A stretch of 61,647 nucleotides of DNA. Source: Conexivisphaerales archaeon. Lineage in GTDB: Archaea; Thermoproteota; Nitrososphaeria; Conexivisphaerales; DTJL01. Below the pieces are notes generated by a model, which made no database searches, was not told the DNA's origin, and worked only from the letters and a program-made list of their open reading frames with translations. A program made the translations under genes and the position numbers. Within the stretch, counting starts at the first letter, position 1, and each line of letters opens with the position of its first letter. Of the stretch, positions 1 to 61,647 are shown piece after piece. The stretch lies in NCBI GenBank assembly GCA_049509455.1, contig JBEKZX010000004.1:1-61647 (forward strand), in the 5' to 3' direction.

Positions 1-905
1 CCCATGAGCATCTCCACATGCAGGGACTTCATCTGTTTCTCGCATGCGCTTTTGAAGAACTTCCTGAAACCATGGTCCACCTGGAACTCGTGCCTTCTCT
101 TCCCTTCTGGAAGTGCCTTACGGATTCCTGTCCCTTTCAACGCATCCTCCATCATCCGCTTGATCCCCAGGCTCTTCAGGCGTTTCGGGATGTGAGGCTC
201 CCCTTTGCCCAGCTTGTCAGGATGGAAGAGATCCCTGATCACTGGGGATTCGTTATTGACCTTCTCACCGCTGCTCTTCCTGAAGCTGATGTATTCCTCT
301 AGAGCTTGATAACACTCGGGAGTTATGAAGCTGAAATACTCGTCGGGGGTCCCGGCGTAGACCTTGATTATCCCAGCAACCAGCTGCCCCTTCTCTTCGA
401 TCTTCTCGATGTGCCCCCAGTTCAGATAGTCGAAGGCTCCAATCCTGATCCCTGACGAGAGCATTACAAGCACCACTGGCTTGACTCGCCTGTCGGGGTA
501 GGCGAGGATCCGCTTGACCTCCTCGACGGTCGGGATCCTGTCCTGGCCGTAGCTCCTTCCATGGGGGATCCTCCTTCCTATCTTCTTCCAATTCAGAGTG
601 ATATCGTTCATTTCGCAGAAGAGCTTGATGGGCTTGAAGTAGTTGGGGACGGTTGCCTCTGAGATCTCCTTCCTCTCTGCCCTTTCCTTCTGGAGTCGCA
701 TGTACTCGTTGATGACGAAGGTGGCCCACTTGTCGTCTTCCTTCGCCTTCCTCGCGAAGCTGGAGGCCCTTTCACTGAACATGGTGCCTTCTGCCTTGAT
801 GTGCCTGAGGAAAAGGTCCAGCCTCCTCTCGTACTTCTCCTTCGTGACCGGCGACTTGATTGCGTCATAGAACTCTGTCAAAGGGTCCGTCTGTTCTGGG
901 TACAC
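1..905 (-). CDS. Tyrosine recombinase/integrase; 3' end beyond window start, absent from the ORF track
   Basis: Translation from GTG at 905 (MYPEQTDPLTEFYDAIKSP...) contains the catalytic boxes LSSGIRIG and HGFRKFF...EMLMG; TTAAATA box ~25 bp upstream. Confidence 0.92.
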   Translation of the reverse strand, partial: MYPEQTDPLTEFYDAIKSPVTKEKYERRLDLFLRHIKAEGTMFSERASSFARKAKEDDKWATFVINEYMRLQKERAERKEISEATVPNYFKPIKLFCEMNDITLNWKKIGRRIPHGRSYGQDRIPTVEEVKRILAYPDRRVKPVVLVMLSSGIRIGAFDYLNWGHIEKIEEKGQLVAGIIKVYAGTPDEYFSFITPECYQALEEYISFRKSSGEKVNNESPVIRDLFHPDKLGKGEPHIPKRLKSLGIKRMMEDALKGTGIRKALPEGKRRHEFQVDHGFRKFFKSACEKQMKSLHVEMLM

Positions 906-946
906 ATCCTTGGTAGATAAGGAATCCTATTTAAGAACTCAAATAG

Positions 947-1037
947 TGGCGGGCCCGGTGGGATTCGAACCCACGACCACGAGCTCTCTCCACGACTTCG
1001 GAGGCTCGCACCCTAATCCTGACTAGGCTACGGGTCC
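947..1037 (-). tRNA. tRNA-Arg(CCG) with 12-nt intron at 37/38 (986-997), encoded CCA
   Basis: GGACCCG acceptor, A20 in D-loop, CGAGC/GCTCG anticodon stem, GTGGG-TTCGAAT-CCCAC T-arm; CTCC/GGAG central BHB helix; TTTAAA ~25 bp upstream. Confidence 0.92.
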
Positions 1038-1229
1038 ACCACAAACTCCCGCCGCATGACGTTTAAAGCCTTCTGTGAGAGGCTGCTCTGCAACCTGACT
1101 TAGGCCGAATGATCCCTTATCCCCGTTTCTCCGCCCGCTACCCATCCTGCAGGGAGGCATCGTGAAGCAGGACCTTGCGGGATGCATCTCAGGAGGGCCT
1201 TCTGGCATAATGGGGGTTACGACGATCGT

Positions 1230-1508
1230 TCAGGACAACTTGTCGATGGCGGCGGCCAGCTTGAAGTCTTTGTCGGTGAGCTTCCCCGCAGAATGGGTCG
1301 TCAGCTCCAAGATCACTCCACCGTAGGACAGGACTACGTCGGGATGATGGTCCTGTCTGTCGGCGACAGCTGCCACCTTCTTGACGAACTCCAGCCCCTC
1401 ATCGAAGTCCTTGAACCTGTACTCCTTGGCCAGGACCTTCCCACGAATCGCCCAGCCATCGAGGCCGCCCAGCATGTCCTGCGCGTCGGCCTTCTTGAGT
1501 AGCTTCAT
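1230..1508 (-). CDS. phhB: Pterin-4-alpha-carbinolamine dehydratase
   Basis: MKLL start; FKDF, DHHPD and LTTH..G.LT..D..LA motifs. Confidence 0.88.
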   Translation of the reverse strand: MKLLKKADAQDMLGGLDGWAIRGKVLAKEYRFKDFDEGLEFVKKVAAVADRQDHHPDVVLSYGGVILELTTHSAGKLTDKDFKLAAAIDKLS

Positions 1509-1802
1509 ATCGCAAAGAAACGGCTGGCGGTCTAATAAGCCAACCTTAGGTTCTAGCCAGCGAGGCGGACCGCATAAGGGGTTTACGTGGGCTCCGCCAG
1601 GGGGCCTTCGGCGAGCCACCCGGAAATGTCTTCGTAGAGCCCACGACCACGAGATGAATAGATTCCTGCTTGGAAACGGGGTGAACTGGAGGTCGATCGG
1701 AAGCACGGCCAGACGAAGGGCAACGATCGCCTTAATGCCTGCCACGAAGACGCGCCTGCGTAATTCGGGGTGTTCCTTGATTTTGATGACGTGGGTGAAG
1801 CC

Positions 1803-3635
1803 CTAGTCGTCTCCGGCCTCGATCCAAGGGGTGGCGATGGGCGCCTGCACCTGCGCCTTCTCCTCCTTGATGGAGGCCAGTATCTCCTCGTAGAGGGCCT
1901 TGACCCTCCTCTTCTTGGCGGACCGGGAAAGCTTCATGATTATCAGCTTGGGCGTGCTGGAGCCTATGTGGCCGAAGATAGGCTGGCGGTCCACGATAAG
2001 GTCACCCTCGGCGTCGAGGCCCTTCGCTTCTATGCCGTCGACCCTGATGGGCAGCCTGACGTGTGGGAGCGTCTCCCGAGCCAGGTGCGTCACGACCAGC
2101 ACCAGGCTGCTGCCCGCCGCCGCCTCGTTAAGGACGGCAGCCATTATCCGCCCGGCTGCGCCAGGCTCGGTGAGGGCTTCGAACTCGTCTATGAGCACTA
2201 GTTTGCGACGCCTGTCCCCGAACACCGGAATGAGAGAGCTCAGGGCATGCTCTAGGCTCCCTATCCTTCTCGTCACCCGTTTGCGGAAGAGGTACACCGG
2301 CAGGGGCACGACCTCTGCCATGACGCAGGGCACGGGCAGGCCGAACAAGGTGAGGATGTGGACGGAGGCCAGCGTCGTCAGGAGCGTGGTCTTCCCTCCG
2401 GAGTTCGCCCCAGTCAGGACCGCCACGTTCCTGGGCTTTGCGACCTGGACGGTAAGAGCCCTCCCCAGGCTGTAACTGACGGGGAGAACCTCCCTGTCTC
2501 CTCGCCCGACGGATTCTCTGACTAAGAACGGGTTGCGGCCGCCAGTGAAACCTTCTCCCTCTTCGCCAAGGACGGGCACGTTCATGGAATAGAGTCGCAT
2601 GGCCTTTGCTATGGCTAGAGCCCTTTCCATCTCCATAACCTTCGAATCCACCAGTTCGATCAGGTCCAGGTGCTGCTTGAGAGAGGCCTCCACTCTGGCG
2701 ATCCTCTCCGCCCTTTCGTCTTCGCGCCTCTCCTTCCATCGCCTCACCACGTCGAGGAGGGCGCCTTTCTCAAACTCGAAGGGGATGTGAAGACCCTCTA
2801 GAGCAGCCCGCCTCAAGCCCTCCTCCTCGGCCGCGTTCATAGAGAGGGTGGAGACGACCTCTTCGAGCCTGGCCTCCACGGTCCTTCTCGCCGAATCTGC
2901 ATCGACGCGTTCCTTCCTGAGGTCCTCGTTGATGACCAGTTCGGCGTCGTCCAGCACGGCCTCCGCGTCCTCGATGGGACCTCCTTCCATCTCCTCGACA
3001 GTCCGCGACAGCGAGGCGAGGGCAGCCTGATCGACGGGGGAAAGGAACTCCATCACCTCGGGAACGTCACCGTAGGAGCCGAAAAGCGCTGTCGCAATCT
3101 TGAGGAACCGGCTTCTGGCGGCGAAGTAGGCGGAGATCTCCGACGCCCCCCGCGGCGTCTTCTCGTAGCCGGCCTCCTGCAAGAGCTTGAGGGCGCCTTC
3201 GAGCTTCTCCTTCCTAGAGAGACCCTCAAGCAGCCTTTGACCAATGGAGCAGAGCGAAAGCCTCCTCCGGATCAGTTCGGCTTCAAGCGTAGGGGTCGTC
3301 GTCACGAAGGCGTTCTTCGCTAGCTCAGATGAGGCCTGCTCGGCGAAAAGCGCCAGGAGGTCCTTTCCCAGCTTCCTTGCGTTGGGCGTCCTGAGCACGG
3401 CCCTCTCGGCCACCCTTCCTTCCGCTTCGTTGTGCTTCTTGACCAGCTCCAACCCCTTCCTCACGTCGGCCCTCAGGATGGAGGCGACGCCGCCGGCGTC
3501 GGCGGCCTTGAGCCTTTCCGCGAGGTCGCGCATCGCGTACTCGCTTCCCTGTGGAAGCTCGACGCCCAATGCCTTCGCCAGCCAGGTCTTGTCCCCTGTC
3601 GGTGAGCTCAGAACGGCGTCAGCCCCCTTACTCAT
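1803..3635 (-). CDS. MutS domain V ATPase protein (archaeal MutS2/MutS5-like, no recognisable mismatch-binding or Smr domain)
   Basis: LTGANSGGKTT Walker A, LIDEFEALTEPGAA, VVTHL. Confidence 0.82.
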   Translation of the reverse strand: MSKGADAVLSSPTGDKTWLAKALGVELPQGSEYAMRDLAERLKAADAGGVASILRADVRKGLELVKKHNEAEGRVAERAVLRTPNARKLGKDLLALFAEQASSELAKNAFVTTTPTLEAELIRRRLSLCSIGQRLLEGLSRKEKLEGALKLLQEAGYEKTPRGASEISAYFAARSRFLKIATALFGSYGDVPEVMEFLSPVDQAALASLSRTVEEMEGGPIEDAEAVLDDAELVINEDLRKERVDADSARRTVEARLEEVVSTLSMNAAEEEGLRRAALEGLHIPFEFEKGALLDVVRRWKERREDERAERIARVEASLKQHLDLIELVDSKVMEMERALAIAKAMRLYSMNVPVLGEEGEGFTGGRNPFLVRESVGRGDREVLPVSYSLGRALTVQVAKPRNVAVLTGANSGGKTTLLTTLASVHILTLFGLPVPCVMAEVVPLPVYLFRKRVTRRIGSLEHALSSLIPVFGDRRRKLVLIDEFEALTEPGAAGRIMAAVLNEAAAGSSLVLVVTHLARETLPHVRLPIRVDGIEAKGLDAEGDLIVDRQPIFGHIGSSTPKLIIMKLSRSAKKRRVKALYEEILASIKEEKAQVQAPIATPWIEAGDD

Positions 3636-3791
3636 ACCCTGATGGTCTCTCCCTGCCTGTTAAATCCGTTTGCGAGGACCGCCGAGCTGCACCTTCTTTT
3701 CACGCCTTCACAATTTGGCCTACTTCCCATTCAGGAACTAGATTTATTATCCCAGTGAAACCTTTCTTAGGGCTAGGTGCACGGATTCACC

Positions 3792-5363
3792 ATGCCATTT
3801 AGGAGCGAAGCGACCTGGCTGCGCCTGAGCCGGCAGGGACGCGAAAAGGAGTTTGACGACTTGTATGCAACGGCCCTGAAGGAGGTGGAGAAGGGACTGG
3901 GGAGGAGGATTCCCCTTTACATCGGAGGGAATGAGGTCAAGGCAGAGGAGGAGTTCGCCAAGGTCTCACCGGCCGACGAGCGGAAGGTCCTAGCCTACCT
4001 TCAGAAGGGGAGCACGAAGGATGCCCACAACGCCGTCGAGGCAGCAGATCGGGCCTTTCCGGCGTGGTCACGTCTTGATTACAGGAAACGCGCGCAGATA
4101 TTCTACAAGGCCGCCAATGTCATGGCCGGCAGGAAGTTCTTCCTCGCAGCGCTGATGTCAGTGGAGAACGGCAAGAACAGGGCCGAAGCTATGGGGGACG
4201 TCGACGAGGCCATCGATTACCTACGCTACTACGCCAACGAAATGCAAAGGAACAGGGGATTCGTCCACAGGATGAAGAACGTCTACCCTGGAGAGAAGGT
4301 GAAGAGCCTGCTCAAGCCCTACGGCGTATGGGGCGTAATTTCACCCTTCAACTTTCCCCTGGCCATAACTGTGGGGATGACGAGCGGCGCCCTTATTACC
4401 GGGAACACGGTCGTGCTGAAGCCGTCCAGCGACGCGCCACTTGTGGCAGTCGAATTCTATAAGGTGATGGCCGACGCGGGCCTGCCTCCCGGGGTCCTGA
4501 ACTTGGTCACCGGAGCGGGGGGCACCGTGGGCGATGCGATCCTTGGAAACCCGAAGGTGATGGGAATCGCCTTCACCGGTTCCTATGACGTCGGCGCCAA
4601 AGGATACACTAAGTTCAGCGCCAAAGGTCCCAAGCCGTTCATCGCCGAGATGGGCGGCAAGAACGCCGCCATTGTCACCTCCAAGGCTGACCTCAACAAG
4701 GCGGTCGAAGGCGTCGCCAGGGGGGCCTTCGGCTTTGGCGGTCAGAAGTGCAGCGCAACAAGCAGGGTCATAGTGTTCAAGGACGTCCACCGGGAGTTCG
4801 TGGAGAAGCTCGTCGCACGCACGGAGAAGTGCGTCGTCGGCGACCCCACCAAGAAGGAGGTCTTCGTGGGTCCGCTCATCAACAGGGCAGCCGTGGCGAA
4901 GTATTCCGCCGCCATCGCCGACGCGTCCAGAGACTGCAAGATACTGTACGGAGGCAGGCTCCTCAAGGAAGGCGGCTTCGCGCATGGCAACTTCGTCGCC
5001 CCGACTATCGTAGACGGGATACCGAAGGGCCACAGGCTCGAGCTGGAGGAGCTCTTCGTCCCAGTGCTGTCGGTCATCGAGGTGAGAGACCTTGACGAGG
5101 CTCTGGAGGTCGCCAACGAGGTCGAATATGGCCTCACGGGCGGGATCTTCACCGAAGATCCGAAGGAGGCTCGGCGCTACTTCGAAGAGATTCACGCCGG
5201 CGTCGTCTACTGGAACAGGTCCGTCGGAGCGACCACCGGTGCGATGGTGGGCGTCCAATCGTTCGTGGGCTGGAAGCACAGCGGCTCGACGGGGAAGGGG
5301 GCGGGAGGGATATACTACCTGACTCAGTTCCTTCGCGAGCAGTGCCAGTCCGTCTACGCCTAG
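3792..5363 (+). CDS. Aldehyde dehydrogenase, L-glutamate gamma-semialdehyde (P5C) dehydrogenase type
   Basis: ISPFNFP, FTGS, AEMGGKN, GQKCSATSR, EELFVP, YGLTGG. Confidence 0.88.
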   Translation: MPFRSEATWLRLSRQGREKEFDDLYATALKEVEKGLGRRIPLYIGGNEVKAEEEFAKVSPADERKVLAYLQKGSTKDAHNAVEAADRAFPAWSRLDYRKRAQIFYKAANVMAGRKFFLAALMSVENGKNRAEAMGDVDEAIDYLRYYANEMQRNRGFVHRMKNVYPGEKVKSLLKPYGVWGVISPFNFPLAITVGMTSGALITGNTVVLKPSSDAPLVAVEFYKVMADAGLPPGVLNLVTGAGGTVGDAILGNPKVMGIAFTGSYDVGAKGYTKFSAKGPKPFIAEMGGKNAAIVTSKADLNKAVEGVARGAFGFGGQKCSATSRVIVFKDVHREFVEKLVARTEKCVVGDPTKKEVFVGPLINRAAVAKYSAAIADASRDCKILYGGRLLKEGGFAHGNFVAPTIVDGIPKGHRLELEELFVPVLSVIEVRDLDEALEVANEVEYGLTGGIFTEDPKEARRYFEEIHAGVVYWNRSVGATTGAMVGVQSFVGWKHSGSTGKGAGGIYYLTQFLREQCQSVYA

Positions 5364-6616
5364 ACGAACTCTCCGCCGAGGAGATCCCTGGCGGCGATGT
5401 GCTTCATTACGTTCTGAGCCCCTTCGGCCCCTATGATGTAGGACGTGAGTCCCAGGAAGGCCCGATGGACAGGATGCTCACTCGTGTAGGATATGGCGCC
5501 ATGCCATTTCATAACTTCGAGGGCCACCTCCACCGAGACCTCCGGGGCCCACATCTTGGCCATAGCCACCGGGACGTTCAGGTCCTTCATCTCGTACCTG
5601 GCGTCCTTCTGGAAGTATATCCTATCGAACAGCTTGGCTGCCCTGAAAACCATCATGGAGGCGGCCTCGTACTTGCCGAAGAGCTCGGCGAAGCGGAAAT
5701 TGACGGCCTCGTAAGTGGAGACCTTCCTCCCTCCCACTTCCCTCGCCTTAATCCATTCGGCCCCCCTGTCCAGGAGCCATCGCGTCGCCCCCACGCAGGC
5801 TGCGGCGACGAGTATCCTCGCTCCGTTGAAACCCTCCATCAGGACATAGAAGCCCCTGTTCTCTTCGCCCACAAGGTCGTCCTTCGACAGCTCGAAGCCG
5901 TCTAGGTTGAGGGTCCCAGTGCTCAGCCCATGGCGCCCGATGCCGTCGAAGAGCGACCAGGAGACGCCCTTCTTCGGCGCACCTCCCTCCCTGGCGAGGA
6001 ATGAGAAGGTGGAGAGCCCGCGGTGGCCCTCGCTCCCCGTCCTCGCCACCAGCAGCCAACCGCCCCCGAAGGGGAGGTTGAACACTTCGTTCACTCCGCT
6101 GATGTAGGTCTTTTCGCCTGAGGCACGGTATCCCCCGGCCTCAGGGACAGCCCTGGTCCTTAGGCCCTGGATGTCCGACCCACTCTGAGACTCGGTCGAA
6201 GCGATGCCGAAGAAAGAGTCGCCCTTCGCCACCTCTCTTATGACCTTCTTGGCCACGGCCTCGTCCCCATGCCTTTCAAGGATGAATGGCCAGCCGATGT
6301 TCAGGAGAGCATAGACCGCTGTGGCCACGGAGGGGTCGGCGTAGGCCAGCTCCTCTACAGCGATGGCGGCCATGGTCTGGGTCCCACCCTGGCCTCCGAA
6401 ATCAGGGCTGCAGGTGAGGCCCAGGATGCCCTGCTCCCCCATCTTCTTGGCTACGTCGTTCATGGGCTTGTGGGTGGCCGCGGCCTCGTCGTCCGCCTTC
6501 TCCCATTGAGGAGCGACTACCTTCTGGGAGAAGGAGCGAACGGACTCCCTGAAGATGAGCTCCTCCTCGGAGAGCTCCAGTAGGGGGTTCTTGGGATAGT
6601 TGAAGGAGGCGGTCAT
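5360..6616 (-). CDS. Acyl-CoA dehydrogenase
   Basis: STESQSGSD, GEKTYISG, ARILVAA, AMAK, IIGAEGAQNV; TTATATAT ~25 bp upstream of the MTASF start. Confidence 0.88.
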   Translation of the reverse strand: MTASFNYPKNPLLELSEEELIFRESVRSFSQKVVAPQWEKADDEAAATHKPMNDVAKKMGEQGILGLTCSPDFGGQGGTQTMAAIAVEELAYADPSVATAVYALLNIGWPFILERHGDEAVAKKVIREVAKGDSFFGIASTESQSGSDIQGLRTRAVPEAGGYRASGEKTYISGVNEVFNLPFGGGWLLVARTGSEGHRGLSTFSFLAREGGAPKKGVSWSLFDGIGRHGLSTGTLNLDGFELSKDDLVGEENRGFYVLMEGFNGARILVAAACVGATRWLLDRGAEWIKAREVGGRKVSTYEAVNFRFAELFGKYEAASMMVFRAAKLFDRIYFQKDARYEMKDLNVPVAMAKMWAPEVSVEVALEVMKWHGAISYTSEHPVHRAFLGLTSYIIGAEGAQNVMKHIAARDLLGGEFV

Positions 6617-6669
6617 ACGAAGCCGTGAGCGCCCTCTCGGATATATAAGCGCTAGAAGGAGACGCGCCC

Positions 6670-9559
<2,890 letters not shown>

Positions 9560-9769
9560 GTTCTCGGTCTCTACTCTAGCCTGTAATATTTATGCCTAAT
9601 GCTACTCCTTTCCTGTAAGACTTTTGTCATTGGCCATAACCCCGGCCGAACGAAGAAGCCGCGAGTTATCAATTGAGCCGCCACAACCACATAGCCGTAG
9701 GCGTCGTGCCTGCCAGCGCGACCACAAAGGTTTTAGAGCTCCGACCGGAGCCTTCGTAGGAGATTCGAA

Positions 9770-10339
9770 GTGGATCAAAGGGCCCTCTCGGAGCTGCTTT
9801 CACGTCCTGCCTCCGACTTCGTCCAGAAGGACGTGGTTTTCCTGGACGCCGGGGCTTCGGTTAAGGAAGCGGCCGCGAAGATGAAGGAGACTCGCAACGA
9901 CAGCGTGATAATAACGGAGGGCGGTCTCCCGGTCGGAATCCTGACCGAGCGCGACGTTTGCTACAGGATCGTGGCGCCGGGGCTTGACCCCCGGATGGTG
10001 AAGCTGGGGGAGGTCATGTCCAAGCCCCTCATCACCCTCTCCAAGAGCCGAACGCTTTCAGAGGCGCTGGCCCTTATGGCTTCTAGGGATACTAGGAGGC
10101 TCGTCCTCGTCAACGGCGATGGCACCGTCTTCGGGCTCATAACTAGATGGGGTTTCACCGGCCAGGGAGGAGGCGGGGTCTTGCCGCTCCCCGTGAACTA
10201 CACAGGCCATGGGTTGGTCTGCCCGTTCTGCGCGTCGGTCCTGGAAGATGCGGAAAGCCTTTCAAGACACATCGACCAAATCCACATTGGCGGAGAGCTC
10301 GCCGATGGCCGAGACCACCTCTGGGCCAAAAAGAAGTAA
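9770..10339 (+). CDS. CBS-pair protein with C-terminal C2H2 zinc finger
   Basis: GILTERD and GLIT CBS motifs; CPFC-x12-HIDQIH. Confidence 0.85.
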   Translation: MDQRALSELLSRPASDFVQKDVVFLDAGASVKEAAAKMKETRNDSVIITEGGLPVGILTERDVCYRIVAPGLDPRMVKLGEVMSKPLITLSKSRTLSEALALMASRDTRRLVLVNGDGTVFGLITRWGFTGQGGGGVLPLPVNYTGHGLVCPFCASVLEDAESLSRHIDQIHIGGELADGRDHLWAKKK

Positions 10340-10426
10340 CTAGAGGGCTCTCGCTACACCTTGGAGCGGCTGCGGCTCCTCGGGCGCGCCTGAACGCTGG
10401 TCTCCCTGCTTCTGACGCTAGCCCAC

Positions 10427-10714
10427 TTGGGGGTCGACTCCATGTTCCTGTCCCAGGGCTCGGGCCTGACCTTCCTCGTCGGCGAGAGCGTCTTCCGGAT
10501 GGTCCTGTACCTTACATCCGCCTATCTTTCCCTCAGGGCTTGGAAGTACAGGGCGGTGGTGATGCTCATCGCCGGCGCCAACGCGGCGAGGGTCGCACCA
10601 ACCATCGTCGACCCTTACGGCGTCCTGGGCCCCCGACATGATTTCGGCACATGCGTCGCTACCAACCGTCATCTGCCTTCTCGGCCTCCTGGCCTTCTGC
10701 CGGGTCGTCGCTAA
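10427..10714 (+). pseudogene. Possible relic of an exosortase/archaeosortase-like membrane protein
   Basis: Short hydrophobic ORF with ANAARV (N-x2-R) followed by HDFG; catalytic Cys region not recognisable. Confidence 0.25.
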
Positions 10715-10786
10715 GGAGCGTTCCCTGACGCGATCTGCGATATAGTCGAAAATCTTATACGCAATTATTCGGCTAATCAGGTCGCA

Positions 10787-11881
10787 ATGCGTGAAAAAGG
10801 CGAACTGGTCGAAGGAATGTACACGCGCGTCGACCATGCCCTCCTGACAAGCTTCGTGTCCGACGTGCTGGTCAAGCTCGGCGTCCCGCCGGGGGACGCC
10901 TCCATCACAGCCGAGAACCTGGTCAAGGCCGACCTGCGCGGGATCGAGTCGCACGGCGTGGCCAGGCTGAAACGTTACACTGACGGCATCAAGAACGGCG
11001 TAGTGAACGTCAACCCCCAGATCAAGGTCGTCCGCCAATCTCCGGTGACGGCCCTCCTGGACGGCGACTCGGGGCTGGGCCAAGTGGTGTCTCATCGCGC
11101 AATGAGCTTAGCCATTGAGAAGGCCAAGGGCAACTATGTCGGGCTCGTGGGGGTGAGGAACAGCAACCATTTCGGTATAGCTGGCTTCTACGGCCTGATG
11201 GCCCTGAGGCAGGACCTGATCGGGCTGGTCATGACGAACACCCGCCCTCTTGTGGCGCACACCTTCTCTAGACAGAAGCTGGTCGGAACGAACCCCATCT
11301 GCGTCGCAGTCCCCACCTCCGGCCGAGGCTTCGTGCTGGACATGGCCACCAGCGTCGCTCCAATCGGAAAATTGGAGGTCGCAAAGCGCATCGGCAAGAA
11401 GGTCCCCATCGGATGGGGTATTGACACCGACGGCAACCTCACCGACGACCCTGACAAGATTTCAAAGGGCTCCCTCCTCCCCCTCGGCGGCCTCGGGGAA
11501 ATGTTGGGCGGACACAAGGGCTATGGCCTCGGGGCCGTGGTCGATATCTTCTCAGGGGTGTTGACAGGCGCCCAGTGGAGCTCCGGAGTGGGTGAGACCC
11601 AGGGACCCGCTCCTGCCGACGTCGGCCACTTCTTCGGCGCCATCAACGTCGAGGCCTTCATGGACCTCCCCGAGTTCAAGTCGAGGATGGACCAGCTCAT
11701 CGCCAAGCTGAAAGGCGCTGAGCTCCTCCCGGGCGCCGAGGAGATATACGTAGCCGGCGAGAAGTCGTACTACACCGAAGACGTGCGACGCAAGGCCGGA
11801 GTGGCCCTGGACGCCAAGACCATGGAGATGCTGAAGCAGCTGGGGGCCGACGTGGGTGTCCCCTTCCAGGCCGGAAAGTAG
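10787..11881 (+). CDS. Ldh_2 family (malate/L-lactate/ComC/AllD-like) dehydrogenase
   Basis: ADLRGIESHG, NSNHFG, GTNPI, LDMATS, GHKGYGL. Confidence 0.92.
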   Translation: MREKGELVEGMYTRVDHALLTSFVSDVLVKLGVPPGDASITAENLVKADLRGIESHGVARLKRYTDGIKNGVVNVNPQIKVVRQSPVTALLDGDSGLGQVVSHRAMSLAIEKAKGNYVGLVGVRNSNHFGIAGFYGLMALRQDLIGLVMTNTRPLVAHTFSRQKLVGTNPICVAVPTSGRGFVLDMATSVAPIGKLEVAKRIGKKVPIGWGIDTDGNLTDDPDKISKGSLLPLGGLGEMLGGHKGYGLGAVVDIFSGVLTGAQWSSGVGETQGPAPADVGHFFGAINVEAFMDLPEFKSRMDQLIAKLKGAELLPGAEEIYVAGEKSYYTEDVRRKAGVALDAKTMEMLKQLGADVGVPFQAGK

Positions 11882-11997
11882 GCCCCCACGGTTTTCCTCG
11901 CCGGCGGAGCTTGTGCAAGCCGTCCCGAGGCCGCGCCTTGGGAAGATTCTAAGAGAAGCCGAAAACGGATTGAGAATTCGACACTTCTTGATGCAAT

Positions 11998-12270
11998 GTG
12001 TCCGAGCCTACCTACAAGGCAAAACAGTTCAGGCTCCAGAATGAGGCTCAGGAGCATCTACGTCAAGACGAACGAGGAGCACTACAAACTCTACAACGGG
12101 TACGTGAACAAGTGGAACGAAATCCTTGGCCGGCTGAAGACCAGCTACAAAACCAAGGCGGCGGGGACCTACAGCGAATACAGGAAGCTGAAGAGGCAGG
12201 AGACGTTCAACGCCAACGGAACGCTTCTCCATGAGATCTTCTTCAGTAGCTCATGGGGCGACGGGCAGGC
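11998..12270 (+). pseudogene. Frameshifted, truncated Fe/Mn superoxide dismutase (N-terminal half only)
   Basis: MSEPTYKAK in one frame, then EHYKLYNGYVNKWNE...NGTLLHEIFF in another; DxWEH domain absent. Confidence 0.75.
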
Positions 12271-12274
12271 CGGG

Positions 12275-12751
12275 TCAGCGGCCTCGCGGAGCCCGCCTGC
12301 CCTTCCTAGGCGCGACGAGCTTGCGCCTTGGTTTGATTAGCAGCTTCTCGACCTCCTTCATGGTCTGGACTTCGTAGCCGTTCCTCATGAAGAACGAAAG
12401 GGAGGCCTTGTTCCAACCGTACACTAGCCCGTTCACCTTCGACACCCCCTTCTCCCTCATCCGGTCCTCCAGCTCCCGGATGAGCTTCGATGCAACCCCC
12501 TTCCTCCTCGCATCGGGGCGAACTCCCAGGTGGTATATCCAGCCCCGTCGACCGTCCCAAGCTCCCATGACGCTCCCCATTATGCGCCCTCCCTCTTCAG
12601 CGACGAGGAACAGGTCGGGATCTCTGCCCACCTTTACTCTTATGGATTCGAGGTCATCTCCGAGCCGGAACCCCAAGCCCGCCTCCAACCACAGCTGGGC
12701 GACGGCGACATAATCGTCAAGCCTAAACTCTCTGATCTTCATGTCGTCCAT
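12275..12751 (-). CDS. GNAT acetyltransferase (YpeA-like)
   Basis: DGRRGWIYHLGVRPDARRKGVA, N..SL.FF...GY. Confidence 0.88.
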   Translation of the reverse strand: MDDMKIREFRLDDYVAVAQLWLEAGLGFRLGDDLESIRVKVGRDPDLFLVAEEGGRIMGSVMGAWDGRRGWIYHLGVRPDARRKGVASKLIRELEDRMREKGVSKVNGLVYGWNKASLSFFMRNGYEVQTMKEVEKLLIKPRRKLVAPRKGRRAPRGR

Positions 12752-12859
12752 CAGACGTTCAACTGTTCCTAGGATGGATAATAAGAGGGTTCCGCGTCCA
12801 CGGCGAGAGACCCTACCTTCATCAACGCTTTTATTTTCCATTCAAGGTCTTCCCCCGCG

Positions 12860-13450
12860 ATGTCACTGGCGCCGAGGACATACACGAAGGTCGAGCTGCT
12901 TCAGTTGCTGCGCGCTCGACTGTCCCCGCTCAGCGACGCGCCTCGCTATCTCGGTCCCGATCACGCCGCCGTCGTCATGCTCGTCACGTTACAAGGTGGC
13001 TCCATCGAAGTCCTCTTCGCCAAGAGGGCGGAGGACCTGCGCGACCCTTGGTCCGGCCAGATCGCCTTCCCTGGGGGCCGGTCGAAGGAGGTCGACACCA
13101 CCCTGGCGCAAACGGCCTGCAGGGAATTCTTTGAAGAGACCTTCGTCGACATCTGCAAGAAGTCCGAGATGCTGGGCATCCTGGAGACCATCAACCCCCG
13201 TAACCTGCCCAGCGTGAGCGTCACGCCCTTTGTCGCCTACTGTGACAGGAAGTTCGTCTTCACGGCTTCCAGCGAGGTGACCGAGGTCTTCTGGGCTCCG
13301 TTAGCGGCTCTCGAGAGGAGAGAGGTGGATGCCCAGGTGGCCGGAAGGGTCATCAGGAATGTCTCCGGCTTCATCTATGGGAGGTACGTCATCTGGGGGC
13401 TGACGGCCCACATATTGGACTCCTTCCGTTCGGTCCTCGCCACAGGTTAG
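12860..13450 (+). CDS. Nudix hydrolase, CoA-pyrophosphatase (NudL-like)
   Basis: SGQIAFPGG, TACREFFEE Nudix box, IWGLTA. Confidence 0.88.
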   Translation: MSLAPRTYTKVELLQLLRARLSPLSDAPRYLGPDHAAVVMLVTLQGGSIEVLFAKRAEDLRDPWSGQIAFPGGRSKEVDTTLAQTACREFFEETFVDICKKSEMLGILETINPRNLPSVSVTPFVAYCDRKFVFTASSEVTEVFWAPLAALERREVDAQVAGRVIRNVSGFIYGRYVIWGLTAHILDSFRSVLATG

Positions 13451-13515
13451 GCAGACGCCGTATGAATCAAAGGCTGCGATAGAACTTAAATACAAACCGC
13501 ATCGGACTTCCATCT

Positions 13516-14049
13516 ATGAAGTCGAAAAATCTCAAGCTGGAGGAGATCCTGGAGAACGAGCTGAAGGGGGAGATGAAGCTCGAGCTCAGCAAGCCGTTCA
13601 GCGCCGTCGAATGGGACGAGGCCCTGGATACGGTCTTCTCCACTCCCATCAGCTACGAGGAGTTCACCAAGAAGATGGGGGACCTCCAGCTCATCAGGGA
13701 GATCGTGGACGCCTTCACCAAGGCAGATTACGATGACGTGGCGCGCTCAGAGAGCCGACGCAAGCAACTTCAAGTCTACAAGAAGAACCTGCAGATGTAC
13801 TACAACCTGATGTTCAGGAAGGGGAAGAAGAGGACCGGCTACGGCGCCCTCATATACTTCCCAAAGCTCAACGAGAAGGAGCCTGAGCGAAGCGGCGGCG
13901 TGGTGCTCTTCTCGAGACTGGTCGTCGATGCCAAGGGGCAGCAGGACCTGACCTTCGAAAGGGCGGCGTTCGACGACTTCCTCTTGGAGGTCCGACCGTA
14001 CGTGGAGCTCCTGGGTGAGCTCTACAGGAAGTCTAAGAAGGGCATGTAG
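13516..14049 (+). CDS. Hypothetical protein whose 3' end is duplicated downstream
   Basis: Strong coding bias, TTAAATA promoter upstream, synonymous-only substitutions relative to the second copy. Confidence 0.85.
   Translation: MKSKNLKLEEILENELKGEMKLELSKPFSAVEWDEALDTVFSTPISYEEFTKKMGDLQLIREIVDAFTKADYDDVARSESRRKQLQVYKKNLQMYYNLMFRKGKKRTGYGALIYFPKLNEKEPERSGGVVLFSRLVVDAKGQQDLTFERAAFDDFLLEVRPYVELLGELYRKSKKGM
13918..14043 (+). repeat. Direct repeat copy 1 (126 bp)
   Basis: Matches 15905-16029 with 4 substitutions and a 1-bp indel. Confidence 0.97.
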
Positions 14050-14112
14050 AGGCAGTGGGTCGCCACTCCAGAAGGACAGATCGACCCCTGCGCTTATCGA
14101 GTGTGCTCCACA

Positions 14113-14200
14113 ATGAAGGTTCCGGTTGCCGGCGTAGGCTACATCGGAAGCTCGCTCGTCCCTCACCTCTGGTTGAAGAGCATTCGGTAACCGTTCTGTC
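14113..14200 (+). pseudogene. N-terminal relic of an NAD-dependent sugar epimerase
   Basis: MKVPVAGVGYIGSSLVPHL, frameshift, then VEEHSVTVL (Rossmann start). Confidence 0.6.
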
Positions 14201-14391
14201 CTCTTCTTCGCTGGCTCACCTGATGAAAGGCGGTCTCTGATCTCTGCGATGCCCTTTTGAGTGCGGATGGCTGAATCCACGAAGAAGTCGACCCTCTTCT
14301 CGTTGGCTAACTCCGGCCGACAGAACAGGACCATCTTCCTTTTGTCGACGTCTGCCTTTCTATTTTGGCGATGGCGCTCCCCCTCTTACAC

Positions 14392-14442
14392 CCCTTCGGC
14401 GATGGGCACGCCGCTGAGCGGATTGTCAAGGTACTAGCGGAT
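14392..14442 (+). pseudogene. C-terminal relic of UDP-GlcNAc 2-epimerase
   Basis: PFGDGHAAERIVKVLAD aligns to NPFGDGKAAVRIVGTI of the intact wecB. Confidence 0.6.
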
Positions 14443-14953
14443 ATACCAGCATACGGACCTTGGGATGTCTTGCGTCCTCTCCTCCCTTGTGAGGTTCTCC
14501 ACTGCCGACGCGACCCTCGCCGTCTGTAGGAAGCCGACGAGGTCCGGCGACCCGCTAGGCTCCCTGGTCACAATGGGCTTGGAAGCTGAGGGCTGTTCTG
14601 AGGGTTCGCTTTGCACATTTCCTTTCTCAGCGTGTTCCGGAGGGGGGCCTTTCCTCTTCTCTCACTTTCCACTTGAGCTTGGAGAAGTCCTCCACCATAT
14701 GATCGACGGCCTTGACGTTGTGCTTGGAGTCCTTGGCAATCCGGGTGACAATCTTCAGGACCGTCGGGCAACAGGTGCCGTCCTCCTCTCCGCTCGGCTC
14801 GGGGCCCCTCCTCTGGCCCAGCAGGTGGTATGCGGCCTTGGAGCGCGTGAGGCCCGCTTCTCTGGCTGCTCCCTCGATGCTGTAGCCGAGCTCTCAGTGA
14901 AGCCTGCGGGCCTTCTCTACCTTCTCCTCCTCCGACGTCTTTCTGGCCATCAT
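14434..14953 (-). pseudogene. Degraded HTH-containing gene
   Basis: MMARKTSEEEKVEKARRLH*ELGYSIEGAAREAGLTRSKAAYHL with in-frame stops; TTATA upstream. Confidence 0.5.
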
Positions 14954-15904
14954 TGTTAGCCTGAGAGGAATCTAGGAATTCTGGGATATAAGGCGAGCTC
15001 AGTGGTCATGAGACGAGAAATGCCAGGCGGAAGACAGAGAAGACAAGGGCATCGTCGCTCGTTCCAAGAAACGACCGAACACGGGCCGTGAGTAGGCACC
15101 CCCCCCCAAGGCCGCTATAACCATTATAATCGATGCTCCGCGGGGTTGCGGTTAGCTGGCCGAGGGAAAGACCATCAGGGCACCATTGGTCGCACGAGGA
15201 GCACGTGTGGGACAGGTGGTCGCCTCTCGGAGCCCCCGTCATGATTTGCTAGCCTTCGATTCGACCGTTCCCGTCCATGCGGGGTTAAGAGCCGGTAGCG
15301 GCTCGCGACGTAGGTGTCCTTGCCCGAAGTTGGAGCCTCCGTCCCGAAGAAGATCAAGTCATTCATAGCTGTCCTCTCAGGCATGGAGTTGTAGATGCTG
15401 AAGGAGCGCAAAGGGTACGGGTCCGACGGCCTGAGAGACCGGATGGCGGCCTACCTCATGGAGGCCCGGGTGGGCGCTGGAGCTCGACGGAGGGAAGGAG
15501 GCGAAATGAAGGCTGCCGGACGGGTGGCCACCATCCCCGGGAGGAAGAGAGGCCCCTGCCAGCCCGTCCTCGTCGTCTTCATTGGCGAGCTCGACAACTG
15601 CGACGTCCTCCTCTTCGAGTCCGTGGAGTACCTGGCGGCCAGGTGCAGGAACGTCACGAAGTCCGTCATCTTCCACGCCGCTTTCTGGAGCGTCTTCTCC
15701 GCAGGTATCCCAGGGAGTCCTCCCTGAATATCTTGGCGGCGTCCCTTTAATCCGACTTTATCAGCGCCTTCCTCTCGGGCGGGGCCAAGTTCATGAAGAC
15801 GTTCGGCCCGAAGAACGCGGCATGCGTCATAGCGGTCAACACCCGCCAGCGACCCCAGCCGGTAAGGCGTCGTCGAGTTGACGCCTGAGGGGAGGCCCTG
15901 AGGG

Positions 15905-16029
15905 CTGGTCGTCGACGCCAAGGGCAGCAGGACCTAACCTTCGAAAGGGCGGCGTTCGACGACTTCCTCCTGGAGGTCCGACCGTACGTGGAGCTCCTGG
16001 GTGAGCTCTACAGGAAGTCCAAGAAGGGC
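15905..16029 (+). repeat. Direct repeat copy 2 (125 bp), orphan gene 3' end
   Basis: Matches 13918-14043. Confidence 0.97.
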
Positions 16030-16123
16030 CTCCAGTCGTTCCTGCCGGGTAAGTCGACCGAAGTAGATGGGCCCCCTCTCTGCGGCAATCGGCTTAAGTA
16101 CATCAGCTAATCTAAGCGATATC

Positions 16124-17668
16124 ATGGAGGATGAGACCGAGGAAGGGCGGTCGACGGCAAGAGGCCTTTACAACCTCTTCCTCGGTAACTTCACCTCGAC
16201 CCTGCTGCTGGCCGTATGCGCGATTGCCGTCGGGAGGATCCTCGGCCCCAGTGACTACGGGCTGTACTCTGTGGCGCTCATCCTCCCTGGGTACGTGTAC
16301 CTCGCTATTCAACTGGGCATCCCTTCGGCAGCCACCCGTTTCTCCGCAAAATATGCAGCCGAGGGTGATCGGAAAAAGGGGGTATCGTTCATTCAGTCTC
16401 TCCTGATTTTCCAGCTGCTTCTGTCGCTCCTCTCCCTGGCTGTCATCATCCCCCTGGATTCGCTGATAGCTGTCTCCGTCCTCAACAGGGCCGATGTGGC
16501 GGGATTGCTCCCCGTCGCCGTTATCTCCGTCGTCGGAAACGCGGTCTACTACACCGGGACGGCGGGCTTCCAGGGGCTGGCGAGGATGGACCGTTCGGCC
16601 ATGCTCCAGGTCTTTCAGGCCTTGATAAAGCTCGTCGCGTCCGTTGCGCTGATCCTGGTTGGTTTCGGGGTCTTTGGCGCATTGGTTGGAAACACACTAT
16701 CGTTGATGGTATCGGGCGTCGCCGGCCTGTTGCTTATCATGGCACTGGGGGGTAGGCCATCGCCTAAGGAGATGTGGGGAGATATCAGAGTAGCCCTCGG
16801 ATATTCTGCTCCACTTTATCTGGCGGCGACGGTTTCAGGACTCCTCAGTCCGTATAGCAGTACCTTGCTTGCCAACTTCGTCTCCAACGCTCAGATTGGA
16901 GGATACGGCGCCGCCATCAACATTTCTGCGTTGGTCACTCTCTTCGTCTTTCCGATCGCAACGGCGCTCCTGCCCATCTTCAGTGGCCTGGGGGAAGACA
17001 GGGCGAAGCAAATCGATGTCTACCAGACGACGGCTAGGTTTTCAGCGCTCGTAATCGTGCCTGTGACGATGCTGATAATAACGCTCTCCACTCCTCTGAC
17101 CGCCGCGCTCTACGGTAGGGCTTATGGGTTCGCCGGCATCTTCCTGGTCGGGGCCGTAGCCCCCAATCTCTATGCCGGTCTGGGGAGCGTCGTCCAGGGC
17201 CCTTTTCTCGCGGGGACCGGTCAGACGAGGAAGTACATGAACGCCGTAATCATCGCTTCGGTGTTAGCCCTTATTTCCGCCACTGTCCTGACGCCAGTGA
17301 TCGGGGTCTTCGGGGTCATTGCGGCCAATATTTTGGCGCAGACTGTTTCCTTGGCTTTATGCATGAGGGCCATCAGAGGGGCGCTGGGGCGGAGTTTGCC
17401 CAGCGGAAACCTTTGGAAGATATATCCCGCCTCGGCGGGCGCTTGTTTGGCCGCCTTCGCTGTCTCGCTGTTGCCTCTACATCCCATTATTCTGACGCTA
17501 TTCGGAGGGGTGGTCTTCATACTGGTTCTGGTTCCACTGCTTGCGCTGACGCGCACGGTGAACAGCCAGGAGGTCGCATCCCTGGCGACCTACTTCAGCA
17601 GCGTCAGGCCTCTATCTTGGCTTTTCACCGTGATCGTCATGTATTACGAGCTGTTCTCCAAGGCTTGA
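16124..17668 (+). CDS. Oligosaccharide flippase (Wzx/RfbX, MOP superfamily)
   Basis: GRILGPSDYGLY, GYGAA, LLPIFS, many TM segments. Confidence 0.9.
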   Translation: MEDETEEGRSTARGLYNLFLGNFTSTLLLAVCAIAVGRILGPSDYGLYSVALILPGYVYLAIQLGIPSAATRFSAKYAAEGDRKKGVSFIQSLLIFQLLLSLLSLAVIIPLDSLIAVSVLNRADVAGLLPVAVISVVGNAVYYTGTAGFQGLARMDRSAMLQVFQALIKLVASVALILVGFGVFGALVGNTLSLMVSGVAGLLLIMALGGRPSPKEMWGDIRVALGYSAPLYLAATVSGLLSPYSSTLLANFVSNAQIGGYGAAINISALVTLFVFPIATALLPIFSGLGEDRAKQIDVYQTTARFSALVIVPVTMLIITLSTPLTAALYGRAYGFAGIFLVGAVAPNLYAGLGSVVQGPFLAGTGQTRKYMNAVIIASVLALISATVLTPVIGVFGVIAANILAQTVSLALCMRAIRGALGRSLPSGNLWKIYPASAGACLAAFAVSLLPLHPIILTLFGGVVFILVLVPLLALTRTVNSQEVASLATYFSSVRPLSWLFTVIVMYYELFSKA

Positions 17669-17689
17669 ACGGCCGTCATCCCCCCGAAG

Positions 17690-18639
17690 ACCTGGCAGCT
17701 TTCCGCTCCCTCGCATGGCATAGAGGGTCTTTTCGATGGACTGCAAGCTGCTGAGGGTGGGTGTCCAACCCAGTTCCTTTGTCCTGTTGACATCCAGAAG
17801 AATTAACTTCACATCGCCGTTCGAACCACTTTCGTCGTCCACTCCGCCCATTAGGTCCAAATGAGTATCCACTTTCGTGGCATTGAGCAAAGCCTCTGAA
17901 ATCTCCAGCACGCTGGCCTGGTTCTTCGAACCTACATTGTAGGTGCAGATGCCGGAGGAAGCCTCGCTCGCCTTGATGATGGCCTTGACGCTGTCGTCGA
18001 CGTAGAGGTGGGATTTCCTCTGCCTCCCGTCTCCAAGGATCTCGAGTTCGAGCGGGTCACGTTTCAGCTTCTCGACGAAGTCTGAACGATGCCGTGCATG
18101 CTTTCTTCTCCCACGGTGTTGGCCAGTCTTAGGACCAAGACATCAAACCCGAACGAATTCGAATGCCCAGACAGGATCGCCTCCGAAGCCAGCTCCGCGT
18201 CTCCGTAGGGGGAGATGGGCAGCAGGGAGGAATAGTCCTCGGGTGTCGGAATCACGGTCGCATCCCCACAGAGTGTGGAAGATGGAGTGAATACGAACTT
18301 GCTCGCTCCGCAAGACCCTGTCGCCTTCAGCAGGACTTCGGTGGCCAGCACGTTCTCCGTGAAGCAATTCCAAGGGTAACCGCGGCAAAGCCGCACGTCT
18401 GGCCGCGCAGCCAAGTGGAAAACGATGCCAACATTTCCAAGCGTAATCCTTGCGTCTACTTTTTTCCTCCAGTCGTCCTTAACAAATTCGAAACCATCCT
18501 TGCCCATGAAATCCACAAGGTACCACACATATCCTAAGTTCAGGTCATCCAAGGCAATGACTTGGTGTCGCTTCTTAATGGGAGAAATGCCTAGCCTGCT
18601 TCCAATAAAACCGGCTCCTCCTGTAACGAGTGCCCGCAT
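17690..18639 (-). pseudogene. UDP-glucose 4-epimerase-like pseudogene
   Basis: VTGGAGFIGS; catalytic YxxxK altered to YGDAE; frameshift near 18085, continuing ILGDGRQRKSHLYVDD...LGWTP. Confidence 0.82.
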
Positions 18640-18879
18640 GATATGGGTCTCGGACATAGTCTAATCGGAGCCTCCTTTAGACGCCATCAGGTTGACATCA
18701 GATTCGGCTGGTCACTGGACGCAGTTGTCAGGGCGCCTGTCCGGGGAGGTGCGACCCTAGGAGATCTGTTAGGTCCACAGGATGTTACCTAGGGCCGACC
18801 TCATCGGTCAATCCTTTCTGCAAATTGGGTCACGACAAGATTATATATGCATCTTAGGGGATTCCGCTGAGATAGCACT

Positions 18880-19806
18880 GTGTCTGATATCTTGGTTCTG
18901 GGAAGCGAGGGTGTTGTCGGGAAACCGCTTTGCGCAGAGCTCGAAAGGAGGGGCCACACGCTTTGGAGGGCCGACGTCAGACACTCAGACAAGCGTAACT
19001 ACATCCGATGCGATGTCTCTCAGTACCGCCAGGTCGAGGAAGTTTGTTGCCGGAAATATGACTATGTATACAATCTGGCCGCCGAATTTGGCAGGAAGAA
19101 CGGGGAGGACTATTACGAACAGCTATGGAACACGAACGTCGTGGGGCTAAAGCACATTCTTAGGCTGCAGCGCTCCAAGGGCTTCCGCCTCATCCAGTTC
19201 TCCAGCTCGGAGATCTATGGCGAGCCACCGCTCGCCGAAGGCGCCTACCTTGAAGAGAAGCTCTCGGACACCATGGCGCTCAAGCAGAATAACGACTATG
19301 CCATAAGCAAATGGGTCAACGAGTTACAGATGCGAAACGCCGCCATCGTGGATGGCATTGAGGCGGTGACGGTGAGGCTTTTTAACGCGTACGGACCGGG
19401 GGAGTACTTCACGCCGTACAGGAGCGTCGTCTGCCAGTTCATCTACAAGGCTCTCAAGAAGGAGCCCTTCGACGTCTTTCTTGGATACAAGCGCGTCTTC
19501 ATGTACATCGACGATCTTATCCCTACGCTGGCGAACATTGCCGACCGTTTCAAGCAGGGCAGGGTGTACAACATCGGCGGCACCGAGTTCGTCGAAGTGA
19601 AGGTGGTCTCTGACTTGATCCTCAAGAACCTCGGATTGAACGACGCCAAAGTCCGCTATCTTCCGTTCGAGAAACACAACACCAAGAGCAAGCGGCCCTC
19701 GATACAGCTGGCAAGGGTCGAGCTAGGTCACAACCCATCCACTCCCCTGACCGTGGGGATTCCGAAGACGATTGACTGGATGAAGGAAGCCTACGGCTTT
19801 CGCTGA
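18880..19806 (+). CDS. NAD-dependent epimerase/dehydratase
   Basis: GSEGVVG, FSSSEIYG, YAISK, RLFNAYGPGE. Confidence 0.92.
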   Translation: MSDILVLGSEGVVGKPLCAELERRGHTLWRADVRHSDKRNYIRCDVSQYRQVEEVCCRKYDYVYNLAAEFGRKNGEDYYEQLWNTNVVGLKHILRLQRSKGFRLIQFSSSEIYGEPPLAEGAYLEEKLSDTMALKQNNDYAISKWVNELQMRNAAIVDGIEAVTVRLFNAYGPGEYFTPYRSVVCQFIYKALKKEPFDVFLGYKRVFMYIDDLIPTLANIADRFKQGRVYNIGGTEFVEVKVVSDLILKNLGLNDAKVRYLPFEKHNTKSKRPSIQLARVELGHNPSTPLTVGIPKTIDWMKEAYGFR

Positions 19807-19822
19807 CCGGAGATACCTGAAC

Positions 19823-21193
19823 ATGTACGACGTCTGCGTTGTCGGCCTGGGCTACGTGGGCCTTCCGACGGCGTGCGCTTTCGCATCAAAAGGCTTCAAG
19901 ACGGTGGGCGTCGATCTCCGGGAGGACATAGTGGACAAGATTGGTAGAGGCGAAAGCTACCTGACAGAGCCTGGCGTCGCCAAGGTCGTCAAGGAGGTCG
20001 TCTCTAGGGGCCTTCTTAGTGCGACGTCGGACCTCGCCGCCGCCGTAGGTCAGGCCAGGGCCGTCATCGTCGCCGTTCAAACTCCCTTCCGAAACGGAGA
20101 GGCTGAGCTGGGGTTTCTGAAGAAGGCCGGTGAATCCGTCGCGGCCTCACTCCGCAAAGGGTCTCTAGTGCTAGTGGAGAGCTCGGTCCCCCCAGGGACC
20201 TGCTCGAAGGACATCCTTCCGTCATTCTCCGAAAGGGGATTCGTTGATGGGAAGAACTTCTTCTTCGCCTACTGCCCTGAACGCATTGCGCCTGGCAACT
20301 CCCTCTTCGAATTCGTGAACAACGACCGGATCGTCGGCTTCGAAGTCGCCTCCAGCGGAGAGAAGGTGGTGGAGCTGCTGGGGGCCGTCACCCAAGGAGC
20401 GATACACACCACTGACATCCTGACTGCGGAGACTGTCAAGCTCGTTGAAAACACCGCGCGCGACGTCTACATAGGGTTCGCAAACGAGCTTTCGAAGTTC
20501 TGCGTCGAAATCGGGGTCGACGTTTGGGACGTCGTCCGCCTGGCCAACACCCATCCGAGGGTCAAGATCCTCAGACCCGGCCCGGGCGTGGGGGGACCAT
20601 GCCTGAGCAAGGACCCCTATATGCTGTTGCAGGCAGGGATTGCCCGCGATTCGAACAAGGCATCGTTGACGAGATTGGCCAGGGAAGTCAACGAAAACAT
20701 GTTTGAAGACGTCTTGACGCTGGTTCACGCAGGATTGGCGGGAGCTCCCCTGGGCGCCAAGATAGCCGTGCTCGGGACGTCATACAAGCCGGAGGTAGGA
20801 GATTCCAGGGCCAGCCCATCGGAGAAGGTGATAGGAAGTCTGATGGCCGAAGGCTATGCTGTATCGACTTTTGACCCCTTCTGCTCGGAGACCTTCGGCG
20901 GCACATCGTCCAAGGACGTCAAGGGGGCGGTCAAGGGAGCGGTCTGTGCCGTCTTCATGGTGGGCCACGAGGCGTTCAAGAAGATAGCCTTGGATGAACT
21001 GGCCTCCCTAATGGTCGATGGCGCGTTCGTCGTGGATGCCGTCGGCGTGCTTCCCGTGAGGGACGGGACTCACCCAGGTTTCAGGGTCCTCAGGCTCGGA
21101 GGGAGGAGCGCACACGAAGTTACTCATCCTTCTGGTTCACGTCGCCGGTCTGACGAAAGACGCGTTACAAAGCGATCGAACTCTTCGCTATGA
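19823..21193 (+). CDS. wecC: Nucleotide-sugar dehydrogenase (UDP-ManNAc dehydrogenase WecC-like)
   Basis: GLGYVGLP, CPERIAPG, KLVEN, GPGVGGPC. Confidence 0.85.
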   Translation: MYDVCVVGLGYVGLPTACAFASKGFKTVGVDLREDIVDKIGRGESYLTEPGVAKVVKEVVSRGLLSATSDLAAAVGQARAVIVAVQTPFRNGEAELGFLKKAGESVAASLRKGSLVLVESSVPPGTCSKDILPSFSERGFVDGKNFFFAYCPERIAPGNSLFEFVNNDRIVGFEVASSGEKVVELLGAVTQGAIHTTDILTAETVKLVENTARDVYIGFANELSKFCVEIGVDVWDVVRLANTHPRVKILRPGPGVGGPCLSKDPYMLLQAGIARDSNKASLTRLAREVNENMFEDVLTLVHAGLAGAPLGAKIAVLGTSYKPEVGDSRASPSEKVIGSLMAEGYAVSTFDPFCSETFGGTSSKDVKGAVKGAVCAVFMVGHEAFKKIALDELASLMVDGAFVVDAVGVLPVRDGTHPGFRVLRLGGRSAHEVTHPSGSRRRSDERRVTKRSNSSL

Positions 21194-22191
21194 AGGCCTC
21201 CGTCAACTGATTTGATGAGATCGGCGCGGTCCACCGTCGTCGCCTTTGCCTCGCGTTCAAATGCAGGAAGGGCCTTCGAAGCAGCCAGCACGACCAGGCG
21301 GCTCCGGGACTCTCTGGTCTCCAGAATGTACCGGCCAAGGAATTCGGCCGTGTAAGGGTACTCAATCTTGCGCTCCAGCATGAGGAGGACAAAACAGGGC
21401 GCGAACTTGTCCACTAGAGGGCCCAGCAGGCCAAGTGACGAGAGGGTCTTCAGGAGGCGGAGCCTGACCACCTCGATTCCCTTCAGCATCTTCACTTTGT
21501 CCCGGGACGTCTGCGCGCCGTGAACCCTATAGAACATCGGCGCACCCGGAAGAGCGACTGCCCTTAGGCCGAGGGCGCTGTAGCGCATCCACAGGTCGCC
21601 GTCGGGGTCCACGTTCCGAAGGAAAGGATCAAACTCGCCTGATAGCAGGGAGGACCTGCGTATCATAACCGAGCTCCCGTTGACGGGGTTCCTGAAAAGC
21701 ATCATCATCAACATCAACCCGGGGTCACCCGTGAATATCGGATTGAGCAGCCTCATTCTCGGCATATAGTTGGGCTGAACTAGGTGCGCCGAACTCATAG
21801 CGCTCCCCGCATAATAGTCCTGATAGTAGCTCCACGCGGCCCCCGTCCTGGCCATCGCGGTCAACTGATGTTCTGTCTTGCGCTCGTCGACTAATGCGTC
21901 GTCTGAGCTAAGCCAGCAGACGAACTCGCCGGAGGAAGCTGAGAAGCCTGTCCGGAGCGCGTTCGCGGCGCCGCCGTTTCTCTTGAGATCAATTAGCGAA
22001 CACCTAGTGGCACCGGGAGCCTGCGCAAAGGACCTTCGGGCTGTCTCTGACGTGTCGTCGGTGGAGGCATCATTAACGACGATGACTTCCAGGGGCTTGT
22101 ACCCCTGCACGAAGACCGACTGGATTGCGTCGGGCAGGAACCGGGACATGTTGTATGAGGGTATCACAACGCTTACCAGAGGCGCCTCCAA
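21124..22191 (-). CDS. Glycosyltransferase family 2
   Basis: VSVVIPSYN, VVNDASTD, LSSDD. Confidence 0.9.
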   Translation of the reverse strand: MEAPLVSVVIPSYNMSRFLPDAIQSVFVQGYKPLEVIVVNDASTDDTSETARRSFAQAPGATRCSLIDLKRNGGAANALRTGFSASSGEFVCWLSSDDALVDERKTEHQLTAMARTGAAWSYYQDYYAGSAMSSAHLVQPNYMPRMRLLNPIFTGDPGLMLMMMLFRNPVNGSSVMIRRSSLLSGEFDPFLRNVDPDGDLWMRYSALGLRAVALPGAPMFYRVHGAQTSRDKVKMLKGIEVVRLRLLKTLSSLGLLGPLVDKFAPCFVLLMLERKIEYPYTAEFLGRYILETRESRSRLVVLAASKALPAFEREAKATTVDRADLIKSVDGGLHSEEFDRFVTRLSSDRRREPEG

Positions 22192-22325
22192 TCAACACAT
22201 CGCCTCCGGTCTCCCGCCATCTCCGCCATGGGCGCGACGGCAAGAATCTCTGACCGAGACCGCCCCCTCTTCCAGATATGCTTCGTTGCCCAACCAATAT
22301 AAGAACGTTTGAGCCTAGCGGAGAC

Positions 22326-23456
22326 GTGCCAAGTTCGCGCGTTGGAGGAGGCCCCCGAAGGGCAGAACGAGCCGCCTGCCCTCGCTCCGTCGCAGTGGTG
22401 ATGGGCACCAGGCCTGAAATCATCAAGATGTCGCCTATCATAAGGGCGCTTCAGGCCAGCGGGCAGGAGTTCTACACCGTCTTCACCGGACAGCACCATT
22501 CTTATGATCTCTCGCGAGTATTCTTCAGGCAGCTCCGTCTTCCTAGCCCCGAATTCAGCCTCAGAGTGGGCTCCGGGACCCACGCGGAGGAGACTGCCAA
22601 GATCCTCGTTGGAGTCGAAAAGGTCCTGACGAAGGAGAGGCCATCGGTCGTGCTAGTGGAGGGGGACACCAACACCGTCCTGGGGGGCGCGCTGGCGGCG
22701 GCCAAGCTCGGTGTGCCCTGCGCGCACGTGGAAGCCGGGCTGAGAAGCAACGACAGGAGAATGCCGGAGGAGATCAATCGCGTCTTGGTCGACCATCTGG
22801 CCGACTTCCTCTTCGCTCCGACCGATGAGGCCAGGAACAACCTGATTCGAGAAGGGCTACCGGACGGGAAGATACATGTGGTCGGCAATACCATAGTGGA
22901 CGCGGTCAAAGAGAACCTTGTCCTCGCCTCCGAGACAAGGCTGAACATTCGTGCCGCTCGAGGGCCTTTTGCACTTCTTACTCTGCATAGGGAGGAGAAC
23001 GTGGACGACCCGGCCCGGCTAAAGAGGATTGTTCGCGGAGTGGAATTGGTCTCCAGGAAGACAGGATTACCTGTCGTATACCCCATGCACCCGAGAACTA
23101 GGAAACGATGCGCCCAGTTCAGCATCAGTTTTCCTACAGGGGTCTTTCTTCTGTTTCCCTTGGATTACCTGAGGTTCTTGAAACTCGAGAGCACCGCCTC
23201 CATCGTGTTGACCGACTCGGGAGGCGTGCAGGAGGAGGCCTGCATCTTGAAGGTCCCTTGCGTTACCTTGCGGGATAACACCGAAAGGCCGGAGACAGTT
23301 GAAGTGGGAGCTAATGTCGTGGCTGGGACTCGGCCAGACAACATTCTCAGATCCACGGAGACCATGCTGAGGAGAAGGCGGGACTGGCCGAACCCCTTCG
23401 GCGACGGCAAAGCCGCCGTGAGGATAGTCGGGACGATTACCTCAGGGCATAAGTGA
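22326..23456 (+). CDS. wecB: UDP-N-acetylglucosamine 2-epimerase (non-hydrolysing)
   Basis: GTRPEIIK, TGQH, HVEAGLRS, PEEINR, TDSGGVQEEA, TERPE; start codon approximate. Confidence 0.95.
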   Translation: MPSSRVGGGPRRAERAACPRSVAVVMGTRPEIIKMSPIIRALQASGQEFYTVFTGQHHSYDLSRVFFRQLRLPSPEFSLRVGSGTHAEETAKILVGVEKVLTKERPSVVLVEGDTNTVLGGALAAAKLGVPCAHVEAGLRSNDRRMPEEINRVLVDHLADFLFAPTDEARNNLIREGLPDGKIHVVGNTIVDAVKENLVLASETRLNIRAARGPFALLTLHREENVDDPARLKRIVRGVELVSRKTGLPVVYPMHPRTRKRCAQFSISFPTGVFLLFPLDYLRFLKLESTASIVLTDSGGVQEEACILKVPCVTLRDNTERPETVEVGANVVAGTRPDNILRSTETMLRRRRDWPNPFGDGKAAVRIVGTITSGHK

Positions 23457-23507
23457 CCGGGCCCACCAGCAAAGATTCATCTATCTGAGCCACCCAAGAA
23501 ATTCAGG

Positions 23508-24428
23508 ATGGAAGACCCGGCAGACAACATGCGGGTGCTCGTACCCTATCCGAACATCACAAGGGAGAACGCCATCGGCCGTGTCATCTTGACTCTCGAG
23601 AGGGCCATGGAGGGCAAGCTGACCTATCTCTTCGTGGACGGGCGCAACACCACGATAGTGCCGATCCCCAAACTGAAGACGCCATCGTACTTGTTCTTCG
23701 CTGGGCGGAGGATACGCTCCCTATCATACGATCTTGCCCACGTCCATCTTACAAAGTTAGTCAGGCTGATAAGGGGAAAACCAATCCTCCTGACGATCCA
23801 TGGCGACCCCTTCCTAGGGATGGGCCAGGAAGGACGGCGGTCAACGCTTCGCTCGATTTCGCGTGCTGATGTAGTGACCTGTGTCAACCCGGTGCAAGCC
23901 CAGGAAAACGGGTGGACTTGGGTCCCGAACTGCATAGACCCAGCCGAGGTCGCCCCTGTGCCAGCCGCCAATACGAGGACGATCCTCTTTGTCGGAAGGC
24001 GAGATCCCATAAAGGGGTACGAATTGTTTGCAGAAGCTACCAAGGGGATGGCAAGCGCCAAGGCATTGGGGTTGGACCGAGTCTCCCCCTGGGAGGAGGT
24101 GATATCCTACATGAAGAGCGCCGAATGTCTGGTCATACCTAGCGTGAGCGAGTACTTCTCCCTCGTAAGGCTGGAGGCCTGGGCTTGTGGATGCCCCGTG
24201 ATCGCGTCCAACATCTCCGAGCTGTCCGCTTTCGGTGACAAGGCCACCCTCTATGTGGAGCGTGATCCAGGGAGATTTCGCAATGCGATAACTGAGCTTC
24301 AGAATGACCCGCTGCTCAGGCAGAGGCTGGTCGCCGAAGGACGCAGGGAGGTTGAGGGTAGGTTCTACTACAAGAGAGTCGGCGAGCAGTACTTAGGCCT
24401 TTACCGCAGAGCCCTGGTACAGAAGTGA
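23508..24428 (+). CDS. Glycosyltransferase family 4
   Basis: LFVGR...KG, PS.SEYFSLVRLEAWACGCPVIAS. Confidence 0.88.
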   Translation: MEDPADNMRVLVPYPNITRENAIGRVILTLERAMEGKLTYLFVDGRNTTIVPIPKLKTPSYLFFAGRRIRSLSYDLAHVHLTKLVRLIRGKPILLTIHGDPFLGMGQEGRRSTLRSISRADVVTCVNPVQAQENGWTWVPNCIDPAEVAPVPAANTRTILFVGRRDPIKGYELFAEATKGMASAKALGLDRVSPWEEVISYMKSAECLVIPSVSEYFSLVRLEAWACGCPVIASNISELSAFGDKATLYVERDPGRFRNAITELQNDPLLRQRLVAEGRREVEGRFYYKRVGEQYLGLYRRALVQK

Positions 24429-24643
24429 CTCGGAGTCAGCTGGCCGAGCTGAGCTGAAGTGACAGTAAGACTGCAGGGGAAGAGCCGTTTGGCTTCCACT
24501 ATATTTCACCTTCAATCTTTCCCCCTCGAGGCTATCCGGGCGGCCTTCACAGTGGAAGGCCCGGAAGTCGGTCAGTCTCATGACGGCCGCGAGCAACACA
24601 GATATAACGCTCGAATCACGAGCTTCGTCTGGACGATGGGCAG

Positions 24644-25960
24644 ATGGGTCTAGAGGGCTATCGAGGCGCCTGTCTCAAGAAGTTAGAGTCTTTTGGCATC
24701 GCCGTGGGTGATCAGGTCAGGATAACCACCGACAGGGAGACGGTAGAGGGTGTCCTGATGCCTCGATACGAATTTGCTGACGACGAACATGTCGTCATCA
24801 AATTGAAGACCGGCTACAACACTGGCATCTCCGTCCTGAGGATCAAGGACATCAACCTGACTTCGAAGGGCGTGGAGCCATCCTTCCGGTCGCCTCCGAA
24901 GCCGAAGCTGGTCCCCGGTCTGCCCAAGGTCATGATAATAGGCACCGGCGGGACCATCGCCTCTCGCATCGACTACCGCACAGGGGGAGTCAGGCCGGCC
25001 TTGAGTTCGGAGGAGCTCTACTATCTAGTCCCGGAGCTCTCCTCGATAGCCGAAGTGGAGACCGAAGCCCTGTTCAGCATATACAGCGAAAACATGACCC
25101 CTCGTCGCTGGTCGGAGTTGGCTAAGCGCGTCGGGGAGGCAGTAAAGGGAGGCCATGACGGGGTCGTGATCACGCACGGCACGGACACGATGCACTACAC
25201 GGCTGCGGCGCTCTCGTTTGCGCTCGAGGGCCTCCCCATCCCCGTGGTGTTCGTGGGCTCGCAGCGCTCCAGCGATAGGCCTTCGTCCGACGCTGCGGCG
25301 AACCTAATCGGCGCCGTCAAGCTTGCCGCGAGCGGGAATGCATCCGGCGTTTTCCTCGTGATGCATGGAGGCCTCAGCGATGATGAGTTGGACGTCCATC
25401 TGGGGGTCCGCGTCAGGAAGGATCACTCGAGCCGTCGCGACGCCTTCGAATCGGTCAACTCGGCCCCTGTAGGCCACATCGGCCAGGAGGTACTCCTCAA
25501 GCCCGGGCTGCCGCCCAGGAGGAGTTCCTTGAAGGGATTCACCTGCATCCCCTCCTTCTCGGCGAAGGTCTCCATAATCAAGCTCCATCCGGGCTTCGAT
25601 CCTTCGTTGTTGAATTCCCTCGTCAAGGAAGGCTGCAGAGCGATCATACTCGAGGGCACGGGCCTGGGCCACGCTCCAAGCTCCGTCAACAAGGAGCTGA
25701 AAGCGGCCATCGACTTGGGGGTGTTCGTGGGGATGACCTCGCAGACCGTCTGGGGGAGCGTGAGGATGACGGTCTACAACACGGGAAGGGACCTCCTCCG
25801 AATGGGCGTCGTCCCGCTCGGGGACATGCTATCGGAGGTCGCCTTCGCCAAGGCCAGCTGGCTGGTCGGACAGGGCTTTGAGCCCCCGGAGATAGCATCC
25901 TTAATGGCCCGCAACCTACGGGGCGAGTTAGGCGTCAGGAGGCTGGTAAGGCGAAGATGA
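24644..25960 (+). CDS. gatD: Glu-tRNA(Gln) amidotransferase subunit D
   Basis: KLKTGYN, TGGTIASRIDYRTG, HGTDTM, GSQRSSDRPSSD. Confidence 0.96.
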   Translation: MGLEGYRGACLKKLESFGIAVGDQVRITTDRETVEGVLMPRYEFADDEHVVIKLKTGYNTGISVLRIKDINLTSKGVEPSFRSPPKPKLVPGLPKVMIIGTGGTIASRIDYRTGGVRPALSSEELYYLVPELSSIAEVETEALFSIYSENMTPRRWSELAKRVGEAVKGGHDGVVITHGTDTMHYTAAALSFALEGLPIPVVFVGSQRSSDRPSSDAAANLIGAVKLAASGNASGVFLVMHGGLSDDELDVHLGVRVRKDHSSRRDAFESVNSAPVGHIGQEVLLKPGLPPRRSSLKGFTCIPSFSAKVSIIKLHPGFDPSLLNSLVKEGCRAIILEGTGLGHAPSSVNKELKAAIDLGVFVGMTSQTVWGSVRMTVYNTGRDLLRMGVVPLGDMLSEVAFAKASWLVGQGFEPPEIASLMARNLRGELGVRRLVRRR

Positions 25961-27873
25961 AGGACGCGTCTTTCCCCTTTGATCCGAAGAAGATCGACCT
26001 GAAGGTCGGCCTTGAAATCCACCGCCAGCTGAACACCGGAAGCAAGCTCTTCTGCAGCTGCGGTCAAAAGAAGGAGGACGGCGAGAAGACCTTCCGGAGG
26101 CGGCTGCGGCCCAGCCAGAGCGAGCTCGGAAAGGTGGACCCGGCGGCCCTGTTCGAAGCCAGCAAGAACCTCTGGCTCAATTACTACGCAGGCGCCGACT
26201 CGAGTTGCTTAGTCGAAGCCGACGAAGAGCCTCCGCACGACCTGAACCAGGAGGCGCTGGAGAGCTGCATCATGATCTCCTCCCTCTTCTCGTCGGACAT
26301 CGTCGACGAGGTCCATGTAATGCGTAAGATGGTCATCGACGGCAGCAACACGACCGGCTTCCAGAGGACGATGGTGGTGGCCCTGGGAGGGACGTTGAAG
26401 ACGGCCGTGGCCGACGTGCCTATACTTTCCGTCACTCTCGAGGAGGACGCTGCCAGGAACCTGGGAGAGAGAGAGGGAGAGAGGGATTTCTCCCTAGACA
26501 GGCTGGGAATCCCACTCATCGAGCTTTCGCTGGCGCCCGTCACGGCGAAGCCGATGCAGGTCCAGGAAATCGCGGGAGAGATCGGCAAGGTCCTGAAGGC
26601 GACGGGGAGGGTGGACAGGGGCCTGGGCACCATCAGGCAGGACATCAACGTATCCGTCAGAGGGGGGGAGGTCATAGAAGTGAAGGGGGTCCAGCAGCTG
26701 GACCTCGTGTCGCAGGTGGTGGACTACGAGGCGAAGAGGCAGCTCTGGCTCCTCGACTTGGCATCTCTGCTCAAGAAGGAGGGAGCTCATCCATCAAAGG
26801 TGGAGTTCTCCCCTAAGGACTGCACAGGGGTCTTCTCTTCGACCCAGAGCAAGCTGGTGAGCTCCGGCCTGAAGAAGGGGAGGGTCTTCGCCATGAAGGC
26901 GCCGGGCTTCGCCGGCCACCTTTCGGAGGAGCCTTATCCCGATACAAGGCTGGGTCGCGAATTGGCGGACATCGCCAGGTTCTTCAAGCTGGGCGGCCTC
27001 CTGCACTCCGACGAGCTCCCCGGCTATGGCGTGACCGACGACGAAGTAAGGGAGGTCAGGGAGCTCCTCGGCTGTGGCCCCGTCGATGGCTTCATCCTCC
27101 TGATCGGAGAGGAGTCGCGTGCCCTCCTGTGTCTGAGGTCCATAACGGGCAGGCTGAGGCAGGCCTTCGTCGGGCCGCCTGCCGAAACCAGAGGTCCCAT
27201 GACCGACGGGGGGACGAGATTCATCAGGCCGCGGCCTGGCTCGGCGAGGATGTACCCGGAGACGGACATACCACCAATACCCATCAACGCCGAGCTGGTG
27301 CACGGCGCGTCAAAGAAGCTTCCCCCTCCTTGGGACGAGCAAGTCCGCAGTCTGATGGCCAAGCACGGGCTCGGCGAAGAGCAGGCCGACCACCTGTTGG
27401 ACTCGGAGTACTACATTCTCTTCGAGAAGGTCGTGGGGGAGACGGAGCTAGCGCCGACGTTCGTGGCCTCCTTTCTAACTGAGAGCGTCGTCAGCCTGGG
27501 CCGGGAGGGGCTCGACGTAGGGTACCTGGACCAAAGCCTGCTGGAGGAGCTTCTGCTCAGAATAGGAAGGGGGGACATCGCCAAGGAGGCGGCGCCCGCC
27601 GTCCTGAGGATCATCCTTTCCAAGAAGGCGAAGGGCATAGAGGAAGCAGCAAGATTCCTTCACCTAGGCGCGATGTCGTCCGGAGAGCTCTCGGCCCTGG
27701 TAGCAGAAACGATTCGAGAGAACTCCCAGATCGTGCAATCCAAGGGCTCGGAGTCGTTCGGCCTCCTGATGGGCAGGGTGATGTCCAAGGCCAGGGGGAA
27801 CGTGGACGGCGCTAAGGTCAGCGCCGAGCTGAAGCGGCAGCTCCAGAAAGCCGTGACGAAAACATCGAAGTAA
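25957..27873 (+). CDS. gatE: Glu-tRNA(Gln) amidotransferase subunit E
   Basis: GLEIHRQL, DEEPPH, IDGSNTTGFQRT, RPRPGSARMYPETD; ATGA overlap with gatD. Confidence 0.96.
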   Translation: MKDASFPFDPKKIDLKVGLEIHRQLNTGSKLFCSCGQKKEDGEKTFRRRLRPSQSELGKVDPAALFEASKNLWLNYYAGADSSCLVEADEEPPHDLNQEALESCIMISSLFSSDIVDEVHVMRKMVIDGSNTTGFQRTMVVALGGTLKTAVADVPILSVTLEEDAARNLGEREGERDFSLDRLGIPLIELSLAPVTAKPMQVQEIAGEIGKVLKATGRVDRGLGTIRQDINVSVRGGEVIEVKGVQQLDLVSQVVDYEAKRQLWLLDLASLLKKEGAHPSKVEFSPKDCTGVFSSTQSKLVSSGLKKGRVFAMKAPGFAGHLSEEPYPDTRLGRELADIARFFKLGGLLHSDELPGYGVTDDEVREVRELLGCGPVDGFILLIGEESRALLCLRSITGRLRQAFVGPPAETRGPMTDGGTRFIRPRPGSARMYPETDIPPIPINAELVHGASKKLPPPWDEQVRSLMAKHGLGEEQADHLLDSEYYILFEKVVGETELAPTFVASFLTESVVSLGREGLDVGYLDQSLLEELLLRIGRGDIAKEAAPAVLRIILSKKAKGIEEAARFLHLGAMSSGELSALVAETIRENSQIVQSKGSESFGLLMGRVMSKARGNVDGAKVSAELKRQLQKAVTKTSK

Positions 27874-27954
27874 ATGACTACTTAAGGACCTGTGTTCTCC
27901 TTTCGTAGTCTTCACAGGAAACTGTTATATCGGCATTCTCCAGTCTTGTTTACG

Positions 27955-28497
27955 ATGTCTTCTGACAACGTAAGGGTCAGGGTCAAGGTTGGTGCAAACG
28001 AAGTTGAAATCGAGGGTCCGAAGGACTCCCTGAAGGACCTCATCGAGCTGGTCCCTGCCATTGTCGAAGGGATGGCGTCTGAGAAACCATTGTCGATCCC
28101 TCCTCCCGTCGCTCTGGCTCAACCTCCGGCTACCGTGCAGGCCCAGCAGGCGACCCTTCAGGACCTCCCCGAGCTCAGGGTGGAGAAGGGCGAATCGCTC
28201 CCCAGCATCATGACGAAGCTCTTCGGCTCCTCGTGGGGGAGGACCCCTAGGCGCCTCCTCGAGGTAAAGGGAGCCCTCGAGTCCTTCGGCCTCGTGTATC
28301 CAAGGCAGTCCGTGGCCGTGGCGCTGCTCCGGCTGGCACAGGAGGGGAAGCTCAGGAGGTTCAAGGGCCCCGATGGCGACTTCCTGTACACCTCCTCCAC
28401 GAGCCTCTTGCAGTCAGGCGCCGAGTACCAACAGGCCGCCCAGCAGGAGCCCGCTTCGACTCCACCCGTCTCTGACACCTCGGTCGCCGGCCCGTGA
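27955..28497 (+). CDS. Small protein with beta-beta-alpha N-domain, P/Q linker and C-terminal winged helix (paralog A)
   Basis: VRVRVKVGANEVEIEGP; C-domain aligns by eye with 29115-29513. Confidence 0.8.
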   Translation: MSSDNVRVRVKVGANEVEIEGPKDSLKDLIELVPAIVEGMASEKPLSIPPPVALAQPPATVQAQQATLQDLPELRVEKGESLPSIMTKLFGSSWGRTPRRLLEVKGALESFGLVYPRQSVAVALLRLAQEGKLRRFKGPDGDFLYTSSTSLLQSGAEYQQAAQQEPASTPPVSDTSVAGP

Positions 28498-28625
28498 CGC
28501 AGAAAAGGGAGTCCGCCGTCATCCAGGCGGGCAACCTCCTCCCGCTGTTGCGCAAGTCTTTTAACAGCGAGCGAGGGCACTACATCGCAAGACGTCGCGA
28601 TCTAGAAACAATGAGGTTTTGAGAT

Positions 28626-29123
28626 TTGTCTGAGAAAAGGGAAGTCCGCGTTCACATCAACTTCGATGGCTTCGAGGCCGACCTGATCGGCACGCCGCAG
28701 GAGGTCGCCGTCAGCTTCAACAATCTGATGACAAAGCAGATACCCGCACTCGAGCTGGCGCAGACCCTCATGCTGAACTACTCCCTCTCTGAACTCACGA
28801 ACATCTTCCAGGACTATGTGCGCATGACGCCTGAAGGCCCCCGCGTTATCACCGACGCCAAGCTCAGCGACAAGATGCTGCTTGCCCTCCAGCTGGTGTC
28901 GCTGAAGATAGGCTTGGAGGCGGCCAAACTCAGTTCGGACAAGGCCACCCTTCAGGACCTTGAGCGCCTTACGGGGCTCAACCCGAAGAGTATAAGCTCT
29001 AGGTTGAGCGAGATGACGAAGGCCGGCCACGCCGACCGGCTTGCCTCCGACAACGGCGTCTTCTACTATATCACGACGACCGGCGTCAACTGGCTGGCCA
29101 AGTCCCTCGGGAAGCTAGGCTAG
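28626..29123 (+). CDS. Small winged-helix protein with a similar N-domain (paralog B)
   Basis: VRVHINFDGFEADLIG; TLQDLERLTGLNPKSISSRLSEMTKAG...YYITTTG. Confidence 0.8.
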   Translation: MSEKREVRVHINFDGFEADLIGTPQEVAVSFNNLMTKQIPALELAQTLMLNYSLSELTNIFQDYVRMTPEGPRVITDAKLSDKMLLALQLVSLKIGLEAAKLSSDKATLQDLERLTGLNPKSISSRLSEMTKAGHADRLASDNGVFYYITTTGVNWLAKSLGKLG

Positions 29124-29513
29124 GGAGTTCTCCGGAGGCTTCTTCTGCACGTAGCGGTAACTACGAGGAGTCCCGTCCCTGCTCAAGGTGCCTTCCCTGA
29201 CGAGATCGGTCAGGCTGTGAGAGATGGCCGTCTTGTCGTAGTGGTACCCCATCCTTGCCAGCTCCTCGTCCACCTCCGATAGGCTCCGCAGCGTCGCGAA
29301 CCACGATTCGCCCCAGAGCTTCTCCAGGAGCGTCTTGCACGTCACTCCCCGATCGGTCTTCTCTCGCGCGAAGAGGCCGCCTTCGCCGGGGCCTGTGGCG
29401 TTCAGCCCGGCTAGTACCTTCGCTATGACCTCCGACACGCGGTCTTCGGGGGCGTCCACTTCGACCTCCCATCCGCCACGCTTAAGCTTGATGTGTATGA
29501 CGGTGGAGCTCAA
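29115..29513 (-). CDS. Small winged-helix protein (paralog C)
   Basis: IHIKLKRGGWEVEVDAP; RSLSEVDEELARMGYHY...LTDLVREGTLSR. Confidence 0.8.
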   Translation of the reverse strand: MSSTVIHIKLKRGGWEVEVDAPEDRVSEVIAKVLAGLNATGPGEGGLFAREKTDRGVTCKTLLEKLWGESWFATLRSLSEVDEELARMGYHYDKTAISHSLTDLVREGTLSRDGTPRSYRYVQKKPPENSLA

Positions 29514-29594
29514 CGCCGAGTCCCCTTATTGTTGAACACAATCAAGTTGCGCAACATTTATTTAGCCTACCAGCCTGTACTGTTGTTGGTCAAG

Positions 29595-30617
29595 TTGAAC
29601 AAGCAATTAAATGTTATCCTCTCTTCGCCCGCCGTCAACAGGTTCGGAGAGCTCTCGGCCAACAGCTTCTCCGAGCTGGATGGCAAGAAGCTTGTTCTGG
29701 TCAGGAGCGGCGAAGATTTGGAGCCCATCAAGGGCTGGAGGAGCGCTGGGGACGCAGTCGAGATTCACCCCATCCAGCCGAAGGGCAGAAGAAGAGATGT
29801 CGCCGCGCTGGACTCGAGCGTCATCCAGATCGCGGAGACGGAGGACGGCGCGGTGTACGCTGCCAAGGCCTCTCTGGCCTTCAACATAGGTGGCGCGAAG
29901 AACTCCGTTGTGGTCGGCCCCAGTGTAATCTACGTGGGCGACGACAGTGTCCAAACCCTGCTCGGGCTGCTGGAGAAGCCTGTGCCCAGGCGACTCATCC
30001 TTTCGGACGCCGGGATGGCCATGAGGCTAATCCGGGTCCTGATGGAGAGAGTGCTTGCGCATGAAGTCTCCACCAGCCTCGAGCAAGGGTTATTGCTTCT
30101 TGACGGCTCCCTGAAACCCTCGGTGTTCGAGCCCAGGGGGAGCACCCTGAAGTCCCTCGTCGATGTGTGCGACGGCGAGCTCATCCTCCTCGCGGGCATT
30201 GCCAAGAGCACGAAGCTAAAGGTGCTGCAGGGGATAGAGAGCCAGCTGTTCGAGGACGGGGTCCCTCCCTCCTATGTTGACATCACGCAGCACGTCAGGC
30301 TCTTCGTGGCCGACCTACTCGGGAAGTCTTACCTTACAAAGCTGACGTCCGATGGCCTGCCCTTCCGCGTGGACCTGACGAGGTCGGAGGACCCCGACGA
30401 GGTCCTCTCCACCATCAGCGAAAGCGACCTGCTCGTGAGAGGGTATCCGGAGACGTTGAGGGCTGCACACTTCCTTTCGATATTCTCCGAGGCCGAGGAG
30501 GCGGTGGTCAAGAGCCAGCTCACGAGGAAGGCCAAGGTCACGGTCCTCCCCTCTGACAGCCTGCGGAAGACCGTCCTCGGTCCACTGACCATGTCCAAGA
30601 GGCGAGGGGCGAGCTGA
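29595..30617 (+). CDS. nurA: NurA-family nuclease (start uncertain)
   Basis: VAALDSS, LLLDGSL, GIAKST, GYPETLRAAH; coupled to a HerA-type ATPase gene. Confidence 0.8.
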   Translation: MNKQLNVILSSPAVNRFGELSANSFSELDGKKLVLVRSGEDLEPIKGWRSAGDAVEIHPIQPKGRRRDVAALDSSVIQIAETEDGAVYAAKASLAFNIGGAKNSVVVGPSVIYVGDDSVQTLLGLLEKPVPRRLILSDAGMAMRLIRVLMERVLAHEVSTSLEQGLLLLDGSLKPSVFEPRGSTLKSLVDVCDGELILLAGIAKSTKLKVLQGIESQLFEDGVPPSYVDITQHVRLFVADLLGKSYLTKLTSDGLPFRVDLTRSEDPDEVLSTISESDLLVRGYPETLRAAHFLSIFSEAEEAVVKSQLTRKAKVTVLPSDSLRKTVLGPLTMSKRRGAS

Positions 30618-32131
30618 AGATACTCGAAAAGCAGGGGGACGAGATTCGCATCCTCACCATGCCTGAGGAGGACTTCAAGAAGGGTGACTACGTCAAGATC
30701 TCGGACGAAAAGGAGGGGCGCTCTTTAATCGTCCAAGTCTACGATGATGCCTACCTAGACTCCATGGGGATCCAAGAGGAGATGCTCAGGGACGAGCTCT
30801 TCGCCAACACCGAGCTGGTCCACAGCGACCCCCTCCAGCTGAACAGCATCTCCTACATGATCAAGGACGCGAAGGTCCTAAGATGCAAGATCAGGTGCGC
30901 GGTGGAACGGGGCATCGCGCTCCCCGACATGGGCTGGCTTCCCAGCAGAAGTAACAGCCGAATTGCCAGGCTACCCCTTCCGGAGCTCTACTCCCTCATG
31001 GGGCGCCGGGGCGGGAGACCGATACGGCTGGGCAGCACCCTTTCAGGTGAGGAGTTCCACATCAACGCGGAGGACCTCGACGGCCGGCTCACCATCATTA
31101 CGGGAAGGAAAGAGGCGGGAAAGTCGCATATCGCCAAGCTACTCGCCACGGGGCTCCTGGACTACGGCGCCTACCTCTTGATCTTCGACCTAAACAACGA
31201 GTACGGGGGGCTTTCCTTCTCCCGGGACGGCACCGCCAGCCCGTACGCCGACAAGGTGAAGGTGCTCCAGCCCGGGCACAACCTCAAGTTCACCATCAGG
31301 TACCTCGGCAGGCGCATAATGCTGGACATCTTCCAGAACGTGCTTGAGGTGCCGGGCGCCACCCTCAGAGAGTTCCTGCGGATCTGGGACTATCTGGAGA
31401 GCTCTGGGAAGATCACCCTCAAGGACATGGAGGAGGTCATCCAGCACTGGCACTGCAACGAGCTGGTCAGGGACGCCCTCCTCTCAAGATACTACAGCCT
31501 CCTTTCATCCGGCATCTTCACAGACTCGGACAGGTATGAGGTGCGGCTAGAGGACCTCTACTCCGCCAGGCCAGAGGGCGGAGCCGTCATCATCTCCATG
31601 GCCGGCGTCAATCCGTTGGCTAGACGCATGATCGTCGAGGCCCTGCTGGCGAAGGTCGTGGAGACGCTGGAACAGAGGATCCTCCCTCCCATCTTCCTTA
31701 TCGCCGAGGAGGCGCACCTGTACCTTCGGCAGACCTACTGGGAGGACCTCATCACGAGGATGCGCCACTATGGGGTCTTCACGGTGTTCGTCACCAACCA
31801 GCCTGATGCGCTAGGCATCGGCGTGTACAGGCAGGCCGACAACGTCTTCCTCTACAACTTCACCAACGACCGCGACCTTGAAACGGTATCTCAGGCCTCT
31901 ATGACCGACGCCCAGACGGTCAAGAGCATCGTAAGGTCTCTCCCTCCACGTCAATGCCTGATGCTGGGCAAGGCCGTCGGCGACTTGCCGGTGGTACTTC
32001 AGGTGAGGGACGCAGCTTTCCAGGTGCTGGGCTTCACTCGCCTCTTCTTCCCGATCCAGCAGGCCATCGAGAAGAAAGCCATCAGGCAGGAGGACTGGGG
32101 TTTGGGGGAACCGCACAAGCATCTTGAATGA
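30614..32131 (+). CDS. herA: HerA/FtsK-family ATPase (DUF87); possible CTG start overlapping the nurA stop, first ATG at 30659
   Basis: GRKEAGKS, IFDLNNEY, IAEEAH, RMRHYG, VTNQP. Confidence 0.85.
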   Translation: MKILEKQGDEIRILTMPEEDFKKGDYVKISDEKEGRSLIVQVYDDAYLDSMGIQEEMLRDELFANTELVHSDPLQLNSISYMIKDAKVLRCKIRCAVERGIALPDMGWLPSRSNSRIARLPLPELYSLMGRRGGRPIRLGSTLSGEEFHINAEDLDGRLTIITGRKEAGKSHIAKLLATGLLDYGAYLLIFDLNNEYGGLSFSRDGTASPYADKVKVLQPGHNLKFTIRYLGRRIMLDIFQNVLEVPGATLREFLRIWDYLESSGKITLKDMEEVIQHWHCNELVRDALLSRYYSLLSSGIFTDSDRYEVRLEDLYSARPEGGAVIISMAGVNPLARRMIVEALLAKVVETLEQRILPPIFLIAEEAHLYLRQTYWEDLITRMRHYGVFTVFVTNQPDALGIGVYRQADNVFLYNFTNDRDLETVSQASMTDAQTVKSIVRSLPPRQCLMLGKAVGDLPVVLQVRDAAFQVLGFTRLFFPIQQAIEKKAIRQEDWGLGEPHKHLE

Positions 32132-32192
32132 CGGCAGGTGTCCAATGTTCTTCAGGCAAATGTTAAATAGAAAACCGGAATAACGAAGCTAT

Positions 32193-32897
32193 ATGGCAGA
32201 ATCGACCGACGAACTCGCCATAAACATCGCCGGCGAGCTAACGGTCAGCGCCAGCCCAGGGAGGTCAATGAAGCTATGGCGAGAGAAGGGTCGAATCAGC
32301 CAGGCCCAGTTGGCGCGGGCAATGGGCGTCTCCCCTTCGGTCCTCAGTGACTACGAGAACGGGCGCAGGCATTCCCCCGGTGCAATGTTTCTCAAGAGGT
32401 TCGTCGACTCCCTCATCTCCCTCGACAAGCAGGGAAACCGCCTCCTCACCAGCAAGCCCGCCCAGATGGACTCCGGCGCCATCCTCGGCATCGGCGAATA
32501 CGCCATGCCCGTCACCACGAGCAAGATCATCGAGGAGCTGGGAGCCAAGGTTCTCACCGGGGAGGAGCAGCTGGACAGGCTCGTCTTCGGCTATACGGTC
32601 CTCGACAGCATAAGGACTATATCCTCCTTGTCAGGCGTCGAGTTCTACAAGATCTATGGCAAGAGCACGGAAAGGGTCGTGGTGTTCACCCAGGTGGGCC
32701 TGGGCCGGAGCCCCATGGTCGCCATTCGCGTGTCGCAGCTCAAGCCCAGAGTAGTCATCATCCATGGCCTGGAGCAGCTGGACCAGCTCGCCGTCCAACT
32801 GGCCGCCAAGGAGCGTATCGTCCTCGCGGTCTGCTCCAAGGGCACCGCAAGGCAGCTCGTGGAGAAGCTGGCCTCCTTCGGCGAGACAAAGGCTTAA
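32193..32897 (+). CDS. XRE-type HTH regulator, archaeal COG1709-like
   Basis: IAGEL..S..PG, SQAQLARAMGVSPSVLSDYENGRR, GRSPMVAIRV. Confidence 0.85.
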   Translation: MAESTDELAINIAGELTVSASPGRSMKLWREKGRISQAQLARAMGVSPSVLSDYENGRRHSPGAMFLKRFVDSLISLDKQGNRLLTSKPAQMDSGAILGIGEYAMPVTTSKIIEELGAKVLTGEEQLDRLVFGYTVLDSIRTISSLSGVEFYKIYGKSTERVVVFTQVGLGRSPMVAIRVSQLKPRVVIIHGLEQLDQLAVQLAAKERIVLAVCSKGTARQLVEKLASFGETKA

Positions 32898-32910
32898 GAA
32901 TTATCGAAAG

Positions 32911-33726
32911 TTGCTCATTGGCGTGGAGGCCACTTTAGTCAACCTCCTAGGAGGAGTGATCCTCCTGGCGATCACCGCCGCGTCATATCGCCTTCACGCG
33001 ACGGACCTCTGGGGGAGCGTGTCCGGATTCGGCATGGGCCTCCTCATAGCGCTGACTTCAGGATGGGCGTGGGTAGCGGTGCTCATCGCCTTCTTAGCCC
33101 TGGGTTCGGCCGCCACTAAATACCGGTATCAGTTCAAGCTGTCCATCCACGCTGCTGAGGAGAAGAGAGGTGCCAGAGGTATCCGCAACGTCGTCGCCAA
33201 CGGGGCCGTCGCTGCCGCTGTCTCCGTACTCAACTTCGTCAGGCCTTCTCCTGAATTTGCCGTCCTCTATGTCGCAGCCGTCGCGTCGGCGGCCGCCGAC
33301 ACCCTTGCCACCGAAATAGGCCTTCTGAGCTCGCACAAGCCCGTGATGATCAACAGACCGTCATCGACCCTGGCGCCCGGCATAAGCGGGGGCGTGACCC
33401 TCCTGGGCGAGGGGGCAGCTCTCGGAGGCGCATTGGCCATGGCGCTCTTCGGAGCCTCCGTCGGGGTGCTTCATCCCCCTCTTCCGTACCTGTTGCTAGC
33501 CGCCGTCGGCGGCTTTCTCGGCTGCAACGTCGACAGCCTCCTTGGAGGCAGCATCCAGGCCCTCTATCGCTGCCAAGTGTGTGGCGCGGCGACTGAGAAG
33601 AAGGTCCACTGCGGCCAGCCCTCGACATGGGTGAAAGGCGTGAGAGCGGTCGGGAACAACGAAGTCAACCTGCTCTCGGACCTGATCACGGCCCTGGTGG
33701 TCGGCGCCATCGCCTTCGCCGTCTGA
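32911..33726 (+). CDS. DUF92 (TMEM19-like) membrane protein with Cys-rich insert
   Basis: NVVANG, ADTLATEIG, SGGVTLLG, DSLLG, CQVC..HCG, NNEVN. Confidence 0.88.
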   Translation: MLIGVEATLVNLLGGVILLAITAASYRLHATDLWGSVSGFGMGLLIALTSGWAWVAVLIAFLALGSAATKYRYQFKLSIHAAEEKRGARGIRNVVANGAVAAAVSVLNFVRPSPEFAVLYVAAVASAAADTLATEIGLLSSHKPVMINRPSSTLAPGISGGVTLLGEGAALGGALAMALFGASVGVLHPPLPYLLLAAVGGFLGCNVDSLLGGSIQALYRCQVCGAATEKKVHCGQPSTWVKGVRAVGNNEVNLLSDLITALVVGAIAFAV

Positions 33727-33797
33727 ATCCGACGCGATGTGCGAAGCGCGGGCTGCCGCCTCGAGCCACGCTAGGACGCTCGGAAGGCGGAGGGGCG

Positions 33798-34544
33798 CTA
33801 TTCCCACTGATGCCTCTCGGACGCCTTCAGCTTCATGAGCGCGATAAGGAGGCCACTGTGCTTTTCTTCATCGGCCTTCACCGATTCCAAGACCGTCTGC
33901 ACGAGATCGTCGTGCACGATCAGCTTGACTCCGTCCAGGCTGTGAACGTGCGCCACTTGCTCATACGACAGGAGCTTCTTCAGCGTCTCTTCTGGAGGGA
34001 GATCCATCTCCTCCCCCTTGCCGTTTTCCAGCCTGCTTATGACGGTCATCAGGATGTCCGCATGCCTTATGCTGTCGCTCGCTATCTGTCGGAAGACCAG
34101 TCTGACCAGGTTGTTCCTGATCTGGGTGGCGACGCTCATGAACAGCTCGGCCGCCTCCTGTTCCGCCTGCAGCCGCCTCCTCAAGGCTTCGAGGTTCAGC
34201 TCTCTTTCGTGGGAGGAGGCATCAGTCTCGTCGCTTCTGGTAAGGGGCTTCCGGTCGACGATGCTGGAGATCTGGTAGGCTAGCTCGAAGAACTCCGCCG
34301 GTATCGCCTTGGGGGTTCTGATGGCCACCTTTTCACAAAATGCATCGATGAGGAGGGTCACGTCGCTCCTGGATAGGACCTTTACGGGCCTCGACGCTCT
34401 GCCGCCCTTCAAGTACTGGGTGACCGCTGATGGGCTGATTCCAAGCGCCTTCGCGACGTCCTTCTGCTTGAGCCCGTGCCTCTCCACCAAGCGGTGGGCG
34501 AGGAGGGACCGGAGCCCTGGAATCAGCTCCTCTACGTTCATCAA
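33798..34544 (-). CDS. HTH regulator fused to a ferritin/rubrerythrin-like domain
   Basis: QKDVAKALGISPSAVTQYLKGGR; E..DSIRH..E..DEEKH pattern. Confidence 0.8.
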   Translation of the reverse strand: MMNVEELIPGLRSLLAHRLVERHGLKQKDVAKALGISPSAVTQYLKGGRASRPVKVLSRSDVTLLIDAFCEKVAIRTPKAIPAEFFELAYQISSIVDRKPLTRSDETDASSHERELNLEALRRRLQAEQEAAELFMSVATQIRNNLVRLVFRQIASDSIRHADILMTVISRLENGKGEEMDLPPEETLKKLLSYEQVAHVHSLDGVKLIVHDDLVQTVLESVKADEEKHSGLLIALMKLKASERHQWE

Positions 34545-34782
34545 GACCTGGTAGATTTACAGAGTCAATTAAAGCTTGCGGAACCAAGCTGGGCCATCTT
34601 TACAGCGACGAAGGACATGTAAATTCACTCAGTCAAATGGGGCTTTGACAGCGTTAAGGTGAAATAGTCGCAGCCCCGTCATGGCTATCCGAAGGGACGC
34701 AGAGAAACTTGCCGCATCTGACTTCCGGCCTAGTCGAGCATGCATGTCTTGCTTGCGCCGGCGAGCCGGGAAGGCGGCTCCG

Positions 34783-35973
34783 ATGAACGCCCCTCCGTCC
34801 ATGCGTGACTGGCTGAGGATCTTCGGCCCCGCTTGGCTGGTCATGATGGCCGACATCGACGTCGCCTCGATAGTGACGGGGCTGCAAGCCGGTGCTTCCT
34901 GGGGATACCATATGGTTTTCATAATGATAGCCCTGACCTTGCCGCTCTTCGTGATCCAGGACGCGGCAGGTCGTCTGGGGACGGTGGGCGGACTGGGCCT
35001 GGGCGAGGCCATCTCGAAGTACTACGGGCGGAAGGTGGCTGCCATCGCGGCGCTCCCCATGGCCGTCTCTGACTTCTTGCAGTACGTAGCGGAGTATGCG
35101 GGCATGGCGATTGGGTGCAGCTTGATAGGTTTCCCTGTCCTCCTCGGCCTGGCCATGGTCTACACGGTCCACACCGCCATAGTGGTCGGCAGAAGGTACA
35201 GGCAGGCCGAAGTAATCCTGATACCCCTAAGTTTCGTGGTGGTCGCCAGCATCGCCGTCTCCACGTTCTTCTTCCCATACGACCTTACGAAGGTCCTGAG
35301 CATAGGCCTGACCCCCCTTCAGCCCTACGGAAACCCTTCGTTCGACTTCCTGATGGCAGCCAGCATAGGCGCCGTGATCATGCCGTGGATGCTCTACTTC
35401 CATTCGGGCGCGGACTCGCGGAAGAAGCTGAAGGCTGGGGACCTCAAGCTCGAAAGAATGGAGACCCTGATCGGCGCCATCGCCTCTGAAGTGCTGATGG
35501 CGGTGATCGTCCTCGACGGGGCGCACCTTTCCAGCACGGGCAACTTCGTCAGCTACTCGTCCCTCGCGCAGAGCCTCCTCCCCCTGGGCGCCAACGCGCC
35601 GCTCGTCATGGGGCTGGGCTTCATCTTCGCCGGTTTCCTGGCGCTGGTGGTCATCTCCCTGGGCTCGGCCTGGGGCGTCCTAGAGGCTTTACGCTGGAAG
35701 TCGAAGAGTTCGTTCCTGTGGGTGTACGCCCTTGAGAGCCTTCCTGCGGTCCTCGTAGTCCTCCTGGCCGGCGGCTACATCAAGCTCATGCTGAACCTGA
35801 TGGTGATCTACACGATAATCGTGATACCCTCCCTCTTCTTCCTGGGCAGGCTTATCTCCAGCCCTTCCTTGATGAACGGGAAGCACTACGGGCGCCGTGA
35901 AATGGTCCTCTTCTGGGCCATGTCGGCCTCCGTCGTTGTGGGCGGCGTCCTCGGCCTGATGTCCTTCGCCTAG
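34783..35973 (+). CDS. NRAMP-family divalent cation transporter with non-canonical motifs
   Basis: FGPAWLVMMADIDVAS, AEYAG, GAVIMPWMLYFH, ~11 TM segments. Confidence 0.85.
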   Translation: MNAPPSMRDWLRIFGPAWLVMMADIDVASIVTGLQAGASWGYHMVFIMIALTLPLFVIQDAAGRLGTVGGLGLGEAISKYYGRKVAAIAALPMAVSDFLQYVAEYAGMAIGCSLIGFPVLLGLAMVYTVHTAIVVGRRYRQAEVILIPLSFVVVASIAVSTFFFPYDLTKVLSIGLTPLQPYGNPSFDFLMAASIGAVIMPWMLYFHSGADSRKKLKAGDLKLERMETLIGAIASEVLMAVIVLDGAHLSSTGNFVSYSSLAQSLLPLGANAPLVMGLGFIFAGFLALVVISLGSAWGVLEALRWKSKSSFLWVYALESLPAVLVVLLAGGYIKLMLNLMVIYTIIVIPSLFFLGRLISSPSLMNGKHYGRREMVLFWAMSASVVVGGVLGLMSFA

Positions 35974-36047
35974 AACCGAGCCGTGACGCTCACCAAGGCG
36001 CATGCCCCACCCCCGCGCCTTCCGACTATGACGTCTCGCTGAGCCAC

Positions 36048-36354
36048 TCATTGAGGAACTTCTTCATCGGGGGCGCCCATGTCGTCCCTGACGACCGCCA
36101 GCTTGTTCACGCCGAGTTCGGTGATCCTGTAGTACTTGTGCGGCTTGCCATGCTCGTTGCGCTCTTCGGCGCCCAGGTAGCCGGCGTCAGCCAGCTCGGC
36201 CAGGACCGGATATAACCTCCCCGCGCTTAGCTCGTGACCGTGCTGCAGCTCGAGGTTCATGAAGTCGTCACCGCTCATGGAGACGTTCCGGCACGCCCGA
36301 AGGGCAGTAGACCCTGAAGAGTCCACGCTCTAGCAGCATGGTCAGCCGTATCAT
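36048..36354 (-). pseudogene. PadR-family regulator, frameshifted near the N-terminus
   Basis: SAGRLYPVL..L...GYL...KYYRITELG; upstream MIRLTMLLERGLFRVY lies in a different frame. Confidence 0.65.
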
Positions 36355-36392
36355 ATTGCCTCCAAAGGTCTATAATTGATATGAAAGAGTTT

Positions 36393-38087
36393 CTATTTGC
36401 TTCGCAGCAGCTCTTCGAGCTTCGACAGAAGAGCCTCCCTGGCGACTGAAACCTGCGCCCAAGAGTCCCTGTCCCTGATGGTTACGACCCCTTTGGATAT
36501 TGTGTCGTGGTCCACGGTCACCGCGAAGGGGGCCCCTATCTCGTCCAGGCGGGCGTACCTCTTTCCGATGGAGCCCGACTCATCGTAGAAGGTGCTAATC
36601 CCCCGGGCCTCCAGAGATGCCCGGATGCGCAACGCCTCTTCAATCATCTCGTCTTTTGAAAGCAGCGGAAGGACGCCCACCTGCACAGGCGCGATGCGAC
36701 AAGGGAACCTCAGTACGTTGCGACCCTCCCTTACCTGTAGGTTCAATGCCATGGTGGCCAGCAGGATTCGGTCCAGCCCAAAGCTCGGCTCCACCACGTG
36801 TGGGACGAATTTCTTGGAGGCCATCACGTCCTCCCTGGTGGTCGACCGCACCACGGCGGCCATTAGAGGGATCCCTCCGAGCTCCTTCGGGACCTCCTTC
36901 TCCCTAGCATCCTCCTTCAGGGAAGCATACGCCTTCAGCAGGTCCTTCCAAGTGTCCGGATAGTTCTCCTTGACGGCTGGCACGTCGAGGCTCCAGATGA
37001 TCCTGGTCACCTTCTTGGGCTCCGAATACTGGACCGAAACAGAGTAGTCCGCACCGGTCTTCTTCATGTGCGACATGAGGTCGTAATCCGTCCTGTATGC
37101 GTTCCCCGCCACCTCGACCCAGCCCCAACCCTCCAAGAGGACCTCAAGGTCGTACGTCTGGGCGGAGTAGTGCGCCCTCTCTCCTTTGAGCTTGGCCTTG
37201 AACCTCTGCTTCTCTGCGGGGATGCCCAGCCTGCACAGGAACAGCTTCGAGAGCCCCATGAAGTAGCCCAGCCAGGGAGTCTTGATATGCCCTTTCGCCA
37301 GGGCCTCTCTCACGCTCTCAGTGACGGTGTCTTCCACGCCAGCCTCGACGGCCTCTTCGGTCAGGACGTTAAGGGCCTCATCCTCGACATACTTCAGGAA
37401 GCCACACCGTGGCTCGTCGGGGTCAAAGAACAGCTCGACCTCGGCCATGTGGAACTCCCTCATCCGCACCAGCGACTGGCGCGGGGAGATTTCATTCCTG
37501 AACCCCCGGCCCACCTGGGCCACGCCAAAGGGGATACCGCCGCGGCCGACTTCGAATAGGCGTTTGAACTCCACGAAGATGTTCTGAGCCGTTTCTGGGC
37601 GCAGGTAGCCCACAGCGTCGCTGTAGGGCCCCAATACCGTCTGGAACATCGTCAAAAACGGGCGAACGCTCCAGTTCAACTCCTTGCATTCCGGACACCT
37701 GACCTTCTCCTCCCCTAGCTTGTTCTCGATTGCCTCGGGGGACGTGCCTTCGCTCACCCGAAGACCCGCGTCCGCCAAGAGATGGTCGGCCCTGAACTTC
37801 CTGTGGCACGCCAAGCATTCAGCCATGGGGTCCTTGAAGTTGGCCACGTGGCCGGAGGCCTGAAGCACCTGCTCGGGCACGATCTCGGGACCGTCAATCT
37901 CGAAGAATTCATGGGGGCTTACGAACGTCTCCCTCCAGACCGAGACGATGTTTTCACGCGTCTTCATCCCGCTATCGCCGAAGACGAAGAGGCCGGCCGA
38001 GCCGCCGTACGTCTCATAAGCCGGCCAGAAGAAGCCCCTCCTCCTGGCTATGTCGAGGACCTTGTCAATGCTTCCCGACTGCGACAT
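36393..38087 (-). CDS. glyS: Glycine--tRNA ligase (alpha2 type)
   Basis: RRGFF, LRPETAQ, FRNEISPR, RAHYS, EPSFGLDR, SIGKRYAR. Confidence 0.96.
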   Translation of the reverse strand: MSQSGSIDKVLDIARRRGFFWPAYETYGGSAGLFVFGDSGMKTRENIVSVWRETFVSPHEFFEIDGPEIVPEQVLQASGHVANFKDPMAECLACHRKFRADHLLADAGLRVSEGTSPEAIENKLGEEKVRCPECKELNWSVRPFLTMFQTVLGPYSDAVGYLRPETAQNIFVEFKRLFEVGRGGIPFGVAQVGRGFRNEISPRQSLVRMREFHMAEVELFFDPDEPRCGFLKYVEDEALNVLTEEAVEAGVEDTVTESVREALAKGHIKTPWLGYFMGLSKLFLCRLGIPAEKQRFKAKLKGERAHYSAQTYDLEVLLEGWGWVEVAGNAYRTDYDLMSHMKKTGADYSVSVQYSEPKKVTRIIWSLDVPAVKENYPDTWKDLLKAYASLKEDAREKEVPKELGGIPLMAAVVRSTTREDVMASKKFVPHVVEPSFGLDRILLATMALNLQVREGRNVLRFPCRIAPVQVGVLPLLSKDEMIEEALRIRASLEARGISTFYDESGSIGKRYARLDEIGAPFAVTVDHDTISKGVVTIRDRDSWAQVSVAREALLSKLEELLRSK

Positions 38088-38202
38088 CGACCGAATTCTT
38101 GCTGAAGTGCGCTCTTAAACGTATCCAATCCAACTTGCGTGAAGAGTGACGCTCTCCGGGGTCTAATGCACCCTAGAACTTGTGAAACCACGGAACGTCC
38201 GA

Positions 38203-39531
38203 TCAGCGACGCCGAAAGCTGCCGGCATGGCTCTTCAGGAGCTCGGAAAGTGGCGGGGTGGAGGCGTCTCTGGCCACAAACTTCACCCTCGCCACGGGTT
38301 TCTCTATGTGAATCACCAGCGCAAGGTTGGCCGGCGTGCCCAACAGCACGGCGTCGCACGGGACTCCGTTAATGGAATCCTGCAGGTCCTTGAGCTGCTC
38401 CTTGCTGTACCCCAACGACGGCATCACCGGCCCCATCTGCCTGAACTTCGAATACGCCTCCCTTATCGAACCCACAGCGTAGCTCCTCGGGTCGACCAGC
38501 TTGGCGCCCCAAAGACGGGCTGCCCTGGCGCCCACGGCCTCTGAAAGTCCCCCGTGAGTCACCGACGGCCCGTCCTCCACGACCAGCACTTCCTTCCCCC
38601 TGACCAGCTCCGGCCTGTCGATAGTCTCGACCGACTCGGTGAGCGCGATCTCGGCCTCCGGGTTGAGCCCTCTGGCCGCGGCAACGGTCGCTTCGGTTTC
38701 CTGCTTGGCCACCACGTTGACTTTGTTGACCACTATGATATCCGCCATGCGGATGTTCGCCTCTCCCGGATGGTACTTCGCCTCCTGTCCCGGCCGCGTC
38801 GGGTCCAGCACTGTTATCGTCAGGTCGGGCCTGTAGAACGACATGTCGTTGTTGCCACCGTCCCATAGCACGAGGTCCCCCTCCCTCTCCGCCTGCCGCA
38901 GGATCAGTTCGTAGTCTATGCCCGAATAGATCACCCCTCCCTGTTCGACATGCTGCTCGTATTCCTCCATCTCCTCCACTGTAATCCCCGATTTCACGAC
39001 GTCGTCGACGGTGGCATATCTCTCGACGGCCTTCTCGAAGTTACCGTAGGGCATGGGATGCCTTACGACTACGGGTTTCCACCCCAAACCCGAAAGACAG
39101 CCAAAGACGTATCGAGAGATGGTGCTCTTGCCTACACCCGTCCTGCTCCCCACAACCGCGACCACAGGTCTGCTGGAGGCGATCATGGTGTCCTTGGGCC
39201 CAAGGAGGTGAAAGGAGGCACCCTTGGCCAGCACGGTCGACGCCAGATGCATGACATATTCGTGGGGGACGTCGCTATATGAGAAGAAGGCGTCATCTGC
39301 ATCATATTTCTCAATCAAGGCTGTCAGTTCGGACTCCGGGACGATAGGCACGCCCCTGGGGTATCTCGCCCCCGAGAGCGATGGCGGATACGTCCGGTTG
39401 GAGATGTATGGGATCTGGGTGGCCGTGAAGGCCACCACTTCATAGGCCGGGTTCTCCCGGAAGAACACGTTGAAATTGTGGAAATCTCGCCCCGCCGCCC
39501 CAAGGATTATCGCCCGCCTAGGCCGGTTCAT
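38203..39531 (-). CDS. P-loop NTPase of the cyclic-2,3-diphosphoglycerate synthetase-like family (COG2403)
   Basis: GAAGRDFHNFN, RTGVGKS, RHPMPYG, WDGGNND, EDGPSVTHGG. Confidence 0.85.
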   Translation of the reverse strand: MNRPRRAIILGAAGRDFHNFNVFFRENPAYEVVAFTATQIPYISNRTYPPSLSGARYPRGVPIVPESELTALIEKYDADDAFFSYSDVPHEYVMHLASTVLAKGASFHLLGPKDTMIASSRPVVAVVGSRTGVGKSTISRYVFGCLSGLGWKPVVVRHPMPYGNFEKAVERYATVDDVVKSGITVEEMEEYEQHVEQGGVIYSGIDYELILRQAEREGDLVLWDGGNNDMSFYRPDLTITVLDPTRPGQEAKYHPGEANIRMADIIVVNKVNVVAKQETEATVAAARGLNPEAEIALTESVETIDRPELVRGKEVLVVEDGPSVTHGGLSEAVGARAARLWGAKLVDPRSYAVGSIREAYSKFRQMGPVMPSLGYSKEQLKDLQDSINGVPCDAVLLGTPANLALVIHIEKPVARVKFVARDASTPPLSELLKSHAGSFRRR

Positions 39532-39742
39532 GGATGAAGTGCGGAGCCTGCGGATATAAAAATGGCCTTGCCTGATTCGGGACCTTTGAGGACGGTATCG
39601 GGTGAGATAACGACGGATAACGCAGTTCCGCAGGGGAGTGAGCCAGGTGTCTTCGACCCAAGCGGAAGGGACCCGCCAGCCGACACTTTTGGCTACACAC
39701 ATAAATCAGTTGAAGGACCCAGGTCAGGTGGGTGGTTAAGCC

Positions 39743-41035
39743 TTGAAGGAAGTTGAATGGTACACTGACTTCCTTGACCTCAAACATAGGCCGTCGAAGC
39801 ATGAGCTGGTGGCCGTCTTCAGGGTGAGACCCTCAAGGGGGTTCTCGCTGGACCAAGTGGCGGGACGAGTGGCTTCGGAGAGCAGTGTGGGTACGTGGAC
39901 CACCCTCACCACGGTCACGCCAAACGTCAGGAGGATCATGGCCCGTGCCTTCAGGGAGGAGGGGAAGTATGTATTCATCTCCTACCCCCCGGAGCTCTTC
40001 GAGCCTGGGAACATGCCCCAGGTGATGAGCAGCATTGCCGGCAACGTCTTCGGGATGAAAGCGCTCAGGAGCCTTAGGCTGGTGGACGTCTTCTGGCCGG
40101 AGGAGATAGTAAGATCGTTCAAGGGACCGGGCTTCGGGATACCGGGGATCAGGAGCTTCATGAAAGTGAAGGAGCGCCCGCTCACCGCCTCCGTCCCGAA
40201 ACCCAAGCTGGGGCTCACCTACCAGGAGCATGCCCGTCATGGCTATGAGGCTTGGTTGGGCGGGTTGGACCTCCTGAAGGATGACGAAAACCTGACCAGT
40301 CAAAGTTTCAACCCCTTCGAGGAGAGGGCTAGGGAGACATTCAGGTGGAGGGACAAGGCCGAGAAGGAGACCGGAGAGAGGAAGAGCTATCTCATCAACG
40401 TCACCGGCGAGACGAACGAGATGATCCGGCGGGCGAAGCTCGTGAAGGCCTTGGGCGGCGAATACATCATGATCGACGTCCTGACCGCCGGCTGGGCGGC
40501 CCTGCAGACCTTGAGGGAGACGGCGGGGGATCTCGGCCTGGCCATCCACGCCCACCGCGCGTTCCACGCCGCGTTCACCCGGAACCCGAATCAGGGCATG
40601 AGCATGGCGGTCGTGGCCGAGACCTGTCGGCTCATAGGCGTCGACCAGCTACATATAGGCACAGCCATAGGTAAACTGGAAGCTTCGAAGGCCGAGGTGA
40701 AGACCCTCAAGGAGAAGATCACGGCTCCTTCGAGCAAGGGTCATGGCCACCTCCTGGCTGCCGAGTGGCACGGAGCTAAGCCCGTCTTTCCTGTCAGCTC
40801 TGGCGGCCTTCACGTTGGCCTGGTCCGTCCCCTCTTCGACATCCTCGGCACGAACATCGTCGTTCAGCTCGGAGGAGGCATCTGGGGTCATCCGTCGGGA
40901 GGAAGGGCAGGCGCCAAGGCACTCCGGGACGCCATCGACGCCTACCTTGAGGGGGTGTCGGTGGAGGAGTACGCCGAGAGGAGCAGGGAGCTCAGGGAGG
41001 CCCTGGGGAAGTGGGGGACTTCTTCCTTCAAGTAG
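39743..41035 (+). CDS. rbcL: RuBisCO large subunit, form III
   Basis: ESSVGTWT, KPKLGL, DLLKDDEN, HAHRAFH, HIGT..GKLE, SSGG, GGGIWGHP. Confidence 0.95.
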   Translation: MKEVEWYTDFLDLKHRPSKHELVAVFRVRPSRGFSLDQVAGRVASESSVGTWTTLTTVTPNVRRIMARAFREEGKYVFISYPPELFEPGNMPQVMSSIAGNVFGMKALRSLRLVDVFWPEEIVRSFKGPGFGIPGIRSFMKVKERPLTASVPKPKLGLTYQEHARHGYEAWLGGLDLLKDDENLTSQSFNPFEERARETFRWRDKAEKETGERKSYLINVTGETNEMIRRAKLVKALGGEYIMIDVLTAGWAALQTLRETAGDLGLAIHAHRAFHAAFTRNPNQGMSMAVVAETCRLIGVDQLHIGTAIGKLEASKAEVKTLKEKITAPSSKGHGHLLAAEWHGAKPVFPVSSGGLHVGLVRPLFDILGTNIVVQLGGGIWGHPSGGRAGAKALRDAIDAYLEGVSVEEYAERSRELREALGKWGTSSFK

Positions 41036-41129
41036 TGTGACGATGCCTGAAGGAGTAAGAGCGTAATATCGTCGTTCCGTTATTTTACAACTTCCAGTCG
41101 AATAAACCCTAAAATAGCTCTTAGGGCGT

Positions 41130-43037
41130 TTGTGTACCCTTGAGGAATTCTTGACAGCCATCGAGACCAGCGCGTCGGGCTTTCTCAAAGGCCGTTTGTC
41201 GCCCAGGGACTTTGCCCGCCTCGAAGCGATCCACAGCGACGACGTCTTGAAATTCGTCGCAGAGTATGTCGAGCTCTGCGACCCTGCCAGCGTCTACGTC
41301 TCAGCGAGCACACCTGAAGACCTGGAGTTCGTCAGGGGCGCGGCTGTCGCCGACGGGGAGGAGTTCCGACTACCGATCGATGGTCATACAGCCCACTTCG
41401 AGAATTATTATGACCAGGGGAGGGACCGAGAGCACACCCAGATATTGGTCCCGGGGGGTGCAAACCTGGGCCCCGGCATCAGGACAGGAGACAGGCTAGA
41501 GGGAATCAAAGAGATGCGGTCGCTCCTCAGTGGCATCATGAAGGGCCGCCGCATGTTCGTCTCGTTCTACTGCCTTGGTCCCGTCGGCTCGGCCTTCTCA
41601 ATCCCCTGCGTCCAGTTGACCGACTCCAGCTACGTCGTCCACAGCGAGAACATCCTCTACCGTCAGGGGTACGAGGAGTTCCTCCTTCAGGGAGCCGCCG
41701 CCAAGCCCTTCAGGTCCGTGCATTCAGAAGGGGAGCTCGACGAGCGCAAGACCTGCAAGAACCTAGACAGGAGGAGGATCTACATCGACCTCGATGGAGA
41801 GACTGTCTACAGCGTCAACACACAGTACGGAGGCAACTCCATCGGACTGAAGAAGCTCGCCATGAGGCTGGCCATCCTAAGAGCGTCCAAAGAGGGATGG
41901 CTCACCGAGCACATGTTAGTGATGGGTGTCAACGGCCCCGGGGGGAGAAGGACCTACTTTACCGGCGCGTTCCCGTCGATGTGCGGGAAGACTTCCACCG
42001 CCATGCTCGAAGGAGAGAGGATCGTCGGCGACGACATCGCCTACCTCCGCAGGGTGGACGGACGCGTGCGAGCCGTCAACGTCGAGAAGGGCGTGTTCGG
42101 CATCATCCAGGGGATCAATCCGAAGGACGACTCCATTCAGTGGAAGGTCCTCCACGGCCCGGGGGAGATCATATTTTCAAACGTACTCGTGACTCGCGAT
42201 GGAGGCGTCTTCTGGGACGGGAGTGGCGGAGCGCCGCCGCCCGCAGGGCAGAACCACAGCGGCGAATGGTGGCCGGGGAAGAAGGACGAGAAGGGGAAGG
42301 AGATACCCGTGTCTCACATGAACGCCCGATTCACCGTTTCACTGGACCTGTTCAGCAACCTGGACCCGGTCATCGATGACGCCGCCGGCGTGCAGGTGGG
42401 CGCCATCGTCTACGGCGGACGCGACTCCGACACCTGCGCCCCCGTGGAAGAGTCGTTGGGATGGGACCACGGAATAGTCACCTTCGGCGCGTGCCTCGAA
42501 TCCGAGACCACCGCTGCAATCCTGGGGAAGGAGGGGGTTCGGGAGTTCAACCCTATGTCAAATCTCGACTTCCTATCCATTCCGGTGGGAAGGTATGTCG
42601 AGGACAATATCAGGTTTGGCCAGGGCCTCGCGCATCCTCCGAGGATATTCGGAGTGAACTACTTCCTCAGGAGCAAGGAAGGGAAGTTCCTCAACGACAA
42701 GACGGACAAGCGCGTCTGGTTCAAGTGGATGGAGCTCCGGACGCATGATGACGTGGGCGTCATCGAAACGCCGACCGGAAGGATGCCTCTCTATTCCGAT
42801 CTCAGGAGGCTTTTCGCCGATGTCCTGGGGAAGGACTACTCCTTGGAGGCCTACGAAGTGCAGTTCATGCTCAGGGTCGCGGAAAGGATGGCGAAGCTGG
42901 ACAGGATAGAGCATACGTTCAGGGGAATGGACCATGTCCCTATGAGGCTCTATGACATCATCGGGAAGCAGCGCGCCAGGCTCCTCGACGCCCGCTCCAG
43001 GCATGGCGACTACGTCAAGCCCTCACAGCTGTCCTGA
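41130..43037 (+). CDS. pckG: Phosphoenolpyruvate carboxykinase (GTP)
   Basis: YGGNSIGLKK, WLTEHM, AFPSMCGKTS, VGDDIA, NARFT. Confidence 0.94.
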   Translation: MCTLEEFLTAIETSASGFLKGRLSPRDFARLEAIHSDDVLKFVAEYVELCDPASVYVSASTPEDLEFVRGAAVADGEEFRLPIDGHTAHFENYYDQGRDREHTQILVPGGANLGPGIRTGDRLEGIKEMRSLLSGIMKGRRMFVSFYCLGPVGSAFSIPCVQLTDSSYVVHSENILYRQGYEEFLLQGAAAKPFRSVHSEGELDERKTCKNLDRRRIYIDLDGETVYSVNTQYGGNSIGLKKLAMRLAILRASKEGWLTEHMLVMGVNGPGGRRTYFTGAFPSMCGKTSTAMLEGERIVGDDIAYLRRVDGRVRAVNVEKGVFGIIQGINPKDDSIQWKVLHGPGEIIFSNVLVTRDGGVFWDGSGGAPPPAGQNHSGEWWPGKKDEKGKEIPVSHMNARFTVSLDLFSNLDPVIDDAAGVQVGAIVYGGRDSDTCAPVEESLGWDHGIVTFGACLESETTAAILGKEGVREFNPMSNLDFLSIPVGRYVEDNIRFGQGLAHPPRIFGVNYFLRSKEGKFLNDKTDKRVWFKWMELRTHDDVGVIETPTGRMPLYSDLRRLFADVLGKDYSLEAYEVQFMLRVAERMAKLDRIEHTFRGMDHVPMRLYDIIGKQRARLLDARSRHGDYVKPSQLS

Positions 43038-43093
43038 CGAAGGCCTGATCCAGGGCAGCGCAGCTCATATTAGCAACTTGCTCGGTCGTCTCC

Positions 43094-44050
43094 ATGATGA
43101 ATGCAGCCAAGGCGGAGGCGGCCGTCCACACGGCCGAACACTTGTTCATCCGAAGCCTGCAGAACCTAGGCCTGGACCTGACCGTGCACGTCGTCGAGCA
43201 GGAGGGCTTCCAGGGGAAAGTGAAACTGACGGCATCTAGTCTGGATTGGAAGGTCATTGTCGACGCGATGGAGGCCACCAACCGGATGATCGCCGCCTCC
43301 CTTCCGGTGGAAGAGCTCCACTACGCCTCCACGGAAGAGGCGAAAAGGGAGTTCCCCGCGCTCAGGACGAGGGAGGAAAGGCTCCAGGGGGAGGTAAGGG
43401 TAGTGAGGATCGGCAAGTACGACGTCGCCACGTGCGCCCATAGCCATGCGGCGGACACGGGGGAGGCCGAGCTCTTCGTCGTGGAGGACTTCCACAGCCT
43501 TGCAGGATCATCCTATGAAGTCTCTTTCGTCACGGGCTCGGAGGCATTTCGGCTGGTGGGCACGATCCTCCTATCTGACGTCGAGGCGGCGGGCCATCTT
43601 CACTGCAGACGGGCGTTGATCGCTGAAGCGGCGGCGAAGAAAGAGGCCGAAGTGGAACGCCTGAAGGGATTCGTGGGCGACCTCACCGCTCGGCTGTTTC
43701 GTCAGCTCCGACCCTTGGCCACGTTGGGAGAGGCGGAAGTGTACGCCGGCGACCTAGGGCCGGCATCAGGCAGGATTCTCATGTCGGAGGTGGGCCAAGC
43801 CACGGCTGCAGGGAAGGGGCTCTACCTACTGGGGTACGTGCAGGAGGGCGTGCCATCCGTGCTAGCCGCCAGAGGCCCGAACCTGGACCTGGATTGCCGC
43901 GGCCTTCTCGCGAGGGTGCTTTCGGAACAGGGAGGGAAAGGGGGAGGCAAGGCGAGCTTCGCGATGGGGGGAGGCCCAGGGGTGACGCCGTCGAAGGTCA
44001 TCGAGAGAATGATCGAGCTCCTTTCAGCGGGACATGTCGACAAGCCTTAA
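43094..44050 (+). CDS. AlaX-like tRNA editing protein with DHHA1 domain
   Basis: HTAEH and CAHSH Zn motifs; GGKGGG..FAMGG C-terminus. Confidence 0.8.
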   Translation: MMNAAKAEAAVHTAEHLFIRSLQNLGLDLTVHVVEQEGFQGKVKLTASSLDWKVIVDAMEATNRMIAASLPVEELHYASTEEAKREFPALRTREERLQGEVRVVRIGKYDVATCAHSHAADTGEAELFVVEDFHSLAGSSYEVSFVTGSEAFRLVGTILLSDVEAAGHLHCRRALIAEAAAKKEAEVERLKGFVGDLTARLFRQLRPLATLGEAEVYAGDLGPASGRILMSEVGQATAAGKGLYLLGYVQEGVPSVLAARGPNLDLDCRGLLARVLSEQGGKGGGKASFAMGGGPGVTPSKVIERMIELLSAGHVDKP

Positions 44051-44093
44051 AGCCGCGGTTCAGCCTAACCCGTGGTCGAGAGGTCAATCCGAA

Positions 44094-45224
44094 ATGGCAG
44101 AACCGACGCTCCTAATGATACCAGGCCCCACGAACCTCCACCCGCGCGTCTTGCAAACGATGTCCCTTCCGATGGTGGGGCACACGTCGCAGGAGTTCGA
44201 GAACGACTTCCTGCAGATTCTTGACCTCACCAGGTACGTCTTCAAGGCGAAGGGGGACGTGATTGTGCTCTCGGGTTCAGGGACGTTCGGGATAGAGTCC
44301 TCCGCCGCCAGCATCCTCGAAAGGGGCGACAAGGTCCTCTCAATCGAGCTGGGCTACTTTGGAAAGCGCTACACGAACGTCTCGCGGATTTATGGCGAGG
44401 CGACCACTGTCTACGCCCCACCTGAGGGTGAGGGAGCCGACCCCAAGGTCCTCGACGAGATGCTTTCAAAGGACCCCTACAAGGCCGTCCTGATCACCCA
44501 TATCGAAACGAGCATGGGGGTCATCAACAAAGTCAAGGAGCTGGCGTCGGTGGCGGCCCGCCACGGCGCCCTGTCGTTCCTCGATTCGGTCTGCGGGCTC
44601 GGAGGCGCCGAGCTGAGGTTCGACGAATGGGGGATCGACGTGGCCTTCGCGGGCTCTCAGAAGGCTCTAGCGGCCCCGCCGGGGGCGATGCTGATGGCGC
44701 TCTCGAACCGAGCCGTGGGGGTCATCGAAAACAGGAAGACGCCCATCCCGTCGTACTACTTCAACCTTCAGAGCTGGCTCAAGGTGATGAAGGACCCACG
44801 CATCTACGTCACTACGCCCAGCGTGTCCGTACTTCGCGCCCTGCGCGTGGCCCTGGAGATGGTCAAGGAAGAGGGTCTGGAAGCCCGCTGGAGGAGGCAT
44901 ATGGTACTCTCCACCGCTTTCAGGGAGGCCCTCCTTGAGGGAGGCGTCAGGCTCTGGGCGAGGGACCCGAGTCCCACCGTTACGACGATACAGGTGAAGG
45001 ATGCAGCGAAGATTCACAAGTCTGTCCTGGAGAGGTATAACATCCTTGTCGCCAGGGGCGTCGACACCCATAGGAACGATATGATCAGGGTGGGCCACAT
45101 GGGGAACGTGACGAAGGAGCAGCTCCTGGTGACGCTGGCGGCGTTCGGCGAGGCGGTGAAGGACGAACTCCCGGGGTTCGACGCTGGGAAGGCCGTAACC
45201 ACCTTCATGAAGGGGACGGATTAG
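44094..45224 (+). CDS. Class V aminotransferase (serine-pyruvate/alanine-glyoxylate)
   Basis: MIPGPT, GSGT, HIETSMG, GSQKALAAPPG, RVGHMG. Confidence 0.92.
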   Translation: MAEPTLLMIPGPTNLHPRVLQTMSLPMVGHTSQEFENDFLQILDLTRYVFKAKGDVIVLSGSGTFGIESSAASILERGDKVLSIELGYFGKRYTNVSRIYGEATTVYAPPEGEGADPKVLDEMLSKDPYKAVLITHIETSMGVINKVKELASVAARHGALSFLDSVCGLGGAELRFDEWGIDVAFAGSQKALAAPPGAMLMALSNRAVGVIENRKTPIPSYYFNLQSWLKVMKDPRIYVTTPSVSVLRALRVALEMVKEEGLEARWRRHMVLSTAFREALLEGGVRLWARDPSPTVTTIQVKDAAKIHKSVLERYNILVARGVDTHRNDMIRVGHMGNVTKEQLLVTLAAFGEAVKDELPGFDAGKAVTTFMKGTD

Positions 45225-45247
45225 GCCGAGCGACCTTTCTCCAGTCA

Positions 45248-45262
45248 GAAAAGGACTTATAC
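45248..45262 (+). promoter_or_regulatory. BRE/TATA promoter of tRNA-Gln
   Basis: GAAAAGGAC-TTATAC; spacing predicts a transcription start near 45284. Confidence 0.6.
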
Positions 45263-45294
45263 CTACGAAAAGTCTGTGCATACGGTAGCCCTGA

Positions 45295-45444
45295 AGCCCG
45301 GTCGAGGCGCAGGTGCGCCGCCGAGTCTAGCGGCCAAGGATACCAGGCTCTGGATCCTGACAGCCGTGGGCTAGAACGAGACTCCTTGGCGCTGTTGGGA
45401 GGAGACCCCTGGTGACGAGGGTTCGAATCCTTCCCGGGCTACCA
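45295..45444 (+). tRNA. tRNA-Gln(CTG) with two introns: 10/11 (45305-45325, 21 nt) and 37/38 (45354-45406, 53 nt)
   Basis: Spliced product AGCCCGG TC GTCT AGCGGCCAA GGAT A CCAGG CTCTGGC CCTGG TGAC GAGGG TTCGAAT CCTTC CCGGGCT A CCA; A1-U72; BHB-type helices at both introns. Confidence 0.9.
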
Positions 45445-45752
45445 TCCTCCTTGGTTGATAGCCTGAGTTCTGAACGCAAGCGAATCCGTCATTGCCCGTG
45501 AAGGGTGTCCAATAGTAACTTGAAACGAAGGCGATGCTCTCTCAAAGGGTTCCGAGGGCCACTCTGGGGAGGAAGCCAAGCGCCGCAACCCAATGGGCAA
45601 AACACTTCAATCGAAGAATGCTGACAGGTGCGACGTTGACAACGTCGAACGACCGGGCCGCGACGCATGAGGCCTAGAGGGCAGGCGGCGCGGCTGCTAG
45701 TGGCTACGTAAGCGCAGCATCCTAGCAAACCCTTCGTCGATTCACGCCTATG

Positions 45753-47246
45753 CTAAGGTGGAGGAGGCCCAACGTCCTCTTGCCAATGAATCAGTTTCTC
45801 ATAGGTCCTCTGGTTGTAATACCTGTCGTAGAAGGAAACATGTTCCTCCTCCAACCCCATGAGGTACTCATGAATCCTCTGAGCCGCCTCACGGCCCGAA
45901 GCCATCGCCTTCACGACCAGCGACTCACCTGTAGTCACGTCCCCCGCCGCAAACACCCCCTCCATCGAAGTCCTATAATGATCGTCTATTGAGATGGAGT
46001 TGTTTGTGCCCATCTTCAGGCCAGCCTTCCGCTGGAGAAACGGGTTGGGACGCCGCCCAAGCGCTAGAAGCACAGAGGAGCATCTGATCTCAGATTCCTG
46101 TTCCGGGAGTACCTCTACCCTCGGCTTCCCATGTTCATCCGGCGCCCCAAGCCTCGTCGCGGACAGCGTCGTGCTGACTATGCGTCCATCGACGCCGTTG
46201 TACGACTTGGACTGAGCCAGGAACCTGAACTGGACGCCCTCCTCCTTCGCTTCCTCTATCATGATCGGATCGGCTGGCATTTCATTGACCGTCCGGCGAT
46301 AGACCACCGTCACGTTGCCCGACGACAGCCTCAGTGCAGTTCGTGCGCAGTCCAACGCCGCGTCCCCTCCGCCCATCACCAAGATTTCCTTTCCGAGGTC
46401 ATACTTCGGGCGTCTGAGATAGTTATCTACGCCGTCGACGAAGACGTCATGAAGGAACCGGTAGCCGTCGTATATCCCTTTCAGTTCCAAACCTGGCGGC
46501 TTCTCCTTCACCGGCTCGCCCAATCCGGTAGCTATCAGGACAGCGTTCGAGCCACCTGCCAACAGATCTCTGAGAGACACGTCCCTGCCCACCTTCATAT
46601 TCAGCTTGATCTCGACTCCTTCCTCCTGTATCCTCTCCATTTCATAGAGAAAGACCTCCTTCGGCAGGTGGAAGTCAGGGATGCCATACCAAGCGGTGCC
46701 CCCTGGTGCCGGCCCTTCTTCAAAGATGGTAACAGTATGGCCATATCTCCTCAAGAGGTCGGCCGCAGCCAGGCCTGCCGGGCCAGCACCAACTACCGAG
46801 ACGTGCTTTCCTGTGTCGGTGGCCCTGGGCGGCTCTGGTTGTCTTGATTCAACACGCTCCCAATCAGCCACGAACCTCTGGATCATCCCGACAGCGATGG
46901 GATGACCGGCCCATCGCATCGCGCACGCGTCCTCGCAAAGTCTGTGCAACTGCGGGCAACACCGGGCCGTGACGCCTGGCAAGGGGTTCGTCTCCCTTAG
47001 CTTCCTGTAGGCAGCCGCAAGGTCTCCCCTGGCAACCGCTTCGCACATTCCACGGACGTCTGCCAGAACTGGGCAGGAGTCCATACACACGGGAGTGCCA
47101 CAGGTGAGGCAGCGGTCTGCCTCAGCGATCGATTCAGCCAAAGTATAGGGCTCTTGGACCTCGGAGAAGTCCCGCTTTCTTCTGTCCGCGCTGGACCTGG
47201 GGAAGGGAAACGCTCTGACACGATTGGGTCTAACCACGGCGCTCAT
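45753..47246 (-). CDS. GltD/SudA-like FAD/NAD(P) Fe-S oxidoreductase
   Basis: RCLTC..PVC..SCP, ARCCPQ...CEDAC, VGAGPAG, GGGDAALDCAR, FAAGD. Confidence 0.9.
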   Translation of the reverse strand: MSAVVRPNRVRAFPFPRSSADRRKRDFSEVQEPYTLAESIAEADRCLTCGTPVCMDSCPVLADVRGMCEAVARGDLAAAYRKLRETNPLPGVTARCCPQLHRLCEDACAMRWAGHPIAVGMIQRFVADWERVESRQPEPPRATDTGKHVSVVGAGPAGLAAADLLRRYGHTVTIFEEGPAPGGTAWYGIPDFHLPKEVFLYEMERIQEEGVEIKLNMKVGRDVSLRDLLAGGSNAVLIATGLGEPVKEKPPGLELKGIYDGYRFLHDVFVDGVDNYLRRPKYDLGKEILVMGGGDAALDCARTALRLSSGNVTVVYRRTVNEMPADPIMIEEAKEEGVQFRFLAQSKSYNGVDGRIVSTTLSATRLGAPDEHGKPRVEVLPEQESEIRCSSVLLALGRRPNPFLQRKAGLKMGTNNSISIDDHYRTSMEGVFAAGDVTTGESLVVKAMASGREAAQRIHEYLMGLEEEHVSFYDRYYNQRTYEKLIHWQEDVGPPPP

Positions 47247-47294
47247 ACGACGAGCACGAACCGATACAGCATGAGTACATAACCCATATATAAA

Positions 47295-47780
47295 TGACAA
47301 TTATGACGGTCTTCCCCGGTACGGAAGCGGCCACGACCACGGCGATTTCGGTGCCCATCCCAAGGACCGTCGATTGGAAGTCGTTGGGGAGCAGTGCCTC
47401 TGGAACGATGGCTGCCTCGAGAGCTTCGACCGCCCCGACTGAGAAGCCAGTGGCCATGATGCCCTTCTCGAAGTGTGCTTATGAAGAACCCCCCTCCCGG
47501 CTCCGGATGACTGACTTGCAGGCGTTCCTGGCTAGTCGAAGGCCTAAGTAGAGGAGCAATGCGCCACCAACGAGCCTCACGGCCATGTCGGGGAGAAGGG
47601 TGATGAGTTCCCCGAGCACGTACACAGGAGCGAATACCGCTACGACTCCCAGCGCCACACGACACCCGGCCGTAACGGTTCTAGCATACAGCTCTGAGGA
47701 CCACAATCAGTTTGCCGCTTAATGCGGCGATATCTCTCGCCGCCCTCGGGATAACTGCACTGGGGCTGGTGGAGGCCGTC
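47295..47780. pseudogene. Broken COG4280-like membrane protein; body on - strand, N-terminus inverted onto + strand
   Basis: - strand LLLYLGLRLAR...*...FSVGAVEALEAAIV; + strand 47712 MPLNAAISLAALGITALGLVEA. Confidence 0.55.
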
Positions 47781-47897
47781 CGCAATAGCAGGAAGAAGTA
47801 CTCGACTCAGGAGCTGTCGCTCGCCACGATCGCAAAGTCGCGGAGATGGATGACAGGGTTCTCCTGGCTTCGCAAGACTTGGCCTCATTCAGTGCAA

Positions 47898-50534
47898 CTA
47901 TCGCAACAACGATACATCTGACCTTCTGTGGCCGAATGAGATGGTCTTCTTCAGCTCCATCCAGAACGAGGCGACGAAGGAGGCGAAAATCATCAGGGCC
48001 CAATCTGGTCCGGAGAGGGACGTTGTCCGGAGGGCGCCCTGCAGCCAGGGGACGTACACCGCGGCCAGCAGGCTGACGAAGGCAGCAGAAGCCCAGAGCA
48101 CCATCAACCTATTGCTTAAGAAGCCGATGGAGGCGAGGGGTTCCCTTTCCGTCCTCATGTTCAGCGCCAGCAGGACGTGGCATATCATCCAGGTGCCGAA
48201 AGCCATCGTCTGGGCTTCCAGGGCGCTCCTTCCAAGGCAGAGGCTGAAGAAGTAGACGACGGAGACGGCTAGGAAGAGGCTCACGGCCCCTCCGGCGATG
48301 CCTTTCTTCATCGCGCCGTCCATGAACTTCGTCTTGGGGCTGCGTGGGCCCCTCGCCATTATCCCGCTTTCGGCACGCTCGGCGACGAACGTGGACGAGG
48401 CGGCCAAGTCCATGAAGAGCTCGAGGAGGATGATCTGGATGGGGGCGAACGGCAGGGGGACCCCTGCGAAAATGGGAAGCAGAAATATGGAGACCAAAGC
48501 GACCTTGCAAGCAAGGTAGTATCTCACTCCCTTGCGCAGGTTGTCGAAGAGCTTCCTCCCCTGCTCAACTGCGGCGCCGACGGTGACGAAATCGTCGTCG
48601 AGGAGGATCATATCCGCCGCCTCCTTCGCCACGTCGGTCCCGGTCCTGCCCATGGCCACCCCTATGTCGGCCCTCTTCAGAGCAGGCGCGTCGTTGACGC
48701 CGTCTCCGGTCACCGCCACGACCTCCCCATTCGCCTTGAGCGCCTCCACGACGCGGAGCTTGTGCTCAGGTGACGCCCTCGCGAAGACGAAGGTGCTCCT
48801 GACGGCCGTGTCCAGGTCCCCCTCCGTCATCCCGTCGAGCTTCGCCCCATCTAAGACGCCGCCTTTCACAGTTATGCCCACGGCATCAGCGACGGCCCTT
48901 GCTGTGGCTTCGTAATCACCTGTGACCATGTAGACCTTGATCCCGGCTCCGAGGCAGGCCTCGACGGCGCCCTTTGCATCCGCCCTGGGCGGGTCCTCGA
49001 AGCCTGCCAGGCCTAGGAAGGTGAGGCCGTCCTCTGCCTCTTCGCGCGACCTGGGGGCGACTTCGACCTTCTTGCAACCGTAGGCGATGACGCGGAGGGC
49101 CCTCCCTGCCATCCTTCCCACCGCGGACAGGATCCCTGCCGCGGCCTGATCGGTCATCTCGGTGTTCTCTCCATCCACCGACAGCCTTGTTGACCGGGCG
49201 AGGATGGCCTCCGGAGCTCCCTTCGAGAGGACTTCTATGACGCCAGATCGCTCGTACACTTGCGTCATCATCTTGCGGTCAGTGTCAAAGGTGTATTCGT
49301 TGAGAAGATGGTAGCCGGCGCGCAGCTCCTCGTAGGGAAGTCCCGCGACAATGGCCGCCTCCGCCATGGCGACCTCTATGGGGTCCCCGCGGGAGCCTTG
49401 ACCTGGGGCAGATTCGAGATCGTTAAGGACGAGCCCGACTTCAAGAAGGGTCCTTTGGCCGGGCAAGAGCGAGCCCGAACCCACTTCCGAAAGGCGCCCG
49501 TCCGAAAGGAGGGAAGCAAGCTTCATCCGGCCCTCTGTAAGGGTGCCCGTCTTGTCGGTGACTATGGACGTGACGTCACCCAGCGTCTCCGCGGCCCTGA
49601 GCCGCTTGACGAGGGCTTTCCTCCTCGACAGCGCGAAGGCGCCGAGGGCCAGCACCATAGTGACGATGATGGGGAGCTCCTCGGGGATCACGGCGAACGC
49701 GAGGCTGAGGCCGGTCAGAATCATTTGCCGGAGGTCCCTGCCCTCCAGAATCCCCAAGGCGGGAATCAACGCGCTGAAGAAGACCGCCACCCATACCAGC
49801 GTGCCCGTGAGCTGCCTCATGGCTGTCTGCAGGGGGGTCCTTGGCTCCTTCACCTCCTCCGTCAGCTTGGCTATCCTGCCGACTTCGGTGTTCATCCCGG
49901 TCGCGGTGACAATGGCCCTCGCCTTCCCCGCGACCACATGTGTGCCTGCGAAGACCATGTCGTTCCTGTCCCCCACGCCGGTGTCTGGCGGGAGGATGTT
50001 CCGGGAGTCCTTGGCCTTGGGCATGGATTCACCCGTAAGGGTGGCCTCATCGGCTTCGAGACCATAGGACTCGAAGAGCCTGCCGTCGGCGGCGACCCTC
50101 TCGCCGACCTTCAGCAGGAGGATGTCGCCGGGGACGAGAGCTGGGGTGGGGACTTCGACGACCACGCCGCCCCTGATGACCTGGGCGGTGGGCTGCGAGA
50201 GCTCCATCAGAGAAGCAATCGTCCTGTCAGTCCTGTATTCATTGAAGACCTCCGCCAGCACGAGTGTAACTATCACTGCAAATATGGTGAGCGCGTCCCA
50301 GATGCTCCCCCACAAGCTATAGATGATGCCCACCGAGATCAGGAGGAGGATCATGGGTTCTCGTATCTCCTCAAGGGCGACATCGAGGAAGCCCTCCTTC
50401 TCATGCTCGCCGATGGAGTTCGGTCCGGCCTCCCCCAGCCTTCTCTCAGCCTCCTGGACGGAAAGGCCCACGGCGGGATCGACATCAAGAGACTTCGCGA
50501 CGCTGGCAACTTCGTCCGCCCAGACGGTTACCAT
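47898..50534 (-). CDS. Type II cation-transporting P-type ATPase
   Basis: TGES, IPEEL, DKTGTLT, KGAPE, TGD, GDGVNDAPAL. Confidence 0.95.
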   Translation of the reverse strand: MVTVWADEVASVAKSLDVDPAVGLSVQEAERRLGEAGPNSIGEHEKEGFLDVALEEIREPMILLLISVGIIYSLWGSIWDALTIFAVIVTLVLAEVFNEYRTDRTIASLMELSQPTAQVIRGGVVVEVPTPALVPGDILLLKVGERVAADGRLFESYGLEADEATLTGESMPKAKDSRNILPPDTGVGDRNDMVFAGTHVVAGKARAIVTATGMNTEVGRIAKLTEEVKEPRTPLQTAMRQLTGTLVWVAVFFSALIPALGILEGRDLRQMILTGLSLAFAVIPEELPIIVTMVLALGAFALSRRKALVKRLRAAETLGDVTSIVTDKTGTLTEGRMKLASLLSDGRLSEVGSGSLLPGQRTLLEVGLVLNDLESAPGQGSRGDPIEVAMAEAAIVAGLPYEELRAGYHLLNEYTFDTDRKMMTQVYERSGVIEVLSKGAPEAILARSTRLSVDGENTEMTDQAAAGILSAVGRMAGRALRVIAYGCKKVEVAPRSREEAEDGLTFLGLAGFEDPPRADAKGAVEACLGAGIKVYMVTGDYEATARAVADAVGITVKGGVLDGAKLDGMTEGDLDTAVRSTFVFARASPEHKLRVVEALKANGEVVAVTGDGVNDAPALKRADIGVAMGRTGTDVAKEAADMILLDDDFVTVGAAVEQGRKLFDNLRKGVRYYLACKVALVSIFLLPIFAGVPLPFAPIQIILLELFMDLAASSTFVAERAESGIMARGPRSPKTKFMDGAMKKGIAGGAVSLFLAVSVVYFFSLCLGRSALEAQTMAFGTWMICHVLLALNMRTEREPLASIGFLSNRLMVLWASAAFVSLLAAVYVPWLQGALRTTSLSGPDWALMIFASFVASFWMELKKTISFGHRRSDVSLLR

Positions 50535-51100
50535 GCTGACCGGAGGGGACGGCCTACGACTTCATCTAAAAACGTTCGCCCATGTGCCATTCCGCTCGAC
50601 GTGTTCTCACAGGATACGACGTCCTGGACCTGTGTTTCCCTGTCGGGTACCATCAACTCACCTAGCTTTCTGATAGGCCTCAATAAGCGGGCTTCATCCT
50701 CCATGATTCTGGCCTTATTCCGTCTGTCGTCGACCCGTTTCTCGAACTCGGAAGCGATGTCATCAAATCATAAGGACTGAAGCATAGTCCGAGTGATGGC
50801 TCCGATGCAGGCGGCCAGAGCGGAGATCAAGTCAGAAGGCGTCTGCAACATCGTCTGGGTGAGAGTGCGCCTCTCGATTCAATCATAACATGGAGCCATT
50901 GTCTCATGGCATCTGTCCTTTCCCCCCTGCCCAGGCGTGGCGCCCTGCCTACCGTCAGCGTCGCTTCATGAAATCCTTCCCTCGATGCTCTTGGCTGAAG
51001 CGGCGTGGAGTGATTCGAGAGCTTGCGCGGAAGAAGACCAAGCATGGACGGCCGACGGCTCGTTCCCAGGTTAAAATAGGCGGTGCCCCGAGTCTCGCTC

Positions 51101-51568
51101 ATGTCGGAGATTAGCCTTCAGGACAGGTACGCCCCGAACAGCGTCTGCTTCGGCTGCGGCCCCGCCAATAGCGCGGGGCTCCACATCAAGAGCTGCGTGG
51201 AGGGGGACAGGGTTGTGGCCGACTGGAGGTCTGAGCCGCGGTTTCTCGCCTTCGAAGGCTATCTGAACGGAGGGATTATCGGGGTCCTCTTCGACTGCCA
51301 CAGCAACTGGGCCGCGGCCTACTTCTTGATGAAGTCGAGGAAGCTGGGCGCACCTCCGGCGACAGTCACTGCTCGCTACTCCGTCGCCCTGCACAAGCCT
51401 ACCCCCATCGACAGGGTGCTTCACGTGGAATCGAGGATAACCCGTCATTGGGGCAACAGGGTGGCCGTTAGGACCACCCTTCAGGCGGACGGAGTGGTGA
51501 CGGCGACCTTCAAAGGGACCTTCGTGGCCGTAAGAGAGGGGCACCCAGCATTCGAAAGGTGGATGTAG
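51101..51568 (+). CDS. PaaI/hot-dog thioesterase
   Basis: CFGCGPAN..GL, GYLNGGII..FDCH. Confidence 0.85.
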   Translation: MSEISLQDRYAPNSVCFGCGPANSAGLHIKSCVEGDRVVADWRSEPRFLAFEGYLNGGIIGVLFDCHSNWAAAYFLMKSRKLGAPPATVTARYSVALHKPTPIDRVLHVESRITRHWGNRVAVRTTLQADGVVTATFKGTFVAVREGHPAFERWM

Positions 51569-51854
51569 AGGCTTTAAGGGACGGGGAGAGGTCCTTGCAG
51601 GGAGGATTCGGGACGACGGTCTGGGACACCACAGATGACCCGCATGGGTCGCCTTTTATTGAACGATTCCCAACCGATGGGCACACAAGCTTCCTGAGTC
51701 AGCTTTGTCTTCCTCGACCTGGCCTAGGCGTGGTGTTCTGAAGGCTAGAACCAATATCCAGTCCTTGCCAAGATTAAAGGACAGCTAATGCCTGAGGCCA
51801 AGGTGGTGATGCTCATAGCCATCATGTCGATGACTGTTGCCATCGGGGCGGTGC

Positions 51855-53015
51855 CTACTTCTTCAACGCCAGACGCCGAAGCTCTTCGACCCTGTCGGTC
51901 CTCTCCCAAGTGAACTCTGGCTCGCGCCTTCCGAAATGCCCGTAGCAGGCGGTCTTCCTGTATATGGGCCTAAGGAGGTCCAGCTGTATGATCATCATCC
52001 CAGGGCGAAGGTCGAAGGCCTCCTCCACGGCCTTGGCGATCTTTTCGTCAGGGACCTTCCCTGTGCCGAATGTGGTGACCATGAGGGAAACGGGCCGGGC
52101 GACGCCTATCGCGTAGGCTATCTGCACTTCGCACCTGTCCGCCAGACCAGCGGCGACAATGTTCTTGGCCACGTACCTTGCCATGTAGCTGCCTGAGCGG
52201 TCCACCTTCGTCGGGTCCTTCCCCGAAAAGCAGCCTCCACCGTGAGAGCCCACGCCGCCGTAGGTGTCCACGATGATCTTCCTTCCGGTCAGGCCCGAGT
52301 CGGCCAAGGTGCCGCCGATGACGAATCTTCCCGTCTCGTTCACGTGGAATTTCGTGTTCCCGTCAATCATGTTAGGCGGGACCACCGTCTTGATCACCTT
52401 CTCTATCACGTCCTTCTTCATCGTCTCCCTATCCACGTGTTCCTCGTGCTGGGCGGCCACCACGACGGCCTCCACCCTCTTGGGGCTCCCGTTTTCGTAT
52501 TCGACGGTGACCTGAGACTTCCCGTCGGGTCTGAGGTAGGGGAGGAGACCTGACTTGCGTGTCTCCGCCAAGCGCCTGACGATTCCGTGGGCCAGCATGA
52601 TGGGGAGAGGCATGAGCTCGGGCGTCTCGTTGCAAGCGTAGCCGAACATGAGCCCTTGGTCCCCGGCCCCCATCTCCTCCGGAGGCCTGTTAACGCCCAT
52701 GGCGATGTCAGGGGACTGCTCCTCGATCGAGACGAGGATGCCGCAGGTCTCCCAGTCCAGGCCATCCCTCGCGTTGTTCAGCCCGATCTCCTTCAGCACC
52801 CCACGCACGATCTGTTTGTACTTCAAGTTGGCCGTGGTCGTTATCTGTCCCGTGACTACCACCATGCTCTCCATGACCACCGTTTCGCAGTCCACTCTGG
52901 CGTTCTTGTCTTGAGAGATCGCGGCGTCGAGGATGGCATCCGAAACCTGGTCGGCTACTTTGTCCGGATGGCCTTCTGCGACTGATTCCGATGTGAAGAA
53001 GTACCTGCTCGGCAA
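51855..53015 (-). CDS. metK: S-adenosylmethionine synthetase, bacterial/eukaryotic type
   Basis: [41 protein letters not shown]. Confidence 0.96.
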
Positions 53016-53271
53016 GGTATCGTCGTCGTTGCCTAGTCGCGCGGGCTTCTTAAAGTGTGGCGTTCTTTGCCGCTTGGTCCACTGGGAAGGATAGCGCCAT
53101 TTCCTGCCATCTTGAGGATATCGCAATCTCGCTCAGCGGCGCAGGAAGAGCGCGAAGCAGGACACTTCTGAATGAGCACGCCTCCATCGGACCTCCACGG
53201 CCTCTCACCGGCGGCTTGCGTTCGTCAGCCCCGCCAAACGCATATCTTCCTGAGCGTGGAAGGCCCGCCCG

Positions 53272-54507
53272 TTGACCGCCGAGATGCCCTTCCAAGAGGT
53301 GGCCTCACGCCCAGCTCGCGGCTTCCTTTCGGGCATTCCCCAGCGGGTCCTCCTCCTCATCGTCGTGATGGCCGTCAACAACTTCGGTTTCAGCTACCTC
53401 TCCATAGTCCTGTCGGCCTACCTCCCTCAGCTGGGCGTCTCCGTTCTGACGGTCGGGTTCATCCTCGGCGCCGATGGCCTTTCGATGGCTGTCCTGACGA
53501 TACCGCTAGGCATCCTCTCAGATCGGAGGGGGAGGAAGTGGATACTCATACTGGGCTCAATGGGGGCGGCGCCCGTCTTCTTTATCGTGGCTCTCACGCT
53601 CAACCCGTTCCTGCTCGTCCTTGCGGCGGCTATAGCCGGGGTCACTCAGGGGGCCTACATGTCGACCGTGAACGCGCTGATAGCCGACCAGACCACCGCG
53701 CAGAATCGGAACTCCGCCTTCGCCGCCTCCTTCGTGATAGCGGGGACCGGTGGCAGCCTCGGGGCAGCCCTCCCCTTCTTCATACCCTCCCTCGCGTCCG
53801 TGCTCTCCGTGGGCGTTCGCTCGACTCACATGGGTCTCCTCCTGTTCTTCGGCACCGTTTCGCTCTTCACCCCCCTTGCCCTCTTCCTGATCCTCCGGAA
53901 CTACCATGAGACCGCGAGACCCGCGGGGAAGCTCTGGAAGGGGAAGAGCACCGCCAACCTTCTGAAGTTCTCCTCCATCAACAGCCTCATAGGCCTGGGG
54001 GCGGGCTTCATCATTCCTCTCATCCCCACCTGGCTGCTGTTAAGGTTCTCCATCCCCGACACGTACAGCGGCCCGATCCTCGCCTTCTCGTCCCTGACCA
54101 TAGGATTGGCGGCCGTATTCAGCCCGAGGCTGGCGAGGAGGTTCGGCCAGGTGAACGCCATAGCCATGACACAGGGCCTCTCCTTGGTCTTTATGGTCTC
54201 CGTCGCCTACGCAGGCAATCCGACCCTCGCCTGCTCCCTCTACATCGTGAGAGCTATACTCATGAACATGGCCTCGCCACTTTCGGACTCCTTCCTCATG
54301 GGCATCGTCGCCCCTGAGGAGAGGGGCTTCGCCAGCTCCGTCAACGCGGTCGTCTGGAACGTGCCCAACAGCGTGACCACCATATTCGGCGCCGCCATCC
54401 TCAGGTCGGGCGACTACGTCCTCCCCTTCCTTCTTGCGGGGAGCCTCTATGCTATCGCAATACCCCTCTTCTACGCCGTCTTCAGGAAGACCACGCTCAC
54501 CAGCTAG
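53272..54507 (+). CDS. MFS transporter
   Basis: GILSDRRGRK motif A, ~12 TM segments, PEERG. Confidence 0.9.
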   Translation: MTAEMPFQEVASRPARGFLSGIPQRVLLLIVVMAVNNFGFSYLSIVLSAYLPQLGVSVLTVGFILGADGLSMAVLTIPLGILSDRRGRKWILILGSMGAAPVFFIVALTLNPFLLVLAAAIAGVTQGAYMSTVNALIADQTTAQNRNSAFAASFVIAGTGGSLGAALPFFIPSLASVLSVGVRSTHMGLLLFFGTVSLFTPLALFLILRNYHETARPAGKLWKGKSTANLLKFSSINSLIGLGAGFIIPLIPTWLLLRFSIPDTYSGPILAFSSLTIGLAAVFSPRLARRFGQVNAIAMTQGLSLVFMVSVAYAGNPTLACSLYIVRAILMNMASPLSDSFLMGIVAPEERGFASSVNAVVWNVPNSVTTIFGAAILRSGDYVLPFLLAGSLYAIAIPLFYAVFRKTTLTS

Positions 54508-54589
54508 TCCCAAGGCTTCAGGCTAGACTCTAGGAGCCTTGGCCTATGGATTGCGACTACCTAACTGGCGGCTCCCCCTCGGCGGGGTT

Positions 54590-54800
54590 GGCGGGGACGA
54601 TTGGGACGAAGCCGGTGGTCTTCGTGGCGTTTCGCACTGGCTCGCAGGGGTTCTCGAAAACACCGACCAAACCGTCCTCGACCGGGCACGATAGTAGACA
54701 CCGGTTTAGCCGAGGATCGACAGGGCAGCGAGAGCGCACCAGGCCCATGAGGACGTTCTCCTCGCCCAGTATCCTTCCCCAACTTCGCAGAACCCCGCCC
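54590..54800 (-). pseudogene. Possible N-terminal relic of an FAD-binding (GlcD-like) oxidoreductase
   Basis: RILGEENVL...FVPIVP resemblance only. Confidence 0.25.
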
Positions 54801-54848
54801 TGAATCAATAAATACCGGGCTGCCAGGAAATCGAACCGATCTAAATTG

Positions 54849-54992
54849 ATGAGAGACCCGATATGCGGGATGATGGTTGATGAGAAGAAGACCAAACTAA
54901 AGTCTGAGTACGGCGACCATACCTACTATTTCTGCAGCGTCATGTGCAAGAATGCATTCGACAAAGACCCAAAACAAGTACGCCCACATTAA
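54849..54992 (+). CDS. 47-aa YHS/TRASH metal-binding protein (below the ORF-track cutoff)
   Basis: MRDPICGMMVD...YYFCSVMCKNAFDKDP; AATAAATA upstream. Confidence 0.82.
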   Translation: MRDPICGMMVDEKKTKLKSEYGDHTYYFCSVMCKNAFDKDPKQVRPH

Positions 54993-55612
54993 GCAGAAGT
55001 CGGGCTAGTGTACCAGCGAGATGCGCCGAGCTAAGAACATGTCAGAGCTCGGCGAAGCAGACATCGGGTCATGTCAATCTCGAAGTTGCACCTATACTTG
55101 CAGTTGACGACAATCACCGCTTCCCACCTCCACTTTGTCAGTATCTCCTCCGTCCGGAACGTTGCCGTGCTGAGGTAGAAGAGAAATGCATTAACCGGTA
55201 GAAGAATTGCGGAAATGATGAGAAGGTTGGTCGTGTTAAGGGATATAATCGCGATCCCGCTCGACGACGAATATCTTCCCAACGGCGGAACCAGGATAGC
55301 CCAAACCCCTCATTCGCGCATCCTCCAGTGGCTTTCATTCGAACGTCCAAGACTGCGCTTCAATGAGCCTTGCCTTTAATGCAGTCTAATAAGAGACAGG
55401 CGTGAGACAAACGGCATTCCTGGATATTACTTGAAGCTTGAAGCACAAACCAAATGTACCATTCTATCCCCGTTTGCAGAACATGTCAGGCTAGCCATCA
55501 TTGATTCATCAATGACGATTCCCGTCGGAGCCGCAATGAGCGAAGCGCAATCTCACAAAAGTCATTTTGGGGATCTAATAGCCTCTGCTTCACTCTTGGG
55601 CTGATTCGCGGG

Positions 55613-56128
55613 TCATTTTGTCCCCTCGAGCACCTTGGCAAGGCGCGTCTTAGTGGTGCGGTTAGTCAGCGGGCCGTTGGAGAGCGAAGTGTTGCTGATC
55701 ACTATTATGGCGTCATCCTCAGCTTGGACCCATGTGCTCCTAAAGCCAATCTTTACAACCTTGCCCTTGATTGCGCTGTACTCTATTTCGTCTCCCAAGC
55801 GAAGCACGTTGTCGTGAAACATCAGGATGCCCGAGATGATGTTCGAGAGTGTGGTCTGGAGCGCCAACGAGATCGCCAAACCCCCCACCCCCGAGACCGC
55901 AAGCGTGGTAAATTCGGATGTCAGTCCGGTGAACCTTGCGATGCCCGTCACGGCGATAGCGATCATCAGGACGCTCAGCCCCTCTCTTATGTCCCGGATT
56001 ATCGCCGGAGCCACGCCGGCCTTCCTCGCCAATCTAGCGATGATCCTGATGGCGACCTCTCCAACAGCAAAGGTCGCGGCAGCGATGAGTATGATACCTG
56101 CTATCGTCAGGACAAGTGTATCGGCCAT
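55613..56128 (-). CDS. mscS: Minimal MscS mechanosensitive channel
   Basis: GLAISLALQTTLSNIISG, LGDEIE, GKVVKIGFRST. Confidence 0.85.
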   Translation of the reverse strand: MADTLVLTIAGIILIAAATFAVGEVAIRIIARLARKAGVAPAIIRDIREGLSVLMIAIAVTGIARFTGLTSEFTTLAVSGVGGLAISLALQTTLSNIISGILMFHDNVLRLGDEIEYSAIKGKVVKIGFRSTWVQAEDDAIIVISNTSLSNGPLTNRTTKTRLAKVLEGTK

Positions 56129-56251
56129 CAGTCATTTCGCTCGTGACGACGATATGTTAAACCTTTGGCAATTCCGCCTTGCAAGTCACCAAGCATGATT
56201 GCTCATGGCGAGCTGGCACATGGCAAAAACGGTACAAACGTAGCAATCATG

Positions 56252-56785
56252 CTAGCGCATCCGACTAAGAGATAGTGCGGACTGCTCCGTTCTCTCCCAC
56301 TGCTCACGCCAGTATCTCCTTCTAGACCTCCAGAACAGCAATCGGGCCACGAACAACGCGAGCATGATGACCAATAGAATGATAAGGAACTCTCCCGGAA
56401 AGAACCCACCCTTGAGAACGAAAAAGTAAAACAGCACAACGGCGACAATGATACCGATCGGCAGCATGAGCAAGATCCCGAAAACGCGCGTCCAGGTCGG
56501 CGGACCCCCTCTACCCCCCGCGCCGCCTCCACCGCCTCCATGCCCTCCTTTGGCACGTTGCTCTTGGATCTGTTTAAGCCGCTCTTCATTCAGATAATAC
56601 TTGCCGTTTACTTCAACGAAGATGCCTGACTGACTAAGTCTTCGATGCATAGCTTCCTCAAAGCGCGGCGGCAGACCCAGCTCCTGAATGGTCATGGCTT
56701 TTTCCGGGCTGTTAGCCCCCTTTTGACGGAACCTCTCAATCAGCTCTTGCAGTCGTCGGCGCGTTTCCCCTCGATCTCCAAACAT
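56252..56785 (-). CDS. Membrane-anchored protein (soluble wHTH-like N-domain, Gly-rich linker, 2 TM)
   Basis: Clean ORF 11 bp downstream of the AbrB-family gene. Confidence 0.75.
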   Translation of the reverse strand: MFGDRGETRRRLQELIERFRQKGANSPEKAMTIQELGLPPRFEEAMHRRLSQSGIFVEVNGKYYLNEERLKQIQEQRAKGGHGGGGGGAGGRGGPPTWTRVFGILLMLPIGIIVAVVLFYFFVLKGGFFPGEFLIILLVIMLALFVARLLFWRSRRRYWREQWERTEQSALSLSRMR

Positions 56786-56796
56786 CCGGTTTCCTC

Positions 56797-57042
56797 TCAG
56801 TGTGTTGTTTCGGGTTCTTCTTCTGCGACTTCAAGTCCTTGCATAATCTTTTCCGCGAGTTCCCTCATGGCGTCGGCCTTAACCATGGCGATGCCGCGGC
56901 GGTTCCTGCCAGCCATGACGAACAGAAGGTCGCCCGGTTTGATGTCGAGTTCCTTTCGGGCTTCAGCGGGGATGACCACTTGTCCTCTGTCGCCTACTCT
57001 TGCGGTTCCGTAGAGGCGTCTATCTCTTCTTCTTTCACTCAT
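56797..57042 (-). CDS. AbrB/MazE/SpoVT-family DNA-binding protein
   Basis: VGDRGQVVIPAEARKELDIKPGD. Confidence 0.88.
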   Translation of the reverse strand: MSERRRDRRLYGTARVGDRGQVVIPAEARKELDIKPGDLLFVMAGRNRRGIAMVKADAMRELAEKIMQGLEVAEEEPETTH

Positions 57043-57114
57043 GCTTACACACTTTTCCTACATTTCCAACTAATATGAAGATGCATTTAAGGACTTTCCC
57101 AAATTCGCAAGCGC

Positions 57115-57318
57115 ATGCGGACGGAGCAGCACAGGTATCCCGGTCTCTCTACGCCCGGAGCCATGCGTGTCTCCTCTAGGGATAGGGCCCACTCCAGGTT
57201 GACGGAAAACAGCCTCTGCGGTGACTTCTGTGGGAGCCTAGCATTTGGCCTCGAAAAGACGAAGGGTGGAAGATATCTTTGCTCCAACTGTGCCTACCTT
57301 GAGAGGATGCAAGGGTAG
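57115..57318 (+). CDS. Putative small zinc-finger protein (start uncertain)
   Basis: CGDFCG...YLCSNC. Confidence 0.4.
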   Translation: MRTEQHRYPGLSTPGAMRVSSRDRAHSRLTENSLCGDFCGSLAFGLEKTKGGRYLCSNCAYLERMQG

Positions 57319-57445
57319 GAGCTTTGTCCACTGCCTGTGAGGACGAGAGCTAGCTGGCCTTGAGGGTATCGTATTCCTTCCGGCAGCCAGGGGAATCCAA
57401 GCTTCGGTTCAACGTTGTCCGCTGACTTTGTAGGCTGTTAAGGAG

Positions 57446-57718
57446 TTGGTGCTGATATATGTCTGGGACATGCTGCCGCCTGACTTCTTGAAGCACCTCA
57501 AAGGGGGAGGGGTGCGCCCGCCGCACTGCAGGGTCTGCACCCATGCAGCCAACTTAGAGAGGGAGCTGGTCTGTCTAGAGTATGGAGCGTACGTCCTCCT
57601 CTACTCATCATGCAGCTCCTTTGAAAGGAGGGAGAAGGGACTCCCCGTGGTTGAAAAGAATGAGGTCCAAGGGAAGTTCGAATCGGGACTCGTCAACATG
57701 AGAGGCCGGAAGGGGTAA
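57446..57718 (+). CDS. Small Cys-rich hypothetical protein
   Basis: CRVCTH...C...CSSFE. Confidence 0.4.
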   Translation: MVLIYVWDMLPPDFLKHLKGGGVRPPHCRVCTHAANLERELVCLEYGAYVLLYSSCSSFERREKGLPVVEKNEVQGKFESGLVNMRGRKG

Positions 57719-57924
57719 TCAATCATGATGGTATTGATTTCTTTTCCAGCAGCAACAGCTATTCAAGCGCCATTACTTGGCCCTAAGGCGCTAGATTGAG
57801 CCTGGGGAAGGTCCCTAGTGAGGTGAGCTTATCATGCCGGTATCTGTCCCAAGGTGTGCTACCCCAAGGGGGAAGGCTTTAGTGCAAGGAGAGGGTCTCC
57901 GGGATACCTCCATGTGATCGGAGA

Positions 57925-58275
57925 ACGGCGATAAAGGGGTCGGAATGGGTCGCAGTCGCCCTGATAGGGTGGGCGTTCATATCTGAAACTGACAAGCTCC
58001 CCGACAGGGTGCGGTCCGTCTACAAGGCGAAAGAGCAGTTCGACCAGCTCACCGCCCAGGCGAAGGAGGCCATGGACAGAGCCATGAAGAACCTGGAGGC
58101 GGAGGGAGCCGACGCGAAGGCCTCTCCTGTTCTCTCCAGCGAATCCGAGACCGATGGTTCTCCCTCCCTGATCGACCTCGCTCGCAGGCTCAACGTCCCC
58201 ACCGAAGGAAGGACTGCCGAGAAGATCGTCGACTCCATCGCGAGCCACGCCGTCCATACGGCGCAGCCCTCCTAG
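57925..58275 (+). pseudogene. Degenerate TatA-like protein (ACG at the expected start, TM segment disrupted)
   Basis: xAIKGSEWVAVAL...KLPDRVRSVYKAKEQF and C-terminal LARRLNVPTEGRTAEKI. Confidence 0.55.
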
Positions 58276-58518
58276 GTCGAAAGGCAGCTCAGGCTCCCCG
58301 CGGAGGAGACCTCTGGCTCTTCGTGTTCCTAGGGCAGATCAAACGAAGGCTGCTCATCCGTTCTATCACATTGTTTCCGCACAACTAATATAACCTCACT
58401 CGAAACGGGAACCAATCAATGAATATGCAGCAGCACGGACCCAACCGGAGCTCAGAGAAGATCCCCCTGGATTCGACTGCTTGGCATCGCCGGTTTGAGT
58501 CTTGAGATAGAGGAGGAG

Positions 58519-59484
58519 ATGGGAGTGAAGGCAATCCGAGTTCACGAGTTTGGTGGTCCTGAGGTTATGCGGCTAGAGGAGATGCCAAATCTTTATCCCG
58601 GCCCCAAGCAGGTCCTCGTCAGCGTCAAGGCGGCAGGCGTCAATCCCACCGACACCTACACAAGGGCAGGCACCTCGAGGAGGCCTCTTTTGCCCTACAC
58701 GCCTGGGATTGATGCGGCGGGCATCGTCGAATCCGTTGGAGAAGACGTCACGGCCGCGAAAGTTGGCACGCGCGTGTACGTAGCCGGCACGATAAGCGGC
58801 GCGTATGCGGAGGAGGCGCTCTGCGAGGAGTACCAGGTACACCGGCTACCCGAGAGGTTGTCGTTCGCCCAAGGCGCGGCAATCGGCGTTCCCTATGCTA
58901 CCGCCTACCGCGCCCTCTTTCAGCTTGCCAGGGCAGCGCCGGGGGAGACCGTCCTCGTCCATGGGGCGACAGGCGGCGTCGGCACGGCTGCGACTCAGAT
59001 GGCGTGTGCTGCGAGAATGCGAGTCATCGGAACGGGGGGGACCGAAAGAGGGAGGGCTATGGTGGTTGAACAGGGAGCTCAACATGTGTTGGACCATCGC
59101 GCACCAGGCTACCTCGATCAGATTCAGGCACTGACCGAGGGCCGCGGCGTCGATGTGATCCTGGAGATGCTAGCGAACGTCAATCTCGACAGGGACCTGA
59201 AGGTCCTGGCGATGGGCGGGCGCGTGGTCGTAATCGGCAGCAGAGGCAGGGTAGAGATCGATCCCCGCGACGCGATGATACGCGATGCTTCGATCCAAGG
59301 CATTCTTCTCTTCAACGTTACGCAGGAAGAGGCGACGGGCATTCATGCTGCCCTCGCTGAGGGGCTGGAAAACGGAACGCTTCGCCCTGTCGTCGGTAAG
59401 GAGATCCCGCTTGTGGATGCGCCTCGTGCCCACCGCGAGATACTGGAACCTGGCGCCTTCGGCAAGACGGTCCTGATACCGTGA
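58519..59484 (+). CDS. qor: NADPH:quinone reductase (zeta-crystallin/Qor)
   Basis: AAGVNP.D, PYTPG.D.AG, HGATGGVG; AGGAGG RBS. Confidence 0.9.
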   Translation: MGVKAIRVHEFGGPEVMRLEEMPNLYPGPKQVLVSVKAAGVNPTDTYTRAGTSRRPLLPYTPGIDAAGIVESVGEDVTAAKVGTRVYVAGTISGAYAEEALCEEYQVHRLPERLSFAQGAAIGVPYATAYRALFQLARAAPGETVLVHGATGGVGTAATQMACAARMRVIGTGGTERGRAMVVEQGAQHVLDHRAPGYLDQIQALTEGRGVDVILEMLANVNLDRDLKVLAMGGRVVVIGSRGRVEIDPRDAMIRDASIQGILLFNVTQEEATGIHAALAEGLENGTLRPVVGKEIPLVDAPRAHREILEPGAFGKTVLIP

Positions 59485-59681
59485 GGCATTCGGTCGCGAG
59501 TGCCCGCGTCCGATTGCCACCCGCAGGAGAGGATAGTAATCTTGACACGAGCCTGAGGCGTCGACAGAAGGACTACTAAGGAAATCCTTGAGCCTCCCCG
59601 GCGTTACTTTAGTAGCAGCCCTTGAAGCGTGGTCATGAGCTTCATCCTGATACGGTTGGCCTGGAAGCCGGTTTCGCTTGC

Positions 59682-60635
59682 TCACGGGCCGACGTAGCTC
59701 AGCTTTAGCCTTTCGTATTTCAGAGTCAGCTGTATCGCGAAGTCCGAGGCCTCGATGGCCACAGCGGGAGAGGGCACCTGCAATTCGCTTCTTGGGGTCG
59801 CTCGCACCCTGGCTCGCGCCTTGATGAGTTTGAGATACTTCACTCGCTCTTCCTCGTCCAACATCGTCAGAGTGTCCACCAGGAAATGGAGGTGATAGAC
59901 TGCCTGGCTGACGTCCAGCGCCAGAGCCCGCATCTTAGAGGGCGGGTAGCCCATGGCGTATTCGTCCGGCTTCAGCATCTTCTGAAGCAGGTCGGTGCTG
60001 TCCGAACCGAAGGCCGCCGACAGCCACAGCGCTCCGACCTCGCCTGCGACGGTGGCCCAGTCGGCCAGCACATCCTCCACCAGCTGGCCGGACATCTCGA
60101 TGGACGCAACGTAATCGCCGCGCGCAATGGCGTCTTCGGAGGCCAGGGCGGTTTCCCTCCAGGGCTGGTTCTTGATCTGAAGGGCTAGAGACAGGTCCTT
60201 CCATGGCACTCCGATGACATCTTCACAGAGCGTCACGATGAGCTGCTCCACATCGCCGACCCTTCCTGAGACGTCTGAATCTATGAGGGCTTGGTGGTAG
60301 ATCGCGTTCCTGGCGTTCTCGACGGCCCAGACCAGGTTCAACTGCTCCGCGCTCAGCGCCGAGTCCGGAGCCACCCTGTCAACGACCTTCTTGGCGTCCT
60401 CGACCAGATTGGCGAACTTCATCTTGTCAATCCCGTCCAAGTATTGACCGGTGAATCCGACGGCGTGTCCCTTCTCGCGCAGAATGGACCTGAACGTCCA
60501 TTCCAAGGCCTGGTGGGCCTCGAGGATTGACAGCATCTGGTTGAATCTGGCGTCGACGGCCGAATTGTAAGCCGCGCTTTCGACTAGAGCCCTCAGCAGC
60601 AGGAGCTTCTCTTTGACGCCTACGGAGGCCTTCAT
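59682..60635 (-). CDS. Helical protein with a HEPN-like R-x4-H motif
   Basis: HQALE...ARNAIYH; TTTAAG box upstream. Confidence 0.6.
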   Translation of the reverse strand: MKASVGVKEKLLLLRALVESAAYNSAVDARFNQMLSILEAHQALEWTFRSILREKGHAVGFTGQYLDGIDKMKFANLVEDAKKVVDRVAPDSALSAEQLNLVWAVENARNAIYHQALIDSDVSGRVGDVEQLIVTLCEDVIGVPWKDLSLALQIKNQPWRETALASEDAIARGDYVASIEMSGQLVEDVLADWATVAGEVGALWLSAAFGSDSTDLLQKMLKPDEYAMGYPPSKMRALALDVSQAVYHLHFLVDTLTMLDEEERVKYLKLIKARARVRATPRSELQVPSPAVAIEASDFAIQLTLKYERLKLSYVGP

Positions 60636-60794
60636 GGTGACGATAAGGACTCTCTTCCTATATTACTTAAACATTGAAGTCGTCGACTCGGGAACGAGGA
60701 ACCTATGATGCGCATTGAATAGCGGTCAACGGTGACGCCTCCGAATCGGGACGAGCACGGCTCCAGTGTCCGATTCGCCGTTGGCCAGAAAGAA

Positions 60795-60925
60795 GCTCCA
60801 CCCGCTATGCTTAACCGTGCTCGTGCATCAGATCTATGGCCTGGACGACTACATCAAGTCCGTCTCAGCCGAGCTCGCTACGGCGGGCTTCAGCGTGGCG
60901 GCTGTCAACCTGTCCAGGGACTATC
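60795..60925 (+). pseudogene. Dienelactone hydrolase N-terminal fragment
   Basis: VLVHQIYGLDDYIKSVSAELATAGFSVAAVNL. Confidence 0.6.
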
Positions 60926-61384
60926 GGGGGCGCCTTTCTCGCAGGTAGAGAGCATTTGGGCTCTATTGGCATAAAGAAGTTCCTGCCCTAGTTGACGAGG
61001 ATGCCTATTCGGACTCGGTGAGCTTTGCCCAAACGATGTGCGCATCGTTGACAATACTTAATGGCACATACACTCTAGAATCCTGAATAGACGATGGAGG
61101 GTGGAAGCTCTTTTCAAATCGTACCTTCGGCTTACTTCTAGGAGTCGCAGTGGTCTCATCAGCATTAGGCGATCTTCTCGCTAAACGTGCCGATTTGCGA
61201 CCACCTTCCATTGACCCGGCGCGACGTAGTTGCCATCCCAGGAATGCCCGCAATTTAGCTCAACAGGTGTGGCCACAGCTTCATCTGATTAAACAGGATG
61301 ATGAGGTCAATCCGCTCAGACTCAAGTAGATACCAGAGCCCCTGCAAGGTACTTTACAGGGTCCAGCGAGAATCGCTGTGCATT

Positions 61385-61403
61385 TGTTATACGGTTTATA
61401 ACA
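61385..61403. promoter_or_regulatory. Perfect 7-5-7 inverted repeat, candidate operator
   Basis: TGTTATA-CGGTT-TATAACA. Confidence 0.5.
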
Positions 61404-61521
61404 TTGGTCATTCCTTCAGATGGAGTTTATGAATTATCGTGGAAGAATGTATCAAGCATATGTTAAGCTGAATAGGTTACCTAATGACTTATATCGCTGA
61501 TGAACGATATATATAACCAAT

Positions 61522-61647
61522 ATGTCAACAGAAGGACAAGACGAATCTAAGAATGCTAGTAAAGTATCTCGCAGAAACTTCGTAATCGGTGTCGGCGCAG
61601 GGGTGGTAGTGGCTGCCATCGCTGGAGCCGGCGCTGAATCATTGCTC
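61522..61647 (+). CDS. Tat-exported protein, N-terminus only
   Basis: MSTEGQDESKNASKVSRRNFVIGVGAGVVVAAIAG with twin-arginine SRRNFV; TTATAT upstream. Confidence 0.8.
   Translation, partial: MSTEGQDESKNASKVSRRNFVIGVGAGVVVAAIAGAGAESLL

Follow-up and report, generated by a model that had tools for sequence, protein, structure and literature searches.

Two families of small winged-helix proteins linked to a divergent NurA-HerA pair and a conserved palindrome in Nitrososphaerota and related archaea

Results

Gene organization and domain architecture of the locus

The window analysed here, a stretch of 61,647 nucleotides of contig JBEKZX010000004.1 (assembly GCA_049509455.1) from an archaeon of the order Conexivisphaerales, contains three adjacent genes for small proteins, designated A, B and C, beside which lie the genes for a NurA-like nuclease and a HerA-like ATPase, designated NurL and HerL (Table 1). 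The three open reading frames reported in a preliminary description of this DNA are present where it had placed them, and the N-terminal strings that it quoted are found in their translations. The 3' ends of B and C overlap by 9 bases.

Table 1. Coordinates of the genes and sequence elements of the locus within the window
Feature	Position	Strand	Remarks
Gene A	27955-28497	+	180 aa; ATG start at 27955, fixed by family alignment
Second palindrome copy GTTGCGCAAG	28547-28556		A-B spacer; within 7-base inverted repeat CGCTGTT...AACAGCG
Gene B	28626-29123	+	165 aa; TTG start at 28626, fixed by family alignment
Second hairpin of B, residues 65-74 (TPEGPR)	28818-28847 (codons)	+	Alignment; predicted hairpin
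Gene C	29115-29513	-	132 aa; TTG start at 29513, fixed by family alignment
Palindrome GTTGCGCAAC	29546-29555		Perfect 10-base palindrome, core TTGCGCAA; C/NurL spacer; candidate operator
AT-rich TATA-like element ATTTATTTA	29556-29564		Abuts palindrome GTTGCGCAAC
NurL	29583-30617	+	NurA-like nuclease gene; start uncertain, TTG at 29583, 29586, 29595
HerL	30614-32131	+	HerA-like ATPase gene; first ATG 30659

The three proteins share a layout in which a β-hairpin and a helix precede a winged helix. In A, the hairpin and helix (approximately residues 6-40) are followed by a Pro/Gln-rich linker, a winged helix (approximately 78-150), which is predicted through homology to C, and an acidic/Pro tail, with the invariant residues of the family clustering in the region 72-145 (alignment of 29 sequences). 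The AlphaFold2 model of C (pLDDT 74) shows a hairpin (5-22), a helix (23-38), a disordered segment (40-55) and a winged helix (59-123) composed of helices 59-68, 78-87 and 94-106 and strands 110-113 and 120-123. In the family alignment, the third predicted helix (94-106) consists mostly of residues with little or no variation, which would fit a fixed DNA target. The AlphaFold2 model of B (pLDDT 82.7) contains a first hairpin (7-22) and helix (24-38), further helices (41-60) and a second hairpin (65-74) in its N-terminal part, followed by a MarR/ArsR-like winged helix (82-149) and a terminal helix (151-162), in agreement with the winged helix-turn-helix that had been read in B from the sequence alone. 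In both models a low-confidence linker separates the hairpin and helix from the winged helix, and the latter displays the three-helix bundle followed by a β-hairpin wing that defines the winged helix-turn-helix. Residues T68, P69, E70, G71, P72 and R73 of B, which lie between the N-module and the winged helix, are invariant in all 18 sequences of the family alignment, suggesting that the predicted TPEGPR hairpin may provide a docking surface.

Relationships among A, B and C

A and C are homologous over their full length, as recovered both by BLASTP (E=7e-13, 25% identity) and by profile comparison (hhalign probability 97.9%), and the pattern of conserved positions proposed earlier for their C-domains agrees with the BLASTP alignment. 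On the basis of these comparisons they clearly appear to be paralogs descended from an ancient duplication. BLASTP detects nothing between B and either A or C; profile comparisons align the N-terminus of B with A at a probability of 73% and with C at 66.5% over 39 columns. When a profile of the B N-domain was run against 7053 six-frame ORFs of related loci, 12 matches other than B proteins were obtained at E≤0.1, all of them N-termini, with 11 belonging to A proteins and one to C (best E 0.0015). Given this weak similarity, the N-module of B is probably homologous to that of A and C. The earlier proposal that all three proteins share an N-module and an ancient duplication thus holds in full for A and C (BLASTP, hhalign), while B is joined to them through the N-module only, weakly, by the profiles and the AlphaFold2 model.

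None of the three proteins reached a Pfam or NCBIfam cut-off and no extra domain was found in them. The relatives shown in database searches bear the name 'hypothetical protein', with a single exception annotated as 'DNA-binding MarR family transcriptional regulator'. No Protein Data Bank sequence matched the A, B or C profile at an E-value below 0.009, a merged A+C profile found no relative in viral contigs, and a search of the literature found no description of these proteins or of their module with NurL-HerL. The superfamily with a putative pairing module ahead of a winged helix comprises 1623 representative clusters at E≤0.001. On the whole, the best explanation for these observations is that the A/C type and the B type constitute two related families of small DNA-binding proteins that have not been described previously.

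A second, divergent NurA-HerA pair

NurL and HerL lie immediately beyond C, an adjacency that was absent from the preliminary description. NurL belongs with the NurA family of Pfam (PF09376; 29.5 bits against a cut-off of 21) and HerL with DUF87/HerA (PF01935; 47 bits against 23.2). Residues D77, E155, D174 and H296 are invariant in 22 NurL sequences and, judging from their positions, would be the catalytic residues; in HerL the Walker A (G154, K155, S156) and Walker B (E350, E351) residues are likewise invariant. The NurL profile matches nothing in the Protein Data Bank at E≤1, and the best solved relative of HerL is the Sulfolobus HerA (PDB: 4d2i, E=1.9e-14). Homology of HerL to the N-termini of its relatives starts at 30614, overlapping the stop codon of NurL.

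HerA-NurA is regarded as the DNA-end resection motor of archaea. The canonical pair of this genome is encoded on another contig, beside a Mre11-type phosphoesterase, and shares only 22-26% identity with NurL-HerL. Like the canonical archaeal HerA-NurA(-Mre11-Rad50) system, NurL-HerL passes the Pfam cut-offs and keeps the predicted catalytic and Walker residues; unlike it, NurL-HerL is tied to small winged-helix genes and to a palindromic promoter element. Such small winged-helix partners are not mentioned in the available portions of three papers on HerA-NurA (PMC13707971, PMC5797428, PMC7554672).

A conserved palindrome associated with C

The GTTGCGCAAC site in the spacer between C and NurL is conserved in an alignment with four relatives. 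Its core, the 8-base palindrome TTGCGCAA, is present exactly in 63 of 79 divergent C/NurL spacers and with at most one mismatch in all 79, so that 16 spacers are without the exact form. Of the 96 exact copies in 896,850 bases of loci, 87 are found within 14,899 bases of C/NurL spacers. The association is with C: the element is absent upstream of NurL-HerL operons that have no C (8/8), and it occurs just 5' of C in two of four loci that have C and B without NurL/HerL. In the 2.05-Mb genome from which the window derives there are only 10 copies of TTGCGCAA, as against about 20 expected, and two of these are in the present cluster. The other eight were considered as a possible genome-wide regulon and form no obvious one, with two of them lying 33-42 bases upstream of genes and others inside ORFs.

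The ATAAAT core of the adjoining element ATTTATTTA is invariant in the alignment of five sequences, suggesting that this element may be the common promoter core for both divergent genes, C and NurL. The second palindrome copy, GTTGCGCAAG, may be lineage-specific, since no exact copy is found at the A-B spacer position in other loci.

Gene linkage and phyletic patterns

The preliminary description had named unlinked genes in other genomes as an outcome that would speak against its proposal, and had suggested a check of co-occurrence. In the best 80 of 326 related loci, on which the linkage counts of this paragraph are based, the genes are linked too, and all three families are found both there and in a wider sample of genomes. 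Whenever both A and B are present, the two genes are co-directional with A immediately 5' of B (59/59 loci), and the gap is at most 150 bases in 56. Convergent orientation of B and C is seen in 58 of 63 loci, their 3' ends being at most 60 bases apart in 48. C stands head-to-head with NurL-HerL, with NurL present in 74 of the 80 loci and HerL in 72. In 13 of the 80, C is separated from A and B, which stay together, and in genomes in which C lies apart, A and B are adjacent elsewhere (5/5). As A and B remain adjacent when C lies apart, an A-B pair with a separate C fits the linkage pattern better than an obligate trio does. A complex prediction for A (residues 1-152), B and C gave C, as a partner, a score of 0.01 against a mark of 0.32, a value that speaks neither for nor against co-assembly of the three.

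Many of the loci share synteny over the whole stretch between GatD/GatE and a tRNA synthetase, with GatE found in 42/80, a gene for an XRE-type HTH protein in 39/80, GatD in 36/80 and the tRNA synthetase in 27/80. Given this broad synteny, part of the linkage seen between closely related genomes may represent inherited gene order and not selection. The divergent orientation of C relative to NurL-HerL persists in deeper lineages, where one or two B-type genes flank C. Other deep lineages have one to three B-type genes, together with an A-type gene in some, in a single co-directional operon with NurL-HerL, and this operon is tightly packed in all eight deep-lineage loci examined. Many lineages have a second B-type gene in place of the A type.

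Among 200 other genomes of the phylum, C was found in 59, B in 72 and HerL, counted at E≤1e-60, in 69; C and B occur together in 55, B and HerL in 52, and C, B and HerL in 38. C is present without HerL at this threshold in 18 of the 59 C-bearing genomes, and HerL is present without B or C at the thresholds used in 14 of its 69, a count to be read with the B profile in mind, which derives from close relatives and could overlook divergent copies. Four small genomes in which C, A and B are co-directional have no true NurL, the matches scoring 36-41 bits against 351 in a fifth genome that keeps NurL. A, B and C are retained in genomes of 0.8-1.0 Mb, and since the small proteins outlive NurL-HerL, they must have some role besides the regulation of these two genes. 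The set as a whole went undetected in the 26 sampled genomes of one family, both tested members of which carry ammonia monooxygenase.

Fold relatives, known regulators and gene fusions

Foldseek searches with the model of C recovered winged helices of a generic kind, such as MecI/BlaI, Fur and Hop2, with MecI and BlaI among the best, and those with the model of B recovered BpsR, AbsC and MarR (E 4e-4 to 1e-3) as well as AspA, the centromere-binding protein of plasmid pNOB8 (PDB: 4rs8; target TM 0.78, rmsd 1.9, 85 columns). Almost all matches of the two models are winged-helix regulators. The C-terminal half of B has the same fold as the MarR and ArsR-SmtB regulators and AspA, from which B differs by two additions, the hairpin-helix at its N-terminus and the invariant TPEGPR hairpin. 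With 15.4 bits against a cut-off of 27 on Pfam MarR_2, B scores too low for assignment to the MarR family (PF01047/PF12802), which it resembles in fold only. Neither a ligand pocket nor a partition ATPase is evident near B.

Proteins of the A/C superfamily have a winged helix of the BlaI/MecI/CopY type (PF03965, Penicillinase_R): eight of 35 distant members of the superfamily pass this Pfam model (24.5-32.8 bits, cut-off 22.6) and three more match it below the cut-off, with A and C themselves giving no match at E≤1. In BlaI/MecI the winged helix is N-terminal, and the dimerisation domain that follows it is C-terminal and helical. In A and C the order is reversed, with the putative pairing module, a hairpin-helix of 38 residues, coming first and the winged helix last. 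A further resemblance of C to BlaI/MecI is the palindrome associated with it at a divergent promoter; no sensor-protease domain of the BlaR1/MecR1 type was found in the neighbouring ORFs scanned.

A paralog of 230 aa in the same genome unites a B-like part (probability 97.5%) with an A-like winged helix (97.1%) and is devoid of the N-module; no full-length fusion of this kind was found in the 200 other sampled genomes. The 220-aa neighbour of this paralog appeared by eye to begin with a hairpin-helix and gave no sign of relationship to the A/C profile (probability 0.1%). Another protein, of 499 aa, combines a HerA/FtsK-like P-loop ATPase with a C-terminal winged helix of the C type (46% identity over 71 residues), its ATPase part being only weakly similar to HerL (hhalign probability 21%). 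Both fusions are single cases.

Discussion

Proposed function and competing explanations

The above observations lead us to propose, with a probability of about one half, that A, B and C provide DNA recognition and control within an old module centred on NurL-HerL, in which C binds the palindrome and A and B act as a pair. Each of the three appears to carry a winged helix of the ArsR/MarR/BlaI kind, and the common N-module, a β-hairpin and helix of about 38 residues, most likely mediates pairing because it cannot fold alone. C, which is probably dimeric, would bind TTGCGCAA where it abuts the common TATA-like element and thereby control both its own promoter and the NurL-HerL operon; the role of sequence-specific regulator of itself and of NurL-HerL is the most likely one for this protein. 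A and B, presumably expressed from one transcript, would work as a pair, probably a heterodimer held together through the N-modules, that either targets different DNA sites or cooperates directly with NurL-HerL. We infer C as the palindrome binder from its association with the site, and we infer in like manner the oligomeric states and any contacts with the nuclease or the ATPase.

A different possibility is that the three small proteins belong to the NurL-HerL machine as structural subunits for DNA targeting and are not mainly regulators, recognising sequences or ends and loading or orienting the ring ATPase, comparable to the winged-helix γ domain of FtsK. The operons of the eight deep-lineage loci, in which B-type and in some cases A-type genes are joined to NurL-HerL, would be expected under such an arrangement, as would the fusion of an ATPase with a C-terminal C-type winged helix, the presence of HerL in 52 of the 72 genomes with B, and an invariant, exposed TPEGPR hairpin for which there is no obvious DNA role. 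Against this, proteins of the A/B/C types persist where NurL/HerL was not found, and the ATPase of the fusion is itself a poor relative of HerL, and we therefore consider this explanation unlikely. By analogy with FtsK, one may go further and picture the A/C- and B-type proteins as detachable subunits that read the DNA for a hitherto unrecognised, sequence-guided processing machine, in which pairs held together by their hairpin-helices load and orient HerL and NurL at defined sites, supplying in trans what the γ domain does in FtsK, with C serving in addition as the transcriptional switch of the module; this picture is a speculative one, and we hold it to be similarly doubtful.

That the three proteins are independent, ordinary homodimeric transcription factors, whose proximity reflects inherited gene order and no common function, might be supposed from the broad synteny of the region around GatE, GatD, the XRE-type HTH gene and the tRNA synthetase, and from winged helices of common repressor types. 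This appears quite improbable, as the linkage outlasts the other neighbours and the placement of C/B beside NurL-HerL recurs in distant families, HerL scores falling from 785 bits for the protein of the window to about 390 bits in those families that keep the C/B linkage. The invariable adjacency of A and B, maintained after separation from C, and the natural fusion of B-like and A-like parts also argue against independence.

The role favoured in the preliminary description, a general nucleoid or chromatin protein in which the N-modules join A, B and C into a single heteromer presenting several winged helices, could draw on the shared N-module, the presence of B in 55 of the 59 C-bearing genomes, the clustering of the genes and their retention in 0.8-1.0 Mb genomes, but is very unlikely in view of the divergent arrangement of C and NurL-HerL and a specific, C-associated promoter palindrome with just 10 copies in the genome, which argues for sequence-specific and not general binding, the separation of C from an intact A-B pair in 13 of 80 loci, the presence in many lineages of an additional B-type gene in place of A, by which the trio is no fixed set, and the failure to detect the set in the 26 sampled genomes of one family, a distribution not readily expected of a core chromatin protein.

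Significance

Our analysis defines a large superfamily in which a new, small putative pairing module is placed ahead of a winged helix. It further brings to light a second, divergent copy of NurA-HerA in many Nitrososphaerota and related archaea, which is tied over long evolutionary distances to dedicated small winged-helix proteins and a conserved palindromic promoter element. If A, B and C are indeed the recognition and control part of this module, then the predictions of a single operator, a single regulator and a single protein pair would together offer an experimental handle on a widespread and unstudied DNA-processing module.

Structural relationships of the A, B and C proteins

The three small winged-helix proteins, here termed A, B and C, appear to be built on a common architecture, as the preliminary description had proposed. 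A and C are, judged by their sequences, paralogs: they are homologous both in pairwise BLASTP comparisons (E=7e-13) and in profile-profile alignment (probability 97.9% over 124 columns). B has no BLASTP match to either, and its relationship emerges at the N-terminal β-hairpin and helix (the N-module), which in profile-profile comparisons aligns with the corresponding region of A (probability 73%) and of C (66.5%). A profile of the B N-module (79 sequences), when searched against 7053 ORFs of related loci, recovered the N-termini of A (11) and C (1) as its only non-B matches at E<=0.1, the best having E 0.0015.

In the AlphaFold2 model of C (pLDDT 74), a hairpin (residues 5-22) and a helix (23-38) are followed by a disordered segment (40-55) and a winged helix (59-123). 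Most residues of its predicted third helix (94-106), which is the usual DNA-reading helix of the winged-helix fold, are invariant or nearly so in the family alignment, and this fits a fixed DNA target. The model of B (pLDDT 82.7) has a hairpin-helix at 7-38 as in C, two short helices, a second hairpin (65-74) holding a TPEGPR motif invariant in the family alignment, and then, in the C-terminal half, a MarR-like winged helix with one final helix after it. Foldseek searches with C retrieved generic winged helices, among them those of Hop2, Fur and MecI/BlaI, and those with B retrieved MarR-family proteins and AspA, the centromere-binding protein of plasmid pNOB8. None of A, B and C had a significant sequence match in the Protein Data Bank; all three also fall below the Pfam and NCBIfam cut-offs, with the winged-helix families GntR, MarR_2 and RTP as their top sub-threshold matches.

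Sequence database searches yielded 74, 32 and 96 homolog clusters for A, B and C, respectively, almost all labelled "hypothetical protein". A merged A+C profile delineated a larger superfamily of 1623 representative clusters at E<=0.001 (294 at E<=1e-10), the majority being proteins of 120-180 aa matched over their full length. In Pfam, 8 of 35 distant members scanned score above the cut-off of the BlaI/MecI-type winged-helix family, and no relative was found with this profile on viral contigs. One C homolog, P0174, lies on a 2253-base contig labelled as a bacterial (Rhabdochlamydiaceae) metagenome bin, a label probably due to misbinning and not to gene transfer.

Genomic organization and a second NurA/HerA pair

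Three small ORFs were recovered where the preliminary description had placed them, with start codons assigned from homologous N-termini. B and C share 9 bases at their 3' ends.

Coordinates of the A, B and C genes and of the XRE-type genes in the window
Feature	Position	Strand	Remarks
A	27955-28497	+	ORF, 180 aa
B	28626-29123	+	ORF, 165 aa, TTG start
C	29115-29513	-	ORF, 132 aa, TTG start
XRE-type HTH gene	32193-32897	+	just downstream of HerL; conserved in 39 of the best 80 loci
XRE-type HTH gene	33798-34544	-	just downstream of HerL; also with rubrerythrin-like stretch

C is divergent from a pair of genes overlooked in the preliminary description, which encode a NurA-like nuclease (NurL) and a HerA-like ATPase (HerL). 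NurL, in which a D, an E, a second D and an H are invariant, matches the Pfam NurA family (29.5 bits, cut-off 21), while HerL, with invariant Walker motifs, scores 47 bits in Pfam (cut-off 23.2) and matches Sulfolobus HerA 4d2i at E=1.9e-14. The same genome carries an operon of canonical NurA (64.8 bits), HerA (132.9 bits) and an Mre11-type phosphoesterase on another contig (C106, L082:189-3602), in a gene order agreeing with that described in 2026 for Nitrososphaera relatives (PMC13707971). Hence, NurL and HerL, which share merely 22-26% identity with the canonical proteins, represent an extra, divergent copy. The conserved N-terminus of HerL starts at 30614 with a CTG codon, overlapping the NurL stop TGA (30615-30617), and the first ATG (30659) lies 15 codons further; HerL may have an unusual start codon or a shortened N-terminus.

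A C profile, searched against one genome per prokaryotic species, confirmed 326 loci, the best 80 of which were kept; their titles include Nitrososphaerota/Thaumarchaeota, Conexivisphaerales, Nitrososphaerales, Nitrosocaldus, Nitrosomirales and Gagatemarchaeum. Among these best 80, matches above 100 bits were found for A in 62, B in 63 and C in 80, and NurL and HerL are present in 74 and 72. The proposed linkage of the genes holds in these other genomes, which are kin rather than independent samples: in all 59 loci with both, A immediately precedes B on the same strand (gap <=150 bases in 56), and of 63 loci with B and C, 58 have the two genes convergent and 5 have them in one direction, the stop codons being <=60 bases apart in 48. 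C lacks A or B within 6 kb in 13 of the 80, and in all five tested genomes with such a detached C, A and B are adjacent elsewhere. This, taken together with the invariable adjacency of A and B, identifies A-B as the tightest unit and C as a separable partner.

A conserved palindrome associated with C

The intergenic spacer between C and NurL is highly conserved even where the proteins share just 63% identity. In the window it contains GTTGCGCAAC abutting an AT-rich TATA-like element. The palindromic core TTGCGCAA, a candidate operator, is concentrated in these spacers, which hold 87 of its 96 exact copies in 14,899 of the 896,850 bases of the loci. Exact copies occur in 63 of 79 spacers and copies with at most one mismatch in 79/79, against a background of ~0.3 one-mismatch copies per kb. 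The palindrome is absent upstream of all eight NurL-HerL operons without C and lies just upstream of C in two of four loci with C but without NurL/HerL; thus, it goes with C. In four small genomes with C, A and B co-directional, no copy was found <=160 bases from C.

The window's own genome has 10 copies of TTGCGCAA against ~20 expected, making it under-represented, and two of these lie in the A/B/C cluster. The second cluster copy is in the A-B spacer, inside a 7-base inverted repeat CGCTGTT...AACAGCG (28540-28570) that could represent either a hairpin at the A gene end or an element of a B promoter; this copy is not conserved in other loci. Two of the eight other copies (C90:1197 and C46:14779) precede, by 33 and 42 bases, genes that could be further targets: one encodes a 241-aa protein with an N-terminus resembling an ArsR-type HTH by eye, and the other is a 242-aa ORF.

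Phyletic patterns

Among 200 other genomes of the phylum, likewise kin, C (E<=1e-10) was detected in 59, B (E<=1e-10) in 72, HerL (E<=1e-60) in 69 and the A-type (E<=1e-18) in merely 12, with overlaps of 55 for C+B, 41 for C+HerL, 52 for B+HerL and 38 for all three. Distant genomes display three arrangements. In one, HerL-NurL are divergent from C, and one or two B-type genes come after it. In another (8 loci), C is missing, and NurL-HerL follow one to three B-type genes, in some cases with an A-type gene, in a single co-directional operon. In the third (4 loci), C occurs with two or three B-type genes, NurL/HerL not being found nearby. In the four small genomes (0.8-1.0 Mb), C, A and B have been retained with a common orientation, and a true NurL was not found. 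These patterns indicate that the coupling of the A/B/C proteins to NurL/HerL is strong, but not absolute. One family of 26 genomes has no C, B or HerL at the thresholds used, with merely 25-35-bit relatives in 4/5 genomes; both members tested (2/2) have archaeal amoA.

Natural fusions

A third paralog of 230 aa in the same genome (contig C1, L099:1483-2175, minus strand) joins a B-like middle region and winged helix (probability 97.5%) to an A-like linker and winged helix (97.1%), and lacks the hairpin-helix N-module. Such a fusion is as expected if the N-modules normally bring B and A together; it is a single case, given that no full-length counterpart turned up among the 200 genomes sampled. 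A relation of the adjacent 220-aa gene (L099:858-1520) was rejected by profile comparison. Another protein, P0291 (499 aa), combines a HerA/FtsK-like P-loop ATPase, weakly resembling HerL, and a long coiled coil with a C-terminal C-type winged helix (46% identity to C over 71 residues).

Functional implications

The open-access literature searched deals with HerA and NurA in these archaea and mentions none of the winged-helix partners, the second NurA/HerA pair as such, or the palindrome. The general chromatin role suggested in the preliminary description receives no support from this analysis. Instead, C is predicted most likely to be a dimeric, sequence-specific regulator acting at a promoter common to C and the NurL/HerL operon. 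The N-module would be the likely pairing device. A and B would most likely be a working pair in the same module, with a role in co-regulation or as partners that target NurL/HerL to DNA.

Follow-up and report, generated by a model that had tools for sequence, protein, structure and literature searches.

A 5′ leader that copies the acceptor strand in intron-bearing tRNA genes of a Conexivisphaerales archaeon

Results and discussion

A tRNA-Gln gene with two introns lies behind a leader complementary to its own 3′ strand

The DNA analyzed is a stretch of 61,647 nucleotides (the window), positions 1 to 61,647 of contig JBEKZX010000004.1 in assembly GCA_049509455.1 of a Conexivisphaerales archaeon. 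Positions 45284-45444 of its forward strand hold a gene for tRNA-Gln(CUG) that is interrupted by two introns, one of 21 nt at position 10/11 and one of 53 nt at position 37/38. In silico removal of 45305-45325 and 45354-45406 yielded a 76-nt tRNA that was called tRNA-Gln(ctg) by ARAGORN, with a cloverleaf including the anticodon, a 7-bp acceptor stem, and an encoded CCA. The gene is one contiguous unit over 45284-45444 and not, as in split tRNAs, a pair of separately transcribed halves. Its features are as follows.

45256..45263, forward strand: A/T-rich promoter-like box CTTATACC, a putative archaeal TATA-like element, the best box upstream of the gene and kept in congeners
45284..45294, forward strand: 5′ leader, composed of GGU (45284-45286), AGCCC (45287-45291), and the spacer UGA (45292-45294)
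45295..45304, forward strand: exon 1, tRNA positions 1-10, AGCCCGGUCG, of which positions 5-8 form the central helix of the intron 1 bulge-helix-bulge (BHB) motif
45305..45325, forward strand: intron 1, 21 nt, position 10/11, containing helix B (hairpin GGCGC/GCGCC) and, after it, the GCCG partner of C5-U8 (BHB scan)
45326..45353, forward strand: exon 2, D arm and 5′ half of the anticodon arm, anticodon CUG
45354..45406, forward strand: intron 2, 53 nt, canonical position 37/38, with the boundaries that give a cloverleaf and a central helix CUCU/GGAG identified by hand
45407..45444, forward strand: exon 3, with the T arm at 45415-45433, the acceptor 3′ strand CCGGGCU at 45434-45440, A73 at 45441, and the encoded CCA at 45442-45444
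45436..45443, forward strand: 3′ partner of the leader, GGGCUACC, tRNA positions 68-75, made up of five bases of the acceptor 3′ strand plus A73, C74, and C75

The T arm at 45415-45433 reads GAGGG/TTCGAAT/CCTTC. Genes of this kind are missed by gene finders. The tRNA-Gln gene was not found by ARAGORN without intron handling, and the unspliced sequence stayed below the gathering score of Rfam RF00005 (a partial match of 22.1 bits against a cut-off of 29); a permissive Rfam match spanned 45324-45433, with a 56-nt insert at the site of intron 2. The single tRNA reported by ARAGORN and by Rfam at its gathering score was another gene, at 947-1037.

The leader begins with GGTAGCCC (45284-45291), the exact reverse complement of GGGCTACC (45436-45443), so that direct reading of the sequence bears out the complementarity with which the preliminary description of the locus had begun. 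Within this stretch, GGU faces A73-C75, and AGCCC repeats tRNA positions 1-5 (hereafter the first copy); the acceptor 5′ strand proper, AGCCCGG (the second copy), follows at 45295-45301. Just downstream, GAAG (45293-45296) is also complementary to CTTC (45430-45433).

The splicing motif of intron 1 borrows acceptor-stem bases

Introns were examined with a BHB scan that looked for a 4-bp helix with 3-nt bulges and cuts after the second base of each bulge. [quoted passage not shown] The scan and the cloverleaf obtained after splicing thus agree with the earlier placement of the intron at 10/11; the motif had, however, been assigned to tRNA positions 1-8, and the scan assigns it to positions 5-8. 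The inner helix B has 5 bp and the outer helix A has 0 bp, and because helix A is absent the motif is a relaxed BHB and not a strict hBHBh′. Since its 4-bp helix uses positions 5-8, this BHB is incompatible with the acceptor stem, 3 of whose 7 pairs must open for the C5-U8/GCCG helix to form.

Two EndA-family open reading frames (181 and 269 aa) are encoded in the genome, each with PF02778 and PF01974 (the N- and C-terminal domains), which from sequence is consistent with a heterotetramer-type endonuclease; according to the available text of PMC5829648, just two endonuclease types can cut non-canonical introns, and the heterotetramer is among them. An archaeal RNase P RNA is present at full length (186 bits), and no match above the cut-off was found in the genome for the reduced "type T" RNase P RNA; this normal RNase P RNA rules out an explanation of the leader by a life without RNase P. 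The leader helix itself is continuous, Watson-Crick, and bulge-free, and the BHB lies elsewhere, not between leader and trailer as in split tRNAs. Removal of the leader by the splicing endonuclease was considered by searching by hand for a BHB with a cut at −1/+1 and was rejected: the helix offers no bulge, and in the one compatible register the cut would fall between 72 and 73.

Four tRNA genes of the genome carry a leader copy

The leader was compared with the 3′ strand in 41 tRNA-like genes of the genome, consisting of 34 ARAGORN calls (a few of them doubtful) and 7 genes from a T-arm-anchored scan. Scans for further cases that were independent of the T arm returned hundreds of false positives and were unusable, so that the catalogue of 41 is incomplete, and genes with unusual T loops or 3′-side introns may escape it. 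A duplex of at least 8 bp between leader and 3′ strand was found in 4 of the 41 genes, while the other 37 reached at most 6 bp. In a swapped control, in which each leader was set against the 3′ strand of another tRNA, 8 bp were reached in 11 of 1596 pairs and 9 bp never. The four genes are listed below with the exon boundary and central helix of the intron concerned.

tRNA-Gln(CUG): leader duplex of 8 bp, spacer UGA, exon 1 and central helix as given above
tRNA-Met(CAU): UGCCGGGA-g-GCCGGGA, leader duplex of 8 bp; exon 1 ends at nucleotide 8, central helix CGGG/CCCG with 4 of 4 pairs
tRNA-Thr(GGU): GAGCCCCGG-aag-GCCCCGG, leader duplex of 9 bp; exon 1 ends at nucleotide 8, central helix with 3 of 4 pairs
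tRNA-Asn(GUU): GCGCUGCCG-ucga-GCCGCCG, leader duplex of 9 bp including one G.U; exon 1 ends at nucleotide 8, central helix with 3 of 4 pairs

For the Met gene, ARAGORN placed the 5′ end upstream of both copies. In all four genes the leader helix spans positions 73-75 and the central helix of the BHB lies on acceptor positions 3-6 or 5-8. Two tRNAs of the same genome have introns only slightly further in, at 13/14 and 15/16, with central helices on positions 8-11 and 10-14, and neither has a leader copy in the survey of 41. The leader copy is strictly associated with introns whose BHB uses acceptor-stem bases.

Leader copy and intron occur together in tRNA-Gln orthologs

Among the family genomes, the 10/11 intron and the leader copy were both present in all 8 in which the Gln gene was found; a ninth genome, 59% complete, gave no match to the gene and stands outside this count. 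A metagenome scan with a pattern of 21 letters across the 3′ border of the intron retrieved 16 loci with 7 new distinct Gln variants, all 7 of which have the leader copy. Conversely, neither the 10/11 intron nor a separated leader copy was found in any of the 8 orthologs examined in two other families, a set that leaves out loci L017-L020 and L022-L030, which had no anchor match; these intron-less orthologs read AGCCCGGTCGTCTAGCGG uninterrupted. The comparison of orthologs with and without the intron that had been proposed at the outset as a check ties the leader to the intron, with a leader copy in 8 of 8 intron-bearing genomes plus 7 variants and a separated copy in 0 of 8 intron-less orthologs.

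The alignment of 13 distinct orthologs, which represent at least four genera, shows the leader's initial 8 nt unchanged in all 13 except for one compensated change, found in a clade with GAUAGCCC as its leader sequence and ...GGGCUAUC or ...GGGCUAUG at the 3′ end. In this alignment 98% of the leader helix is paired: at 2/74 nine sequences have G-C and four have A-U, and at 1/75 two are unpaired. The covariation of the Gln leader helix amounts to one pair and probably to a single event. Helix B of intron 1 covaries at 4 of its 5 pairs, and all 13 sequences share the same central helix of the BHB. Divergence within this set is seen in the intron loops, in the spacer (0 to 3 nt in Gln orthologs), and between box and leader, and the intron hairpin varies freely. 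The additional GAAG/CTTC pairing that had been proposed holds in this genus but is unsupported elsewhere: a clade with a CCTCT T stem keeps GAAG unpaired.

The design recurs in other tRNA species

In the Met gene, intron and copy were present in 4 of 4 congeners in which it was found, and neither feature was seen in 3 of 3 other genera of the family or in 18 further loci (1 more locus is incomplete upstream); because the Met design is limited to congeners, its gain is younger than that of Gln. The Thr(GGU) gene was found in 8 family genomes, each time with both intron and copy. The Asn gene has both features in 7 family genomes and neither in the congener G001, despite a homologous promoter region there; the difference between G001 and its congeners can be aligned either with a pair of gaps, of 13 and 23 nt, or with a single block of about 32 to 35 nt. 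Two genera have GCCGUCG in each of their Asn copies, opposite CGACGGC. The two copies are separated by 3 nt here and by 0 to 5 nt in all relatives. Imperfections occur in the first copy (a mismatch in the Asn gene of G005, a G.U in the Asn gene of this genome, and a G.U in the Thr gene of G001), while the second is always a perfect complement of the 3′ strand, for which reason we take the second copy as the real exon.

A tandem pattern of GCCGGGG followed by T matched 32 of 401 genomes of the phylum, a count that is not evidence in itself, since a reversed control pattern also matched often. Twenty loci were fetched, and 6 of these showed the full design in tRNA-Cys(GCA) of two other families (2 and 4 genomes), with the layout GCCGGGG, a 4-nt spacer, GCCGGGGU, an intron of 18 to 23 nt (lengths from the BHB scan) whose BHB lies on acceptor bases, and the 3′ strand CCCCGGC. 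All 6 were called tRNA-Cys by ARAGORN after splicing in silico. No matching 3′ strand with a T arm was found in the remaining 14 loci. The design, first described from a single gene, thus recurs in at least five tRNA species and three families. The T loop of the Cys loci reads UGCAAAU.

The leader is predicted to displace the acceptor stem

Partition functions were computed for 24 distinct precursors (14 Gln, 4 Met, and 6 Asn) with a model that treats secondary structure alone and ignores tertiary contacts and proteins; one further Asn locus did not match the extraction pattern and stands outside the set. With the leader, the minimum free energy fold of the Gln precursor contained the 8-bp leader helix, the C5-U8/GCCG helix, and the intron hairpin; without it, the acceptor stem formed and the BHB helix was absent. 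The predicted probability of the acceptor stem was 0.86 to 0.98 in 23 of 24 precursors without the leader (0.33 in the remaining one) and at most 0.05 in 23 of 24 with the leader, the exception being the ortholog from G008 (0.93). That of the BHB central helix did not exceed 0.02 in any of the 24 precursors without the leader. For the Gln gene of this genome the leader lifted it from 0.01 to 0.85, and shuffled leaders gave a lower mean (0.20 for the Gln gene); over the whole set with the leader it was at least 0.5 in 5 of 24 and 0.10 to 0.49 in 7; the remaining 12, among them the 6 Asn precursors, stayed below 0.10. In these models, then, the robust effect is displacement of the acceptor stem, with the small BHB helix predicted sometimes. 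The proposal that the leader sequesters the 3′ strand and so frees the intron 1 motif is accordingly upheld by the models in its first half (stem displaced in 23 of 24) and much less generally in its second (strong BHB helix in 5 of 24). When intron 1 was removed and the leader kept, the leader helix still won in 22 of 23 precursors, and the return to the acceptor stem that a folding switch would entail is thus not predicted from the RNA fold.

Promoter spacing and the origin of the leader copy

Ordinary tRNA genes of the genome had a gap of 23 to 27 nt between the best box and +1 in 23 of 33 cases, with a mode of 26. For the Gln gene the distance from the box is 23 nt to the first copy and 31 nt to the tRNA +1; across the four genes with a leader copy, the distances from the best box are 23, 25, 25, and 23 nt for the first copy and 31 to 36 nt for the true +1. 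We infer from this spacing that transcription probably starts at or just upstream of the first copy (e.g., at 45284). A scan with bacterial-type promoter and terminator models, which are inapplicable to archaea, gave no match.

As the first copy occupies the ordinary +1 site, the design may owe its origin to the mode of intron insertion. The strongest competing explanation takes this further and regards the leader as a functionless relic of intron gain, the old 5′ strand surviving as a dead duplicate upstream. A cassette composed of a spacer, a new copy of positions 1-8 or 1-10, and the intron would have entered after the old 5′ end, or a mobile element would have integrated and later been lost. 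Normal promoter spacing of the first copy in 4 of 4 genes fits such a history, as does the Asn difference between G001 and its congeners, which can be written as one indel of about 32 to 35 nt, and upstream pairing with positions 73-75 was already present in intron-less orthologs. There is also a precedent in the related archaeon Caldiarchaeum: the consulted part of PMC3293823 ascribes to an integrating element the gain of an intron together with the duplication of a tRNA 5′ fragment, and direct repeats near intron borders in general appear in an excerpt of PMC11782384. Yet a dead duplicate would hardly keep its first 8 nt constant in 13 of 13 Gln leaders, one compensated change apart, while its surroundings diverged, nor would five or more tRNA species be expected to arrive at the same outcome. 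No duplicated upstream exon accompanies the introns at 13/14, 15/16, and 37/38 of the same genome. Moreover, the copies stand 0 to 5 nt apart with nothing between them, and the first stops short of the intron position; the Caldiarchaeum case, as given in the portion of that paper at hand, has instead a fragment of 27 nt and an insert of 1.8 kb. Direct repeats flanking an inserted element, as expected of an att-site duplication, were likewise not found, the copies being 3 nt apart here. A relic would account for the origin of the leader and not for its maintenance, and it is compatible with later function. We regard a leader that is a relic and nothing else as unlikely, and note that an origin by insertion and a present function are compatible, since a by-product of insertion may be retained because it is needed.

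Less likely still, at what we would put as a slim chance, is that the leader guards the 3′ end in a manner unrelated to the BHB, by protecting the encoded CCA or by blocking RNase P or aminoacylation of unfinished precursors, and thereby extends a pairing of −1 to −3 with 73-75. Pairing between leader and trailer slows RNase P, and each of the four genes has 73-75 within its leader helix. Among intron-less orthologs, GGU stands directly before +1 in L009 and L010, which belong to another family, and GU in L012, each able to pair with A73-C75; the GGU extension is therefore older than the intron. Many Asn orthologs have GC before +1, facing G73-C74. Such a guard does not explain, however, why a full copy of the acceptor strand is found only with an acceptor-using BHB (4 of 4 against 0 of 37 others) or why the copy is missing wherever the intron is missing.

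That the first copy is instead the true mature 5′ end, with the second inside a longer or additional intron, is very improbable. The first copy is at the normal promoter distance and, in the Asn gene of G007, both copies could pair with GACG of the intron, but the first copy of Gln is merely AGCCC followed by UGA, and positions 8-10 (UCG), fixed in intron-less orthologs, follow the second copy only. U8 stands after the second copy in all four genes and after the first only sometimes, the second copy is the one that is always perfectly complementary to the 3′ strand, and a canonical BHB with an adjacent helix B forms with the second copy only; the exchange would further require an intron of 7 to 8 nt, too small for a BHB. 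Chance complementarity has a negligible claim: 8-mer matches can arise randomly, and the two strands of the 61.6-kb window together contain 5 occurrences of the leader 8-mer (1.78 expected), a count that makes a match inside one given leader of about 30 nt a roughly 4 × 10^-4 event, but the conservation, the covariation, and the recurrence across other tRNA genes and families all speak against it.

A surrogate acceptor strand as a proposed splicing aid

The reading that we favor, and consider probable, is that the leader is a selected surrogate, or decoy, of the acceptor strand, which would both release the short 5′ exon for splicing and keep it tethered. With transcription beginning at the first copy or slightly before it, the 5′ end of the RNA, GGU-AGCCC, would form an 8-bp helix with positions 68-75 (9 to 10 bp in other genera) that outcompetes the 7-bp acceptor stem and leaves the true 5′ strand free. 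The freed positions 5-8 could then pair with GCCG at the end of intron 1 and so provide the 4-bp helix of the BHB for the splicing endonuclease. At cleavage the 5′ exon is otherwise paired only to the departing intron, and it is on this ground that we infer tethering: the leader helix would keep an exon of 8 to 10 nt (10 nt in Gln) bound to the tRNA body during excision of the intron, making ligation possible. The same helix would withhold the substrate of RNase P until later, and a block of RNase P until splicing is done is thus predicted to follow from it. After ligation, the true strand would replace the leader, which would be removed by RNase P. Tethering would also account for the lack of a copy where the intron lies slightly deeper in the gene, since such introns leave the acceptor stem intact.

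A rule for the phylum as a whole can be put forward more tentatively, as a possibility that we hold somewhat short of even. Under such a rule, any acceptor-borrowing intron would come with a transcribed surrogate strand that holds the 3′ strand, tethers the exon of 8 to 10 nt, and forces splicing before RNase P; it would also record a cassette gain in which a new 5′ exon and an intron were placed behind the old 5′ end, the latter being kept as the leader. Such a cassette origin, if true, bears on how archaeal tRNA introns are gained, which is called unknown in the section seen of a 2026 preprint (10.64898/2026.10.13.758758).

Relation to known systems

In split tRNA halves (Nanoarchaeum equitans and others), as presented in extracts of PMC4090602 and PMC4033280, an extra stretch that is not part of the tRNA likewise pairs and holds two pieces together for the BHB endonuclease and ligase. 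Compared with that account, the present case involves one gene and one transcript, the extra stretch copies the gene's own acceptor 5′ strand and pairs with its own 3′ strand, the helix is continuous and bulge-free and is not a cleavage site, and the leader needs later removal, presumably by RNase P. The duplicated fragment of Caldiarchaeum subterraneum tRNA-Thr(GGU), according to the text available from PMC3293823, comprises positions 1-27, lies 1.8 kb or >500 kb away, goes with an intron at 24/25, and flanks a recombinase-bearing insert; here, by comparison, the copy has 5 to 8 nt, lies 0 to 5 nt upstream within the transcript, is kept across genera, and goes with introns at 8/9 to 10/11.

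Leader and trailer form helices in pre-rRNA, and pairing between the leader and the 3′ end of pre-tRNA affects RNase P. In these systems, too, pairing of a 5′ leader with the precursor's 3′ end affects the sequence of processing steps, but rRNA processing stems carry cleavage motifs, whereas the helix described here mimics the acceptor stem and competes with it. Non-canonical archaeal tRNA introns whose BHB needs a fold other than the cloverleaf were reportedly described by Marck and Grosjean in 2003 and Sugahara et al. in 2008. Intron 1 is alike in having a BHB that cannot form alongside the complete mature fold; the literature searched contained no mention of such introns having a built-in partner for the strand that BHB formation displaces. 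A published description of a leader copy of the acceptor strand was likewise not found in a search that lay outside the older surveys of non-canonical introns (2003 and 2008), in which a prior mention is possible, and no such leader appears in the portions consulted of PMC4090602, PMC4033280, PMC3218864, PMC3728597, PMC11782384, PMC3293823, and 10.64898/2026.10.13.758758. For the present, the feature is best placed among the cis-acting pre-tRNA structures of archaeal splicing, as a variant not previously described as far as we found. It offers a concrete, testable answer to the questions of where the displaced strand goes and what holds a very short 5′ exon, and the tandem copy is a simple marker of hidden introns near the 5′ end of genes that, like this one (22 bits in Rfam), are overlooked.

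Transcript and metagenome data

One metatranscriptome run contained a single contig of 197 nt, possibly derived from DNA, that covers 45250-45418; it begins upstream of the predicted start and keeps both introns over the part covered. The sequence was also present in peat metagenome runs.

tRNA genes with duplicated acceptor strands

Tandem copies of the acceptor strand, as in the leader of tRNA-Gln(CUG), were found elsewhere in the same genome in the following genes.

Contig C53, about 29555-29696: tRNA-Met(CAU), tandem acceptor-strand copies
Contig C53, about 53960-54085: tRNA-Thr(GGU), tandem acceptor-strand copies
Contig C116, 4881-5000, minus strand: tRNA-Asn(GUU), tandem acceptor-strand copies

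All of these genes carry an intron at position 8/9, and their Rfam scores were low or the matches partial; for tRNA-Met(CAU), ARAGORN set the 5' end upstream of both copies. On the small contig that bears tRNA-Asn, the sequence CATCAGG(T/G)T recurs several times at close spacing and in both orientations (roughly 280-570); these copies surfaced as false positives in a repeat scan.

The tRNA-Asn gene of a congener (locus L143 of genome G001) has neither the 8/9 intron nor the leader copy. Its promoter region is still homologous and the insert in the anticodon region is still present; the gain or loss was thus recent and took place inside the genus. Farther away, the leader-copy design was present in tRNA-Cys(GCA) of six genomes from two other families of the phylum (loci L202, L203, and L206-L209), in which this tRNA has an unusual T loop, UGCAAAU.

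Short complementarity upstream of +1

In intron-less Gln and Asn orthologs, the 1 to 3 bases directly 5' of +1 were often complementary to N73-C75. GGT or GT precedes +1 directly in Gln orthologs from other families (L009, L010, and L012), and GC lies 5' of +1 in many of the Asn genes L146-L156. Such short pairing between leader and 3' end may be common to the tRNA genes of this order in general.

Metatranscriptome match and a second tRNA gene of the window

In a metatranscriptome run from sediment, one contig of 197 nt matched window positions 45250-45418, over tRNA-Gln(CUG), with 6 differences, and retained both introns across the covered part. The contig, which extends upstream into dissimilar sequence, is from a relative and may represent DNA carry-over.

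Elsewhere in the window, a tRNA-Arg gene was recovered by ARAGORN with introns allowed.

Window, 947-1037, minus strand: tRNA-Arg(CCG), Rfam score 47.8 bits

Without intron handling, ARAGORN reported a 4-base anticodon, "ccga," for this gene; with introns allowed, it placed a 12-nt insert at position 41, where the intron is non-canonical and interrupts the anticodon stem.

Follow-up and report, generated by a model that had tools for sequence, protein, structure and literature searches.

The tRNA-Gln(CUG) gene of a Conexivisphaerales-like (Nitrososphaeria) archaeon was found to contain two inserts, one of which lies between tRNA positions 10 and 11 and has a splice motif built in part of acceptor-stem bases, and to be preceded by a spare copy of the 5' strand of its own acceptor stem. 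We propose that both inserts are protein-spliced introns, and that the copy in the leader acts as a decoy which frees the acceptor 5' strand for the splice motif of the first intron. The probability of this account as a whole we put at about 0.6. The gene was read from the sequence at 45295-45444 on the plus strand of the window, by which we mean the whole analysed stretch of DNA with its 61,647 nucleotides. Its parts and the elements upstream of it are:

45257..45261, plus strand: putative promoter element, the TATA-like box TTATA; it lies 27 nt ahead of the leader copy.
45284..45293, plus strand: GGTAGCCCTG, the leader's copy ("decoy") of the acceptor 5' strand, which complements 45434-45443; it is followed by A45294 as a spacer.
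45295..45304, plus strand: exon 1, tRNA positions 1-10, AGCCCGGTCG; C5-U8 correspond to 45299-45302.
45305..45325, plus strand: intron 1, 21 nt, between positions 10 and 11; absent in 14 insert-less orthologues.
45326..45353, plus strand: exon 2, positions 11-37, with the remaining D arm, the 5' strand of the anticodon stem and the loop with CTG.
45354..45406, plus strand: intron 2, 53 nt, at the canonical position 37/38; its motif was read by hand.
45407..45441, plus strand: exon 3, positions 38-73, from the 3' strand of the anticodon stem (CCTGG) to the discriminator A (45441).
45442..45444, plus strand: encoded CCA; C74 and C75 pair with both G's that open the leader copy.

From 45295 onwards the sequence runs as AGCCCGGTCG, the 21-nt insert 45305-45325 and then TCTAGCGGCCAAGGAT. 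Exon 3 further comprises a 4-nt variable region, the T arm GAGGG-TTCGAAT-CCTTC and the acceptor 3' strand CCGGGCT (45434-45440). The gene was identified as tRNA-Gln(CUG) by its anticodon CTG (45350-45352), its complete cloverleaf and its orthology to Gln genes across the order; the isotype call rests on the anticodon, on orthology and on the identity of the acceptor and T arm to those of tRNA-Gln(UUG), rather than on the score of an isotype-specific model. The host assembly comprises 2.05 Mb with 58% G+C and is 95.5% complete, the window being its contig C75, and the DNA runs which contain this stretch are peat and wetland metagenomes. A search for sequencing runs listed 22, none of which is recorded as RNA. 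With introns allowed, ARAGORN reported 36 tRNA genes in this genome, among them an intron-free tRNA-Gln(UUG) at C92:10440-10517. The last 34 nt of the tRNA-Gln(CUG) gene are identical to C92:10484-10517, and the two genes share the same acceptor and T arm. The gene at 45295-45444 itself was missed by ARAGORN in default mode and by Rfam at the gathering score; in E-value mode, Rfam gave a tRNA match of 22.1 bits which starts only at model position 9 and skips 56 nt at the anticodon. The original prediction had named another intact tRNA-Gln(CTG) gene, together with the lack of a spliced product, as evidence that would speak against it. No such gene was found in the 95.5%-complete assembly by BLAST, by genome search or by a pattern combining the D arm and the anticodon loop.

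Intron 1 opens with A45305, which is followed by a hairpin (GGCGC at 45306-45310, loop AGGT, GCGCC at 45315-45319), by the return strand GCCG (45320-45323) and by AG, the first two bases of the 3' stretch. The return strand pairs with C5-G6-G7-U8 (45299-45302) and thereby forms a central 4-bp helix, which is flanked by the 3-nt stretches CG/A (45303-45305) at the 5' site and AG/T (45324-45326) at the 3' site. In the 5' bulge, C9 and G10 are contributed by exon 1 and A45305 is the third base. The hairpin, the central helix and both stretches are exactly those that had been described in the original prediction, and its further claim that removal of the insert gives a normal D arm was borne out as well: without 45305-45325 the D stem consists of G10.U25, U11-A24, C12-G23 and U13.G22 (100% paired in 14 of 14 distinct relatives), and the resulting junction is the same as in the insert-less orthologues. 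An outer helix is missing at the 3' cut site, where C12, U13 and A14 face C4, C3 and G2 and cannot pair contiguously. In the minimum-energy fold of the precursor from this window, the bases of the 3' site are engaged by part of intron 2, with unpaired probabilities of 0.55, 0.20 and 0.21. The motif fails the strict hBHBh' criterion, as a closing helix is lacking at the 3' site, and belongs to the relaxed class. Those features of the bulge-helix-bulge family that it does have are the central helix, the 5' bulge with an outer hairpin and an excision that restores the cloverleaf.

The position of the junction could be compared with that in relatives. A search of 41 related genomes yielded 14 distinct insert-less orthologues from other families of the order, in which the junction ...UCG|UCU... 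is read without interruption (AGCCCGGTCGTCTAG; members of other families carry the uninterrupted AGCCCGGTCGTCTAGCGGCCAAGGAT). Since these orthologues read across the junction, they fix the boundaries of intron 1 independently of any motif. The junction given by the splicing rule coincides with the indel boundaries set by this comparison, in agreement with the earlier claim of an insert of the protein-spliced type at 10/11. In the window's own family an insert is present at the same site in eight of nine genomes; the ninth genome is 59% complete, and in it the UUG gene alone was seen. With a pattern blind to the motif, in which exon 1 and exon 2 are separated by any 10-40 nt, 16 further metagenome loci and six genome loci were recovered. 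The insert-bearing set comprises 30 loci, of which 20 are distinct with long flanks and 14 are distinct over -14 to +4. These 14 sequences span four genera of one Conexivisphaerales-like family; they are kin, and counts across them overstate their independence. The inserts are 17-30 nt long, and every one opens with A and a hairpin (3-6 bp with a loop of 2-15 nt by greedy pairing) and ends with GCCG-A-(G or A). The CGA bulge and the helix between C5-U8 and GCCG are kept in all 14 sequences, and with the inserts disregarded, each of the acceptor, D, anticodon and T stems shows 100% pairing throughout the 14 aligned sequences.

A relaxed motif of this kind, counted as a 4-bp helix with its return strand, a 3-nt bulge and a hairpin of 3 bp or more, occurs by chance about 34 times per kb per strand within the window, and its mere presence therefore proves little. 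If one pair of cut sites is fixed, the chance estimate is approximately 0.001 (0.034 per start, spread over 31 allowed lengths). What outweighs chance is that the cut sites are independently set indel boundaries, that this is true in every relative although insert lengths differ, and that changes in the hairpin are compensated. In three of four counted hairpin pairs both sides have changed (GC to AU, CG to UA and GC to CG). The number of cells with both-sided changes is seven, as against a mean of 1.9 after shuffling, and none of 500 shuffles reached seven, figures which overstate the case since the sequences are kin. The proposed precursor structure is 95.9% paired, a value that drops to 25.6-49.3% if the partners are shifted by 1-3 columns. 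As the central helix does not vary in any of the 14 sequences, covariation speaks neither for nor against it. Judged from this comparison, intron 1 is very probably real and spliced at 10/11. It would be a protein-spliced intron of an already known kind.

The second insert is an ordinary, independent bulge-helix-bulge intron. By reading, it has a full motif with the central helix CUCU:GGAG, the bulges GG/A and AC/C and the outer helix UCCUGA:UUGGGA, and in the relatives its length is 43-54 nt. It contains the motif GGGCTAG (45368-45374), whose conserved part GGGCU(A) is a copy of the acceptor 3' strand. We considered GGGCU as the missing outer helix of intron 1 or as a partner of the leader decoy, and rejected both possibilities: it is absent in the relative L007, which has intron 1, and is present in L009 and L014, which do not, so that it is not tied to intron 1. 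Its presence in L009 and L014 indicates that it is older than intron 1.

Immediately upstream of the gene, the leader carries a copy of the acceptor 5' strand that complements the acceptor 3' strand together with A73, C74 and C75. In this window the pairing consists of eight contiguous pairs with 45436-45443, followed by a U.C mismatch and one further pair. In all 14 insert-bearing sequences the leader has the consensus G(G/A)TAGCCC, after which come two bases that vary and a spacer of 0-2 nt, and the helix between leader and 3' end is 98.2% paired across these 14 distinct sequences. The pair at C74 is GC in ten of them and AU in four: the relatives without an encoded CCA, in which the trailer is ATC or ATG instead of ACC, have GAT in the leader in place of GGT. 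This covariation concerns one pair in one clade and hence probably reflects a single event. A leader copy is absent from the 14 insert-less orthologues, in which the longest complement between leader and 3' end is 3-5 nt, and none was found at the intron-free Gln(UUG) gene with its identical acceptor stem. The original prediction had mentioned neither the copy at 45284-45293 nor the canonical intron at 45354-45406.

An A/T-rich box is located 27-30 nt upstream of the copy. The pattern was found in six of the eight rows scanned (L001-L005 and L008), and similar A/T-rich boxes were seen by eye in L006 and L007. The textbook spacing of archaeal promoters was taken as the basis for placing the transcript start. 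Counted from the TATA-like box, transcription would begin at or just before 45284, and the copy would thus form the very 5' end of the transcript.

The central helix of the intron 1 motif uses acceptor bases 5-7 and therefore cannot coexist with the acceptor stem. It had been concluded in the original prediction that the precursor must refold, and in silico this holds. Folding was calculated with a nearest-neighbour model, in which tertiary structure and proteins are ignored. In the partition function of precursors lacking the leader, the probability of the acceptor stem is 0.89-0.98 and that of the splice helix at most 0.02 in all 14 sequences. When a 14-nt leader is included, the probability of the acceptor stem falls to 0.04 or less in 13 of 14 sequences, the exception being L007, which retains the acceptor stem with a probability of 0.88 despite its leader. 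The splice helix then reaches a probability of at least 0.1 in ten of 14 sequences, with 0.85 for this window, and stays below 0.1 in four. The minimum-energy fold for this window with its leader comprises the leader helix and exactly the central helix, CGA bulge and hairpin of the original prediction. After removal of both introns in silico, the leader helix is still predicted with a probability of 0.97-1.00, as against 0.00-0.02 for the real acceptor stem. Concerning the order of the two splicing events, the folding results conflict: in silico removal of intron 2 raises the probability of the splice helix in five of 14 sequences and lowers it in nine, while in 12 of 14 it raises the unpaired probability averaged over the three bases of the 3' site.

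The same design was found in other tRNA genes of the genome. When the assembly was scanned for T arms accompanied by matching acceptor strands, 32 candidates emerged, some of which are not real tRNAs; a leader copy was scored when at least 6 of 7 bases matched within 18 nt. Of the 19 candidates whose 5' part is uninterrupted none has a copy, as against five of the 13 in which the 5' part is interrupted or was not recognised. Those with a copy are the Gln gene, L058 (Met-like), L059 (Thr GGU, assigned by hand reading), L061 and one probable non-tRNA on C126. L058, L059 and L061 have an insert after position 8 or thereabouts, and their leader helix reaches 1-2 bp past the acceptor stem into the discriminator. 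In all three, the predicted probability of the real acceptor stem drops from 0.86-1.00 without the leader to 0.00 with 14 nt of it. The genes on C60 and C80, in which the inserts are located deeper in the D arm, have no leader copy. Since the copy-bearing genes belong to different tRNA families, this association is better evidence for a function than conservation in the Gln gene alone.

A relaxed motif requires an endonuclease of broad specificity, and non-canonical introns are cut only by endonucleases of the two-subunit and epsilon types (PMC5829648). Two endonuclease paralogs were detected in the genome, on C130 (181 aa) and C108 (269 aa), both with the N-terminal and the catalytic Pfam domain. 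The 181-aa paralog matches the alpha subunit of Aeropyrum pernix (3p1z_B, E 5.8e-44). According to the alignment it keeps a His at the position replaced by Ala in 3ajv_B, and its sequence AKPKG aligns to EKPRG of 3p1z_B residues 43-47, with lysines at K44 and R46. In A. pernix, K44 has a role in the Crenarchaea-specific specificity loop (PMC3241643). By homology, the genome thus encodes a two-subunit, Crenarchaea-type splicing endonuclease, whose 181-aa subunit is probably of the catalytic type in view of the retained His, while the 269-aa paralog is in our reading non-catalytic. An RNase P RNA was also found (186 bits), and the leader is therefore presumably removed by RNase P.

From the anatomy, the conservation and covariation, the predicted switch and the presence of the enzymes we infer splicing itself, the transcript start, the need for the leader and the order of steps in the following model. 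Intron 1 would be offered to the endonuclease by the helix between bases 5-8 and GCCG, with the C9-G10-A bulge and the hairpin on one side, and the 3' cut would be made two bases past the central helix, within unpaired RNA. Bases 5-7 belong to the acceptor stem, so that formation of the motif requires the acceptor 3' strand to be held elsewhere. The leader, in which GGU precedes the copied acceptor 5' strand, would bind the 3' strand and A73-C74-C75 more stably than the real strand does. At the beginning, the acceptor 3' strand would be captured by the leader copy, and the intron would then pair with the freed real 5' strand. The two-subunit endonuclease would cut after G10 and before U11, and the ends would be joined by a ligase. 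Only then could the D stem form for the first time, after which the real acceptor stem would re-form and the leader would be cut off by RNase P. Candidates for what displaces the decoy are the new D stem together with tertiary contacts, proteins, or the capture of a minor conformer. We lean towards the view that presentation of intron 1 requires the leader copy. A more tentative proposal, which we would rate slightly below even odds, is that such leaders are a dedicated and recurrent device at the transcript start, which forces splicing to precede 5' trimming, admits introns at about positions 3-11, where they would otherwise have no access, and arose repeatedly (in at least four genes here).

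Several results could also be reconciled with a leader copy that is not needed. Intron 1 would in this case be spliced with its motif formed through breathing of the acceptor stem or with the help of proteins, and the copy would be a neutral relic of a duplication that went along with the gain of the intron or would serve another role, for example protection of the end or blocking of RNase P, of the CCA-end enzymes or of aminoacylation before splicing. A duplicated strand would match the 3' strand simply through its origin, the sole covarying leader pair is confined to one clade, the acceptor stem of L007 persists in spite of the copy, and the dominance of the leader helix after splicing in silico is explained at least as well by a block of end processing. 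On the other hand, the copy has been kept in four genera while the remaining leader diverges, and within the copy the inner two bases vary while the 8 bp that extend into A73-C75 are constant. Moreover, copies accompany 5'-proximal inserts in three unrelated tRNA genes and occur in none of 19 uninterrupted ones, and the splice helix does not exceed a probability of 0.02 when the leader is left out. We therefore consider an unneeded leader unlikely, though as an explanation it deserves to be taken seriously.

The remaining alternatives concern the gene itself. It is very improbable that we are dealing with a decaying pseudogene in which the 21-nt insert is not removed and that CAG codons are read by tRNA-Gln(UUG), since the exons are perfectly conserved with every stem 100% paired across four genera, the hairpin changes are compensatory with the geometry of the cut sites kept, the promoter-like box is found at a fixed spacing, and no other CUG gene was found in the assembly; such a reading could appeal to the intact Gln(UUG) gene at C92:10440-10517 and to the failure of the standard finders to detect the gene. 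A different exon structure is hardly credible. If the upstream copy at 45287-45293 were the true acceptor 5' strand, as its perfect AGCCCGG in L005, L006 and L008 might suggest, then in the window's genus a U at copy position 6 would face C67, the 0-2-nt spacers would put no U8 in the right place, and no motif would be available for excision of the alternative segment; by the U6:C67 clash, the misplaced U8 and the lack of an excision motif this possibility was ruled out. A cut at 9/10 instead of 10/11 would yield an identical product here owing to G45304 and G45325, but the insert-less orthologues fix UCG|UCU, and in relatives with inserts ending in AA a 9/10 cut gives A10, not the conserved G10. 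As only the 10/11 cut restores G10 in these relatives, the ambiguity of the G in the window is resolved. We thus retain the reading of two protein-spliced introns in a tRNA-Gln(CUG) gene, the first of which would be presented with the help of the leader copy.

Introns at unusual positions are not in themselves new. With tRNAscan-SE 2.0, which has a Thaumarchaeota-specific motif model and adds 60 nt of flank for introns near the ends, 107 non-canonical introns at "seemingly random" positions were reported in Thaumarchaeota genomes (PMC8450103). The original prediction stressed that the insert is far from 37/38; the location at 10/11 stands, but given the non-canonical sites known in Thaumarchaeota it is not remarkable per se. 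The positions named in the text of one review are 3/4, 20/21, 22/23, 25/26, 29/30, 30/31, 45/46, 53/54, 56/57, 59/60 "etc." (PMC4090602); 10/11 is not among them, though it may be listed in the figure of that review or in the supplements of PMC8450103. Intron 1 resembles the relaxed (BHL-type) introns of Crenarchaeota and Thaumarchaeota in being short, presumably protein-spliced, outside 37/38 and next to a canonical intron, and also in its 4-bp central helix, in cuts two bases into the 3-nt stretches and in a host with a two-subunit endonuclease. It differs from them in that the central helix is built of acceptor-stem bases. The introns at 3/4 in the acceptor stem of Thermoproteales tRNAs, a position called extreme (Sugahara et al. 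2008, as cited in PMC4090602), are comparable because their motif must also involve acceptor-stem bases and compete with the mature fold, whereas position and lineage are different.

A further parallel is given by the split and permuted tRNA genes of Nanoarchaeum, Caldivirga, Thermofilum and red algae, in which pairing of leader and trailer builds the splice motif (PMC4033280, PMC3978253). There, as proposed here, a flank that is transcribed and later discarded pairs so that the endonuclease can act. However, in those genes the flanks make up the bulge-helix-bulge and are themselves endonuclease substrates, while the leader of tRNA-Gln is located outside the motif and would be removed by RNase P. 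The D-loop intron of A. pernix tRNA-Thr is cut without guide RNA or modifications (PMC3241643). It shares with intron 1 the D-arm region and a similar alpha subunit (E 5.8e-44) with a conserved loop lysine; it differs in lying in the D loop and in having a full motif independent of the acceptor strand, and no involvement of a leader is described in the available part of that paper. Precursors with several introns and ordered splicing also have two introns per molecule and a structure that changes between the steps, but the two motifs of tRNA-Gln do not overlap. Neither a tRNA leader with a decoy or spare acceptor strand nor an intron at 10/11 was found described in the literature searched, which was covered mostly at the level of abstracts, and the leader decoy is thus apparently an undescribed way of presenting such introns.

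The general problem behind these observations is one of folding. For introns in or beside the acceptor stem, the splice signal and the mature fold are mutually exclusive, and no account of how this conflict is resolved was found in the literature searched. If the proposal made here is true, a leader decoy would be a simple answer that needs RNA only, and it predicts that splicing takes place before the action of RNase P. It would also explain why standard gene finders miss such genes or misplace their 5' ends. For annotation, the gain is the recovery of the sole gene for tRNA-Gln(CUG) that was found in these archaea of peat and hot springs.

A doubling of the acceptor 5' strand occurs in other tRNA genes of the genome from which the window originates (G000), at the following three loci:

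C53, 29500-29720: tRNA gene (L058) with the acceptor 5' strand GCCGGGA present twice
C53, 53920-54110: tRNA gene (L059) with the acceptor 5' strand GCCCCGG present twice
C116, 4860-5040, minus strand: tRNA gene (L061) with the acceptor 5' strand present as GCTGCCG and as GCCGCCG

Each of the three genes carries an insert directly 3' of position 8 or of a position close to it, and the predicted probability of the real acceptor stem, which is 0.86-1.00, drops to 0.00 with 14 nt of leader.

In insert-less relatives from one family (L009 and L010, family f2), the leader has GGT immediately 5' of position 1, at about 1490-1500. This GGT would lengthen the acceptor stem by pairing with A73-C74-C75, and the arrangement in the insert-bearing family resembles this one with a duplicated AGCCCGG and the intron added.

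The acceptor 3' strand is also copied inside intron 2 of the studied gene, and a fragment resembling part of tRNA-Gln lies on another contig:

Window, 45368-45374: GGGCTAG, copy of the acceptor 3' strand in intron 2
C1, 6173-6199, minus strand: fragment like the tRNA-Gln T arm and acceptor 3' strand (…CCAATCCTTCCCGGGCTGCCA)

The GGGC of intron 2 is nearly invariant across the insert-bearing family, with the insert-bearing relative L007 lacking the motif, and it is also present in L009 and L014, which are without intron 1. Several predicted minimum-energy folds show the motif paired, either to the freed 5' strand or to the D-arm region. The fragment on C1 may be the attachment-site remnant of an integrated element.

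The window harbours a further interrupted tRNA gene:

Window, 947-1037, minus strand: tRNA-Arg(CCG) (Rfam, 47.8 bits)

As read from the sequence, its acceptor stem has an A3.C70 mismatch, and a 12-nt insert lies immediately 3' of the anticodon loop. In default mode ARAGORN reports a 4-base anticodon, and when introns are allowed it reports i(41,12). In the whole genome, ARAGORN with introns allowed detected no more than 36 tRNA genes. Several anticodon families are absent from this set, among them His, Trp, Glu-CUC and Lys-CUU. Many tRNA genes of this archaeon are probably concealed by non-canonical or multiple introns.
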